This document shows, piece after piece, positions 1 through 32,000 of a stretch of 32,000 bases of DNA (positions are counted from its first letter, which is position 1; each line of letters opens with the position of its first letter). A program made the position numbers and the translations under genes. Under the pieces are notes generated by a model, which did no database searches, was not told the DNA's origin, and worked only from the letters and a program-made list of their open reading frames with translations. The stretch comes from an uncultured archaeon. GTDB lineage: Archaea > Asgardarchaeota > Thorarchaeia > Thorarchaeales > Thorarchaeaceae. The stretch is taken from assembly GCA_964354495.1 (NCBI GenBank), contig CAYHAA010000010.1, forward strand, positions 30,001 to 62,000, read 5' to 3'.

Positions 1-1499
1 TTCACGGAAGAGAGAGAGGAAGCTACAGGCACACCGAGGAATCGAGAAGGAAAATATCTGAAGGCCTGAAGGGAAAGAAACTGAGCCCAGAGCACCGAAG
101 GAAACTCTCTGAGGCGAATATGGGAAAGATGCACAATAGACATACTGAGGAGTCGAGAAGGAGGATCGCAGAGTCTCTGAAAGGGCATGAGGTACCAGAA
201 GAAACACGTAAGAAAATCTCTGAGACCTTACGGGGGAGAAAACTGACTGAGGAACATAAGCGAAAGGTATCAGAGTCTCTGAAAGGCAGGAAACGGGGTC
301 CGATGAGTGAAGAAACTAAGAAGAAGCTCTCTGAGGTCAAGACAGGTGTGAAGCTTGGACCACAATCTGAGGAATCAAGAAGAAAGAGATCTGAGGCTCA
401 GAAGGGGAGGAAATTCACAGACGAACATCGCAGAAAGCTCTCAGAATGGCAGCGAGGTAAGAGGCTGAGTGAAGAACACAGACGGAAGATTGGGGATGGA
501 CTAAGGGGCAAGAAGCGAGGGCCAATGAGCGAAACTCAGAAAGAGAAGATTTCGCAATCTCTCAGAGGAAGAAAAGGTCACCCCGTAAGCGAGGAAACCA
601 AGAGGAAACTCTCAGAGCTGGGAAAGGGGAGAAAACACTCAGATGAAACAAAAAGAAAACTATCGGAAATACAAAGAGGGAGAAGGAGGAAGCCGCACAG
701 TGAAGAAACAAGAATAAAGATATCCGAAGCAAACAAGGGAAAAAAACGGGGTCCGCCAAGTGAAGAAACTAAGAAGAAGAGATCTGAAGCTCTCAGAGGG
801 AGGAAACTGAGTGAGGAGCATAAGAAGAAAATCAGTGAAGCGAACAAGGGGAAGATGCCATCTCCACTCTCCGACGAGGGGCGAAGGAGAATATCTGAGG
901 CAAATAAGGGCAAGATTCTGACCGAAGAAGTCAAGCGGAAGATATCAGAAGCTCACAGAGGAAAGAAACACGGCCCACTAAGTGAGGAACACAGGAGGAA
1001 GATATCAGAGAGCAACAAGGGAGTCAGTAGACCTTCACCATCAGCAGAGCATAGGAAGAAGTTGTCTGAAGCAGGTAAACGACGACCTCCGATGTCCGAA
1101 CAAACAAGAAAAAGAATCTCGGATTCCAATAAGGGTCACAAAGTATCCCTTGAAACAAGAATGAGAATATCCCTTGCTCATGGAGGCGATGGCATCTATT
1201 ATTCTGAAGATGAAGACCTTAGGGATACACGCTACAGAAGAAAGCAATCATTAGAAGCGAAGAGAAGAGATGATTTCACCTGCCAAGAATGCGGCAGGAA
1301 ACCTGAGAATAGTATAGACGTTCAAGGCCACCACATAGTTCCTAGAAAAGAATGGTGGAGAATGGAGTATTACCCATTGGACTGGGTTGTGACACTATGT
1401 ACAGATTGCCACATTGTTAGTGATAAGCGGAAAGGAGTCATCAAATGGCCAAAGATGTCAGAAAACGCAAAGCAAACCAGAGTTGACGAGTTCAGCTAG
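1..1499 (+). CDS. NUMOD3-like repeat array fused to a C-terminal HNH endonuclease domain (5'-truncated by the window edge)
   Basis: The frame is open from base 3 (HGRERGSYRHTEESRRKISEGLKG...), so the Met at 120 is probably internal. There are 21 units of consensus (S/T)EE(H/T)xxK(I/L)SExx(K/R)G. The C-terminus has CQECG...GHHIVP...LCTDCH, the Zn-binding HNH pattern. Confidence 0.85.
   Translation, partial: HGRERGSYRHTEESRRKISEGLKGKKLSPEHRRKLSEANMGKMHNRHTEESRRRIAESLKGHEVPEETRKKISETLRGRKLTEEHKRKVSESLKGRKRGPMSEETKKKLSEVKTGVKLGPQSEESRRKRSEAQKGRKFTDEHRRKLSEWQRGKRLSEEHRRKIGDGLRGKKRGPMSETQKEKISQSLRGRKGHPVSEETKRKLSELGKGRKHSDETKRKLSEIQRGRRRKPHSEETRIKISEANKGKKRGPPSEETKKKRSEALRGRKLSEEHKKKISEANKGKMPSPLSDEGRRRISEANKGKILTEEVKRKISEAHRGKKHGPLSEEHRRKISESNKGVSRPSPSAEHRKKLSEAGKRRPPMSEQTRKRISDSNKGHKVSLETRMRISLAHGGDGIYYSEDEDLRDTRYRRKQSLEAKRRDDFTCQECGRKPENSIDVQGHHIVPRKEWWRMEYYPLDWVVTLCTDCHIVSDKRKGVIKWPKMSENAKQTRVDEFS
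291..779 (+). repeat. Near-exact 36-nt direct repeat within the NUMOD3 array (copies at 291-326 and 744-779)
   Basis: Both copies read aaacggggtccg[atg/cca]agtgaagaaactaagaagaag, 33 of 36 nt identical and 453 nt apart. Confidence 0.9.
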
Positions 1500-1592
1500 G
1501 ACTGTGAATGGATTTGAAAAGGTTAAGACTGCTACTTATAGTAGTTATCATGTGGAATATATTAGGGTCGGTCAGTATATTGAATTGAGACG

Positions 1593-2171
1593 ATGAATAT
1601 GAATAAAGCAGATATTTGGGCGCTTCTTGAGCGGTTCAGAAGATCGGAATTCTACACTGTTGTTTTGAATGAAGCATATCTTGCGAGATATGCTGGAATA
1701 CATCTTGGTTCTTATGTTGAAGAGCCAGACAATGAATTCTTGGAGGATCTGCGTGACCTTTTGATTGGCGGCTCGACCATTGGGGAGAAGAAAGTGAAAT
1801 CTTTTCTTGAGAATAACTCCGCAGACAAGATAAGATCAGCTTTTGAACTCTTTTTGGCTGAAGAAATAGAGCCAATAGGATTCATTGATACCTTTCTAAA
1901 ACTGAAAAACTGCGACCTCTACTTTGCGTCACAGCTGTTGGGTTTTGCATCGGAAGGGTCCTATATCACATATCATGATTCTGTATACGATGCGATGGTT
2001 GAACTATTCCCAGACTTTGAAGGAAATCCCGAACGTGTAAAAGATGGCGTTTCGTATATGTATTTCCAGATGGCATGTGACGTAATTATCCAGGCTTATC
2101 GATTTACATCAGTTCAGGAGTTGCATTGGTTTCTCTGGCATGGAAAAACGACTGACTGGAACTTCACATAG
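1593..2171 (+). CDS. Hypothetical alpha-helical protein, possibly with a degenerate HhH-type DNA-binding domain
   Basis: 192-aa ORF. The pattern IDTFLKLKNCDLYFASQLL...Y..F..AC...ELHWFLW resembles helical domains I recall from restriction-associated proteins, but the HhH GxG is absent. Confidence 0.6.
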   Translation: MNMNKADIWALLERFRRSEFYTVVLNEAYLARYAGIHLGSYVEEPDNEFLEDLRDLLIGGSTIGEKKVKSFLENNSADKIRSAFELFLAEEIEPIGFIDTFLKLKNCDLYFASQLLGFASEGSYITYHDSVYDAMVELFPDFEGNPERVKDGVSYMYFQMACDVIIQAYRFTSVQELHWFLWHGKTTDWNFT

Positions 2172-2180
2172 AAAAGAAAC

Positions 2181-2208
2181 GAGTTGGTAACCCTAGGACT
2201 ACCAACTC
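2181..2208. terminator. Strong hairpin between convergent genes; probable terminator
   Basis: Perfect 9-bp inverted repeat GAGTTGGTA/TACCAACTC. On the - strand it extends to about 12 bp with G-U pairs and is followed by GTTTCTTTTCT. Confidence 0.7.
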
Positions 2209-2219
2209 ATGTGCCAGTT

Positions 2220-3032
2220 TCACTTCATTGTCTTGACCCATTCATACACGGGCTCGCATAGCTCTTTCATCCGCTGCTTCTCAGGGGTCATCCCAACGCT
2301 CGGTTTCCAGCCATCTGCAGGCTCGAACCAGAAGTCTGTGACAGTGCCTTGTCGTTCGTTCTTTGGTTTCCAGACAACCTTTACAGGCATCCCAAATTCA
2401 GCATCCCATGGGGTGAGTCCTCGGAGCTCGTTTGCGATCGCAGTCTTACAACCATCGACGATAACGTAAGCCAACACGAAGGGGAGTCTCTTGAGAGACG
2501 AACGCCCGCTCCACCCGGCAATCGTCCATGTATGCACAGTCCCGCGCTGTGCCAGTGGCTGCCAAATTGTGCGCTCCAAAGAACAATTGAGATTCCAACA
2601 ATTCACCCTCGGCGGGAAGAACTTGTCCCCGCACTTAGGACACTGCGTGCCCCAGAACTCGCCATCGATAAAGCCCTTACCGAGTTTTGAGACCTCGGCA
2701 TATTTCCAATAATACAATTGGTCGTAATGCAGAAAGACCTTAAACTGCTCCTCAGCCTTATCAAATTCGTAACCCATGAATCCGATACCGGTCTCCTTCA
2801 CATCGCCGCGGAACTTGTCAGGGTATGACTCATCGAACTTGACATCGTTGTGCCCGGGAATCTTGTGCAGCCTCTTATCCTGTACTCCCGTCACGGGCAT
2901 ATCCGTCGCTGGTTGTAGCGTCATATCCTTCGGCGGTTCAGCCTTCTGAATCTTCGCTGGTTCTGGTGTTTTGGCCGGAGCAGGTTTGATGGGCTTGCCC
3001 TTCGCTATCTTTGAACTCTCGTCCTTTGGCAT
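2220..3032 (-). CDS. DUF35-family Zn-ribbon/OB-fold protein (thiolase partner) with a Lys/Pro-rich N-terminal extension
   Basis: GTQCPKCGDKFFPPRVNCWNLNC Zn ribbon, RGTVHTWT, PFVLAYVIVDG and GMPVKVVW. It lies 2 nt downstream of the thiolase-like gene. Confidence 0.9.
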   Translation of the reverse strand: MPKDESSKIAKGKPIKPAPAKTPEPAKIQKAEPPKDMTLQPATDMPVTGVQDKRLHKIPGHNDVKFDESYPDKFRGDVKETGIGFMGYEFDKAEEQFKVFLHYDQLYYWKYAEVSKLGKGFIDGEFWGTQCPKCGDKFFPPRVNCWNLNCSLERTIWQPLAQRGTVHTWTIAGWSGRSSLKRLPFVLAYVIVDGCKTAIANELRGLTPWDAEFGMPVKVVWKPKNERQGTVTDFWFEPADGWKPSVGMTPEKQRMKELCEPVYEWVKTMK

Positions 3033-3034
3033 CT

Positions 3035-4312
3035 CTACGGCCTCCTCAGAATGAAGTTCGAGATACTGGTTCCAGTACCCGCGTGGCTGTTGACAAGACC
3101 AACGTTGGCGTCTTTGACATACGTCCTGGCACTCAGGTGCTTCTTGGGCGCAGTGTCATTCAGGTGATACATGCACTCGAGAGTGCTCATGATTCCGGTC
3201 GCACCCACAGGATGCCCATACCCCATCAGACCGCCACCAATGTTGGTTGGTACCTCACCATCGAGGAACGTCTGCTTCTCACGGACGAACTGCTTGATAT
3301 TGTCTCTATTGCACCAGTGGAGCGCCTTGTAGATCTGGGTCTCTGAGGAACTGAAGGCATCGTGGATCTCAGCGACATCAACCTCCTTGGCCGCCCTGTT
3401 GTATTCAATGCCAGCCATATCGTAGGCCATTTCACCAGAGTAGCGACAGGCTGCGAACTCGGTCATGTCCGGGTAGCCTTTGCCGTACTTCTCATTCCAA
3501 CCTGGAAAGTCAATACGGTCCCCAGCACGAATGGTGCAGCTACTGAGACCAGCACCAGCCATCTCAACGTATGTGTCAGGAGCGTGCTTCTTTGCCCACT
3601 CCTCGCTCGTGACAAGACAGAAGGCGCCACCACGGCTCATGAGACAGCAGTCCAGCCGCTTGAGGGGATAGCTGATGAGGCGACTCTCCATGACATCCTC
3701 GACTGTCAGTGTCTTCTTGTAGTAGGGGGACTTTGGGTTTGTGTAGTCGCTTCGATACCACTGGGACTTGGCATTGTCTGCAGCGTAGTTGCGGTTCTTC
3801 ATCGCAGCAAGTGCAAAGTCCTCCTCCGTTAGCCCGTTCTCTTTCATGAACTTGTGAGCCATCGCAGCGTAGTAGATAGGATAGATGCCTCCTGCAAGTG
3901 CCTCGTACCTCGTGTCGGAGGCAAGGGCGATGAACTCACTGCCCTGGGACTGAGTCACGTTATCCATCTCTTCCCATCCGTAGATACCCACCACATCGAA
4001 CATGCCCGATTTGATTGCCATGAATGCTCCATAGAGTGCAGAACCTCCCGTGTTCCCGCCATTCTCAATCCGAAAATGAGGAAGACCGACTAGCCCAAGG
4101 TGATCATGCACGACCCACTCAGGTGCAAGCTGCTTGCCGAAGTGGACTGAGAAATGTGAATAGATCATGAACTGCAGGTCCCTGAGAGAGAAGTCAGGGA
4201 TGTCATGTTGAGTTTCCACAATGCAGTTCGCAGCCATACCTTCAGGGGTAATGTGCATGGGATAATCGAAGGGAGTCGCCGCACCACCTGCGATACACAC
4301 TTTTCGACTCAT
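3035..4312 (-). CDS. Thiolase-superfamily protein (SCP2/archaeal type) lacking the nucleophilic Cys
   Basis: VAEIHDAFS and NIGGGLMGYGHPVGATG motifs are present. The usual ENACASG loop reads ENGGNTG. Confidence 0.88.
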   Translation of the reverse strand: MSRKVCIAGGAATPFDYPMHITPEGMAANCIVETQHDIPDFSLRDLQFMIYSHFSVHFGKQLAPEWVVHDHLGLVGLPHFRIENGGNTGGSALYGAFMAIKSGMFDVVGIYGWEEMDNVTQSQGSEFIALASDTRYEALAGGIYPIYYAAMAHKFMKENGLTEEDFALAAMKNRNYAADNAKSQWYRSDYTNPKSPYYKKTLTVEDVMESRLISYPLKRLDCCLMSRGGAFCLVTSEEWAKKHAPDTYVEMAGAGLSSCTIRAGDRIDFPGWNEKYGKGYPDMTEFAACRYSGEMAYDMAGIEYNRAAKEVDVAEIHDAFSSSETQIYKALHWCNRDNIKQFVREKQTFLDGEVPTNIGGGLMGYGHPVGATGIMSTLECMYHLNDTAPKKHLSARTYVKDANVGLVNSHAGTGTSISNFILRRP

Positions 4313-4414
4313 AATATATCACTGAATCCGATTTTCGCTGTCCATGGGACAGACGATGCTGCGCCAACACCGAAAATGCAAGTACTTAACAGCTTCGGAC
4401 GAGTTTGAATTCTG

Positions 4415-5161
4415 CTATCGCCTATTCATCTTCATATACCGAAGGATTACACCCAAGACGACGAGTTCCACGATGATTCCCGTTCCTAGAAAGATGGCGT
4501 ACGTGTCTGGGAGCCAAAGTGGGACGGATGTATTAGATGTTTGATTTGTTGTGAGTGTAGGGGTAAGGTTTGAGAATTCTATATTAGCTGAGTAGAGTTC
4601 ACGGGTAGTAAGATAGGGTCCAGTATGACTATATCGAACACAAATGCCTCATTCAATGTCGAAGAAAAAACTGGAGTTCGTAGGCGAGGGGTAATCAGTG
4701 AAAGCTTTGACGCACCAACACTCAAGCGATCCAAAAGAGAGGCTAATTGTCGAGCGACCTTCAACGTGAATTTCCGTTTGCGTACAGAATATCGCTACCG
4801 GTGAATCTTGAAGGTCCATACCTGCATACCAGCCACTTGTATTCGTGAAAAGAGGTTGCATCATTGCAGAACCGGTACCTGGAGCATATATTTCCCAGCT
4901 TGGCATGAAGACCAAATACACATCCTCATAGTTCAGACAATCTCCAGTGACAGAATAGGGGATTTCAAGTACATATTCTGAACTATTATAGGGGGATTCT
5001 GTCCAGCCAGAGATATCGTAGTGAAATCCACAAGTTGTGTCAGCGTTTGTATATGTATAGTCTAGGTGCAAGCCCACAGGAAAATCATCAATGGTTATTG
5101 CGTCAATTGGACAGACCAAAACAGAACCAAGTGATGCAAGCAGAATGAACAGAATCAGCAT
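4415..5161 (-). CDS. Membrane-anchored surface protein interrupted by an in-frame TGA at 4649-4651 (recoded, nonsense allele, or sequencing error)
   Basis: It starts with a hydrophobic signal. After the TGA the same frame continues for 77 codons (GICVRYSH...Thr-rich linker...AIFLGTGIIVELVVLGVIL-RYMKMNRR) to a TAG at 4415-4417. Confidence 0.75.
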
Positions 5162-5375
5162 TTTGTGCGGCTTCAGATGTACCCCGACCCCGATAACTCT
5201 GGGTAAGAGAGCCAGTTAAATCTATCCCAAGACATGCATTGTGAACTACATACTATTGGCACATGTTCGGCCGTCTATGAAATGAATTAGCATCCGAAAA
5301 ACAGGCTCCAAGGCATGCAATTCCTACAAACAGAAAGAGCATGCTTGGATGATCAAACAAAGTATAGCGTGATGC

Positions 5376-6143
5376 TCACGCTGCTCTTTCACTAGCTCTG
5401 AGAATCGCCTCGACCTTGTTGAGAAGTGGCGTTATCTCAGGATTGTTGATGTTGATGATGACTGAGACAGAGAGGTCAGCAATCTCTTCCTTTCCCTTCT
5501 TATCTTTGTACGGCACGTCAACCTTGTAGTTGACCCGGTCGTTGATCTTCGCCCTGAATCCCTTCGCCTCTTGTTCAATATTATAGCAGTTCTTGATAGG
5601 GTACATGACGCCGTAGTTCACCATGGTCCCAGAGCCGCCCGCTATGGACTTTGCAATCTGGTCCATGATTGATTTGTTGTACATGTAGCTGCCAAGTTGA
5701 ATCATACTCAAGAACGCAAACATTCCACCCCCGCTTACCCGTGCAGCCTTCGCCTCTTGTACGCCGGTAGCAATGATTCGGTAGTTCGACACGAAGATGT
5801 TCCCAGCGATCTGCGATTTGCCAGTCTCGACCCAGCCATCCGTAATCACCGCAAACTCTTCGCCGGGCAGCTTGCAGAAGTTCTGGACAAAGAATTTCTC
5901 ATATTCAGACAGCTTGGCAGGGTTTCTAGCCCGCAACATCTTGTCGAATAGGATGTATGCCTTCTCCGAAAAGGCTTGAGGATCCACCATAATGGCATCC
6001 CTCATAGCCTCACCAAAAGGCTGGTATTGCGGGGAGTCAATCTTTCCGAAGGCATCCATCAACTTCTTACCTGCGTCTCCGGACTTTCCCTTCTTCATTG
6101 CCTCGACAACTTCAATCTTCAATTTTGCTAGGTCTACGCCCAT
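5376..6143 (-). CDS. Hypothetical protein with a PH/GRAM-like domain
   Basis: 255-aa ORF. LPGEEFAVITDGWVETGKSQIAGNIFVSNYRIIA matches the GRAM-type LPGE...G...(T/S)NYR pattern. Confidence 0.65.
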   Translation of the reverse strand: MGVDLAKLKIEVVEAMKKGKSGDAGKKLMDAFGKIDSPQYQPFGEAMRDAIMVDPQAFSEKAYILFDKMLRARNPAKLSEYEKFFVQNFCKLPGEEFAVITDGWVETGKSQIAGNIFVSNYRIIATGVQEAKAARVSGGGMFAFLSMIQLGSYMYNKSIMDQIAKSIAGGSGTMVNYGVMYPIKNCYNIEQEAKGFRAKINDRVNYKVDVPYKDKKGKEEIADLSVSVIININNPEITPLLNKVEAILRASERAA

Positions 6144-6490
6144 TCTAAAAACCTCGATATAGTCAGTGTTTAGGTTCTGAGAATAGACTTAAGGCTGAAA
6201 TATTAAGGATAGCTGGGACGTGTCTGATCGATGCTGTATCACGAAACTGTCTCTCTTTAGGATGGACACGGATTTCGACAACGCGATGGCATGGAATCAA
6301 GCTCTCTCTGTCAGACGCTGCTGCTCAGAAATGAGAGCCTTTGGGACTCGGTGCCATCAGGCAGACGAGTCAATGATAATGCAGGCAGCTGATGTTTTTG
6401 TCTGATTTCAGGCAAGACTATGGATAGGTCCCTGTGCGATGGCTTGCTCAAATCTGCATTATAGTGTGAAAAATGAGCAGGAACCAGTAC

Positions 6491-6520
6491 GGATATTTCT
6501 TCGATATCCTTTATATTCAA
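6491..6520 (+). promoter_or_regulatory. Inverted repeat adjoining a putative TATA box upstream of the sensor-like gene
   Basis: GGATAT-N7-ATATCC at 6491-6509, followed directly by TTTATATT. Confidence 0.35.
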
Positions 6521-6591
6521 GAGTATAGTAAAAAATGCAACAATAAGCCGGGAAGACTTTACCTTCTTCTGCCTCCTGAGGAGAAACCAGA

Positions 6592-8847
6592 GTGACTGCA
6601 AGATTTCACGTGGAGAGGTCAGCCATTGGTCTGCTGATACTGCTACCTGCAGCATACCTGTTATATTTGAGCGAGCCTCCTTGGGACACACCAGAAGCAG
6701 CAACAGCGTACTTCTCGGTCCTTGCTCTACTCTGCGTGACCATGACAGCCAGCGCCGCAAACAGAAATCGAACAGATCGATCACCGTCAAACAACGCTCT
6801 TTTTGCTGCTACAGGGTATGCCTCGTTCGCATTCTCGGGTGCGGCAATACTGTATATTCTCACAGGAGAGAACCCAGCCATCCATGCGCAGACTGCTGGC
6901 GTGTTCTTGAATCTCTTTGCCATTGCAACCACCGGTGTCATAATGCTTCTCTATAGCATCCTGGACAGACTCATCAAGAGAGAGAATTCGATATGGGAAA
7001 GGAGACTGACTCCACTGGTGATTATTGCCGTTTCACTCTTCGTCTTCGCCATCATGATTGTGGTGGCCAGACTTCCATTGGATAATTCAGTCTTCTTGGC
7101 AGCAGGTTATTTCACCGGTGCTGTCGCTCTTTGTGTATATATCGCTGCCGCCGTTTTGACACTTCGAGGAAGACATTCAAGCACAGCAAATGACCCTATT
7201 CGATTGACTCTCTCCTTCATACTACTTGCAGGAGCCTCAATCAATCACATTCTGATCCTACCATCACCATCTTCGCAATGGATAATCTCCATTGTTCTCA
7301 TAGCGCTGGGCCTAGTCATTGCGAACATATCTATAAGCTATACATTCATGCTCGATATCGGCATAGGCGACAATTTTGCCTACGGACTAGCGATTGCGAC
7401 CAGTGTAATGGCAGCAGCTCCGTTCATCTTGGCGCACTTGATATCGATGCTTGTTGGGGCAGGAGCGACCTTTCCTGACATTGGTGCCACGGTGCTCATT
7501 CATATCGGGGGCTCGGTTCTAGCAGGACTCTCTGCATATGCACTGTACATGAAACCAAGGATTCGTTCATCACCCGGCCTCTTTGCGATCGTGTTCCTGC
7601 TCGCGTTTTGGGCTGTTTCCGAGATCGTCATCATCATCTCACATTTCTTGCCAGGCTATGGCTTCGAGATGGAAACTGGAGTGCCATACATCCTAGGTAG
7701 CATAGTGTCCTCGCTCATGCTAATCGTAGCAGTTCGTCGAGTCCTCAATCCCCCCAAGGACGAAACCGGCAGACTTCCACGACTCTATATCATAGGGCTC
7801 ATTGCTGCTCCTTTTCTCCTTCTTTTTGCAGAGCTTGTCAGACAATACGTATTCATCGGGATTCTAGGCGGGCCCGAACCCATTGTTGGTGCCGCGATGA
7901 TGCTCGGGCTTAGTCTCTTTTCGCTCTATGCCCTTTTGACCTTCATCTTGGTGCGTACCGGCGTAGCTGGGGGTAGATGGCAATTCGATTCTGTTGGAGC
8001 CGCACTTGCATCAGTCTGGGTCATTGTGGTCGTTCTCAAGGCCAATTTCGAGTATACAACTGCGGGATGGTGGATTGCAGAGGCAATCATGTTCCTCATG
8101 ACAATTGGTCTCTCTTTTCTACTTCTTCGCGTGTACCTGACAGAATCTGAGGAACTGGAGAAAGCTGGCCCGGTTGCGTCAGCTTATTCACACATGTTAT
8201 CTGGAAAAATAGTAAGTCATCAGAAGTCAGCAATCGACACGCTCTCTCAGATGACGATGGATACGCACACAGACGAACTCCGCCTTGACTCACTGGCAAA
8301 GACTCTCAACGAGGTTTCACGGGCGAATGACCTTGCAAAATACCTTCAGGTAGTAGTGTCCGGAAATAGATTCCATGAAGACGACCTAGAGTCTATTGAC
8401 GTCATCGATTCAATCACGACTGCCATGAACAGGTCTAGAGTCCCAGATTCTGTGCGAAGATTCAAGGAAGACACTCAAGAGCCAAGGACAAGACTGGTTC
8501 AGGCCAACAGTCTTCTCGTAGACCTCTTTTATTATCTCTTTGAGGGCATATCAAAGAGAATCGGAGCCATTGAGATGCTAGGAACAGGCATTCATGAGCA
8601 AGCCAGGCAGCCAGTGCCAGAGGTTGAGGTCACTTTTGACGTATTGGTCAGAACAGAGAAGATAGATCAAAGGCTGTCCCTCATCAGAAGGTACTTTGAG
8701 AGCTACTCTACGGATGTGATGGAATTCGCCTATTCAAGAAGACTGGTGGAGCTCTTTGGGGGAAATGTCGAGTGGCATACCGGGATTGCCTCCAGTCAGA
8801 ATCTTCTCATTACCGCCAAGATTACGCTGCAAGGCGTGTCGACATAG
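6592..8847 (+). CDS. Polytopic membrane protein (about 16 TM) with a degenerate histidine-kinase-like C-terminus
   Basis: GTG start and about 16 hydrophobic segments. The cytosolic tail has HisKA/HATPase-like remnants (AYSHMLSGKIVS, ANSLLVDLFYYLFEG, RRLVELFGGNV) with no H, N or G box residues. Confidence 0.7.
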   Translation: MTARFHVERSAIGLLILLPAAYLLYLSEPPWDTPEAATAYFSVLALLCVTMTASAANRNRTDRSPSNNALFAATGYASFAFSGAAILYILTGENPAIHAQTAGVFLNLFAIATTGVIMLLYSILDRLIKRENSIWERRLTPLVIIAVSLFVFAIMIVVARLPLDNSVFLAAGYFTGAVALCVYIAAAVLTLRGRHSSTANDPIRLTLSFILLAGASINHILILPSPSSQWIISIVLIALGLVIANISISYTFMLDIGIGDNFAYGLAIATSVMAAAPFILAHLISMLVGAGATFPDIGATVLIHIGGSVLAGLSAYALYMKPRIRSSPGLFAIVFLLAFWAVSEIVIIISHFLPGYGFEMETGVPYILGSIVSSLMLIVAVRRVLNPPKDETGRLPRLYIIGLIAAPFLLLFAELVRQYVFIGILGGPEPIVGAAMMLGLSLFSLYALLTFILVRTGVAGGRWQFDSVGAALASVWVIVVVLKANFEYTTAGWWIAEAIMFLMTIGLSFLLLRVYLTESEELEKAGPVASAYSHMLSGKIVSHQKSAIDTLSQMTMDTHTDELRLDSLAKTLNEVSRANDLAKYLQVVVSGNRFHEDDLESIDVIDSITTAMNRSRVPDSVRRFKEDTQEPRTRLVQANSLLVDLFYYLFEGISKRIGAIEMLGTGIHEQARQPVPEVEVTFDVLVRTEKIDQRLSLIRRYFESYSTDVMEFAYSRRLVELFGGNVEWHTGIASSQNLLITAKITLQGVST

Positions 8848-8902
8848 TAGTGCTCATTGAAAAGAACTGTCTTGTTTGCATGTCTTCAACGTACCACCTT
8901 CT

Positions 8903-8930
8903 TGCAGTTCCAGTCTTGAACTGGAATGCA
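8903..8930. terminator. Hairpin downstream of the sensor-like gene; possible terminator
   Basis: TTCCAGT-cttga-ACTGGAA flanked by TGCA/TGCA. An alternative CAGTTC/GAACTG stem overlaps it. Confidence 0.35.
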
Positions 8931-9058
8931 GCCGAGCAAATCCCTTAACAAATCTCATGTTTTCTGCAGTCGCAAATCAGTAGCTGAAGATAGAAGTCAA
9001 GATTATAACAAGCTTCGACTTCTTCTCATATTGGCAACAGTCTGAGCTCGGAGCATTA

Positions 9059-10681
9059 TTGATGGAGGAAAGCACAGGTCACGATTCTGAAACTCTGGAA
9101 TCGGAACGTAGCACAAGGTTCTCACAGCTGACATCAGCCCTACGAATCGATCGTTCATCGTGGAGGTTCACACTACTCACTGCGACTGTCATCACTCTGG
9201 GGTCAATCTTGTATGTTCAGTCGGTCATGGCGAGCTGGGGTGTCTATGGTTTCTCATTTGATGATTCGTGGATACACATCCAGTATGCACGAACCATCTT
9301 CGAGGGCAGGCCTTGGCAATACGCCTGGGGTATTCCTAGTACAGGCTCGTCGGGACCACTGTGGTCAGTCGTCTTGGCGCCGATATTCGTTCTTGGAAAT
9401 GAACATGACATTGTGGTGAGCTCCGTTCTAATCATCTCAGGAGTGCTGTACATTGTAGACACATTTCTTGTCGGCGAGATAAGTCGGCAACATGTCAAGA
9501 GATGGCAATATGTCGTGCTGGCTCAGTTCGTCTTCGTACTAGTCCCAAGAAACGGAGGGCTCATGCTCTCCGGAATGGAGACTCCTCTTGGAATGATGCT
9601 GATTCTCTTTGCACTGCTTCTTCTTCCCAGACCAGAGAGAAAGTACGACTTGATTCTGGGAGTGGTCGCAGGACTGGCATACCTGTGTCGACCTGAGTTT
9701 GTGTTGATTGCTGCGCTCTGCCTTCCAATCCGAGCCATTGTGGTCCTCTATCGTGATAGGCTGAGCAAAGAACGAATATTGACAGTTGTTATGATGTTCG
9801 TCCTAGCAACTATCGTTGTTCTTCCCTGGATTCTTCATTGCTACAATACAACTGGGCTTCCACTCCCTGATTCCTACTACTCTAAGATGCGCTGGGGAGT
9901 ATCTCAGGATGCAATCAACCTCTGGAACTTTTTCTGGTTCCAAGTATGGTTCCCCTTCGAACCATATCTGCTATTGGGATTCGTCGGTGGATTCATCATT
10001 ATGATACAGAGAGGAAGACCCTACGAGCTGATTCTTGTTTCGTCATTGTATGCACTCTATGGGCTGACAATGCCCGGAATGTCACTCCTCTTTGCTGCGA
10101 GATACTTGGTTCCACTCTTTGACCTCCTGAGCATAGCATTTGTTTGTGGTGTGACCATTCTGATTGAAAGGCTCATTACGACTGAATCGTTGAAGAGCGA
10201 GTTTCAGATAGACTATCGAACCGTGATGGTCATAGTCTTTACAGCTCTTCTCTTTCTGCCCTCTATCGCAAGTAATGTTGGTTACACCAATGTGCATGCC
10301 AACCAAGCAAAGAATATCGAAGAGATGCAGGTCAACCTCTCATTGTGGATTCGGGACAATCTGCCTGAAGATGCTGTCATTGCCACATATGATGTTGGTG
10401 CGATTGGCTTCTTCGCTCGAGGAATCGTTCTCGATCAATACGGACTTGTGACTCCACCCCTGTTGCATACATACACGACTCTCAGCGAACAGGTCGATTA
10501 TCTGAAAGAAGTGAATTGTACGTATATCATGTACTATGTCGAGTGGTTCCCAGGGTTTAGATCGACAATCATGGGCAAAGGTGGGCACGTAGTTGAGTTG
10601 TATCGAGCACATCTGGATGACAACGTAGTCTGTGGTACAGATAACATGGCAGTGTATCAAGTAACATGGTCAATTGTCTAG
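9059..10681 (+). CDS. GT-C-superfamily-like membrane glycosyltransferase
   Basis: After TM1 it reads FDDSWIHIQYARTIFEG...G.STGSSGPLW, with many TMs, RPE and ARYLVP motifs, and a soluble C-terminal VIATYDVGAIGFF...VLDQYGLVTP. An ATG at 9062 is an alternative start. Confidence 0.75.
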   Translation: MMEESTGHDSETLESERSTRFSQLTSALRIDRSSWRFTLLTATVITLGSILYVQSVMASWGVYGFSFDDSWIHIQYARTIFEGRPWQYAWGIPSTGSSGPLWSVVLAPIFVLGNEHDIVVSSVLIISGVLYIVDTFLVGEISRQHVKRWQYVVLAQFVFVLVPRNGGLMLSGMETPLGMMLILFALLLLPRPERKYDLILGVVAGLAYLCRPEFVLIAALCLPIRAIVVLYRDRLSKERILTVVMMFVLATIVVLPWILHCYNTTGLPLPDSYYSKMRWGVSQDAINLWNFFWFQVWFPFEPYLLLGFVGGFIIMIQRGRPYELILVSSLYALYGLTMPGMSLLFAARYLVPLFDLLSIAFVCGVTILIERLITTESLKSEFQIDYRTVMVIVFTALLFLPSIASNVGYTNVHANQAKNIEEMQVNLSLWIRDNLPEDAVIATYDVGAIGFFARGIVLDQYGLVTPPLLHTYTTLSEQVDYLKEVNCTYIMYYVEWFPGFRSTIMGKGGHVVELYRAHLDDNVVCGTDNMAVYQVTWSIV

Positions 10682-10825
10682 AGGGAATTGATGCTTCATA
10701 GATAGAGCAGTTTGACTCCACTCTTGTTCATCTCTTGGAAAATCTCTGCTGATTTGAAGGAGCCTCATAGTACACTCGAACGGTCAACAGTAGATACATA
10801 AAGCTAGTCAACAAGATGTGAATAG

Positions 10826-11197
10826 GTGTTCGCCTTGTCAGAACAGACTGCCAACCAGCTCACTGAAAAGCAGCTCAAGGAACTTCAAAGACTTCGCGCT
10901 ATTAAGATGTTTCTTGATGAGCTGAGGAAGAAGGGCATCTTCACTGACATCATTGTCTGCCCGGTGTGCAAGAGCCCGAGAATTCAGGAACTCACATCTT
11001 TCAAGGATTTGGGCTATTTTGGCAGTTTTCAGCCGATGTATCTTTGTCTCGACTGTGGGTGGTCCGGTCGTCTGGAGTTGACGATGTCGAATAGACCGTT
11101 GAATGAAGCCATTCTCGAAGACTTGAAGACGGGTTTACTGGACCAAGATGTTGAGGACTACATAACAAGTCCTGACCCCGACGAGCAACGAGTCTAG
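10826..11197 (+). CDS. Small Zn-ribbon protein, function unknown
   Basis: CPVC and CLDC pairs about 24 residues apart, and an acidic C-terminus. Confidence 0.75.
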   Translation: MFALSEQTANQLTEKQLKELQRLRAIKMFLDELRKKGIFTDIIVCPVCKSPRIQELTSFKDLGYFGSFQPMYLCLDCGWSGRLELTMSNRPLNEAILEDLKTGLLDQDVEDYITSPDPDEQRV

Positions 11198-11290
11198 CTC
11201 CGGTAGGCTCGCTATGGATATTTGTTGCTGAACAAGACAGATTCATAACACGCTAAGCTATAAAGTGAAGAAGAGAAGCGTAGAGCCACC

Positions 11291-13501
11291 ATGAAAGTCA
11301 GAAAGTGCATTGCTGTTACGATTCTTTTTTCCCTGATGTTCTATGCTATGCCAATGGCTTGGGATGATACTGCTCCCCTGAAAACAGATGAGTATGTTGG
11401 CCACAGCGTTGGGGATCCGTCATCTCAGCTAGAAGTGGATATTGCTTCAGAGGAAAGGACACTCTCGGGGCTCCATGAGATTCCTCCAGCCCCTCAGTTC
11501 GAGGACACAATGGCAATCGTGGTTGAGAACCTGCTCTATCCATCGATTGGCGATGCAGTCAATCAATACAGACAGGACCTGAATGACTCAGGATACAATA
11601 CTCTGCTCTATACAGAGCTCTTGTCAACAGCAGAAGAGCTCAAGGGTAATCTCACGCAATGGTATGAAGGACAGAGTCTTCGTGGAGCAGTCCTGATAGG
11701 ACGGCTGCCATATGCGGAATTCCATCATCCTGCAGCCACAGGTTTTGATGCATCAACATTCATCTGCGACTTGTTTCTCATGGATCTGGATGGAGTATGG
11801 ACCGATACCGATCCAGAGAATGGTATCTATGATGGCCATTCTGGCGAAACACCCACAAGTGATATCTTCCCTGAGATCTTCGTTGGACGCATAGATCCGA
11901 CCTGCCTTTCATGGAGTTCGAGTGTTGCAGACGAAGTGAACAACTATCTTGCACGCATTCACGACTATCGTACTGGAGGAGTTCAGAGGGCTCGTCGTGC
12001 CATCGTCTACATCGATGATGATTGGGCAGGATACTGGGGAACAAGGTGGGCAAACGATGTCGGCCTCGTGTATGGAACGCGGACAGTGATTCAGAATCCA
12101 ACGACATGGACAAATGCCACAGACTGGAAGAATAATAGGCTTGGTCAGGACTATCAATGGGGCCATCTCTGTGCCCATAGCGATGCCGCTACGCATGCAT
12201 TCGGTCCTGGGGGCGCAGGCGCGGAGGGACTTGTTACATCAGCCGAAATCCATTCCATTCCTCCGTCTTTCAACTTCTACAATCTGTTCTGTTGCTCCGG
12301 TGCAAAATGGACTGCAAGCAACAACCTCGCGGTGACCTACACATTCACCGGACCCTATGGTCTTGCTAGTATAGGCAGCAGCAAGACCGGAAGCATGATG
12401 GACTGCGATGAGTTCTATGGTCCTCTCGCTGAGAATGCAACACTGGGAGCGAGTCTGAAAGACTGGTTTTCGAACTCATTGAACTCGGATAGTTCTGCAG
12501 GTACGCTCTACCTTGAATGGTACTATGGAATGAACATCATTGGCGATCCATTGTTGACCACATTCTATGACTGCACGGTTCTGGCTCCACAGGTCTATTC
12601 CACTACGCACCAGAATCCAGGAGCGTGGTACTCAAATCCGTTTCCACAGTTCAATTGGACGACCCCTCCTGATGTGAACGCCATCAATGGGTATTACTAT
12701 ATTCTGGACCAAAATCCCATGACAGTCCCGGTTCCAGAAACAGCCACTTTCACAACGAATAACAGTATTCTACTGGCTGAAAGCCTCAGCGATGGAACGT
12801 GGTATCTCCATATCGTTGCAAGAGACTCCGCAGGGAATATCGGAAGCGAATCTGGACATTGCGCCGTAAGGATAGACACAACACAACCCTCAGTTTCTGT
12901 TGTGCAACCAAGTCAGCAGAGCATTGCCACGGCCTCGACGATGTTTGCTTGGTCAGTCCAGGACACTCGCAGTGGCTACTCCCGTTCTGAGGTCTGGGTA
13001 GATTCTGATGCGAATCTGATTTACAATGGCACTGCAGTAGTCCTTCTCCTAGAGGACCTTGTAGAGGGCTCTCATACGGTGAATGTGACAGTGTATGACC
13101 GAGCCATGAACAGGGGAAGTGTGATGCGTACCATCTTGGTCGATCTCTCTGACCCTGTCCTTACACTCCTCAGCCCAACCGTATACACAGTAATTGTGAG
13201 GACGATTGCTCTTGAATGGCGTATCTCCGAAATTGGTTCAGGGTATCAATGTACAGAAATCAGAATTGATGGAGAGCTTGTCGGGGCGGCTGAGTCACCA
13301 GCCACCTCATTCACTATCGGAAATTTGACCTATGGAACAAACACGGTGAATCTGACTGCATTCGACTGGGTCAATAGGACAGATTCGGTGGAGTTCCAGA
13401 TCGTCGTTCAGCACTCGATTTCCGGATTTGTCCCTCTGGTTGCGGCCGCAGGCCTCCTCATGATTCTCCTTCTGATAGTGTTATACAGAGAGAGGAGCTA
13501 A
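11291..13501 (+). CDS. Secreted, membrane-anchored C25 (gingipain-like) cysteine peptidase with Ig-like repeats
   Basis: Signal peptide; GAVLIGRLP, CDLFLMDLDG and PEIFVGRI; putative catalytic His (HLCAHS) and Cys (LFCCSG); beta-rich repeats ending H/N-TVNxTxxD; a C-terminal TM followed by RERS. Confidence 0.8.
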   Translation: MKVRKCIAVTILFSLMFYAMPMAWDDTAPLKTDEYVGHSVGDPSSQLEVDIASEERTLSGLHEIPPAPQFEDTMAIVVENLLYPSIGDAVNQYRQDLNDSGYNTLLYTELLSTAEELKGNLTQWYEGQSLRGAVLIGRLPYAEFHHPAATGFDASTFICDLFLMDLDGVWTDTDPENGIYDGHSGETPTSDIFPEIFVGRIDPTCLSWSSSVADEVNNYLARIHDYRTGGVQRARRAIVYIDDDWAGYWGTRWANDVGLVYGTRTVIQNPTTWTNATDWKNNRLGQDYQWGHLCAHSDAATHAFGPGGAGAEGLVTSAEIHSIPPSFNFYNLFCCSGAKWTASNNLAVTYTFTGPYGLASIGSSKTGSMMDCDEFYGPLAENATLGASLKDWFSNSLNSDSSAGTLYLEWYYGMNIIGDPLLTTFYDCTVLAPQVYSTTHQNPGAWYSNPFPQFNWTTPPDVNAINGYYYILDQNPMTVPVPETATFTTNNSILLAESLSDGTWYLHIVARDSAGNIGSESGHCAVRIDTTQPSVSVVQPSQQSIATASTMFAWSVQDTRSGYSRSEVWVDSDANLIYNGTAVVLLLEDLVEGSHTVNVTVYDRAMNRGSVMRTILVDLSDPVLTLLSPTVYTVIVRTIALEWRISEIGSGYQCTEIRIDGELVGAAESPATSFTIGNLTYGTNTVNLTAFDWVNRTDSVEFQIVVQHSISGFVPLVAAAGLLMILLLIVLYRERS

Positions 13502-13542
13502 GTCGCCGAACTATCATATTGGCACCATAAGAACCATGAACG

Positions 13543-16500
13543 TTATTGCCCAGACACGACTGGGTCCTCCTGCAACACTCTCTCCAGGACAGAGACCAGT
13601 TGGTCTGCATTCTCCTTTGTGAAGACTAGGGGTGGCTTGATCACGAGCACGTTATTCGAACGACCCTCAAGGCCGATGAGAACGCCTAGGTCTTTCATAC
13701 GTTCAACCACATAACGGGCCTCTTCTTCTGCTGGTTCAAGTGTCACAGAGTCTCTGACAAGTTCCACTCCGATGAACAGGCCAATACCGCGGACGTCACC
13801 GATTATTGGGTGATTCTCTTTTAGCGAATTCAGCTGCTGTAAGAGATGATTGCCTACGCTGAGAGCGTTCTTCTGCAGTTCAAACCTATCAATGACATCA
13901 AGAACGGTCATGCCCACAGCACAGGCAACTGTGTTTCCACCTGTTGTACTAAAGAACTCCATCCCCGTGTTGAAAGACTCTGCAATCTCCGGAGTTGTCA
14001 CAACGGCTCCAATAGGATGTCCGTTACCGATGGACTTACCCATGGTGAGAATGTCAGGCTCAACTCCTTGGGTTTCAAATCCCCAAAAATGCGTTCCCAC
14101 CCTTCCAAAGCCAGTCTGCACCTCATCAGCTATGCATACACCACCGGCTTTGCGAACATGCTCATAGCACTGCTTGAGATATCCATCTGGAAACACTACT
14201 TGGCCACCACACGCCATGAGAGGCTCACAGATGAATGCAGCAAGGCCCTTTCCCTGTTTTCCAATACTCTCTATGGTTTCCAGTACATCCTGAGCATACT
14301 TCGTGGCTGCATCTAGACCTCTGTGTTCACCGCGATATGTGTCGGGCATTCTAACAATGTGCACATGCGGAGGAGCTCCTTCACCGCCAGGCCCACTATG
14401 CTTGTACGAGCTGATGTCAATCAAGGCAGACGTATTTCCATGATATGCACCATCGATGGCAATAATGTCCTTCTGTTTCGTGCGTGCTCTAGCCAGCCGT
14501 AATGCCAGTTCATTTGCTTCGCTGCCGCTATTCACAAAGAAACAGACACTGAGAGAAGCGGGAAGCTTGGAACACAATCGATCCGCGTATAGGACAAGCC
14601 CCTCATGAAGATACCGCGTGTTTGTGTTTAGAACAGAGGCCTGTCTTGCCAACGTTTCTACGATTGCGGGATTACTATGACCGACCTGAGGAACGTTGTT
14701 TCGAGCATCAAGGTATTCTCGACCATTCTCATCATACAGATACTGCATATGTCCCCGCACAATGGTCAGAGGATTCCTGTATGATACACTGAGAGCACCA
14801 GAGATTCGTTTCTTTCGGGCGCTTAGAATATCATCCCTTGAGAGTGAAGGCGTCGGGAATACAGATTCAGGAATCCGGAGAATGATGTTCGAGTCAGGGC
14901 TGATGCTCTTCCAGATGTGGCGCTTGCTTGGAAGAGCAACTCCAAAGAAGTCGCCCTCTTTGTCAAGCATATCGACAATTAGCTGAAAATGAAGATGGGG
15001 TGGCCATCCGCCGTTGTCAGGATAATCACCTACTCTTCCAATGAACTCACCGCTCTTCACTGATAAGCCGGGAGCAAGGCGAGATAGGGAACCCTTTGTG
15101 AGGTGAGCATACAGAGTATAGAAGGGCGTCTTCCCTGGAGCAGTTGCGTGTTCAATCACAACAGTGGGACCATTATCGTAGGGTTTTGCGTTATCGGCAA
15201 AGCTATGAATCTTGCCCTTGCAGACTGCATAAACAGGCGATCCAGCCTTTACGAACAAGTCAGTGCCAAGATGAACGGTTCTATTCTCATCGGCATACGA
15301 ACGATATTGTGCGCCTGTATAGATGAGACGGGGCTCGTCATATCGTCCGATTCCAACCTCGACCCCAGCATTTTCTAATTTCCGTGATACCAAATCTCCA
15401 AATACCTTATGGTCAGCAAGTTGGTGGGGAGTAGCGACGTACGTGCTTCCAACACTCAAGTCAATGACAGTGCATTTCGTTTCCGTGAGATTCAGGCCGA
15501 TAGGACTGGATAGCTGTGGAGAGTTCGTCCTCAGCCACTCAACGATGTGGGAGGAGTGTGAGCACGGTTCTAATCCTGCAGCTCCTCTGAAGCAGAACGC
15601 GGCGTAGCGAGGATGTATCTCTTTGAGAAGTGATAGCGCATCCCAAGCAGAGCGCTGGCTGATGCTGAGATACTCATTGTCTGGTTCAAGCCTCTGTTGA
15701 TGAGCAGCTATTGAAACGCTCATGGCCAATCGAGTACAGGTGAGCACGAACAACGCGTCGAGTTCTGGCTCAGAGAGCGGAATAATCGATTGATACCCAG
15801 ATATGATATACTGTGCCACTGAGAGAGGGTCAGGCTTGTCAAGAATCGCGTAGGCGATTGCTATAGCCAGCTCATTTATGGTACTGCCGAACACCATATC
15901 CCCGAAATCTATGATTCCAAAGAGACGTGCCTTATCACTATGTGGATAATTAACAATTATGTTGTAGTCGTTGGCGTCATTGTGAATCACGCTGGTTCGT
16001 AGCTCATCAATTCTGGGGAGAACCAAAGCCTCGTAGAGACGCAGGAAGTAGTGTACGAGTTTCCGCCGCTCTGAACCCGAAACTGATCCAACATACTTCC
16101 TGATCACCGAGCTTGCCTGTTTCAGGTCCCAGTAAAAGTTTCGATGCGCAGCTGGATGGTCAAAGTTGGCGAGCCCTCTAGTAATCGACCCAAGGAATCT
16201 GCCGAAATCATAAAGCAATTCGGGAGAGTGGGGATTAACCTTGGCGAGCACCTTGCCGGGGAGATAGGACAGCAACCTCACAAAGTGGTCAGTTCCATCA
16301 CTCGATCGTACCTGCTCGATCTCTCTTCCATTTGTTGAGCTCATCAGTAACGGAATAGCTGAAGCATCACAAATACCTGCCAGATGCTTGAGCGCGCTGT
16401 TCTGGAACTCCAATGTCTCTAGATTCTCCAATCGCGATGCAATCTTCAGGACATACTCCTTCCCAGAATCAGTCTTGAGATGGAAGTTCTGGTCTCTTTC

Positions 16501-16605
16501 ACTTGGCAACTCCTCGAGAACTCCAGACAAACCATAGTAGATCTCGATAATCCTCTGTAACTCTTCAATATTAAAGCCAGGTCGCTCAGGGCCATGGAAT
16601 TCCAT
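13543..16605 (-). CDS. Tri-domain fusion: APH/hydroxylysine-kinase-like kinase, M23 peptidase-like domain and class-III PLP aminotransferase/phospho-lyase
   Basis: Kinase HNDANDYN and IIDFGD; M23 HLGTD and HLH; class [24 protein letters not shown] and GKSIGNG. Confidence 0.9.
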
Positions 16606-16681
16606 CGGAATGTCGCTCCATTATTGTGACTCATGATGAGCGCAATGTTATGAGTGTAAGCTCTCTTATTTCAGTAGCTGT

Positions 16682-17212
16682 TCAGGAATCAGATTTCAAC
16701 CGCGTTTCGTCTAAGACCGGCCATGTACTTGACAAGTTTCGAAGCTCAAGTGTATCAAGATATGAATCCATTGCAAACATTGTCAGAGTCTTGTCAACGG
16801 CGGGAATCTCGCGTAGAAAATCGACGATGAAGTGATTCATTTCACCAATACTCTTTGCTCGAACCTTCAAGAGAACATCGTATTCGCCGCTCAACACATG
16901 AACACCCTGTACAAGAGGGTGACCAGCTATCTCCTGACAGAATTCTCTCTGGGAGAGTACGCTCTTGCGGCCCGGGACACGATATCTGATAGTCACAAGG
17001 ATGAAAGCAAGTGTCTCACGACCAAGATGTTCAGGAGACAGGATTGCAGTGTATCCTCTAATGACATTAGCATTCTGTAGCGCCTTGATTCTATCATGGA
17101 CTGTGGAGATCCCCTTTCCAACATCCTCTGCGATCTTTGCGATGCTGCGTTTGCTATCTTTCTGCAGGATAGCAAGTATCTCTAGGTCGGTCTTGTTCAA
17201 TCTTGGAATCAT
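16682..17212 (-). CDS. Lrp/AsnC-family transcriptional regulator
   Basis: LNKTDLEILAILQKDSKRSIAKIAEDVG...TVHDRIKAL...VIRGYT HTH domain, and a C-terminal LSGEYDVLLKV. Confidence 0.93.
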   Translation of the reverse strand: MIPRLNKTDLEILAILQKDSKRSIAKIAEDVGKGISTVHDRIKALQNANVIRGYTAILSPEHLGRETLAFILVTIRYRVPGRKSVLSQREFCQEIAGHPLVQGVHVLSGEYDVLLKVRAKSIGEMNHFIVDFLREIPAVDKTLTMFAMDSYLDTLELRNLSSTWPVLDETRLKSDS

Positions 17213-17230
17213 TTCTCTAGCCTTCTGTTA

Positions 17231-17323
17231 GATATTTCAGGATAAGTTGAGATTTGCCGAAATATTTCCGCTCATTATGCCGATTAGTCCGAAAATACTG
17301 AAATACTTTCCCATTTTTATGGG
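17231..17323. promoter_or_regulatory. Cluster of repeated AT-rich motifs in the divergent Lrp/glnA promoter region; candidate operators
   Basis: GATATTTCAG at 17231 (inverse copy), CCGAAATATTTCCG at 17257, CCGAAAATACT at 17289, TGAAATACT at 17299, and CCCAT-TTTT-ATGGG at 17310-17323. Confidence 0.45.
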
Positions 17324-17468
17324 CAAATCATATTACTTCATCCATTTATCATGCTTGTGAGAGAAGCACGTCGCTTCAGAACTAAAAGAAATGGAAACGC
17401 TTCTGGTTTCTATACCCTAAGGGTCTACATAGGGAGCCACGACTTCTCTCATATTCTCCTCAAGATCA

Positions 17469-18791
17469 GTGCACGAGAGGCATTCTTTGATGACAACAGA
17501 ACATAGAGAACCCGAATTCCTTAGACTACTGTTCACAGACATACTAGGACACACAAGAAGCATAGAAGTTGGCTACGACAGACTGGAGGAGATTATTGAG
17601 TCCGGAATCGTAATCGATGGCTCTTCAGTTCCTGGTTACGCTTCAGTCAATGAAAGCGATGTTCTTCTCCGCCCAAGTCGCGCCACCCCACTCATACAAC
17701 CATGGGACACGGCAGCCGCTTTCCTTCCATGTAGAGTTCATCAGGTTACGGGTGCACTCCATCCCGGAGATCCTAATAGCATCCTCATGAAGACCGTCAA
17801 GAAGGCATCAGAACAGGGACTTACACTTATGGTTGGAAGTGAGCTTGAGTTTTTCACGGTCTCGAAACAAGTTGATAATGGATTCATTCCATCTGATCAT
17901 GGAGGATACTTTTCGTCGCTGCCGCTCGATGCTGCTCTCGATCTAAGACGCGACATCACGAGGGCGCTGAATGCCGTAGGGATTCGTACCACGTCGCACC
18001 ATCACGAGGTGGCAGAGGGCCAGCAGGAAATAGGCCTTCAGTATGCGCCTGCAGAAACAGCTGCTGATAGTATTATGCTAGCACGGCTCATCATATCAGA
18101 GATGACATTCAGAAGAGGATTGATTGCCACGTTCATGCCCAAACCGTTCGCTCACCAGAATGGTTCTGGGATGCATTTGCATCAAAGCATTTGGGACCTC
18201 GATGAGAAACAGAACCTCTTCTCATCAGAAAGAAGCGGGGAAATCTCGACGCTCGCCATGCATTATGTTGCAGGTCTTATCGAACATGCAGACAGTCTCA
18301 TTGCTATCCTTGCCCCAACCATCAATTCATACAAGAGATTGGTCCCCGGCTTTGAAGCTCCAACTCGTATTGCATGGGGATACATGAATAGAAGTACAAT
18401 GGTCCGTGTACCTCATTTCAACGGATCGCTCAGTGCCGCAAGGATTGAACTTCGGTGCCCTGATGCAACCTCCTCTCCGCATCTTGCTCTCGCAGTGATG
18501 CTTGCTGCAGGACTTGATGGGATAGAACGCGGGATAGAGCCACCTAGCCCAACGAGCAAGGACCTATACAAATCGAGTGCATTCACCAAGTCCCTGCCTA
18601 GTTCATTGCAGGTTGCTGCATCTATCCTGAATGAAAGTCACATTATGAGGGAAACTCTCGGAGACCCTGTTGTGGATTTTATTGTTTCACAACGAACACA
18701 GGAATGGAAGGACTATGCTGAAACAACTGGAGACCCTGGCAGCTCAGAGATAACTGCATGGGAGATCAATCGCTACTTATTGTCCAACTAG
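17469..18791 (+). CDS. glnA: Glutamine synthetase type I
   Basis: DGSSV, ESD, ELEFF, HHEVAEGQQEI, FMPKP...NGSGMHLHQS, KRLVPGFEAP, NRSTMVRVP and RIELRCPD. An ATG at 17490 is an alternative start. Confidence 0.88.
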   Translation: MHERHSLMTTEHREPEFLRLLFTDILGHTRSIEVGYDRLEEIIESGIVIDGSSVPGYASVNESDVLLRPSRATPLIQPWDTAAAFLPCRVHQVTGALHPGDPNSILMKTVKKASEQGLTLMVGSELEFFTVSKQVDNGFIPSDHGGYFSSLPLDAALDLRRDITRALNAVGIRTTSHHHEVAEGQQEIGLQYAPAETAADSIMLARLIISEMTFRRGLIATFMPKPFAHQNGSGMHLHQSIWDLDEKQNLFSSERSGEISTLAMHYVAGLIEHADSLIAILAPTINSYKRLVPGFEAPTRIAWGYMNRSTMVRVPHFNGSLSAARIELRCPDATSSPHLALAVMLAAGLDGIERGIEPPSPTSKDLYKSSAFTKSLPSSLQVAASILNESHIMRETLGDPVVDFIVSQRTQEWKDYAETTGDPGSSEITAWEINRYLLSN

Positions 18792-18867
18792 AATATGGAC
18801 GTGACCCATCATCCAAAAGACTTCTATCCGCCTTTCTGCATACAGATTTCTATTGGAGTAATGCAAT

Positions 18868-19290
18868 TTGGTAGCGTTTGAGAGTAAAGAACAACTGATG
18901 AAAGTCTTCAACAGGTTCTGGGAAGAAGCAAGGAAAGAAACAGAAGTCATGGATAAGCTTGCGAAATCGCAGGTCATTGTGAGATTCGATATTGAGGATC
19001 CGGAAGTACACCTGACCATCAACTTCAAAGATCCGGGTCCAAATGGAGAGATTGGAACGCTCTCCTTTGACAGCAGCGCAGAACCAGAGATCAAAGTCTG
19101 GTCAAAATCTGAAACAACCAATAAGTTCTGGCAGGACAAATTGAGTACAACGGTTGCAATGGCTAGAGGGCAAGTCAAACTTGAGGGCTCGGTGTCTAAG
19201 GCACTCGGTCTTCTATCCAAGATCAAGCCACTCTACAAGATATATCCCATAGTACTCAAGGAAATGGGTTACGAGAACATGATACTGTGA
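18868..19290 (+). CDS. Stand-alone SCP2 (sterol/lipid carrier) domain protein
   Basis: C-terminal pattern KFWQDKLSTTVAMARGQVKLEGSVSKALGL, typical of SCP2 domains. Confidence 0.82.
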   Translation: MVAFESKEQLMKVFNRFWEEARKETEVMDKLAKSQVIVRFDIEDPEVHLTINFKDPGPNGEIGTLSFDSSAEPEIKVWSKSETTNKFWQDKLSTTVAMARGQVKLEGSVSKALGLLSKIKPLYKIYPIVLKEMGYENMIL

Positions 19291-19425
19291 ATCAAGCTAG
19301 GCTCACTTTGACTGCCGGTTCCTGATGAAACAAGCACTTACAGAAAGCAAAGTATATTAGCAGATTCTGTGCACTCAGGGTTGTTAACCATAGTTATTAT
19401 TTATAATAGTTAATGGTGAGTCATA

Positions 19426-19650
19426 ATGTCACAGACAGTAAACAAAAACATGAGCATTGGCGAAGTAGTAATGAAATGGCCAGAGACCGCGGGAGCCTTC
19501 TTAGAGGCCGGTCTATACTGCTTTGGCTGTGCCGCGGCAAGATATGAAACAATCGAGCAGGGAGCCAGTGCGCACGGCATTGACCCTGACAAGCTCATTG
19601 AGGCGATCAACGAAATCATTGATGAGAAGGATAAAAACGCAAGCGAATAG
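19426..19650 (+). CDS. DUF1858-like small CxxC protein
   Basis: MSIGEVVMKWPETAGAFLEAGLYCFGC...ETIEQGASAHGIDPDKLIEAIN. Confidence 0.85.
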   Translation: MSQTVNKNMSIGEVVMKWPETAGAFLEAGLYCFGCAAARYETIEQGASAHGIDPDKLIEAINEIIDEKDKNASE

Positions 19651-19655
19651 ACCCA

Positions 19656-20507
19656 CTAGGCGGAGGGCTTGTTTCGCCCATATAGTCGCCCGGTTCCTTC
19701 TTCTGACATCTCAAAGCTATGCTCGGCATCTGGGAAGCTACCCTTTCGCACTTCGTCAGAGTACTCGTTGACCGCATTCCGAATCACTTCTCTGATACTA
19801 GCGTATTTCTTGACAAACTTAGGCTTGAAATCCTCAAATAGACCAAGCATGTCCCAGAGCACCAAGACCTGTCCGTCACAGTGATGCCCAGCTCCGATAC
19901 CTATTGTAGGAATACTGACAGCCTCAGTGATTCTCTTGGCCGTCTCTGTTGGCACCAGCTCGATTACTATTGAAAAGACGCCTGCTGCCTCAAGGCTTCG
20001 TGCTTCCTCTACAAGAACATCGGCCATCTCAGCAGTTCGACCCTGAACGCGATATCCACCAAGTTGAAAGATTGATTGTGGGGTCAGACCGATATGTCCC
20101 ATCACCGGAATCCCTGCATCCACAACAGTCCGTACAATGTCGGCGATACGACCAGAACCCTCAATCTTCACAGCCTCAGCTCCACCCTCTTGAAGCATGC
20201 GAGCACAGTTCTCCAGGGCCTGTTCCTCACTCACCTTGTAAGTCATAAATGGCATGTCACCAATGATTAGAGAATCTGGATGCGCCCTCGCAACTGCGGC
20301 ACAATGATGGATGATATCATCCAGGGTGACAGGAATTGTGCTCTCGTAGCCAAGCAGGGCGTTGCCTACCGAGTCGCCCACAAGAATCATATCAACACCG
20401 CATTCGCTGAGGATGGATGCTGTAGGTGCATCATAGGCAGTCAGCATGACAATCTTCTTGCCCTTCTCTTTCAACTGGCGAATTTTGTGAGTTGTCATTC
20501 GAGTCAA
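19656..20507 (-). CDS. panB: 3-methyl-2-oxobutanoate hydroxymethyltransferase
   Basis: MLTAYD, LVGDS, GDMPFMTY, AVKIEG, GHIGLTPQS, IGIGAG and DGQVLV. Confidence 0.96.
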   Translation of the reverse strand: MTRMTTHKIRQLKEKGKKIVMLTAYDAPTASILSECGVDMILVGDSVGNALLGYESTIPVTLDDIIHHCAAVARAHPDSLIIGDMPFMTYKVSEEQALENCARMLQEGGAEAVKIEGSGRIADIVRTVVDAGIPVMGHIGLTPQSIFQLGGYRVQGRTAEMADVLVEEARSLEAAGVFSIVIELVPTETAKRITEAVSIPTIGIGAGHHCDGQVLVLWDMLGLFEDFKPKFVKKYASIREVIRNAVNEYSDEVRKGSFPDAEHSFEMSEEGTGRLYGRNKPSA

Positions 20508-20594
20508 TATTTGACCCCGCAGATTGATTGTTCCGATTGTTTATTTATGTAGTTCCCATAGCAGATGTGTATTGTATATACATTATGCATGACA

Positions 20595-23558
20595 CTACAG
20601 ATCAATGCCCTTCTTCCTGAATCGCTGTTTGCAAATCTCCACACCAAGAATGGTTGGCAATGAAAGAAGCACACAGATCAGCCAATCATAGAGTGTGAGA
20701 GGTATGATATAGAAATTCAGTCCTACAGAGGAGAGAATCTCATTGACTACAGGGACATACATTAGCAGCAGATGTGCCAGATAGATGAGACCGAGAAATA
20801 TCGCAAAGATCCATGTACCAGGTTCACGAATGCTCTTGTGCAGTGGGAGATTGATACGTCGAATGAGAAGCACCATCACGCTCTCGACAATTAGGATAAC
20901 CGAGAGAAGCATACTAGTCGACTTGAGAAGAACCCATATTGGACCGCCACCATCGTAGAATGGATTGGCAGTGTCGGTGACAGGAGGTACGTAGGTTTCC
21001 CAGAAGCCAGAATTGTTCTCAGGAGTGACTTGAACAATGCCCAAGTATCCGGTGAATGTCAGGAAGTAGACAATGACAGCGCCAATGACCATGAGGAGGA
21101 TATTGACACCCATCACCTTGCCCAGATTTCGCGTGATAATCTCCTCACTGTCCCGAGGTTTCTCCTCCATGGCTCTTGGAGATGTACGGTCAAAAACAAG
21201 GGCCAAGCCTGGGAACGAATGAGTTGTGACAACGAGATAGATACTCTGCCACATGCTGAGAATCTCAATGTAATCAGGCATGATGAAGAGAGCACCAAAG
21301 AAGATGAAGCTCTCAAAGAGATTGATGGCCACATAGAAGTAAATCATCATACGAATCTTGTTGAAGAGACCTCTTCCTTGATGTACTCCGGTGACAATCG
21401 ATGCAAAACTATCATCAGTGATAACTATGTCCGCTGCTTCCTTCGCCACATCGGTACCCGTGATACCCATCGCGATTCCAGCGTCACTCATGGCCAGCGC
21501 AAGGGCGTCATTGACACCATCTCCTGTCATCGCGACAACTTTGTTCTGCTCTTGGTACCGCTCGACGATGATCTGCTTATGGTCGGGATTCACTCGTGCA
21601 AAGACATTGGTTCTGATGAAGTCGGCATCGCTGATGTCATGGATAGTGCTGCCTTCGGCCACAAGTGAATTCTGTTGATACACTCCAAGGTCTGTAGCGA
21701 TGGTCTTGGCTGTTGCAGCGGCATCACCTGTAATCATGACGACATTGATGCCTGCGCTGTGACATGCCTTGACTGCCTCTTTGACGCCATCTCGTGGCGG
21801 ATCAACAATGCAGGCAAAACCGAGATAGGTCAGGCCTCTCTCTGTGACTTGCCTCGCATTCTTTCCAGTTGGCACAGCATCCATTTGTTTGTAGGCCAGG
21901 GAAATTACCCTGTATCCTTTGCTGGCAAAGCCCTCGGCCAGACTGGCAACACGCTGAAGAAGCCCGCGGGTCATTCTAGAGGGGCTGTCTCTTCCATTCG
22001 AATACTCGCAGAGTGGCATGAGAACTTCAGTCGCACCCTTGACAAAGGCGACGAATGTGTCACCATCTTGACAGATCTTGGACATTCTCTTCAACTCAGA
22101 CTCGAAGGGGAACTCCTCAACAATCTTGTAACGTTTCTTGACAGCGGCCTCATCAATTCCACTCTTTCGGAATAGTGTTAAGAGGGCAGCATCAGTAGGA
22201 TCGCCTAATGGAGTCCACACAGTCCCCTGATCTGGAAGCTCCTCTTTGATGATCTCTGCATCATTAGCAAGACCACCGCAGTTGACCAGTCTGAATAGTC
22301 CTTTCCAAGCAAAGACGTCGTCTACTGGCTCTTCCTCTGTGTTAGCCACATTTGCATTGGTCGCACCCTTCAAGAGGTACACGCCACCAGAGGGGTCATA
22401 GCCATCACCTCTGACCGAGAAGAGGTTCTGGGTGTCCCAGCAGTACTTGACTGTCATCTGGTTTCGAGTCATTGTTCCAGTCTTATCACTACAGATGACG
22501 CTGACTCGACCCAAGCTCTCAACTGCTGACAGGTCTCGAATGATGACACCCCTCTTTGCCATTGCAAGCACACCCGTAAGCAGCACTATGGTTGTCAAGA
22601 GAGGTATATTGATTGGCATTATAGTCATTGCCCGAGTAATACCTGCACCTACCCGTTCTGATAGATACTGGATGCTGAAGTTGAGCGGATCACCCCTCAA
22701 GATGGGATAGACAAAGACCTGCCAGATGAATGAAATCGCCATAAGAATAATCGCAGCAATTCCCAAGTACTTTGCAAGTCTGTTGACCTTTCTTCTAAGT
22801 GGAATGTCTCCCGTATTCAATGCTTCTAGGGTTCCCTGAATCTTACCGATCTCCGTTCGTGGGCCTGTTGCAGTGGTGACAACGGTAGCCATTCCTGTCG
22901 CAACATATGTTCCGAAGAAGACCATGTTCAGTCGGTCTGTGAGAGGGGAGTCCTTCTGGACATGAGCATCCTCACTCTTGATTACTGGTACACTCTCGCC
23001 AGTTAGTGATGCCTCGTTGGTCATCAGATTTGACGATGTCACTAGCCGAGCGTCGGCAGGTATCCTATCGCCCTGTTCCAGTTTCACAATATCGCCCAAG
23101 ACAATGTCCAAGGGTGAAATGCTACATTCTTTGCCATCCCGAATGACTCGCGCTTCACCAGCCGATAACTTCTCTAGAGCCTCGAGCTTCTTTTGTGCAC
23201 GAAACTGCTGAACCATGGCGACTATGGCATTCACCGCAACTACCGCAAGCCAAACAGTCGCACCACCTATCGTATTGAAGTCAGATGGGAAGAGGAAGGC
23301 GATGGTGATCAGAGCAAAAGAGCTTATGATATAGATTGTAATGAGCCAATTCAGAATTGGAGCAATGTAGACCTGCCAAAATGCACCCTTGTAACGAGGA
23401 ATAGTATTGGGACCAGATTCCTCAAGTCGTTTCTTCGCCTCGTCTTTTGATAGACCAAGCGATGCATCAACTCGGAGGGATTTGAAGACATCTTCAAGAG
23501 GCGTTGAATGGTGCATTACGACTGTGCTATCTTCTGTGATGGCATCATCTGTTGACAA
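20595..23558 (-). CDS. P-type ATPase with a P2-like scaffold and non-canonical transport site
   Basis: TGES, DKTGT, KGATE, DPPR, TGD and GDGVND are all intact, with 10 TM segments. TM4 reads PINIP and TM6 reads VVTTHSFP. The TTG start is preceded by GAGGT. Confidence 0.93.
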   Translation of the reverse strand: MSTDDAITEDSTVVMHHSTPLEDVFKSLRVDASLGLSKDEAKKRLEESGPNTIPRYKGAFWQVYIAPILNWLITIYIISSFALITIAFLFPSDFNTIGGATVWLAVVAVNAIVAMVQQFRAQKKLEALEKLSAGEARVIRDGKECSISPLDIVLGDIVKLEQGDRIPADARLVTSSNLMTNEASLTGESVPVIKSEDAHVQKDSPLTDRLNMVFFGTYVATGMATVVTTATGPRTEIGKIQGTLEALNTGDIPLRRKVNRLAKYLGIAAIILMAISFIWQVFVYPILRGDPLNFSIQYLSERVGAGITRAMTIMPINIPLLTTIVLLTGVLAMAKRGVIIRDLSAVESLGRVSVICSDKTGTMTRNQMTVKYCWDTQNLFSVRGDGYDPSGGVYLLKGATNANVANTEEEPVDDVFAWKGLFRLVNCGGLANDAEIIKEELPDQGTVWTPLGDPTDAALLTLFRKSGIDEAAVKKRYKIVEEFPFESELKRMSKICQDGDTFVAFVKGATEVLMPLCEYSNGRDSPSRMTRGLLQRVASLAEGFASKGYRVISLAYKQMDAVPTGKNARQVTERGLTYLGFACIVDPPRDGVKEAVKACHSAGINVVMITGDAAATAKTIATDLGVYQQNSLVAEGSTIHDISDADFIRTNVFARVNPDHKQIIVERYQEQNKVVAMTGDGVNDALALAMSDAGIAMGITGTDVAKEAADIVITDDSFASIVTGVHQGRGLFNKIRMMIYFYVAINLFESFIFFGALFIMPDYIEILSMWQSIYLVVTTHSFPGLALVFDRTSPRAMEEKPRDSEEIITRNLGKVMGVNILLMVIGAVIVYFLTFTGYLGIVQVTPENNSGFWETYVPPVTDTANPFYDGGGPIWVLLKSTSMLLSVILIVESVMVLLIRRINLPLHKSIREPGTWIFAIFLGLIYLAHLLLMYVPVVNEILSSVGLNFYIIPLTLYDWLICVLLSLPTILGVEICKQRFRKKGIDL

Positions 23559-23756
23559 AACCTGTACCTCTGAAGATGTATCTGTGATGTTGTCTGAGTA
23601 GATAAAGCAAACTCGACTGGTCCTAGTTCATCTTCCAAGGGTGAAAGGTAAGAAGCAACCTTTTGAAGTTTTTCAGTATTGGGCTACTATACCTACGTCG
23701 ATAGGTTCATGTGTTCAGAAGACGAACCAGAGATGCCGCACACGGTCTAATACTGA

Positions 23757-25739
23757 TTGGTGTACACTATGAATTACTACTGGGAGCCTGCACGCATTCA
23801 AAGAAGATCCAGAACAAATGGAACGAAGCTCATTGCGCTTGTCATTATTCTCATGGTCGTGGTATCCGCGGGGCTAGCGCTGCTAGGGAACATCAATCCC
23901 AACAGTATAGGCCCCACTGAAGCTGTGAGAGTTGCAGTATTGGACTCGGGTGTTGACATAGACTTCACTCTACAAGGGAGGATTGCTGCTCAACAGAGCT
24001 TCATTACAGTCGAAAATGGGTATAGCGCGACGGATACATCAGTGAGTGATGCAAAGCCGGATGATGTTCCTCATGGTACATTGATTGCTAAACAGATTGC
24101 ACAGGCCGAGAACGCTCTCATCATCAACGGCAAAATCCTTGACTATGAAGGCAGCGCAACGACAATGGGGCTGGTAGATGCAATTCACTGGGCAGTCGAG
24201 CAGAATGCAAGCGTCATCAATCTCAGTCTTGGTGGTTCGCCCACTTTTGGCGACCTGACAGAGGCAGCAATCGATTGGGCATTCTCGCAGGGGGTCGTCG
24301 TCGTCGTTTCAGCGGGGAATTCTGGTGACTACGGAGTGCCGGGTACATGTATAGAGTCGCCAGCAGTCTACATGAGATGCCTAGCTGTTGGCGCCTTGAC
24401 AGCTAATAACGAGCCTGCATATTTCACCTCCACTGGACCTGCAAGGGAGCTCTACATGAAACCGGACATCAGTGCTCTGGGCTACACAACGGATGGTGAT
24501 GGAACGCAGTATTGGGGGACAAGCTTTGCAGCTCCAAGGGTCTCTGCGGCTGCGGCACAATTGATTGGTTACTCTATGGCGAATAACATAACATGGTCAC
24601 CTGGGTCTATCATGGCAGCCCTGATGAGAGGAGCTGAAGTCCTGACTAGTTATCAACCGTATGAAGTAGGTGCAGGCAAACTGGACCTTCAGGGTTCCTT
24701 GACCCTCATTCAACAGCTATCATCAGCCGACGAACTGCCTGCAATCAGCTATGCATTTCCAGGAATGATACCCATAGACTATGAGCGGCTCTTTCAGGGA
24801 GATACATACAACTTCAATATTCGGCTCTTTACTGGAGGCGCGACTGTGTTCTCCACATATGTAGGCGCCGATAATTCGTCACTATTCGTTATCGACGACG
24901 AAATCATGGTGGACCAGATTGCCTCTGTTCCAATCTCTGTAATTGTTCCGAGTTCTGGCGTAAGCGATGTGATAGGCACAATCTCATTCACTTCGGAGGA
25001 CTTTGGAGATACCAGTGTTTTCATCTCATTCCCAGTTGGCACTCCTGTTGCCAGAGTCGCCTTTGACATCTCACATTCCACTTGGGACATAGACTCGATC
25101 TATGGGCAGTTCAGGGAGTTCTACAAGGAGTTGGTCGGCAATGATATATCAGTCACTGAGATTCGTAACAGCACTGCCACGACTCTAGACATTCTCCAGC
25201 AGTATGATGCGGTCGTTCTTCTTGATCCCTGTGTCTACACATCGAACGAGACTGATCCAGGGAATGTAACATTATTCTCCATTCCATTCTCAGAGGTCGA
25301 GAGGAATGCCTACGAAGACTACTACAATGCTGGTGGAGGGCTATTCATCGTAGCCTTGTCAGAATCGAGCCTCAATTTGTCAGCCTTGAATGATTTCCTC
25401 TCATGGACTGGATTCTCGTTGACGTCAATGGAAGTGCCCCTTGGAAACACGCCCGCACTCATAGATGAGATTAATGTTCATATCATCACATCTGGAGTGG
25501 ATGCCTTCCACTATCTGGGAGCAACCATCGAGATACCTGCGGATGGACACACACTTGCATTCTATGGAGGTATGCCCATAATGGGATACAAGGAGGGCGC
25601 TGGTGGTGGAAAAATCGTGGTGACAGGGAGCAACTTCATGCTCGATAACTGGGGGCTCCTCGGTCGGTACACAGGATCAAATGATAATACTCTCTTGGCA
25701 CGACGGATTGTTCTCTGGTGTGCAGATCAACTCGCATAG
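23757..25739 (+). CDS. S8 subtilase with an N-terminal TM anchor and a C-terminal site-1-protease-like/GATase-like domain
   Basis: Catalytic triad VAVLDSG, HGTLIA and GTSFAAP, with oxyanion SAGN. The C-terminal domain begins RVAFDISH. An ATG at 23769 is the likelier start. Confidence 0.88.
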   Translation: MVYTMNYYWEPARIQRRSRTNGTKLIALVIILMVVVSAGLALLGNINPNSIGPTEAVRVAVLDSGVDIDFTLQGRIAAQQSFITVENGYSATDTSVSDAKPDDVPHGTLIAKQIAQAENALIINGKILDYEGSATTMGLVDAIHWAVEQNASVINLSLGGSPTFGDLTEAAIDWAFSQGVVVVVSAGNSGDYGVPGTCIESPAVYMRCLAVGALTANNEPAYFTSTGPARELYMKPDISALGYTTDGDGTQYWGTSFAAPRVSAAAAQLIGYSMANNITWSPGSIMAALMRGAEVLTSYQPYEVGAGKLDLQGSLTLIQQLSSADELPAISYAFPGMIPIDYERLFQGDTYNFNIRLFTGGATVFSTYVGADNSSLFVIDDEIMVDQIASVPISVIVPSSGVSDVIGTISFTSEDFGDTSVFISFPVGTPVARVAFDISHSTWDIDSIYGQFREFYKELVGNDISVTEIRNSTATTLDILQQYDAVVLLDPCVYTSNETDPGNVTLFSIPFSEVERNAYEDYYNAGGGLFIVALSESSLNLSALNDFLSWTGFSLTSMEVPLGNTPALIDEINVHIITSGVDAFHYLGATIEIPADGHTLAFYGGMPIMGYKEGAGGGKIVVTGSNFMLDNWGLLGRYTGSNDNTLLARRIVLWCADQLA

Positions 25740-25996
25740 ACTCAAGGTGTATTCTCAAACACTTTGATTGCGTTGAAACTCGCGCTTTAAATGCAGTAGA
25801 GCATCATCCATAACCGCTAACAACCTTTCCGAGTCGAAATCGGACATGCTGGCAACGGCGGTCTTTTTTCCGGAGCTGCCAGCCCACCAATTCCCTCTTT
25901 TTTCAGAACATATGAGGGCGATTACGTGTTACTATCAGCATGTTTAATTCAAGGTGACTTTGCCAGACAGACAAATCTGAGGACGTGACGTTCTGA

Positions 25997-27226
25997 TTGG
26001 CAAGAGCAACCAAAGCATCTTATGTTGTTCTGGCGGCATGCATTATATCACATTTTATGAATCACATCTATACCGGAGTACTGTCACCCTTTCTAGAGAT
26101 CATTCAGTCAGAACTCGGCATCAGCTATACTATGATAGGTGTGGTTGCAAGCGCGGCAGTCCTCTCTATGACCATAGCACATCTCTTAGTTGGATATCTC
26201 GTGGACAGAGGATACCGCGACATATTCATCTCAATCAGTATTCTTGGCGCAGCCTTTGCAACACTTTTGACCAGCTATGCTCAGGACTTTGTATTCCTCA
26301 CCATATTTCAACTCTTTCTCGGAGTCGGAACCTCAGGATATCATCCGAGCTCATCTCCAGCACTGACTGAGATGTTCCCCAAGTCAGATCGGGCAAAGGC
26401 CATGGGCATTCAAGCAATGGGGGGCCTTGTGGGGATGGCAGTTACCCCCTTTCTCTGTGTGACATTGCTTGTTGTAATGAATTCATGGCAAGGAGTGCTC
26501 CGAGTCACAGCAATCTTTGGCTTTGCGGTGTTCATCCCGACACTGCTATTGATGAGAAGTTCATCTGTGAAGACCAGAGAAACAAGAATAGAGAGTTTGA
26601 ATCTCGAGGGACCAGATGGCTGGACAAAGAACTTTTGGGCAATGATGGTTGTCACAGGTCTGCGCGGAATGGCATTCAGATGCACGACTCTTCTAATGCC
26701 ACTTTACCTGGTCGTCACATATGGTGCTAGTACTGTTTCTGCAGGGGTTCTCACTGCGATCATGCTGACAGCCGGGCTGTTTGCAGAAGTAGTTTCATCC
26801 ATTCTCTCAGATAGATTACATAACCGAGTAGTGTTTCTCGTTATCTCGACAGGATTTGCAACACCAGCCATTCTGCTGCTGAACTTTTCATTAGAGCCAA
26901 TTCTACTGATGCTAGTCCTGATAGCCATTGGTTTCTTTTTCTTCCTGGGAGACCCAGCATTCACGGCACTTCAGACTGAGATTTCCCCCAGTAAATCACG
27001 GGGTATTGCCTTTGGGCTCATCTTCTCAGTTGGCGCATTACCCGGTGCAATTGCGCCCATTATCTTCGGGCTTATTGGTGACCTCTACGGGCTTGCCGCG
27101 TCCATACTGTTTCTTGTGTTCACTACTTTCCTTGCCACGGTTTTCTCCCTCTTTCTCAAGAATGATAAGTCCTACCTAGTGAGAGACTCTATTTCCATGC
27201 CAGAGGGTGTTATACCGCCTCCGTGA
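25997..27226 (+). CDS. MFS transporter
   Basis: About 12 TMs, GYLVDRG and SDRLHNR loop motifs, and YHP...ALTEMFPKSDRAKAMG. Confidence 0.9.
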   Translation: MARATKASYVVLAACIISHFMNHIYTGVLSPFLEIIQSELGISYTMIGVVASAAVLSMTIAHLLVGYLVDRGYRDIFISISILGAAFATLLTSYAQDFVFLTIFQLFLGVGTSGYHPSSSPALTEMFPKSDRAKAMGIQAMGGLVGMAVTPFLCVTLLVVMNSWQGVLRVTAIFGFAVFIPTLLLMRSSSVKTRETRIESLNLEGPDGWTKNFWAMMVVTGLRGMAFRCTTLLMPLYLVVTYGASTVSAGVLTAIMLTAGLFAEVVSSILSDRLHNRVVFLVISTGFATPAILLLNFSLEPILLMLVLIAIGFFFFLGDPAFTALQTEISPSKSRGIAFGLIFSVGALPGAIAPIIFGLIGDLYGLAASILFLVFTTFLATVFSLFLKNDKSYLVRDSISMPEGVIPPP

Positions 27227-27279
27227 ACATCCCTTCACGTATAGACAGTCTGAAATAACACGATTCTCGCCACAATACC

Positions 27280-28161
27280 ATGCAGGACTATCATGTTCAT
27301 CCGAATTACTCCATTGATGCTGAAGGGAGTGTGGAGGACTTCTGCGAGGCCGCATTGCAGAGAGGAATCAAAGAGATTGCCTTTACGACTCATCTTGATA
27401 CAGACATGACAACCGATGATTGCCATGTGGTTGTAAGAGGTAAGAGGATGGACACACTCTCGGGTGAATGGCTGGAGAACTATGAGGCAACCATTAGAGC
27501 AGCACATGACACATACAAAGAGAAAGGACTTCGGGTTCTTCTGGGAGTAGAAGTAGACTACATCGATGACCTAGAGAGTGTACTTCCTGAGCAGTTCTAT
27601 TCAACGGACTTTGATATTGTCCTCGGCTCGACGCATCTTATCGATCACAGTGCAATATCCGCTGGAGATCGTGCTGAAGATACTTTCAAGAGATACTCCC
27701 TGGAGGAACTAGGAGAGGCATACTACACTCACTTGCTGAGGGCAATAGAAACAGGGCTGTTTGACATAATGGCCCACCTTGACCTCTATCGAAGATTCGG
27801 GCAAGTCTTCTATGGAGAGGGAATTCGGGATATCTGGAAACCATATCTTAAGGACCTGGCCAATGCAATGAAGAGGCACAATGTGGGGTTTGAGGTGAAT
27901 ACGTCGCCTCTAAGGACAGGACAGGATGAGCCCATGCCAGAGGAGAACATCATTAGGGCGCTCAAGAGAGCAGGGGTTTCGAATGTCACTACTGGATCTG
28001 ATGCACATAGACCAAGCGATGTTGGCGCGGGAATTGTAGAGGCCACGAATCTGCTCAAGAAGGTAGGATACTCGACTATCACAACATTCAATCGGCGAAG
28101 ACCCGGAACGCAGAAAATACCGAAGACAGCGGGAGGAAACAAAAGAGAATTATCTCCGTGA
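27280..28161 (+). CDS. PHP-family phosphatase (HisJ-type histidinol-phosphatase-like)
   Basis: DYHVH, GIKEIAFTTH, LGVEVDY, MAHLD, FEVNTS and GSDAH. Confidence 0.88.
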   Translation: MQDYHVHPNYSIDAEGSVEDFCEAALQRGIKEIAFTTHLDTDMTTDDCHVVVRGKRMDTLSGEWLENYEATIRAAHDTYKEKGLRVLLGVEVDYIDDLESVLPEQFYSTDFDIVLGSTHLIDHSAISAGDRAEDTFKRYSLEELGEAYYTHLLRAIETGLFDIMAHLDLYRRFGQVFYGEGIRDIWKPYLKDLANAMKRHNVGFEVNTSPLRTGQDEPMPEENIIRALKRAGVSNVTTGSDAHRPSDVGAGIVEATNLLKKVGYSTITTFNRRRPGTQKIPKTAGGNKRELSP

Positions 28162-28185
28162 TGTGTCTGAACCCCCGGTGATATC

Positions 28186-28611
28186 TTGAGAAACGCTAAG
28201 GCATTCGTTCTGTGTGTTATCGGCGGTCTATTGATGATATATGCAGGTGCCGTAGGCAGTGTTGGCATCTGGGAAGAATTGATACTCCTAGCACAATCTC
28301 TAGCCCCAGAATTCGCGCAAATTCTGTCCTATATCCTGTTCATCTTGACGAACATAGCCACCATGGGCGGTGTTGCGGTAATAATAGGCGCAATCCTGCT
28401 TACAACTAATAGAGTTGGAACTGGAAAGTTCATCATTGGGATTGCAGCAGGGATGGGAATCATTGGTTTCATAATACTTGTATACAATATGTATTTGGCA
28501 ATCGGTTTTGCTGCCCTATTGGAGATCTACAATCTGCTCTCCAACTCCATGGAAATTCTTGGAGTGGTTCTAACAATAGTAGGAAGAATGATGGCCAAGA
28601 AACCTGAATAG
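28186..28611 (+). CDS. Small Gly-rich 4-TM membrane protein, function unknown
   Basis: Four hydrophobic segments, located within a + strand gene run. Confidence 0.8.
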   Translation: MRNAKAFVLCVIGGLLMIYAGAVGSVGIWEELILLAQSLAPEFAQILSYILFILTNIATMGGVAVIIGAILLTTNRVGTGKFIIGIAAGMGIIGFIILVYNMYLAIGFAALLEIYNLLSNSMEILGVVLTIVGRMMAKKPE

Positions 28612-28656
28612 GTCGCTTCTGGGGAATCATTGACCGGAATGAGCTGATGCAACTCT

Positions 28657-29298
28657 GTGATAGACTTGACCGAGAAAGATGAGAACACCATTCAGAAGGT
28701 TGTGAAACTACTAGAAGATGGGCTCTTCAAGGAGGCAATCGAAGAGATCCGCTTGTTTCTGAAGACGCAACCAGAGTCCATTGAGGGATGGTATAACCTA
28801 GGTTATGCACTCATAGAGAATGGCGAATATGATGAAGCAATCAGGGCGTATGATGAGGCACTGGCCATCGATAATGGCATCTTCGCCCTCTGGTTCAACA
28901 AGGGAACTGCACTCTATGACCAAATGGATTTCGAGAAAGCTAGAGAGTGCTACGAGAGAGCTCTCGAGATTGACCCGAACGATCCTGAAGCGTGGAATAA
29001 CCTTGGCAATTGCTTCTCAAGGCTTGCAAATGGAAGAGCTGCAATCGAGGCATATACCAGAGCAGTGGCTCTGAAACCCGACTATGCCGAGGCATTCTAT
29101 AACAAGGCAAATGCACACTTCATCGAGGAGGAGGATGAGAGAGCGATTGCGTATGCCGAAGTTGCCGTTCAACTGGACCCGAAATTGGCAGAGAGAGTTG
29201 GTCAATGGATTAACGTTTCAAGGAATAGGCTGATTTCACAGAGAGACCAAGAGGAGCACGAGAAGAGAGTGAGGCAGCGCTCCAAGCAAAAGGATTGA
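28657..29298 (+). CDS. TPR-repeat protein
   Basis: Repeated WYNLG/WFNKG/WNNLG/FYNKA...A...Y..AL TPR units. Confidence 0.9.
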   Translation: MIDLTEKDENTIQKVVKLLEDGLFKEAIEEIRLFLKTQPESIEGWYNLGYALIENGEYDEAIRAYDEALAIDNGIFALWFNKGTALYDQMDFEKARECYERALEIDPNDPEAWNNLGNCFSRLANGRAAIEAYTRAVALKPDYAEAFYNKANAHFIEEEDERAIAYAEVAVQLDPKLAERVGQWINVSRNRLISQRDQEEHEKRVRQRSKQKD

Positions 29299-29341
29299 TG
29301 CATTCATCAGACCTAAAAGGAGCAACAACTCCCTCAACATC

Positions 29342-29896
29342 ATGATTCCGGGTTTGGTTCCTCAAGAGGCTGCTGAAGGGTTCAGTCCGCCCTACAAGTA
29401 CATCATACTGATAACAGCTCTCATCACCGTTGGCGGAATCATTGCAGCGTGGCTCGGTGGACAAGGCATTCTTCCCATTAATCCTGCAGTCACCCTAGGT
29501 TTCACCATTCTTGCGGCTACAGTCGTAGTCTGCTGCGCCGCTGTAATAATGCAGGGCACATACGTTTCACGAATGGTGCACTATGGCGAGATGGAGATTA
29601 GATTCGAAGAGGGTAAGACCCATTTTGATAATGAGGAATGGGAAAATGCACTCCTCATCTTCACAGAGCTGGCAGGACCAAAGATGGATCACAAGCGGGC
29701 AACATACTATGCGGCATGCTGCTACGAGAAGCTCAGCGACTTGGAGAATGTCAAGAAATACACCAAGGCATACCTTGGTATGAAACCAAGAGATGCTGAA
29801 GCCTGGGAGATGCTAGCCCGTTCTCATAAGCGCCTATTCGAGTATGAAGAGGCACAACATGCACAGGCACAGGCCGAGAGATTCCTGAAAAGCTAG
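29342..29896 (+). CDS. Protein with two TM segments and cytosolic TPR-like helices
   Basis: Two hydrophobic segments, followed by EEGKTHFDNEEWENAL and DAEAWEMLARS. Confidence 0.8.
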   Translation: MIPGLVPQEAAEGFSPPYKYIILITALITVGGIIAAWLGGQGILPINPAVTLGFTILAATVVVCCAAVIMQGTYVSRMVHYGEMEIRFEEGKTHFDNEEWENALLIFTELAGPKMDHKRATYYAACCYEKLSDLENVKKYTKAYLGMKPRDAEAWEMLARSHKRLFEYEEAQHAQAQAERFLKS

Positions 29897-29934
29897 ATGC
29901 CTCTTGAAGGGGCCTCAAATTCCTCGAGAGGGAC

Positions 29935-30861
29935 CTATTTTGAGGCAAGAATCGGATTACGCAGAAATCCTATGTTCTCGATGTATTGCTCCACTTCATC
30001 TCCAGGCTTGAGAAACTCAGGTGGGTTCCTTGCGAAACCTACTCCTGAGGGAGTACCCGTAGCTATTACGTCTCCGGGTTCGAGAGTGAATGATCTGGAG
30101 AGATGAGAGACAATCTGAGGAACGTTGAACATCATACTAGAAGTTGACGAATCCTGTTTTGTCACACCGTTTACCTTTGTCATCAGCTTGAGCCCGGATC
30201 CATCCCCTAGGGCATCTCTTGTAACGATACAGGGCCCCATGGGGCAGAAATCGTCTAGTGATTTCGAACGAACAAACTGACCATCACTGTGCTGAAGGTC
30301 TCGAGCGCTCACGTCGTTGATGATTGTGTAACCTGCAATGTGGTCCAAGGATTGCTTCTCATTGACATCCTTACATGCTCGGCCAATAACGACTGCGAGT
30401 TCGACCTCCCAGTCGATTTCTTTTGATATCCTTGGGATGTGTATTGGGTCGTTGGGTCCAATCACACATGAGGGAAACTTGGCAAAGATCAGTGGGAACT
30501 TTGGAATCTCAGAGCCAGTCTCCTTGATGTGTTCAAGATAGTTCCGTCCAAGCGCCACAATCTTCCCGGGCCTCTGGATTGGTGCTTCTAAGGTCACAGA
30601 ACTAAGATCGCGGGTGAGGGGTCGCTCGCCGCGAGGTGCCTGTTCATAACGCTCCACAATCTGACGAACAACCTCAATGCCTGACTCCCAATTCAGAAGG
30701 TCCAGCATGGTTGTTGGAAAACTCTGACCACGCACGTGATACTTTCTACCGAAGTGTGAGGCAGCGTCCGGTATGTCAAGTATGTCAGACTCTAGGTGCA
30801 CACCAATAGATGGCACTCCCATTCGAGAATATGTGACCAATCGCATGGCTTCATAGGTCAA
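29935..30861 (-). CDS. Fumarylacetoacetate hydrolase-family protein
   Basis: KIVALGRNY, DWEVELAVVIG, NDVSARD, KSLDDFCPMGP and TGTPSGVG. Confidence 0.93.
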   Translation of the reverse strand: MTYEAMRLVTYSRMGVPSIGVHLESDILDIPDAASHFGRKYHVRGQSFPTTMLDLLNWESGIEVVRQIVERYEQAPRGERPLTRDLSSVTLEAPIQRPGKIVALGRNYLEHIKETGSEIPKFPLIFAKFPSCVIGPNDPIHIPRISKEIDWEVELAVVIGRACKDVNEKQSLDHIAGYTIINDVSARDLQHSDGQFVRSKSLDDFCPMGPCIVTRDALGDGSGLKLMTKVNGVTKQDSSTSSMMFNVPQIVSHLSRSFTLEPGDVIATGTPSGVGFARNPPEFLKPGDEVEQYIENIGFLRNPILASK

Positions 30862-30910
30862 ACCAACTCATTTATTCGTAATGGTAGTAGACTCTGATTG
30901 GTGTTAGCAC

Positions 30911-31240
30911 ATGACTGATGAGCCAACCCTAGCAGACCTGCCAGATGAAGTGTTTGTTCCCCTTGGTCAAAGAGGCATGGAGGGCATACCTCTAAAGGAC
31001 TGCATGTATGAGTGCGATGGAAAGGAACTGCGCCTACTCAGTTTCAGCAAGGACAGAAACACTCTGAGTGGCAAGGGAGTAGAAAAAGTCATTGAAGACT
31101 GGCTTGTGGAGTGTACTACGTGTGGCAAGTCTTTCACAATCAGATGTCATGTGAGGTATGCAGAGGGAGAAAAGATAGATACAAGAGTAGACATCGTAGA
31201 TGATACTGGTAAGAATCTCGGCTGGTTGGGAAGCTATTAG
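30911..31240 (+). CDS. Hypothetical probable Zn-binding protein
   Basis: CMYEC and CTTC motifs in a 109-aa ORF. Confidence 0.75.
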   Translation: MTDEPTLADLPDEVFVPLGQRGMEGIPLKDCMYECDGKELRLLSFSKDRNTLSGKGVEKVIEDWLVECTTCGKSFTIRCHVRYAEGEKIDTRVDIVDDTGKNLGWLGSY

Positions 31241-31250
31241 GTGAGCTACA

Positions 31251-32000
31251 TTGACTCGAACCTACAAGATATCCGTTCTTCCGGGTGATGGCATCGGTCG
31301 CGAAGTAATCCCCCAAGCAGTTCGCGTACTTCGCGCTGTTGAGGAGGTTGTGGGAGGCTTTCAGATCAACCTTCATGAATTCGAATGCGGCGGAGAATAC
31401 TATCTCAGAGAGAAACGAGAATGGTCACAAGAAGCAGAGGATTTCACGAAGAAGGATGCGGATGCAGTTCTATTCGGTGCGATTGGTGCAGTCAATTCAG
31501 ATGGAAGTAGTGTGCAACTTCCAGATGGAAACCTGGCAGGATATAGTATAGCGATAGGTCTTCGAACGGAGCTCGATTTGTATGCCAATGTCAGACCGGT
31601 CAAACTCTATGAAGGCGTATGGACTCCTCTCAGTCAAAAGAGACCTCAAGACATTGACATGACTATAGTCCGTGAGAACACAGAGGGGCTCTACTCGCCA
31701 ACCCGAGGTACTCTCAGAAGAGGGGGAATATCCGAGCTGGCAATTGATACAAGAGTGATAACGAGGAAGGGTTCCGAGAGAGTGATACGATATGCCTATC
31801 AGCTTGCTGCTGAAAGTCATGGCGCTCCCGAAGATGGTCTCAAGAGAGTCACCTGTGTCGACAAGAGCAATCTGCTTGCAGGTTGCCAACTCTTCAGAAG
31901 CGTATTCGATGAGATTGGCGTCGAGTATCCAGGAATTGAAAAGGACTATGCGTATGTTGACGCTTGGACTCAGTGGTGCCTCAGGAAACCTGAGCATTAC
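31251..32000 (+). CDS. Isocitrate/isopropylmalate dehydrogenase-family protein (3'-truncated; absent from the ORF track)
   Basis: My translation from the TTG at 31251 (after AGGTGA): MTRTYKISVLPGDGIGREVI...LFGAIG...LRTELDLYANVRP...IVRENTEGLY...VDKSN...YVDAW. The frame is open to the window end. Confidence 0.92.
   Translation, partial: MTRTYKISVLPGDGIGREVIPQAVRVLRAVEEVVGGFQINLHEFECGGEYYLREKREWSQEAEDFTKKDADAVLFGAIGAVNSDGSSVQLPDGNLAGYSIAIGLRTELDLYANVRPVKLYEGVWTPLSQKRPQDIDMTIVRENTEGLYSPTRGTLRRGGISELAIDTRVITRKGSERVIRYAYQLAAESHGAPEDGLKRVTCVDKSNLLAGCQLFRSVFDEIGVEYPGIEKDYAYVDAWTQWCLRKPEHY

Follow-up and report, generated by a model that had tools for sequence, protein, structure and literature searches.

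The first 1499 nt of the window (the whole stretch of DNA analysed, 32,000 nt in length) contain the 3′ part of a gene on the forward strand that encodes a 618-aa protein, in which an array of 21 NUMOD3 units is followed by an HNH nuclease domain. With a probability of roughly 0.55, we interpret this protein as the lineage-specific nuclease subunit of a two-gene module, formed together with the membrane ATPase encoded directly upstream, which would serve defence or DNA transfer. To our knowledge, the NUMOD3 helix has been described only from homing endonucleases, where one to three copies act as accessory DNA contacts. In the present protein the array makes up the entire 388-residue predicted DNA-binding domain, and its order and spacing appear to be kept by selection, which makes it well suited to testing if minor-groove helices can form a long ordered reader.

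Architecture of the NUMOD3-HNH protein

The gene was delimited from the ORF listing, its translation and its placement in the genome (G000:C10:29643-31499). It starts 358 nt upstream of the window, where the open frame spans positions 3-1499 (+) and the stop codon occupies 1497-1499. The initial annotation had noted correctly that the frame leaves the window at its 5′ edge and had allowed for additional repeats beyond it; the 120 codons upstream, however, encode only a charged helical region and not a single further NUMOD3 unit. The array itself (window 33..1196, +; residues 131-518) was delineated by Pfam, a unit table and the helices of the structural model. It matched PF07460 with 180.5 bits (cut-off 20.4; E 4.5e-54), and our own repeat HMM and delineation gave exactly 21 units, the number counted within the window in the initial annotation. 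Each unit comprises an 11-13-residue helix with the consensus S-E-E-t-R-R-K-I-S-E-A-x-K-G and a short or Gly/Pro linker, giving periods of 17 or 20 aa and, in one case, 18 aa; for both linker types our table agrees with the list in the initial annotation. The whole array carries a net charge of +60 and has a pI of 10.8. NUMOD3 corresponds to the minor-groove alpha-helix of I-TevI, I-HmuI and I-BmoI, for the first two of which co-crystals exist (PMC3664794, PMC2853131).

Among the searches made, this is the longest NUMOD3 array. The other top matches of a word-filtered search of 5.8 billion proteins contained at most 13 units by our repeat HMM, and relatives of this HNH clade contained 0-9, so that the earlier impression of a count far above the usual one was right. 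A search for larger arrays in proteins of 1083-3090 aa gave two weak matches, neither of them larger, which is weak evidence. AlphaFold2 placed a 10-13-residue helix in all 21 units with a pLDDT of only 45-70; in this model, for which the alignment was shallow and DNA was left out, the array appeared as separate short helices joined by low-confidence linkers (pTM 0.22), with no packed solenoid or superhelix. The full-length protein had no sequence match to PDB chains at E <= 1, its model retrieved nothing at E <= 0.001 in Foldseek, and no NCBIfam family covers the nuclease, for which PADLOC returned only weak homing-endonuclease and ZorE matches.

The putative HNH (beta-beta-alpha-metal) nuclease domain lies C-terminal to the repeats, as had been proposed (window 1218..1442, +; about residues 526-600), and was located by Pfam, alignment A3 and the model. 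It scored 23.0 bits against PF01844 (cut-off 21.4), marginally above the gathering score, so that both parts of the NUMOD3-HNH assignment are backed by profile matches. The motif residues read from the sequence are C547-x2-C550, H563-H564, C586-x2-C589 and H590; alignment A3 shows no variation at C547, C550, H563 and H564, and conservation extends to both CxxC pairs and to the catalytic and terminal His. The domain also features a clade-specific insert, W-W-R-x-E-Y-Y-P. The conserved HNH Asn, expected five residues before the second CxxC, is missing, its place being taken by W581 preceded by D580, and the whole clade carries Y-P-x-(D/E)-W at this site. This Asn is structural rather than catalytic in HNH domains, and nuclease activity is plausible here despite its loss. 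In the AlphaFold2 model, two strands and a helix were formed at 560-590 with a pLDDT of about 80, and Foldseek retrieved mostly HNH nucleases (Cas9 HNH, Gme HNH, Cap5, GVE2, McrA) together with a few other proteins, all at E >= 0.19 and none of them significant.

Conservation of the array and origin of the 36-nt near-repeat

Positional orthologues of the array were found in three other assemblies; their units follow the same order, and the 17/20-aa spacing is nearly unchanged. An orthologue of 20 units in the genome of another species has a spacing pattern identical over 19 spacings, two metagenome orthologues retain the unit order, and order and spacing persist at 59-78% identity, so that the comparison among relatives suggested in the initial annotation gave one and the same order in four lineages. 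The dN/dS ratio was 0.098 for the array and 0.086 for the HNH domain, both calculated against L036 only because dS was saturated for G015 and L037. Judged from these comparisons, the NUMOD3-HNH gene is selectively maintained, under purifying selection across lineages.

An assembly artefact had been named as a possible source of so long an array. The units are mutually only 60-80% identical at the DNA level and Tandem Repeats Finder did not call the array, from which we conclude that it is not an artefact; its presence in three further assemblies agrees with this. Three DNA unitigs from public sequencing runs of two sediment studies (151-255 nt, 98-100% identical) confirmed pieces of the array without spanning it, and no RNA run was listed among the runs containing this gene.

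The 36-nt near-repeat was recovered exactly as first described, with 33 of 36 positions identical between window 291..326 (+), at the junction of units 5/6, and window 744..779 (+), at the junction of units 13/14. Block expansion, the origin first proposed for it, was rejected: unit number and spacing are unchanged relative to the orthologues. Copy 291-326 matches its own G015 orthologue at 30 of 36 positions, whereas copy 744-779 matches its own orthologues at only 18/36 (G015) and 17/36 (L037). Given the unchanged unit number and spacing and the contrast of 18/36 with 30/36, the alignments indicate that the near-repeat is the product of gene conversion between two existing units, 291-326 being the donor-like and 744-779 the converted copy. 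The conversion is partly common to L036.

Orthologues of the NUMOD3-HNH gene occurred in 3 of the 28 genomes of the genus, many of which are only 71-93% complete; of 15 other genera, 3 contained distant relatives.

The upstream ATPase, gene X and the genomic setting

The start codon of the nuclease gene overlaps the stop codon of an upstream ATPase gene in a 4-nt ATGA, and at the G015 locus one gene follows the other without a gap. This presumably translational coupling, overlooked in the initial annotation, changes the most likely role of the nuclease. The 1028-aa ATPase belongs to the FtsK/HerA/VirB4 class (Pfam DUF87/HerA, E 2.1e-7), and eight homologues showed no variation in the residues of Walker A (G541, T543, G546, K547) and Walker B (E766, E767). 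Its model begins with four hydrophobic helices, predicted to span the membrane, also includes a middle domain of 380 aa and a helical bundle at the C-terminus, and matched the DndH C-domain, VirB4, HerA and TrwB in Foldseek at E 2e-6 to 1e-4. PADLOC gave a mad8-type match (E 3.4e-11) and weaker HerA-type ones, all too weak to name a system, and scores against curated HerA models were far below cut-off.

The pairing of this ATPase with a downstream partner is recurrent. About ten such pairs, with genes overlapping or at most 12 nt apart, were found in Thorarchaeota and other archaeal MAGs, and four of them, three being paralogous, are in this genome, where the C3 paralogue of the ATPase is 54% identical. 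The same arrangement was seen at L015, L016, L018, L019, L020, L021, L024 and L025. The usual partner is an acidic protein of 900-1900 aa; among the four partners scanned by Pfam, two contained LAGLIDADG_3 (E 2e-7 and 1e-8), two contained HTH repeats and one had no match. Since such large acidic proteins, with an HTH array and LAGLIDADG where Pfam recognized them, are the usual partners in sister lineages and in the three paralogous pairs, the 618-aa protein could represent a lineage-specific replacement of the partner body by NUMOD3-HNH. Only in two genomes, G000 and G015, can the NUMOD3-HNH form be seen next to the ATPase gene; the contigs of the remaining orthologues end inside the gene. 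A description of the Thorarchaeota ATPase with an HTH-LAGLIDADG partner was apparently absent from the literature that was searchable.

The charged region at the N-terminus (residues 1-130), of which only the end falls within the window (1..32, +), was defined by AlphaFold2 and alignments A1 and A4, and provides a further possible link to these partners. Two long helices, 6-45 and 53-92, were predicted, with a pLDDT of 67-85 over residues 21-80. Each carries an EF-x-x-M-K/R-E-L-V-x-x-V-type motif that also occurs in the partners of the paralogous ATPases, where the common form is M-T-x-E-G-x-E ... EF-R-x-x-M-R-E-L-V (A1, A4). The similarity is marginal in single BLASTP comparisons (E 0.003 and 0.64) and involves low-complexity charged sequence. 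A predicted complex of the ATPase (residues 490-1028) with the first 100 residues of the nuclease scored 0.18 against a mark of 0.32, which counts neither way.

Directly downstream of the nuclease, gene X (window 1593..2171, +; 192 aa) was recognized through synteny in G015, L036 and L037 and holds this position in four of the five orthologous loci whose downstream side is visible. At E <= 1e-20 it was found only in G000 and G015 among the 28 genus genomes, and neither Pfam nor NCBIfam nor PADLOC assigned it to a family; we regard it as a candidate for a third component of the module. Several fragments of its 3′ end lie upstream on the contig, and the surrounding region contains duplicated gene fragments, as a site prone to recombination might.

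The nuclease gene sits between protein-coding genes on a 110-kb archaeal chromosome contig. The initial annotation had proposed to look upstream for an intron, an intein or a mobile element. The gene is in no intron or intein, and no integrase or phage genes were present among the neighbours scanned; the upstream 30 kb, considered as a possible mobile element or defence island, contained no integrase, and PIN, HepT, methyltransferase, ABC, heliorhodopsin and surface-protein genes were found there. Tandem Repeats Finder returned nothing in the window and the upstream 10 kb, and thus no periodic DNA nearby that could be a target.

Within this HNH clade, the closest free-standing relatives, P0004 and P0131, are separated by a 3-nt gap from a different conserved upstream gene, so that the clade appears to recur as a downstream partner. 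P0004 is 46% identical and adjoins the same DUF35 gene, but its locus lacks gene X and has no ATPase upstream. The protein encoded upstream of P0131-type relatives, P0276, had no Pfam or PADLOC match; a TGT/DpdA-like identity is a lead only, from Atlas feature scores of 0.83-0.84.

Possible roles and comparison with known systems

In the proposed module, the N-terminal helical hairpin (residues about 6-92) would dock the nuclease on the ATPase. The 21 NUMOD3 helices would lie successively along the minor groove, as deduced from I-TevI, I-HmuI and I-BmoI, gripping tens of base pairs in a register set by the 17/20-aa linkers. The C-terminal HNH domain, with its catalytic and zinc residues intact, could then nick or cut the DNA so held, and the membrane motor could pump or process it, either in defence against incoming DNA or in a relaxase-like cutting and moving of DNA.

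A different history, which we regard as unlikely, is that of a free-standing homing endonuclease, a selfish gene inserted between the ATPase gene and gene X, which would recognize a long target near the DUF35-thiolase locus and spread by cutting empty alleles, its coupling to the ATPase being incidental. NUMOD3 together with HNH is the classic tool kit of such enzymes (PMC3664794), and the sole PADLOC match of the array, a weak one, was to a homing-endonuclease model. The sporadic presence in 3 of 28 genomes and among other genera would also be expected from a selfish element, the P0004 locus beside the same DUF35 gene fits as well, and the gene X fragments upstream could be remnants of repeated break-and-repair. 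On the other hand, neither an intron nor an intein surrounds the gene, its start codon overlaps the stop codon of the ATPase gene in G000 and the two genes abut in G015, and its extra 130-residue N-terminal region resembles, if marginally, the ATPase partners. The gene is also intact, with a dN/dS of about 0.1 and a unit order fixed down to 59% identity, and coupling to an upstream gene is seen even among P0004-type relatives.

The remaining alternatives concern what the array does on DNA. It is quite improbable, in our estimate, that it works as a TALE-like reader, in which positions 4, 11 and 12 and the linker would specify a few base pairs per unit and the 21 units one address. Positions 4 and 12 carry 2.1-2.3 bits among units (2.1-2.4 for positions 4, 11 and 12; four lineages only), and their identity is 70-75% between positional orthologues versus 16-29% between non-orthologous units; together with the linker-length pattern identical over 19 spacings, and with the base-specific contacts made by I-TevI H182, the residue just before the helix (PMC2853131), this would be expected of a code. 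Conserved unit identity could, however, come from shared ancestry and structural constraint; no tandem or periodic DNA nearby offers a target, AlphaFold2 predicts no packed superhelix, and the data on I-BmoI suggest that it can do without the equivalent histidines (PMC2853131). I-TevI and I-BmoI make few base-specific contacts through the NUMOD3 helix (PMC2853131), which also counts against a code. In the I-TevI co-crystal the helix itself contacts one phosphate and no base, and I-BmoI tolerates substitution of the equivalent histidines (PMC2853131). These data, the strongly basic array, its beads-on-a-string model and the displaced HNH Asn would all suit a sequence-independent DNA-coating or sliding protein with an inactive or non-specific HNH domain and an irrelevant unit order. 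We give this last reading very little weight, because unit order, positions 4 and 12 and the 17/20 linker pattern are kept in four lineages, which electrostatics does not need, because the conserved catalytic His, terminal His and CxxC pairs of the HNH domain go with a dN/dS of 0.086, and because a gene present in 3 of 28 genomes misfits a general chromatin protein.

A more far-reaching and, in our estimate, quite improbable form of the module would make the array an ordered minor-groove reading head for an address of ~60-100 bp, set by positions 4, 11 and 12, the pre-helix residue and the 17/20-aa spacing; the HNH domain would nick this site and the membrane motor would export, import or destroy the DNA. 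If true, this would amount to relaxase-free DNA choice and movement in Asgard archaea and might provide a new programmable DNA-binding scaffold. For the ATPase-coupled nuclease that we favour, the locus would show most clearly how the nuclease body has been swapped in a hitherto undescribed pair, multi-copy in Thorarchaeota, of a membrane motor ATPase and a DNA-binding nuclease. Such a pair could bear on DNA defence or exchange in Asgard archaea, the close relatives of eukaryotes, and the 618-aa protein is far more tractable for biochemistry than the usual partners of 900-1900 aa.

Among known systems, the GIY-YIG enzymes I-TevI and I-BmoI and the HNH enzyme I-HmuI share the short basic NUMOD3 helix, used in tandem and fused to a small nuclease. 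They combine one to three such helices with a zinc finger or HTH, whereas 21 helices and nothing else are found here; the array is N-terminal to HNH, the reverse of I-HmuI, and the gene resides in no intron or phage genome and is coupled to a membrane ATPase gene. Uncharacterised metagenomic NUMOD3-array nucleases, in which NUMOD3 is joined to GIY-YIG, HNH, Vsr or DUF559, likewise fuse long arrays to a nuclease, and in P0023, P0063, P0084 and P0121 the array precedes HNH as it does here. Their arrays do not exceed 13 units by our repeat HMM, none has the charged N-terminal helical region, and no ATPase coupling is known for them.

The Thorarchaeota ATPase/HTH-LAGLIDADG module is closer in arrangement, with the same ATPase family, the same gene overlap and a marginally similar N-terminal motif in the partner, and in both forms the partner is built from homing-endonuclease-type parts. 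The partner described here is shorter, lacks the long acidic region and has NUMOD3 and HNH in place of HTH and LAGLIDADG. Archaeal HerA-NurA and the bacterial defence systems Sir2-HerA and DUF4297-HerA (PDB 4d2i, 8wld, 8j4u, 9x1l) also place an ATPase beside a nuclease or other effector with which it works, and the ATPase core, of the hexameric FtsK/HerA-class type, is matched by Foldseek. The ATPases of these pairs are soluble, whereas the present one has four predicted membrane helices, the 380-aa middle domain and the C-terminal bundle, and their effector families are unrelated to NUMOD3-HNH. TALE proteins, finally, also lay long tandem helical units with few variable positions on DNA and are fused or fusable to a nuclease. 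Their 34-aa units form a superhelix that reads one base per unit in the major groove, in contrast to the NUMOD3 units of 17-20 aa, which have no predicted packing and no known code and would follow the minor groove.

An unusually long NUMOD3 array fused to an HNH nuclease

The gene enters the window, G000:C10:30001-62000, at its 5' edge and belongs to a 3.3-Mb source genome (G000) that is 97.7% complete. Its open reading frame and translation give a protein of 618 aa (plus strand; L002:9643-11499, i.e. G000:C10:29643-31499), whose ATG precedes the window by 358 nt and whose 3' part occupies positions 3-1499. Pfam identified the repeats as NUMOD3 (180.5 bits, E 4.5e-54) and the tail as HNH (23.0 bits against a cut-off of 21.4), as proposed in the initial annotation. 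Pattern matching, and an HMM trained on the units it picked out, delimit exactly 21 units (residues 131-518), all within the window, in agreement with the minimum of 21 counted before; successive units are 17 or 20 aa apart, in one case 18, and both the short linkers (KL, KF, RL, KH, IL) and the Gly/Pro linkers (KRGPM, KGHPV, RRKPH, MPSPL) are as first described. The array carries a net charge of +60 (pI 10.8). The frame does continue past the window edge, as had been noted, but the additional units suspected there do not exist: neither the pattern nor our own HMM found a NUMOD3 unit in the N-terminal 130 residues, a region of mixed charge. The initial observation is thus confirmed, and its interpretation is partly supported.

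From a shallow alignment of seven sequences, AlphaFold2 (mean pLDDT 55.6, pTM 0.22) placed the units in 21 separate helices of 10-13 residues joined by low-confidence linkers, and this model contained no packed solenoid. The N-terminal region was modelled as two long helices (6-45 and 53-92; pLDDT 67-85 over residues 21-80), and the HNH domain reached a pLDDT of about 80. Foldseek matches to the model were mostly HNH nucleases (Cas9 HNH, Gme nicking HNH, Cap5, GVE2 and McrA) with a few others, all weak (E 0.19 or worse). The HNH domain retains the CxxC pairs C547/C550 and C586/C589, H563-H564 and the terminal H590; W581, preceded by D580, occupies the canonical Asn position, and a W-W-R-x-E-Y-Y-P insert is conserved across the HNH clade.

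Long NUMOD3 arrays on nucleases are a catalogued, unstudied kind, because such arrays do occur among database matches; a literature search on NUMOD3 found no study of them. When 5.8 billion proteins were searched with a word filter, the best 120 matches were all NUMOD3 arrays, fused to GIY-YIG, HNH, Vsr, DUF559-type or other nuclease domains or to nothing, and our repeat HMM counted at most 13 units in them (median 8). No array of more than 21 units was found among longer proteins, which is weak evidence. When just the HNH tail was run exhaustively with HMMER against 1.84 billion representatives, the search returned only 8 proteins at E <= 1e-10, and its best 149 matches hold 0-9 NUMOD3 units. 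The G000 array and its orthologues are the longest NUMOD3 arrays in these searches.

Conservation of the array among relatives

Collapse or expansion of the array in short-read assembly is unlikely, since its units share only 60-80% DNA identity, Tandem Repeats Finder did not call it, and its longest near-exact internal repeat is 36 nt; moreover, contig C10 covers the whole gene with 30 kb to one side and about 80 kb to the other. Short-read assemblies do tend to break within this gene: the contigs of G015 and G024 (genomes of the same genus) and of L036 and L037 (metagenome contigs) all end inside it, and the pieces agree with each other. An assembly artefact, one of the doubts attached to the initial annotation, is therefore improbable.

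Repeat number and order, for which a comparison of related genomes had been suggested, proved to be conserved in spacing as well. The orthologue of G015 (59% identity, equivalent neighbourhood) has 20 units, which reproduce the spacing of G000 units 2-21 at 19 of 19 positions, while the units of L036 (78% identity) and L037 (69% identity) pair one-to-one with G000 units 5-21 and 7-21, respectively. The latter two retain signatures of single units, among them K-T-G-V-K-L-G-P in unit 6 and I-G-x-G-L in unit 9. Array and HNH domain are both under purifying selection, with dN/dS against L036 of 0.098 and 0.086 at a near-saturated dS of 1.1-1.6.

The internal DNA repeat (291-326 and 744-779) matches at 33 of 36 nt exactly as described; the block expansion read from it did not hold. 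Duplication lengthening the array is ruled out by unit count and spacing, which are the same in G000 and its orthologues. The first copy matches its own positional orthologue at 30/36, the second its counterparts at only 18/36 (G015) and 17/36 (L037), and the two copies of L036, the closest relative, are 28/36 alike. On these alignments, the pattern is the signature of a gene conversion in the lineage of G000 and L036, acting on two unit junctions that were already present.

Coupling to a membrane ATPase

The start codon of the NUMOD3-HNH gene overlaps the stop codon of an upstream 1028-aa gene as ATGA. Pfam places a DUF87/HerA ATPase core in the upstream product (E 2.1e-7), the Walker A and B residues of which are invariant, and its model shows four N-terminal hydrophobic helices, a poorly modelled alpha/beta middle domain and a C-terminal helical bundle. 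At E 2e-6 to 1e-4, Foldseek matched the core to the DndH C-domain, VirB4, TrwB and HerA, the last also as part of Sir2-HerA and HerA-NurA complexes; these matches do not separate the classes. G015 has the same gene order (TPR gene, ATPase, NUMOD3-HNH gene), and gene X, a DUF35 gene and a thiolase-like gene on a neighbouring contig.

With the ATPase as query, homologues turned up in further Thorarchaeota and in MAGs of uncultured archaea, as did three paralogues in G000. In every case with the downstream side visible, the next gene overlaps or lies no more than about 12 nt away. The usual partner encoded there is a protein of 900-1900 aa with an acidic low-complexity region; Pfam found HTH in two and LAGLIDADG_3 in two (E 2e-7, 1e-8) of four such partners, and no match in the partner of locus L015. 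The three paralogous G000 pairs, each a membrane ATPase with a giant acidic partner, are ATPase C3:126999-130073 with a LAGLIDADG_3 partner (E 1e-8) at about C3:123562-126993; C3:37289-40111 with C3:34543-37278; and C16:67448-70717, whose frame crosses a stretch of N, with a partner from C16:70893. The usual partners and the NUMOD3-HNH protein may share an N-terminal start, M-T-x-E-G-x-E ... R-R followed by 1-3 copies of EF-R-x-x-M-R-E-L-V-x-E-V (BLASTP marginal, E 0.003), and the model of the latter places one of its two copies on each long N-terminal helix. Distant homologues of the ATPase core (27-28% identity) also occur on two Planctomycetota MAG contigs (L022, L023; Phycisphaerae, Planctomycetales), where the proteins encoded downstream are ~195-aa basic, ~300-aa and 629-aa WD40-like, with no nuclease partner.

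Locus history and the proposed role of the protein

Orthologues of the NUMOD3-HNH gene occur in 3 of the 28 genomes of the genus; elsewhere in the family, only distant HNH relatives were found, in 3 of 15 genera (86 genomes, many incomplete). Gene X (1593-2171, plus strand, 192 aa) directly follows the nuclease gene in G000, G015, L036 and L037, and within the genus is present at E <= 1e-20 only in G000 and G015 (2/28). It matched no family in Pfam, NCBIfam or PADLOC; an Atlas feature search linked it to 190-210-aa hypothetical-protein clusters of bacteria and phages (score 0.95). Gene X might encode a third component or an immunity-type partner. The downstream context is not fixed across the genus, since in G024 (L013, contig C124) the HNH tail is followed instead by unrelated genes annotated without function (400-1098, minus; 1174-2106, plus). 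Beyond gene X, a conserved minus-strand pair, a DUF35-type OB-fold/zinc-ribbon gene (2220-3032) and a thiolase-like gene (3035-4312), adjoins the locus in G000, G015, L037 and L028.

Upstream on C10 (locus L027) lie five same-strand fragments of the gene X 3' end (299-469, 6186-6461, 7361-7489, 16947-17045, 18611-18694; 53-64% protein identity, some with stops), two of which each precede a copy of one 261-aa class-I methyltransferase gene (L027:6611-7393 and 17166-17948). The arrangement has the look of a segmental duplication, or of recombination recurring at this locus. The 30 kb upstream of the window also encode, all on the minus strand, a PIN-domain protein (2751-3152), a heliorhodopsin (5219-6040, Pfam E 9e-90) and a HepT-like ribonuclease (7874-8263); no integrase was seen there.

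The main rival reading is a free-standing homing endonuclease that landed at this locus, with which the sporadic distribution and the gene X scars agree. So does the locus of P0004 (11 units), which with P0131 is the nearest more distant relative: it adjoins a DUF35 gene 60% identical to that of the window. Both relatives have a different N-terminus (S-G-G-x-G-x-D-P-Y-Y), and their genes follow, after a 3-nt gap, the gene of a conserved ~560-aa protein of no family (L041:4318-5997, P0276; L028:2-370) with a C-x-C-x2-C motif, for which Atlas ranked TGT and DpdA clusters no higher than 13 and 18 (scores 0.83-0.84), a lead only. Homing would leave unexplained the start-stop coupling to the ATPase in two species (overlapping in G000, abutting in G015), the extra N-terminal region and the long-term maintenance of the gene. 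On the best-supported reading, the protein probably serves the ATPase-partner module as its nuclease subunit, and in one sub-lineage a NUMOD3-HNH cassette would have replaced the usual HTH/LAGLIDADG-type body. It could dock on the ATPase via its N-terminal hairpin, bind an extended minor groove through the array and cleave DNA with the HNH domain, in defence or DNA transfer.

Unit order is conserved, positions 4 and 12 hold unit-specific residues, and the linker pattern is fixed; seen in four lineages, these features are no more than suggestive of an ordered reader as opposed to a purely electrostatic coat. The variant described here joins an unusually long NUMOD3 array to an HNH nuclease that was probably taken on as partner by a membrane ATPase. 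At 618 aa, the protein makes an undescribed two-gene module of Asgard archaea tractable, and its array lends itself to testing whether a long ordered DNA reader can be built from NUMOD3 helices. In I-TevI, the NUMOD3 helix follows the minor groove and makes a single phosphate contact, base contacts coming from a His just before it; in I-BmoI, the corresponding histidines can be substituted (PMC2853131, PMC3664794).

Follow-up and report, generated by a model that had tools for sequence, protein, structure and literature searches.

A conserved tryptophan codon read as TGA in an archaeal surface-protein gene: a probable young loss-of-function allele

The interrupted gene and its surroundings

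The window (the whole 32,000-nucleotide stretch of archaeal DNA that was analysed) carries on its minus strand an open reading frame that begins with an ATG at 5161, runs for 170 codons to the residues ...SFFFDIE and ends in a TGA at 4651-4649. Past this stop the same frame continues as GICVRY...KMNRR for 77 sense codons before a TAG at 4417-4415. With equal codon usage, 77 open codons would arise by chance with a frequency of about (61/64)^77 = 2.5%, in agreement with the 2–3% given in the initial annotation, whose coordinates and whose description of the TGA, the 77 codons, the sequons, the Thr-rich linker, the transmembrane (TM) segment and the basic tail were likewise correct. Read-through would give a 248-aa product whose N-terminus is hydrophobic and which carries the sequons NLT, NQT and NTS, a run rich in Thr, a hydrophobic helix at residues ~219-241 (window ~4507-4439) and the tail KMNRR. 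Judging from the alignments, the sequence after the TGA is genuine coding sequence, as had been thought very likely from the DNA itself, because the alignment with homologues extends over all 248 aa, with linker, TM helix and tail included. We also considered separate translation of the downstream part and rejected it, as there is no ORF of at least 50 aa in frame between 4415 and 4648 and Met occurs only in the last six codons. The gene encodes a small archaeal cell-surface protein, with a signal peptide, a beta-rich ectodomain of ~175 aa that bears sequons, a Thr-rich stalk, a single TM helix and a short basic tail.

Table 1 Features of the interrupted gene (window coordinates) and components of the selenocysteine machinery (all within the one interval given on contig C7 of the genome).
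Feature	Coordinates	Strand	Observation and basis
Whole interrupted gene, 248 codons + stop	4415..5161	-	Signal peptide, beta-rich ectodomain, Thr-rich stalk, TM helix, basic tail; translation and end-to-end homologue alignment
In-frame TGA, codon 171, replacing conserved TGG (Trp)	4649..4651	-	Homologue codons and X4 contig record 10
Still-translatable ORF, 170 aa	4652..5161	-	Signal peptide and most of the ectodomain; product P0002, called on contigs of two Logan run assemblies
77 cut-off codons	4418..4648	-	End of the conserved domain (~27 residues, GIC..LYSxNIEF), three N-glycosylation sequons, Thr-rich stalk, TM helix (~4439-4507), KMNRR tail
Original stop TAG	4415..4417	-	TAA in the ~96% relative; translation and X4 contig record 9
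3' intergenic region before the thiolase-like gene	4313..4414	-	No SECIS-like element; descriptor scans, model R1, fold z
CTG where homologues use a TTG start	5174..5176	-	Comparison with L011, L012
Conserved neighbour gene, 255 aa	5376..6143	-	No Pfam family; the homologues have a 254-aa gene beside them that is 69% identical; gene order opposite
SelB	C7:70434-74679		277 bits
SepSecS	C7:70434-74679		452.9 bits
tRNA-Sec	C7:70434-74679		54.8 bits
PSTK-like kinase	C7:70434-74679		143 bits, under the curated cut-off

The start of the gene differs from that of its homologues. In two homologue loci (L011 and L012), the conserved sequence GAGGTyGGGGT is followed 4-5 nt later by TTG AAG, the homologue start, and the window reads GGGGTCGGGGTACAT CTG AAG ... 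ATG at the same site. The first usable start in the window is therefore the ATG at 5161, five codons after the CTG, and the MKxRK n-region of the signal peptide is gone. The change from TTG to CTG is a possible second lesion of the gene, and it fits a dispensable gene in decay.

A neighbour gene of ~255 aa adjoins the surface-protein gene in all three loci that were read (minus strand in the window; L011:4982-5746; L012:4966-5730). It lies upstream of the surface-protein gene in the window and downstream of it in the homologue loci, an opposite order that indicates a local rearrangement. On the other side, run X4 (described below), which samples a relative with ~96% identity, has one contig that reaches out of the surface-protein gene and another that reaches out of the thiolase-like gene. 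Each parts from the window at 4365-4398, with loose ends of 255 nt, which suggests that the relative or relatives sampled there do not have these genes side by side.

Other genes in the window encode proteins with recognisable domains. A 736-aa protein (11291-13501, plus strand) has a signal peptide, N-glycosylation sequons, a C-terminal TM helix and a short basic tail, and its only Pfam matches are Big_13 and Big_7. The initial annotation had likened the anchor of the interrupted gene to that of a C25 protease in the window; the shared layout is present in this 736-aa protein, and none of the 20 window ORFs scanned matches Peptidase_C25 at E<=1e-3. A subtilase (Peptidase_S8) is encoded at 23757-25739, and a 459-aa protein at 120-1499 (plus strand) combines four NUMOD3 motifs with an HNH nuclease domain in the manner of a homing endonuclease.

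The TGA position in homologues, relatives and assemblies

A search of 5.8 billion proteins returned five full-length homologues of 272-287 aa with 48-65% identity by BLASTP, all aligned across the stop, linker, TM helix and tail, and also recovered the 170-aa truncated product itself. The family amounts to eight proteins in all in a profile search of 1.84 billion cluster representatives. The surface protein has no match to a Pfam family, and a search of the ESM Atlas by features, with homologue P0005 as the query, returned unnamed archaeal clusters only, with a sub-threshold lead to DUF3108. The protein thus belongs to a very narrow archaeal family of small anchored surface proteins that carries no name.

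Trp occupies the TGA column in all six close homologues (P0003-P0008; 38-60% identity), within the motif FD[VI]E-W-GI; M, Y, L, S and L stand there in five distant relatives, and none of these eleven sequences has Cys at this position. The Gly that follows the column (G172) is invariant in 12/12 sequences. The Cys three residues on, which would complete a UxxC motif, is not conserved and is replaced by Leu in P0003 and by L, V or I in the distant relatives. At the codon level, both homologue loci that were read have GAA TGG GGx ATT TGT against GAA TGA GGC ATT TGT in the window. The orthologue codon is thus one mutational step from TGA, and the orthologous product is full-length (272-287 aa) and TM-anchored. 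A TM helix is present at the C-terminal end in 10/11 relatives.

A much closer relative also carries the sense codon. We compared the Logan contigs of four metagenome runs with window positions 4300-5300, and one contig from a soil metagenome (run X4, record 10) spans 4574-5004 with 17 differences in 431 nt (~96% identity). At plus-strand position 4649 it has C for T, which is TGG on the coding strand, and the differences listed past the stop are all synonymous or conservative (I-I, V-A, T-T, V-V, I-M, L-I, R-R, M-L). A second contig of this run (record 9, 4365-4513) places the stop of the full-length frame at the same position, as TAA for TAG. The TGG codon together with the nature of these differences indicates that the full-length frame was constrained until very recently, and the identity of ~96% shows that the G-to-A change arose within ~4% nucleotide divergence. 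A single-base nonsense change from TGG, which had been offered at the outset as one alternative among several, is what the homologue codons and this relative support.

It is very unlikely that the TGA is a sequencing or assembly error in an organism that truly carries TGG. Such an error would involve just a single base, but the same TGA is present in the metagenome-assembled genome (MAG) and in the per-run Logan assemblies of two run accessions, ERR3804373 and ERR4334727, which rules out a random error of one assembly. An identical 170-aa ORF (P0002) lies on contigs of both Logan assemblies, and these contigs, which differ from the window at 0 of 5130 nt and at 1 of 3868 nt, agree across runs that may share a site or campaign with the MAG rather than across populations shown to be independent. 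The one other base at which one of these assemblies differs shows that its sequence is not a mere copy of the window. Among the sequencing runs that match the window, no RNA run is listed and none has more than 17% of the sampled words.

Selenocysteine capacity of the genome and the search for a SECIS element

The initial annotation proposed that the TGA could encode selenocysteine (Sec) in a UxxC redox motif, and it looked to a genome lacking Sec machinery as grounds against this reading. The genome (3.3 Mb in 51 contigs) has SelB, SepSecS, tRNA-Sec and a PSTK-like kinase, all within one locus (Table 1), as well as a genuine selenoprotein, and a Sec codon is therefore plausible beforehand; the presence of the machinery alone is not proof of one at this site. 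SelD occurs in its Cys form (GLGCACK; G000:C15:38288-39208, minus strand) inside a 743-aa open frame, and from our reading of the sequence it appears to be fused to an N-terminal domain that resembles a NifS-type PLP enzyme. The selenoprotein is a VhuU-like peptide that follows a shortened [NiFe] hydrogenase large subunit, and its TGA lines up with the first of the Cys residues in the motif DPCxxCxxH. In its 3' element, the AUGA core takes in the stop codon and leads into a stem of 11 positions, an A-rich loop of 9 nt, and AA. Huang et al. 2024 (PMC11227280) describe an element of this form as the Asgard eSECIS-like type I.

Other candidates for recoding in this genome were examined and set aside. 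A genome-wide screen for Sec/Cys paralogues covered 15,804 in-frame TGAs and was dominated by off-frame and repeat matches, none of which gave a credible new selenoprotein. A tblastn search with the HdrA-MvhD fusions of the genome turned up nothing but a frameshifted mvhD remnant. The second mvhD/FlpD copy of the genome (G000:C6:139866-140211, plus strand), which is shortened, is readable only across a frameshift and is therefore a decaying duplicate rather than a Sec gene. Reassignment of TGA to Trp, as in code 4, is ruled out, since TGA terminates 506/1223 long ORFs (41%) in the genome; the code is standard and TGA is a normal stop here.

We then have three kinds of result on RNA structure near the interrupted gene. 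The first comes from two descriptors, one of the eSECIS-like type (TGA, a stem of 7-15 with <=2 mismatches, a loop of 3-15, then [G/A]A) and one of a GAA_A-type hairpin. Both gave 0 hits on the coding strand over the 560 nt that run from the TGA (4660-4100, minus), shuffles gave 0.77 and 0.03 hits on average, and the vhuU control was recovered. The second comes from a covariance model (R1) built from the vhuU 3' element of 25 genomes in the same family. The helix of this element covaries, with 88.6% of cells paired, five pairs changed on both sides and 0/500 shuffles reaching the observed score. With filters off, R1 finds no match at E<=10 in 4100-4660 on the minus strand, and its best score anywhere in the window is 9.5 bits. 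Over the whole genome it finds vhuU at 55.3 bits and one further element at 35.9 bits (E 1.6e-6; G000:C1:677397-677441, minus strand, locus L059), which starts ~8 codons past the stop of a CysRS-like gene with HIGH/KMSKS motifs and without an in-frame TGA. The third kind of result is folding: the 73 nt from the stop are no more stably folded than shuffled sequences (z = -0.08), and the minimum free energy (MFE) fold of the 3' intergenic region (4313-4414) is unremarkable (z = -1.08), with the 6-bp hairpin at 4338-4352 belonging to it. The initial annotation had seen no clear SECIS in this region beyond that hairpin, and the descriptors and R1 lead to the same view. A scan of the window and the vhuU locus with Rfam 15 (E<=10) returned no SECIS family even on the positive control and is uninformative.

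Taken with the alignments, these results make it highly improbable that UGA-171 is recoded as Sec, and the UxxC proposal is refuted on grounds that the initial annotation had itself named. The Sec locus and the genuine VhuU-type selenoprotein with its Asgard eSECIS-like element speak for that reading, but neither Cys nor Sec stands at the column in any homologue, where Trp or other residues occur, the relative at ~96% identity has TGG, the Cys of the proposed UxxC motif is not conserved, and no SECIS-like element is detected by two descriptors or by a family-specific covariance model that finds its positive control. The known Asgard selenoproteins also point the other way, since they fall into seven families so far, among 1439 sequences surveyed, and new ones are described as arising from Cys-containing homologues (Huang et al., PMC11227280).

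A recent nonsense allele and its relation to known systems

The best explanation of the locus is a young pseudogene or loss-of-function allele that arose through a recent TGG-to-TGA change (W171*) and is not a recoding site, and we give this reading a probability of roughly 85%. In the lineage sampled, one G-to-A transition would have converted the conserved Trp-171 codon TGG to the stop TGA, so that translation would end after 170 residues. The resulting product would have neither stalk nor membrane anchor and would miss the final conserved strands of the ectodomain, and for this reason it would most likely be non-functional or, at best, released. Truncation removes the invariant or nearly invariant residues G172, L189, N193 and F196, together with the stalk and the TM helix that 10/11 relatives have. 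An AlphaFold2 model on a 6-sequence alignment, which has a mean pLDDT of 38.9 and is used solely as a secondary-structure hint, places two beta-strands at residues 170-191 that would be lost as well. From these losses we infer that the truncated product has lost its function. There is no frameshift or second stop in the 77 downstream codons, and the decay seen is limited to the TGA and perhaps the start codon; the codons would still be open because the mutation is very recent.

The distribution of the gene fits a dispensable, patchily distributed accessory gene. We found no copy in 60 further genomes of the family, among which 9 belong to the same genus, and no related locus in the genome-contig collection searched. 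The count of only 8 representatives among 1.84 billion proteins is likewise in keeping with a dispensable gene.

Leaky termination, in which UGA-171 would occasionally be read by a near-cognate tRNA, most likely tRNA-Trp, would yield a major secreted form of 170 aa and a minor anchored form, and some function would be kept. Near-cognate decoding of UGA by tRNA-Trp would restore the ancestral residue here, and the downstream frame is intact, as this reading needs. Nevertheless we regard it as unlikely, as the stop is not conserved, with TGG in the ~96% relative and Trp in all close homologues, no unusual structure follows the stop, the truncated form is without strands of the conserved domain, and the recency of the mutation fully accounts for the intact downstream frame. 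Somewhat more broadly, released and anchored forms could come from one gene if UGA-171 were partly read in vivo by tRNA-Trp, or by tRNA-Sec without a recognisable SECIS, a proposal that we find quite doubtful. Programmed read-through is also unlikely, because this codon is a sense codon in the relatives and not a conserved stop, and because the sequence past the stop forms no unusual structure. Near-cognate reading of UGA at a low background level may still occur.

The W171* allele is ordinary biology, and nothing points to an unusual mechanism. It does carry a caution for annotation, as in Asgard genomes that use Sec a long open frame past an in-frame TGA does not suffice for a selenoprotein call. 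Homologue alignment, the allele of a close relative and a lineage-specific SECIS model together decide such TGAs quickly. We suggest annotating the locus as an interrupted gene with a nonsense codon (W171*), and neither as a 170-aa protein nor as a selenoprotein. The unnamed archaeal family of small anchored surface proteins to which it belongs could deserve study.

Three known systems provide a frame for this allele. It resembles the selenoprotein genes of Asgard archaea (Thorarchaeia/Lokiarchaeia) with an eSECIS-like 3' element, such as vhuU and frhA, in having an in-frame UGA in a genome with the archaeal/eukaryotic Sec pathway (Mariotti 2016, PMC4989117; Huang 2024, PMC11227280). Unlike those genes, it has no SECIS and no Sec/Cys homologue pair, its UGA is not conserved even at ~96% identity, and its protein is extracellular and of no known redox family. 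With programmed read-through that gives C-terminally extended isoforms it shares a stop followed by a long, open, functional-looking extension with a membrane anchor. Programmed stops of that sort keep their codon and its context across relatives, whereas the relatives of this gene have a sense codon and no stimulatory structure lies past the stop. The closest match is the ordinary nonsense-mutation pseudogene or strain-specific null allele, in which one transition makes a stop out of a conserved sense codon and the rest of the frame stays intact, as expected of a recent change in a patchily distributed gene. From that system the allele has no notable difference; its host is able to decode UGA as Sec, and hence an ordinary stop looks suspicious.

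What the first reader, a model, noticed from the sequence alone, without database searches (positions are those of the whole stretch)
20595..23558. P-type ATPase with a flippase-like TM4 motif (PINIP) on a Ca2+-pump-like scaffold
Seen: all catalytic motifs are intact (TGES, DKTGT, KG, DPPR, GDGVND), so it should cycle. TM4 reads MTIMPINIPLL (22602-22616) instead of PEGLP. TM6 reads QSIYLVVTTHSFP against the consensus QILWINLVTDSLP (His at 21219-21221). TM5 N/E (INLFE) and the TM8 Glu (IVES) remain. Known: in SERCA, E309, N796 and D800 form Ca2+ site II, and here they map to Ile, Val and His. Eukaryotic P4 lipid flippases have Ile at the E309 position (PISL) and are regarded as eukaryote-specific. 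Inference: this pump has a substrate other than a canonical cation (lipid, organic cation or H+). If the host is Asgard, it could illustrate a P2-to-flippase transition or a convergent flippase. It has TGES rather than DGET, so it is not a true P4.
Basis: partly seen in the sequence, partly recalled or inferred. Interest (0 to 1): 0.8.

Follow-up and report, generated by a model that had tools for sequence, protein, structure and literature searches.

The report
Archaeal P-type pump, rebuilt ion site
This intact ATP-driven membrane pump of a Thorarchaeote belongs to a large, old, uncharacterised archaeal branch of the calcium-pump family in which the calcium ligands are replaced around a conserved Glu-His pair, so it probably pumps something other than calcium, but nothing marks it as a lipid flippase.

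Summary
Window 20595-23558 (-) encodes a 987-aa P-type ATPase with every catalytic motif intact. TM4 reads PINIP, TM6 reads VVTTH, and the TM5 Asn/Glu and TM8 Glu are kept.

It is not decay. All 120 close cluster representatives (64-100% identity, Thorarchaeota) keep these residues. About 40 deeper clusters, down to 33-37% identity, keep the pattern TM4 P-[IVLFW]-[NS]-[ILF]-[PVI], TM5 Glu and TM6 His. They come from Thor-, Loki-, Hel- and Odinarchaeota plus one Thermoplasmatota subclade.

These proteins form one side of a branch against canonical PEGLP pumps (SH-aLRT 100; 99 with the membrane columns removed). The same genome also has three canonical P2 pumps and two CPC pumps.

The flippase reading is not supported:
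- It has TGES, not DGET.
- It keeps the PxxxP form of M4.
- It scores best against P2A models and no better than a canonical paralogue against the P4 model.
- It keeps an invariant membrane Glu.
- Ile or Val at the E309 position is also normal in P3 proton pumps.

Best guess: a single-site small-cation pump, H+ favoured, with His as a built-in counter-ion. The substrate is unproven. I found no description of this family in the literature I could search. First readers of this scan noted the same family in several other genomes.

The parts
20595..23558 (-). P-type ATPase gene, 987 codons from TTG (973 from the first ATG)
   Evidence: ORF. Pfam E1-E2_ATPase, Cation_ATPase_N/C, Cation_ATPase and Hydrolase. 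The N-terminal peptide before the ATG is conserved in homologues.
22992..23003 (-). A-domain dephosphorylation motif TGES
   Evidence: Present in all 38 family rows examined (invariant T172, G173, E174 in P0002 numbering).
22602..22616 (-). M4 motif PINIP: Ile at the SERCA E309 position, Asn at the G310 position
   Evidence: Invariant in 120 Thor clusters. Family pattern is P-[IVLFW]-[NS]-[ILF]-[PVI]. The AF2 model shows the helix unwound here.
22473..22487 (-). Phosphorylation motif DKTGT
21507..21524 (-). Hinge motif GDGVND, followed by ALAL where canonical pumps have APAL
   Evidence: The Pro->Leu change is family-specific (position 672).
21312..21323 (-). M5 NLFE: equivalents of SERCA N768 and E771; the Glu is invariant in the family
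   Evidence: E735 in 31/31 rows, N732 in 27/31.
21219..21233 (-). M6 VVTTH: Val at the N796 position, His (21219-21221) at the D800 position
   Evidence: alignment. His in 30/31 family representatives against Asp in 85/96 canonical ones.
20883..20885 (-). M8 Glu (SERCA E908 position)
   Evidence: Glu in 29/31 family rows; canonical rows have Q 54 and E 36 of 96.
19656..20507 (-). panB (ketopantoate hydroxymethyltransferase), downstream on the same strand; a neighbour conserved only within Thorarchaeota
   Evidence: Pfam. Synteny. Absent next to distant family members.

Best explanation
The gene encodes a working P-type ATPase. It belongs to a deep, uncharacterised archaeal subfamily that branched from P2A-like (SERCA/PMR1-like) pumps and rebuilt the transport site. 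Ca2+ site II has been dismantled and filled with hydrophobic side chains: E309 became I/V/L/F/W, N796 became Y/F/V/I, and the neighbouring A and V became L and L. The acidic residues at both mouths of the pathway are lost. A site-I-like cluster is kept and sharpened: an invariant Glu on M5, an invariant His on M6 in place of D800, Asn on M4 and M5, and Glu on M8. I infer a single-site pump for a small, low-charge cation, with H+ favoured and Na+ or K+ possible. [quoted passage not shown] This would be analogous to Arg655 in plant H+-ATPase, Lys in KdpB and ZntA, and His in P1B-4 pumps. Shown here: gene integrity, conservation, clade status, P2-type fold and the residue mapping. Inferred: the substrate and the role of His.
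For: All catalytic motifs are intact and the protein has a full P2 domain set. The AF2 model has pLDDT 88.7 and pTM 0.84, with M4 unwound at the motif. The top 50 Foldseek PDB hits are all P2 pumps: SERCA, SPCA1, LMCA1, Na,K- and H,K-ATPases. The NCBIfam score order is IIA2 446 > IID 417 > IIA1 411 > IIB 396 > IIC 337 > IIIA 327 > IIIB 296 >> V 206 >> IV 109, and all are below the curated cut-offs. Distant members P0156 and P0137 show a similar order (IID lower). The site residues are invariant in 120 Thor clusters. E735 and H766 are invariant or nearly so across 31 representatives of 50%-identity clusters. The family is one side of a branch with SH-aLRT 100, and 99 after removing the TM1/2/4/5/6/8 columns. 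Family-specific losses of carboxylates are seen at alignment positions 85, 104, 302 and 766, with hydrophobic filling at 302, 306, 307 and 762. The genome has three canonical PEGLP/PEALP + NxxxD paralogues that can serve Ca2+, so this is an added specialised function. P3 H+ pumps have Ile or Val at the E309 position (PMC4937031). Built-in counter-ions, including a His in P1B-4, are an established device (PMC10654040). No M5 Lys or Arg is present, which leaves His as the only conserved base in the core.
Against: There is no experimental datum for any member. A cluster of 2 Glu, 2 Asn and 1 His would also suit a borderline divalent metal. In P3A pumps the proton carrier is an Asp on M6 with an Arg on M5, and neither is present here, so the proposed 'charge-swapped' arrangement has no precedent. 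The model coordinates could not be inspected, so the spatial clustering of the five residues is inferred from homology to SERCA site I and was not measured. Gene neighbourhoods give no functional support.
Confidence: 0.4

Rival explanations
1. A transition-metal pump (Mn2+, Fe2+, Zn2+, Co2+ or Ni2+). The D800->His swap turns a hard-oxygen Ca2+ site I into a mixed N/O site (His, 2 Glu, 2 Asn) suited to borderline metals.
For: N303, N732, E735, H766 and E878 are conserved in 27-31 of 31 representatives. His and Glu are metal ligands in the P1B-4 pumps mentioned in PMC10654040. One Helarchaeota member lies near a VIT1 iron-transporter gene.
Against: The acidic residues at the entry and exit mouths are lost, which is unusual for divalent-cation pumps. 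None of 38 members has a His- or Cys-rich metal-binding extension. No metal-regulator or metal-homeostasis neighbour is conserved. The genome already has two CPC-type heavy-metal pumps. Near-universal presence in Loki and Thor lineages looks like housekeeping rather than detoxification.
Confidence: 0.2
2. A lipid, lipid-linked glycan or other bulky amphipathic substrate is flipped.
For: There is a hydrophobic residue at the E309 'gate' position, as in P4 PISL. Ca2+ ligands are lost. The hinge Pro after GDGVNDA is lost. In one Thermoplasmatota-type lineage the gene sits between a GT4 glycosyltransferase and an NAD-epimerase, with a 4-nt overlap, and one other member lies near NeuB and CMP-sugar genes.
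Against: The A domain has TGES, not DGET. The PxxxP form of M4 is kept. A buried Glu in M5 is invariant, whereas P4 pumps are described as having a positively charged TM5 counter-ion (PMC10654040). The site II space is filled with larger hydrophobics rather than opened. The P4 model scores 109 bits against a cut-off of 431, equal to a canonical paralogue. All top structural neighbours are P2 ion pumps. The glycan-gene neighbourhood is not conserved even at 61% identity. P3 proton pumps share the Ile/Val.
Confidence: 0.07
3. It is still a Ca2+ (or Mg2+) pump, as the databases label it, using the retained site-I residues, perhaps with reversed direction like the P6 pump CtpE.
For: Sources name it 'Ca2+-transporting ATPase'. 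N768, E771 and E908 equivalents are retained. CtpE lacks the M6 Asp yet imports Ca2+ (PMC5615198; PMC10654040).
Against: The database names come from automatic homology. Known single-site Ca2+ pumps use site II, not the M5/M8 residues (PMC4937031), and site II is gone here. CtpE keeps PEGL and this family does not. His is a poor Ca2+/Mg2+ ligand. The scores are far below the P2A equivalog cut-offs (446 against 798, and 411 against 703), while the three paralogues score 617-694 on the same two models.
Confidence: 0.07
4. An organic cation, polyamine or NH4+ pump.
For: The pathway is less acidic. Aromatic residues lie at the N796 and E309 positions in many members (Y/F/W), reminiscent of cation-pi sites. 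In Thorarchaeota the gene lies near glnA and an Lrp regulator.
Against: The glnA/Lrp synteny is confined to Thorarchaeota and the genes are on other strands. The P5 model scores only 206 bits. There is no PPALP-type M4.
Confidence: 0.08

Closest known systems
P2A Ca2+-ATPases (SERCA, SPCA1/PMR1, Listeria LMCA1)
   Same: This group gives the best sequence matches (LMCA1 E 2.9e-114, SPCA1, SERCA2), the best HMMs and the best folds. It shares ten predicted TM helices, the N-terminal Cation_ATPase_N domain, TGES, the PxxxP form of M4, and the M5 N..E and M8 Glu of SERCA site I.
   Different: E309, N796 and D800 are replaced by Ile, Val and His. The acidic residues at the pathway mouths are lost. 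Scores are well below the equivalog cut-offs. The family forms a separate clade from canonical prokaryotic P2 pumps.
P3A plasma-membrane H+-ATPases (AHA2, Pma1)
   Same: Both have Ile or Val at the E309 position within a P-x-x-x-P M4 (PMC4937031; P286/P290 in PMC5387105), have TGES, and have a single acid/base pair in the membrane core as the proposed working unit.
   Different: In P3A the acid is an Asp on M6 and the base an Arg on M5. Here the acid is a Glu on M5 and the base a His on M6. The TIGR01647 score is 327 against a cut-off of 615, lower than the P2A scores.
P4 lipid flippases
   Same: Both have a hydrophobic Ile after the M4 proline and lack the M4 Glu and M6 Asp.
   Different: P4 pumps have DGET, PISL without the second proline, a positively charged TM5 counter-ion in place of the M5 Glu kept here, and usually a CDC50 subunit, and they are eukaryote-only (PMC4937031, PMC10654040). 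None of these features is found here.
P6 ATPases (mycobacterial CtpE, TC family 23)
   Same: Both are prokaryotic P2-like pumps in which the M6 Asp is replaced, which shows that such rebuilt sites can be functional.
   Different: CtpE keeps VPEGL in M4 and has Ile, not His, in M6. It is bacterial and was reported absent from archaea.
P1B-4 metal pumps (His as internal counter-ion)
   Same: A membrane His has been proposed as a built-in counter-ion (PMC10654040).
   Different: These have a different topology class (heavy-metal type, SPC motif) and are only distantly related. The heavy-metal HMMs score 113-235 bits.

Membership tests
P-type ATPase superfamily (HAD-IC) | DKTGT phosphorylation site, TGES/DGET A-domain motif, TGD and GDGxND hinge, E1-E2_ATPase plus HAD domains | tested here: met
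   All motifs are present. Pfam families pass their cut-offs and TIGR01494 scores 262.7 bits against a cut-off of 62.3.
P2A Ca2+-ATPase (SERCA-type / PMR1-type equivalogs) | Score above the curated NCBIfam cut-off | tested here: not met
   TIGR01116 scores 411 against 703.4 and TIGR01522 scores 446 against 798.3. The three canonical paralogues of the genome score 617-694 on the same two models.
P2A Ca2+-ATPase (SERCA-type / PMR1-type equivalogs) | Ca2+ site II ligands: M4 Glu (PEGLP), M6 Asn and Asp (NxxxD) | tested here: not met
   These positions are Ile, Val and His here. Canonical rows have E in 96/96, N in 93/96 and D in 85/96.
P2A Ca2+-ATPase (SERCA-type / PMR1-type equivalogs) | P2-type fold with ten TM helices | tested here: met
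   AF2 pLDDT 88.7. Foldseek gives SERCA, SPCA1 and LMCA1 at E 1e-58 to 1e-54 and TM 0.6-0.79.
P4 lipid flippase | DGET in the A domain | tested here: not met
   The motif is TGES. T-G-E is invariant in the family.
P4 lipid flippase | Score above the TIGR01652 cut-off, or a closer match than ordinary P2 pumps give | tested here: not met
   The score is 109 bits against 431. A canonical paralogue scores 107, and family members score 114 and 142.
P4 lipid flippase | PISL-type M4 with Ile at the E309 position | tested here: inconclusive
   Ile is present here, but the family shows I/V/L/F/W and keeps the second Pro. P3 pumps share the Ile/Val.
P4 lipid flippase | CDC50 beta-subunit (most P4A) | tested here: inconclusive
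   No PF03381 match was found in the 97.7%-complete genome, but the control genomes did not ring either, and P4B pumps need no subunit (PMC10654040).
P3A H+-ATPase | M6 Asp proton acceptor, M5 Arg and the TIGR01647 cut-off | tested here: not met
   His stands at the M6 position and M5 has no Arg or Lys. The score is 327 against 615.5.
P6 (CtpE-like) | PEGL retained, with the M6 Asp replaced by a hydrophobic residue | tested here: not met
   PEGL is lost and M6 has His.
New archaeal 'M5-Glu / M6-His' subfamily (defined here) | Clade separate from PEGLP pumps; M4 P-[IVLFW]-[NS]-[ILF]-[PVI]; M5 Glu; M6 His | tested here: met

The most novel reading that the evidence does not exclude
The family is a prokaryotic P-type ATPase that moves a lipid or lipid-linked glycan rather than an ion. 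That would make it an archaeal flippase, either convergent with eukaryotic P4/P5 pumps or related to their origin, and it is present in the archaeal lineages closest to eukaryotes.
Probability: 0.07. Interest if true: 0.9.

Novelty: new variant of a known kind. Interest (0 to 1): 0.55.

Why it matters
P-type ATPases are classified by their transport-site chemistry, and each new site type has meant a new substrate or mechanism, as with P5A, P5B and P6. This branch has a site built on Glu plus His. It is under strong purifying selection, it occurs in most Loki-, Thor- and Helarchaeota genomes sampled, and I found no assigned function for it. The 2023 field review expects new prokaryotic families but does not mention this one (PMC10654040). 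If it is the electrogenic H+ or Na+ pump of Asgard archaea, it bears on how the archaeal ancestors of eukaryotes energised their membrane. If it handles another substrate, it extends the chemistry of the superfamily. It also shows that the widespread database label 'Ca2+-transporting ATPase' for these proteins is probably wrong.

Tried and rejected
Seventy-five of the 76 loci where an M4 motif could be read were ordinary PE-type pumps (one PNALP; four loci gave no read), and only L025 (Promethearchaeota, a tandem pair) carried the motif. It therefore says nothing about absence outside archaea.

2. Sequencing-run search: no run held more than half of the sampled words, and the single RNA run held 7%.

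3. Literature searches for the motif strings and for Asgard P-type ATPases found nothing on this family. The Saier-lab Asgard transporter survey only lists a 'putative Ca2+ ATPase' homologue.

4. Gene neighbourhoods were checked for ten members. No partner is conserved across lineages. The Thor synteny with panB, glnA and Lrp and the GT4/epimerase operon are each lineage-local.

5. CDC50 search: nothing was found, but the control was also silent, so it is uninformative.

6. The AlphaFold DB cluster search and the ESM Atlas search returned only generic P-type ATPase clusters.

7. A phylogeny with eukaryotic P2A-D, P3, P4 and P5 reference sequences could not be built, because no tool supplied those sequences. 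HMM scores were used instead.

8. Cavity modelling was not possible because model coordinates are not returned.

9. Complex prediction was not used because there is no candidate partner.
Full report
**The observation**

Window 20595-23558 on the minus strand is an open frame of 987 codons starting at a TTG.
- TGES 22992-23003
- PINIP 22602-22616
- DKTGT 22473-22487
- DPPR 21792-21803
- GDGVND 21507-21524
- M5 NLFE 21312-21323
- M6 VVTTH, with His at 21219-21221
- M8 IVES 20880-20891

The TTG is the likely true start. The 14 residues before the first ATG match a conserved N-terminal peptide (S-x-D/E-D-A-I-T-E) in homologues that begin with Met at that point.

Pfam finds the full P2/P3-type domain set. 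HMMER aligns the protein over residues 32-848 with the solved Listeria Ca2+-ATPase (E 2.9e-114). That alignment puts P-I-N-I on P-E-A-L and V-V-T-T-H on N-L-V-N-D. The mapping E309->Ile, N796->Val, D800->His is therefore right.

**Not decay, and not unique**

The host is a Thorarchaeote, as the names given by sources show. All 120 cluster representatives at 64-100% identity keep MPINIP, N..E, T-H and the M8 Glu without exception.

An exhaustive phmmer search of 1.84 billion representatives showed a gradient of full-length relatives from 62% down to about 37% identity before ordinary PEGLP pumps begin. In that stretch the pattern is M4 P-[IVLFW]-[NS]-[ILF]-[PVI], M5 x-N-x-x-E, M6 His at the D800 position and M8 Glu.

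Across 31 representatives of 50%-identity clusters, the membrane residues that are invariant or nearly so are the M4 Pro, the M5 Glu (31/31) and the M6 His (30/31). N303 is kept in 28 rows, N732 in 27 and the M8 Glu in 29. The T799 position is free to vary.

**Taxonomic range**

Named members come from Thor-, Odin-, Hel- and Lokiarchaeia and from 'Promethearchaeota'. One subclade, with M4 VPWSFPIITT and M6 YFSTHLFP, is from Thermoplasmatota.

A scan of 400 genomes of the phylum found strong full-length matches (44-100% identity) in most genomes of the large families. About a dozen small families had only generic-level matches. Some genomes carry tandem pairs (G397; L025).

**Clade status**

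In a maximum-likelihood tree (LG+C20+F+G4 PMSF, 72 rows), the 38 Glu/His proteins form one side of a branch against 34 canonical pumps, including this genome's three paralogues, with SH-aLRT 100. The groups were defined by site residues, so I repeated the tree after deleting all TM1, TM2, TM4, TM5-6 and TM8 columns. The split remained at 99.

The Thermoplasmatota subclade is sister to an Asgard subclade inside the family. This suggests a transfer between the phyla, but its direction depends on the root and is not resolved.

**What kind of pump**

NCBIfam scores for the query are:

| Model | Bits |
|---|---|
| IIA2 | 446 |
| IID | 417 |
| IIA1 | 411 |
| IIB | 396 |
| IIC | 337 |
| IIIA | 327 |
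| IIIB | 296 |
| V | 206 |
| IV | 109 |

All are below the curated cut-offs. Two distant members show a similar order, with IID lower. The genome's canonical paralogues score 617-694 on the two P2A models.

The AF2 model is confident (pLDDT 88.7, pTM 0.84) and shows M4 unwound exactly at M-P-I. Its 50 best Foldseek matches in the PDB are all P2 pumps.

The genome (97.7% complete) holds six P-type ATPases: two CPC heavy-metal pumps, three canonical P2 pumps with PEGLP or PEALP and NxxxD, and this one. This pump is therefore an additional, specialised paralogue. It is not the cell's only Ca2+ pump gone astray.

**How the site differs**

I compared 31 family rows with 96 canonical rows column by column. 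Relative to canonical pumps, the family shows these changes:
- It has lost four strongly conserved carboxylates along the pathway: the Asp at the outer end of M2 (D in 81/96 becomes Q/S/T), E109 at the inner end of M2 (E in 93/96 becomes Q), E309 and D800.
- It has replaced Q56 in M1 with Pro.
- It has filled the site II region with larger hydrophobic residues: E309 becomes I/V/F/W, N796 becomes Y/F/V/I, and the A-V after the second Pro becomes L-L.
- It has gained Asn at the G310 position.
- It has fixed Glu at the E908 position, where canonical pumps have Q or E.
- It has changed the hinge GDGVNDAPAL to ...ALAL.

No Lys or Arg appears in M5. The core is thus a site-I-like cluster of 2 Glu, 2 Asn and 1 His. 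This is the reverse of the known single-site Ca2+ pumps, which keep site II and do not use M5 or M8 (PMC4937031).

**Mechanism (inferred)**

A pathway stripped of acids, a plugged site II and one invariant acid/base pair fit a small, low-charge ion best. I favour H+, or possibly Na+ or K+, carried on the M5 Glu.

The His would act as an internal counter-ion that lets the cycle finish without counter-transport. This device is documented for Arg in P3A, Lys in P1A, P1B-2 and P4A, and His in P1B-4 (PMC10654040).

I give this reading 0.4. A borderline divalent metal is the main rival at 0.2. The ligand set would suit one, but the loss of mouth acids, the absence of any His/Cys-rich extension in 38 members and the lack of metal-related neighbours all argue against it.

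**The flippase idea**

The review of P4-ATPases states that P3 pumps such as AHA2 also have Ile or Val at the position of the PEGL Glu, so Ile there is not diagnostic. The other evidence also points away from a flippase:
- The family uses I, V, L, F or W at that position.
- It keeps TGES and the second proline.
- It keeps a buried Glu.
- It has no special affinity for the P4 model.
- No P4 or CDC50 homologue is present in the genome, although the CDC50 control was silent.

One lineage has a GT4-ATPase-epimerase operon, and one member lies near sialic-acid-type genes. A 61%-identical relative lacks this arrangement, and seven other contexts show nothing related. I leave a lipid or lipid-linked substrate at 0.07.

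**Context**

In Thorarchaeota the gene is followed by panB. It lies near DUF1858, SCP2, glnA and an Lrp regulator, with an S8 protease divergent upstream. None of these neighbours persists in Hel, Loki or Thermoplasmatota members. The gene looks monocistronic and has no conserved partner.

**Novelty**

I found no paper on this family in the searchable library. The 2023 review of open questions in the field treats P4 and P5 as eukaryote-only, describes P6 (CtpE) and says more prokaryotic families are to be expected. Databases label the family 'Ca2+-transporting ATPase' by homology.

First readers of this scan flagged the same family in at least eight other windows. None of those notes had been checked with tools.

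I rate it a new variant of a known kind: a distinct, deep, conserved P-type ATPase subfamily with an unprecedented Glu/His site and unknown substrate. It is interesting to specialists, but the eye-catching flippase interpretation is not supported.

Noticed in passing
window 13543-16605 (-): A 1020-aa ORF fuses an APH-type phosphotransferase domain, an M23 peptidase domain and a class-III aminotransferase domain. The same fusion lies at the same place in another Thorarchaeote (L007, 1033 aa). This is an unusual three-domain architecture.
   Followed up: no
G397:C86:1226-4123 and 4616-7483; L025 (Promethearchaeota DZG_bin1.240): Some Asgard genomes carry two head-to-tail copies of the Glu/His pump (M4 PINLP and PINIP in L025). 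This indicates duplication and possibly sub-functionalisation within the family.
   Followed up: partly
L016:5693-10954 and L098:4705-9971: In the P0156/P0296 lineage the pump sits between a GT4 glycosyltransferase and an NAD-dependent epimerase/dehydratase. The gaps are 43-75 nt on three sides, and the pump overlaps the epimerase gene by 4 nt in L098, so the three look like an operon. A 61%-identical Thermoplasmatota relative lacks this arrangement.
   Followed up: partly
Family tree: The Thermoplasmatota subclade (M4 VPWSFP, with Trp at the E309 position) is sister to a Hel/Promethearchaeota subclade inside an otherwise Asgard family. This suggests inter-phylum gene transfer.
   Followed up: partly
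window 23517-23558 (-): The gene starts at a TTG, with a GAGGT about 9 nt upstream. The database cluster for this protein starts at the internal ATG instead, 14 codons short, although the N-terminal peptide S-x-D/E-DAITE is conserved in homologues.
   Followed up: yes
window 21507-21524 and the next three codons: The hinge motif reads GDGVNDALAL. The Pro that 92 of 96 canonical pumps have after GDGVNDA is Leu in 84% of the family. Its significance is unknown.
   Followed up: no

Follow-up and report, generated by a model that had tools for sequence, protein, structure and literature searches.

Site-1 protease (S1P, also SKI-1 or MBTPS1; MEROPS S08.063; PDB 8UW8, 8UWC, and 9CSD) is a eukaryotic subtilase that governs the synthesis of lipids (SREBP), the unfolded-protein response (ATF6), the biogenesis of lysosomes, and arenavirus glycoprotein maturation. 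Human S1P is 1,052 aa long, with its transmembrane (TM) helix near residue 1,000. Its catalytic residues include D218 and S414, and its chain comprises an S8 domain to residue 478, a P-like beta-sandwich (479–616), and a GIFT domain (617–998); within the proprotein convertase (PCSK) family, the P-like + GIFT head is considered distinct to S1P (PMC11231238). Two S1P loops, 338–348 and 372–384, are packed onto the GIFT domain and are disordered when SPRING is absent (PMC11231238), and the S4 pocket residues T286, D312, D315, and N348 bind the P4 Arg of RxxL substrates (PMC12067269). Other relatives share only part of this anatomy: subtilisin BPN', the classical S8A subtilisins, and Tk-SP of Thermococcus kodakarensis (PDB 3AFG) are secreted and made with a propeptide, and they have neither a GIFT domain nor the S1P-type packing of a beta-sandwich. 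Conversely, the GIFT proteins IFT52 (PDB 5FMR, 5FMS), OST48, and the bacterial GldG/DUF4350/ThuA-like proteins are not proteases and have neither an S8 domain nor a preceding beta-sandwich; they serve as scaffold subunits in intraflagellar transport, in oligosaccharyltransferase, or in systems of the ABC type.

Here, we describe a thorarchaeal gene at positions 23757–25739 on the forward strand of the window, that is, the whole 32,000-nucleotide stretch of DNA that was analyzed. The open reading frame comprises 660 codons from a TTG plus a stop; it is real, and all four segments that the first-pass annotation had quoted as S1P-like were found in its translation. The likely real start is the first in-frame ATG (23769, codon 5), giving a product of 656 aa that is identical to a 656-aa database protein (P0002). 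A short basic cytoplasmic tail, in which the orthologue alignment reveals a conserved aromatic motif, M-x-Y/F-Y-W (23769–23825), is followed by a single hydrophobic helix (residues 24–44; 23826–23888), a Peptidase S8 catalytic domain (residues 56–320; 23922–24716), a beta-sandwich domain, Ig-like or P-like, that is all-beta in both of our models (residues 328–430; 24738–25046), and a GIFT domain with the class-I glutamine-amidotransferase-like fold (residues 431–660; 25047–25736), all on the forward strand. Taken as a whole, these features and those described below are best explained, in our judgment probably correctly, by an active subtilase that is anchored in the cell membrane by one N-terminal helix, carries an extracytoplasmic S8 + P-like + GIFT head homologous to the mature S1P head and packed alike, belongs to a short side branch of an Asgard superfamily, and performs limited proteolysis at the cell surface.

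The catalytic domain was the only part detected by Pfam above cut-off (PF00082, Peptidase_S8; residues 56–305; 118.5 bits against a cut-off of 21.8, E = 4.6e-34). It has the subtilisin alpha/beta fold and belongs to Peptidase S8 (subtilase), being S8A-like in subfamily. Asp63 (23943–23945), His106 (24072–24074), the oxyanion Asn188 (24318–24320), and Ser256 (24522–24524), whose codons were checked, do not vary among 33 orthologues or among the 50 sequences of a superfamily alignment. The core on its own does not single out S1P: it has more in common with subtilisin BPN' (34% identity) than with S1P (22–23% over the whole head, and 20–23% at most in any comparison), and by similarity alone at least 60 other subtilase sequences outrank human S1P.

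In structural comparisons, S1P ranked first. When an AlphaFold model built from the family alignment (pLDDT 80, pTM 0.79) was searched against the PDB with Foldseek, the top two matches were human S1P, namely 9csd_A (E = 4.4e-31) and 8uw8_A (E = 7.3e-30), followed by Vpr (4.4e-21) and subtilisins near 1e-18. The alignments to the two S1P chains extended over approximately 740–760 columns (TMq 0.66–0.67), and therefore all three domains, arranged in the same order, superpose on S1P as one body (542 residues at 3.4 Å). In the predicted structure, the S8 domain, P-like beta-sandwich, and GIFT domain of the mature S1P head are all present in this order and packed together, in a manner that appears similar to that of S1P. 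A separate model of the non-catalytic half (residues 325–660; pLDDT 94) again retrieved S1P first (E = 1.3e-14 and 2e-13, approximately 440 columns), with the GIFT domain of IFT52 behind at 3.5e-10; this half aligned to S1P from S1P residue 478 on, so that the beta-sandwich was aligned as well. A Foldseek-independent search of 48,161 representative chains returned the same order, with S1P alone aligning well over both domains, and no other solved protein with this domain combination was found in the structure searches of the PDB and the representative chains. Because S1P was the only chain to align over both non-catalytic domains, their combination and packing are specific to S1P, and the last domain taken singly is a GIFT domain of generic type; what points to S1P is the overall build, not the individual domains. 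The first-pass annotation had assigned the architecture of S1P to this protein, which the Foldseek comparison upholds for the three-domain head as a unit and not for its parts, the GIFT domain being nearer to IFT52 and the S8 core to BPN'. In the ESM Atlas, the nearest cluster to the non-catalytic parts of both this short form and the longer Asgard forms described below was a plant-type MBTPS1_3rd/4th cluster (0.86–0.87), which is below the level at which such a match is more than a lead.

At the sequence level, the link to S1P is indirect. The C-terminal half had no phmmer match in the PDB, and a profile of 32 C-terminal halves of short forms did not match human S1P at E ≤ 10, although it did match IFT52 (5fmr_A, E = 6.7e-6). 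The Pfam models MBTPS1_3rd (PF23094) and MBTPS1_4th (PF23090) gave no match at E ≤ 10 in the protein, its C-terminal half, or 33 orthologues, and this gene was not detected when the genome was searched with the same two models. These searches thus gave no direct sequence link from the thorarchaeal protein to S1P, leaving only a route via the long Asgard forms. A profile of 50 full-length Asgard proteins (A3) matched human S1P in one stretch (S1P 186–851, E = 3.4e-78), and the four segment pairs proposed in the first-pass annotation lie inside this alignment. Likeness beyond the S8 core is accordingly borne out at the level of the family, whereas the C-terminal half itself has no significant direct match to S1P. 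When only the non-catalytic part was used, the match had E = 0.022 for short and long forms together (A4) and E = 1.7e-5 for long forms only (A5; S1P 545–732, spanning the P-like/GIFT junction). Hence, the S1P link grows stronger as long Asgard forms join the profile.

On the GIFT domain alone, IFT52 outscored S1P in both of these profiles (E = 4.1e-11, to 5fmr_A, with the wider profile A4, and 2e-14 with A5). No Pfam clan model exceeded its curated cut-off; ThuA was sub-threshold (13.4 bits against 33.4), and in the orthologues it gave a weak match in 16 of 33, with DUF4350 matching in one of 33. The question raised earlier, whether generic DUF4350/GATase-like domains match the C-terminal part as well as S1P does, has a divided answer: IFT52 is the closer match to the isolated GIFT domain, whereas the two-domain non-catalytic half is best matched by S1P. 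Of 400 Asgard genomes, 19 had MBTPS1_4th matches above cut-off, as against none of 14 controls; the matches were always in long open reading frames, and in the six of these examined in full its scores were about equal to those of DUF4350, ABC_transp_aux, and IFT52_GIFT. The GIFT profile also found repeated domains elsewhere: its C-terminal half matched eight times in tandem in a giant DUF4350 protein of Krumholzibacteriia (P0164; 3,484 aa) and ten times in tandem in an uncharacterised protein of the crinoid Anneissia japonica (P0198; 1,886 aa).

We then placed the protein among its archaeal relatives. Close homologues with names were all from Thorarchaeota except for one Sifarchaeia record, and the GTDB species representatives contained 160 related loci, in Thorarchaeota and in bins labelled Hermod, Heimdall, or 'Promethearchaeota'; another group of paralogues was found at 35–38% identity. 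Against 1.84 billion representatives, the short-form profile matched 1,248 proteins at E ≤ 1e-3. Many among the matches listed were proteins of 1,000–1,300 aa that were matched at about residues 480–820, and an S8 domain lay upstream of the match in nine of the nine scanned against Pfam. No identifiable eukaryotic S1P occurred in the best 150 of the 1,248 matches (to E of approximately 2.5e-17), and the S8-bearing members whose names were looked up were all Asgard (Njord-, Odin-, Heimdall-, Hel-, and Thorarchaeota). With a Njord-type long form as the query, matches at E ≤ 1e-20 were obtained in 327 of 400 Asgard genomes, including 84 of the 85 genomes of the window's own family, mostly with two matches each.

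These long S8–P-like–GIFT subtilases, exemplified by P0153 (Njordarchaeia), P0157 (Odinarchaeota), and P0182 and P0196 (Heimdallarchaeota), are annotated only as 'S8 family serine peptidase', and the family is unnamed. Most have a signal-like N-terminus, the catalytic Asp at approximately 160–190, the catalytic Ser at approximately 380–400, and one hydrophobic helix approximately 30 residues from the C-terminus; in P0153 (1,048 aa), these are D172, S400, and a TM helix at 1014. One long form carries a Tk-SP-type propeptide. The thorarchaeal protein is clearly homologous to the long forms over the S8, beta-sandwich, and GIFT domains (E values reach 1e-48 in the non-catalytic part, and hhalign gives a probability of 98%). 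The long forms have the full S1P layout: the N-terminus is signal-like, the catalytic Asp is preceded by a propeptide region of approximately 150 aa, and both a stalk and a C-terminal TM helix are present. The short thorarchaeal protein has none of these.

In a FastTree phylogeny of 72 members, the 16 short forms, which are anchored N-terminally and carry no propeptide, fell on one side of a branch with a local support of 99; the tree provides local support only and has no outgroup, and its midpoint root serves for drawing only. This side consists of two Thorarchaeota paralogue clades, P0132, and a Heimdall-labelled pair. Accordingly, the thorarchaeal protein is a member of a distinct, stripped-down branch and is not the closest Asgard protein to S1P. 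Thorarchaeota have two paralogues in this short clade, of which it is one; the clade lacks a signal peptide or propeptide region as well as a C-terminal stalk or anchor, and it forms a separate branch of a large Asgard superfamily whose long members show the complete S1P layout.

The resemblance to S1P could have arisen by convergence, with the archaeal subtilase and S1P each having separately gained a beta-sandwich and a generic GIFT/DUF4350-type domain. We consider this distinctly unlikely, given that the three domains superpose as one body with the beta-sandwich included, that the long-form non-catalytic profile matches S1P significantly over the P-like/GIFT junction, that long Asgard forms resemble S1P in signal peptide, length of the propeptide, C-terminal TM helix, and total length, and that the structure searches found the domain combination in no other solved protein. 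The thorarchaeal head and the S1P head likely share ancestry. The description of this protein as a prokaryotic relative of S1P is tenable in that sense, on the strength of the structural comparison and the long-form profile, but the short form is not the relative that stands closest.

A larger proposal is that the Asgard S8–P-like–GIFT subtilases and eukaryotic S1P go back to one immediate common ancestor. In that case, S1P would count as an Asgard-derived 'eukaryotic signature protein', the head (and, in the long forms, the entire layout with signal peptide, propeptide, and C-terminal anchor) would predate eukaryotes, and the short Thorarchaeota form would be a derived, active-from-start version of an ancestral membrane processing protease. 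We advance this tentatively, as an idea whose chances we place slightly below even. If it is true, a secretory-pathway protease would join the eukaryotic features with archaeal roots. Our literature search found no paper linking Asgard archaea to S1P, and an Asgard-wide family with the S1P head, and with the S1P layout in its long members, opens the origin of S1P to a direct phylogenetic test. For this single gene, whose function is deduced from anatomy, the advance is modest because it lies on a side branch.

The membrane anchor also distinguishes the short form from S1P. The Kyte–Doolittle maximum (3.1) falls at residues 25–43, the sole segment above 1.6; the predicted model places a helix at residues 24–37, and basic residues precede it. 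We read this segment as an N-terminal signal anchor, with the N-terminus inside and the head outside. In the 33 orthologues, Y8 of the tail motif is invariant and W9 is present in at least 90%, which suggests that the N-terminus is kept and not cleaved. The first S8 strand begins only approximately 12 residues after the membrane helix, the catalytic Asp being residue 63 (59 counted from the ATG), and therefore there is no room for a propeptide. The signal peptide and inhibitory A/B prodomains of S1P, which are removed at RxxL/K sites, are absent. S1P is anchored by a C-terminal TM helix with a short cytoplasmic tail, whereas in the thorarchaeal protein the GIFT domain ends the chain and the only hydrophobic segment is N-terminal, so that it does not have the type I topology of S1P. 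The first-pass annotation had already noted an N-terminal anchor without an obvious prodomain, and the single helix, the position of Asp63, and the short gap between helix and fold agree with it. The GIFT domain is also smaller (approximately 230 aa, against approximately 380 aa in S1P). The ectodomain contains eight N-glycosylation sequons against 4.7 expected from shuffles, which is not significant (a fraction of 0.08 of the shuffles reach eight).

The same anatomy bears on whether this could be a secreted or loosely attached bulk nutritional protease, whose helix is cleaved off as a signal peptide and whose extra domains do no more than stabilise the enzyme or bind substrate. In favour of this, peptide use is generally attributed to Thorarchaeota, the S8 core most closely resembles degradative subtilisins, and no propeptide restrains activity. 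However, a hydrophobic stretch of approximately 20 residues behind the conserved tail motif suggests a retained tail, the spacing between helix and S8 domain is very short, and access to the cleft is narrowed by the GIFT domain in S1P (PMC11231238); we regard a bulk protease as unlikely. As a membrane-anchored subtilase, the protein would probably perform limited proteolysis, such as maturation, trimming, or shedding of cell-surface proteins, rather than bulk digestion. With no inhibitory propeptide, it would be active from synthesis onward and would not be licensed by a cofactor. Folding depends on a propeptide in most subtilases, so a propeptide-less enzyme might need a helper. As in S1P, the GIFT domain may buttress the loops around the oxyanion-hole Asn and wall one side of the substrate cleft, and the short form, a natural minimal S1P-like head without a propeptide, could offer a tractable model for how a GIFT domain supports the active site and substrate access. 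In our AlphaFold model, loops 188–203 (24318–24365) and 223–234 (24423–24458) of the catalytic domain have a pLDDT below 50; they align to S1P loops 338–348 and 372–384.

By alignment, D312 of the S1P S4 pocket corresponds to P162, D315 to G165, N348 to S201, and T286 to T135/T136, and the acidic pocket does not appear conserved in this comparison; an invariant D166 lies one position past G165, and the first residues of this loop (159–162) have low model confidence. As the acidic S4 residues align to Pro162 and Gly165, the alignment does not allow an RxxL preference to be deduced for the thorarchaeal protein. It also differs from S1P in having neither a SPRING-type cofactor nor a substrate of the SREBP/ATF6 type.

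The genome context was considered with respect to a functional counterpart of S1P, that is, an enzyme that makes the first, extracytoplasmic cut in tethered regulators before an intramembrane cut by S2P (M50), which would amount to regulated intramembrane proteolysis in archaea. The S1P-like head and an anchoring that puts the active site beside membrane proteins are compatible with such a role, and the genome search for S2P recommended at the outset did yield three M50/S2P-type genes. None of them is near this gene, however, and M50 genes occur in 14 of 14 control genomes; therefore, their presence is uninformative for an S1P–S2P link. Moreover, no candidate tethered regulator linked to the gene was found in its neighbourhood, where the conserved genes are transporters and metabolic genes in a long syntenic block, the S4-pocket residues D312 and D315 align to Pro and Gly, and this branch has lost the S1P-like propeptide and C-terminal anchor. 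We give this role little credence and retain limited surface proteolysis as the probable function.

Upstream, a divergent P-type ATPase gene (20595–23558, reverse strand) is separated from the gene by 198 bp, and an MFS transporter gene (25997–27226, forward strand) follows after 257 bp, then PHP, small ORF, and TPR genes. The ATPase and MFS genes occur on either side of it at nearly all orthologous loci of Thorarchaeota with enough flank, an adjacency that could speak for a role as accessory outer subunit of a transporter, comparable to the GIFT domains of GldG/ABC_transp_aux, in partnership with the MFS protein or the ATPase. Yet synteny extends over the entire block from PanB through the TPR genes, so that the adjacency resembles synteny general to Thorarchaeota; the paralogue and also the long forms are located elsewhere; and the invariant catalytic residues argue for a working protease. 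A transporter subunit is, in our view, highly improbable. An operon or dedicated module was likewise rejected, as the conservation of neighbours reflects block synteny across Thorarchaeota.

Several further members of the superfamily were observed. The window's genome encodes a 670-aa paralogue (37% identity; G000:C1:613865-615823, L082:1456-3465:+), a 973-aa long form (L120:602-3520:-) with the S8 domain at 170–457 and the GIFT domain at about 640–800, and a 1,461-aa form (L119:2259-6641:+) with approximately 600 extra residues between the S8 and GIFT domains. Two other long S8–GIFT proteins (L135:1288-5058:-, 1,257 aa; L137:727-4551:-, 1,275 aa) have a zinc-ribbon after the C-terminal membrane helix, which would be a cytoplasmic tail module absent from S1P. 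Finally, in the Thorarchaeota bin HM6_B34, an open reading frame of at least 1,209 aa whose 5' end is open (L078:1-3627:+) has eight hydrophobic segments upstream of its S8–GIFT part and may represent a fusion of a polytopic membrane domain to an S8–GIFT protease.
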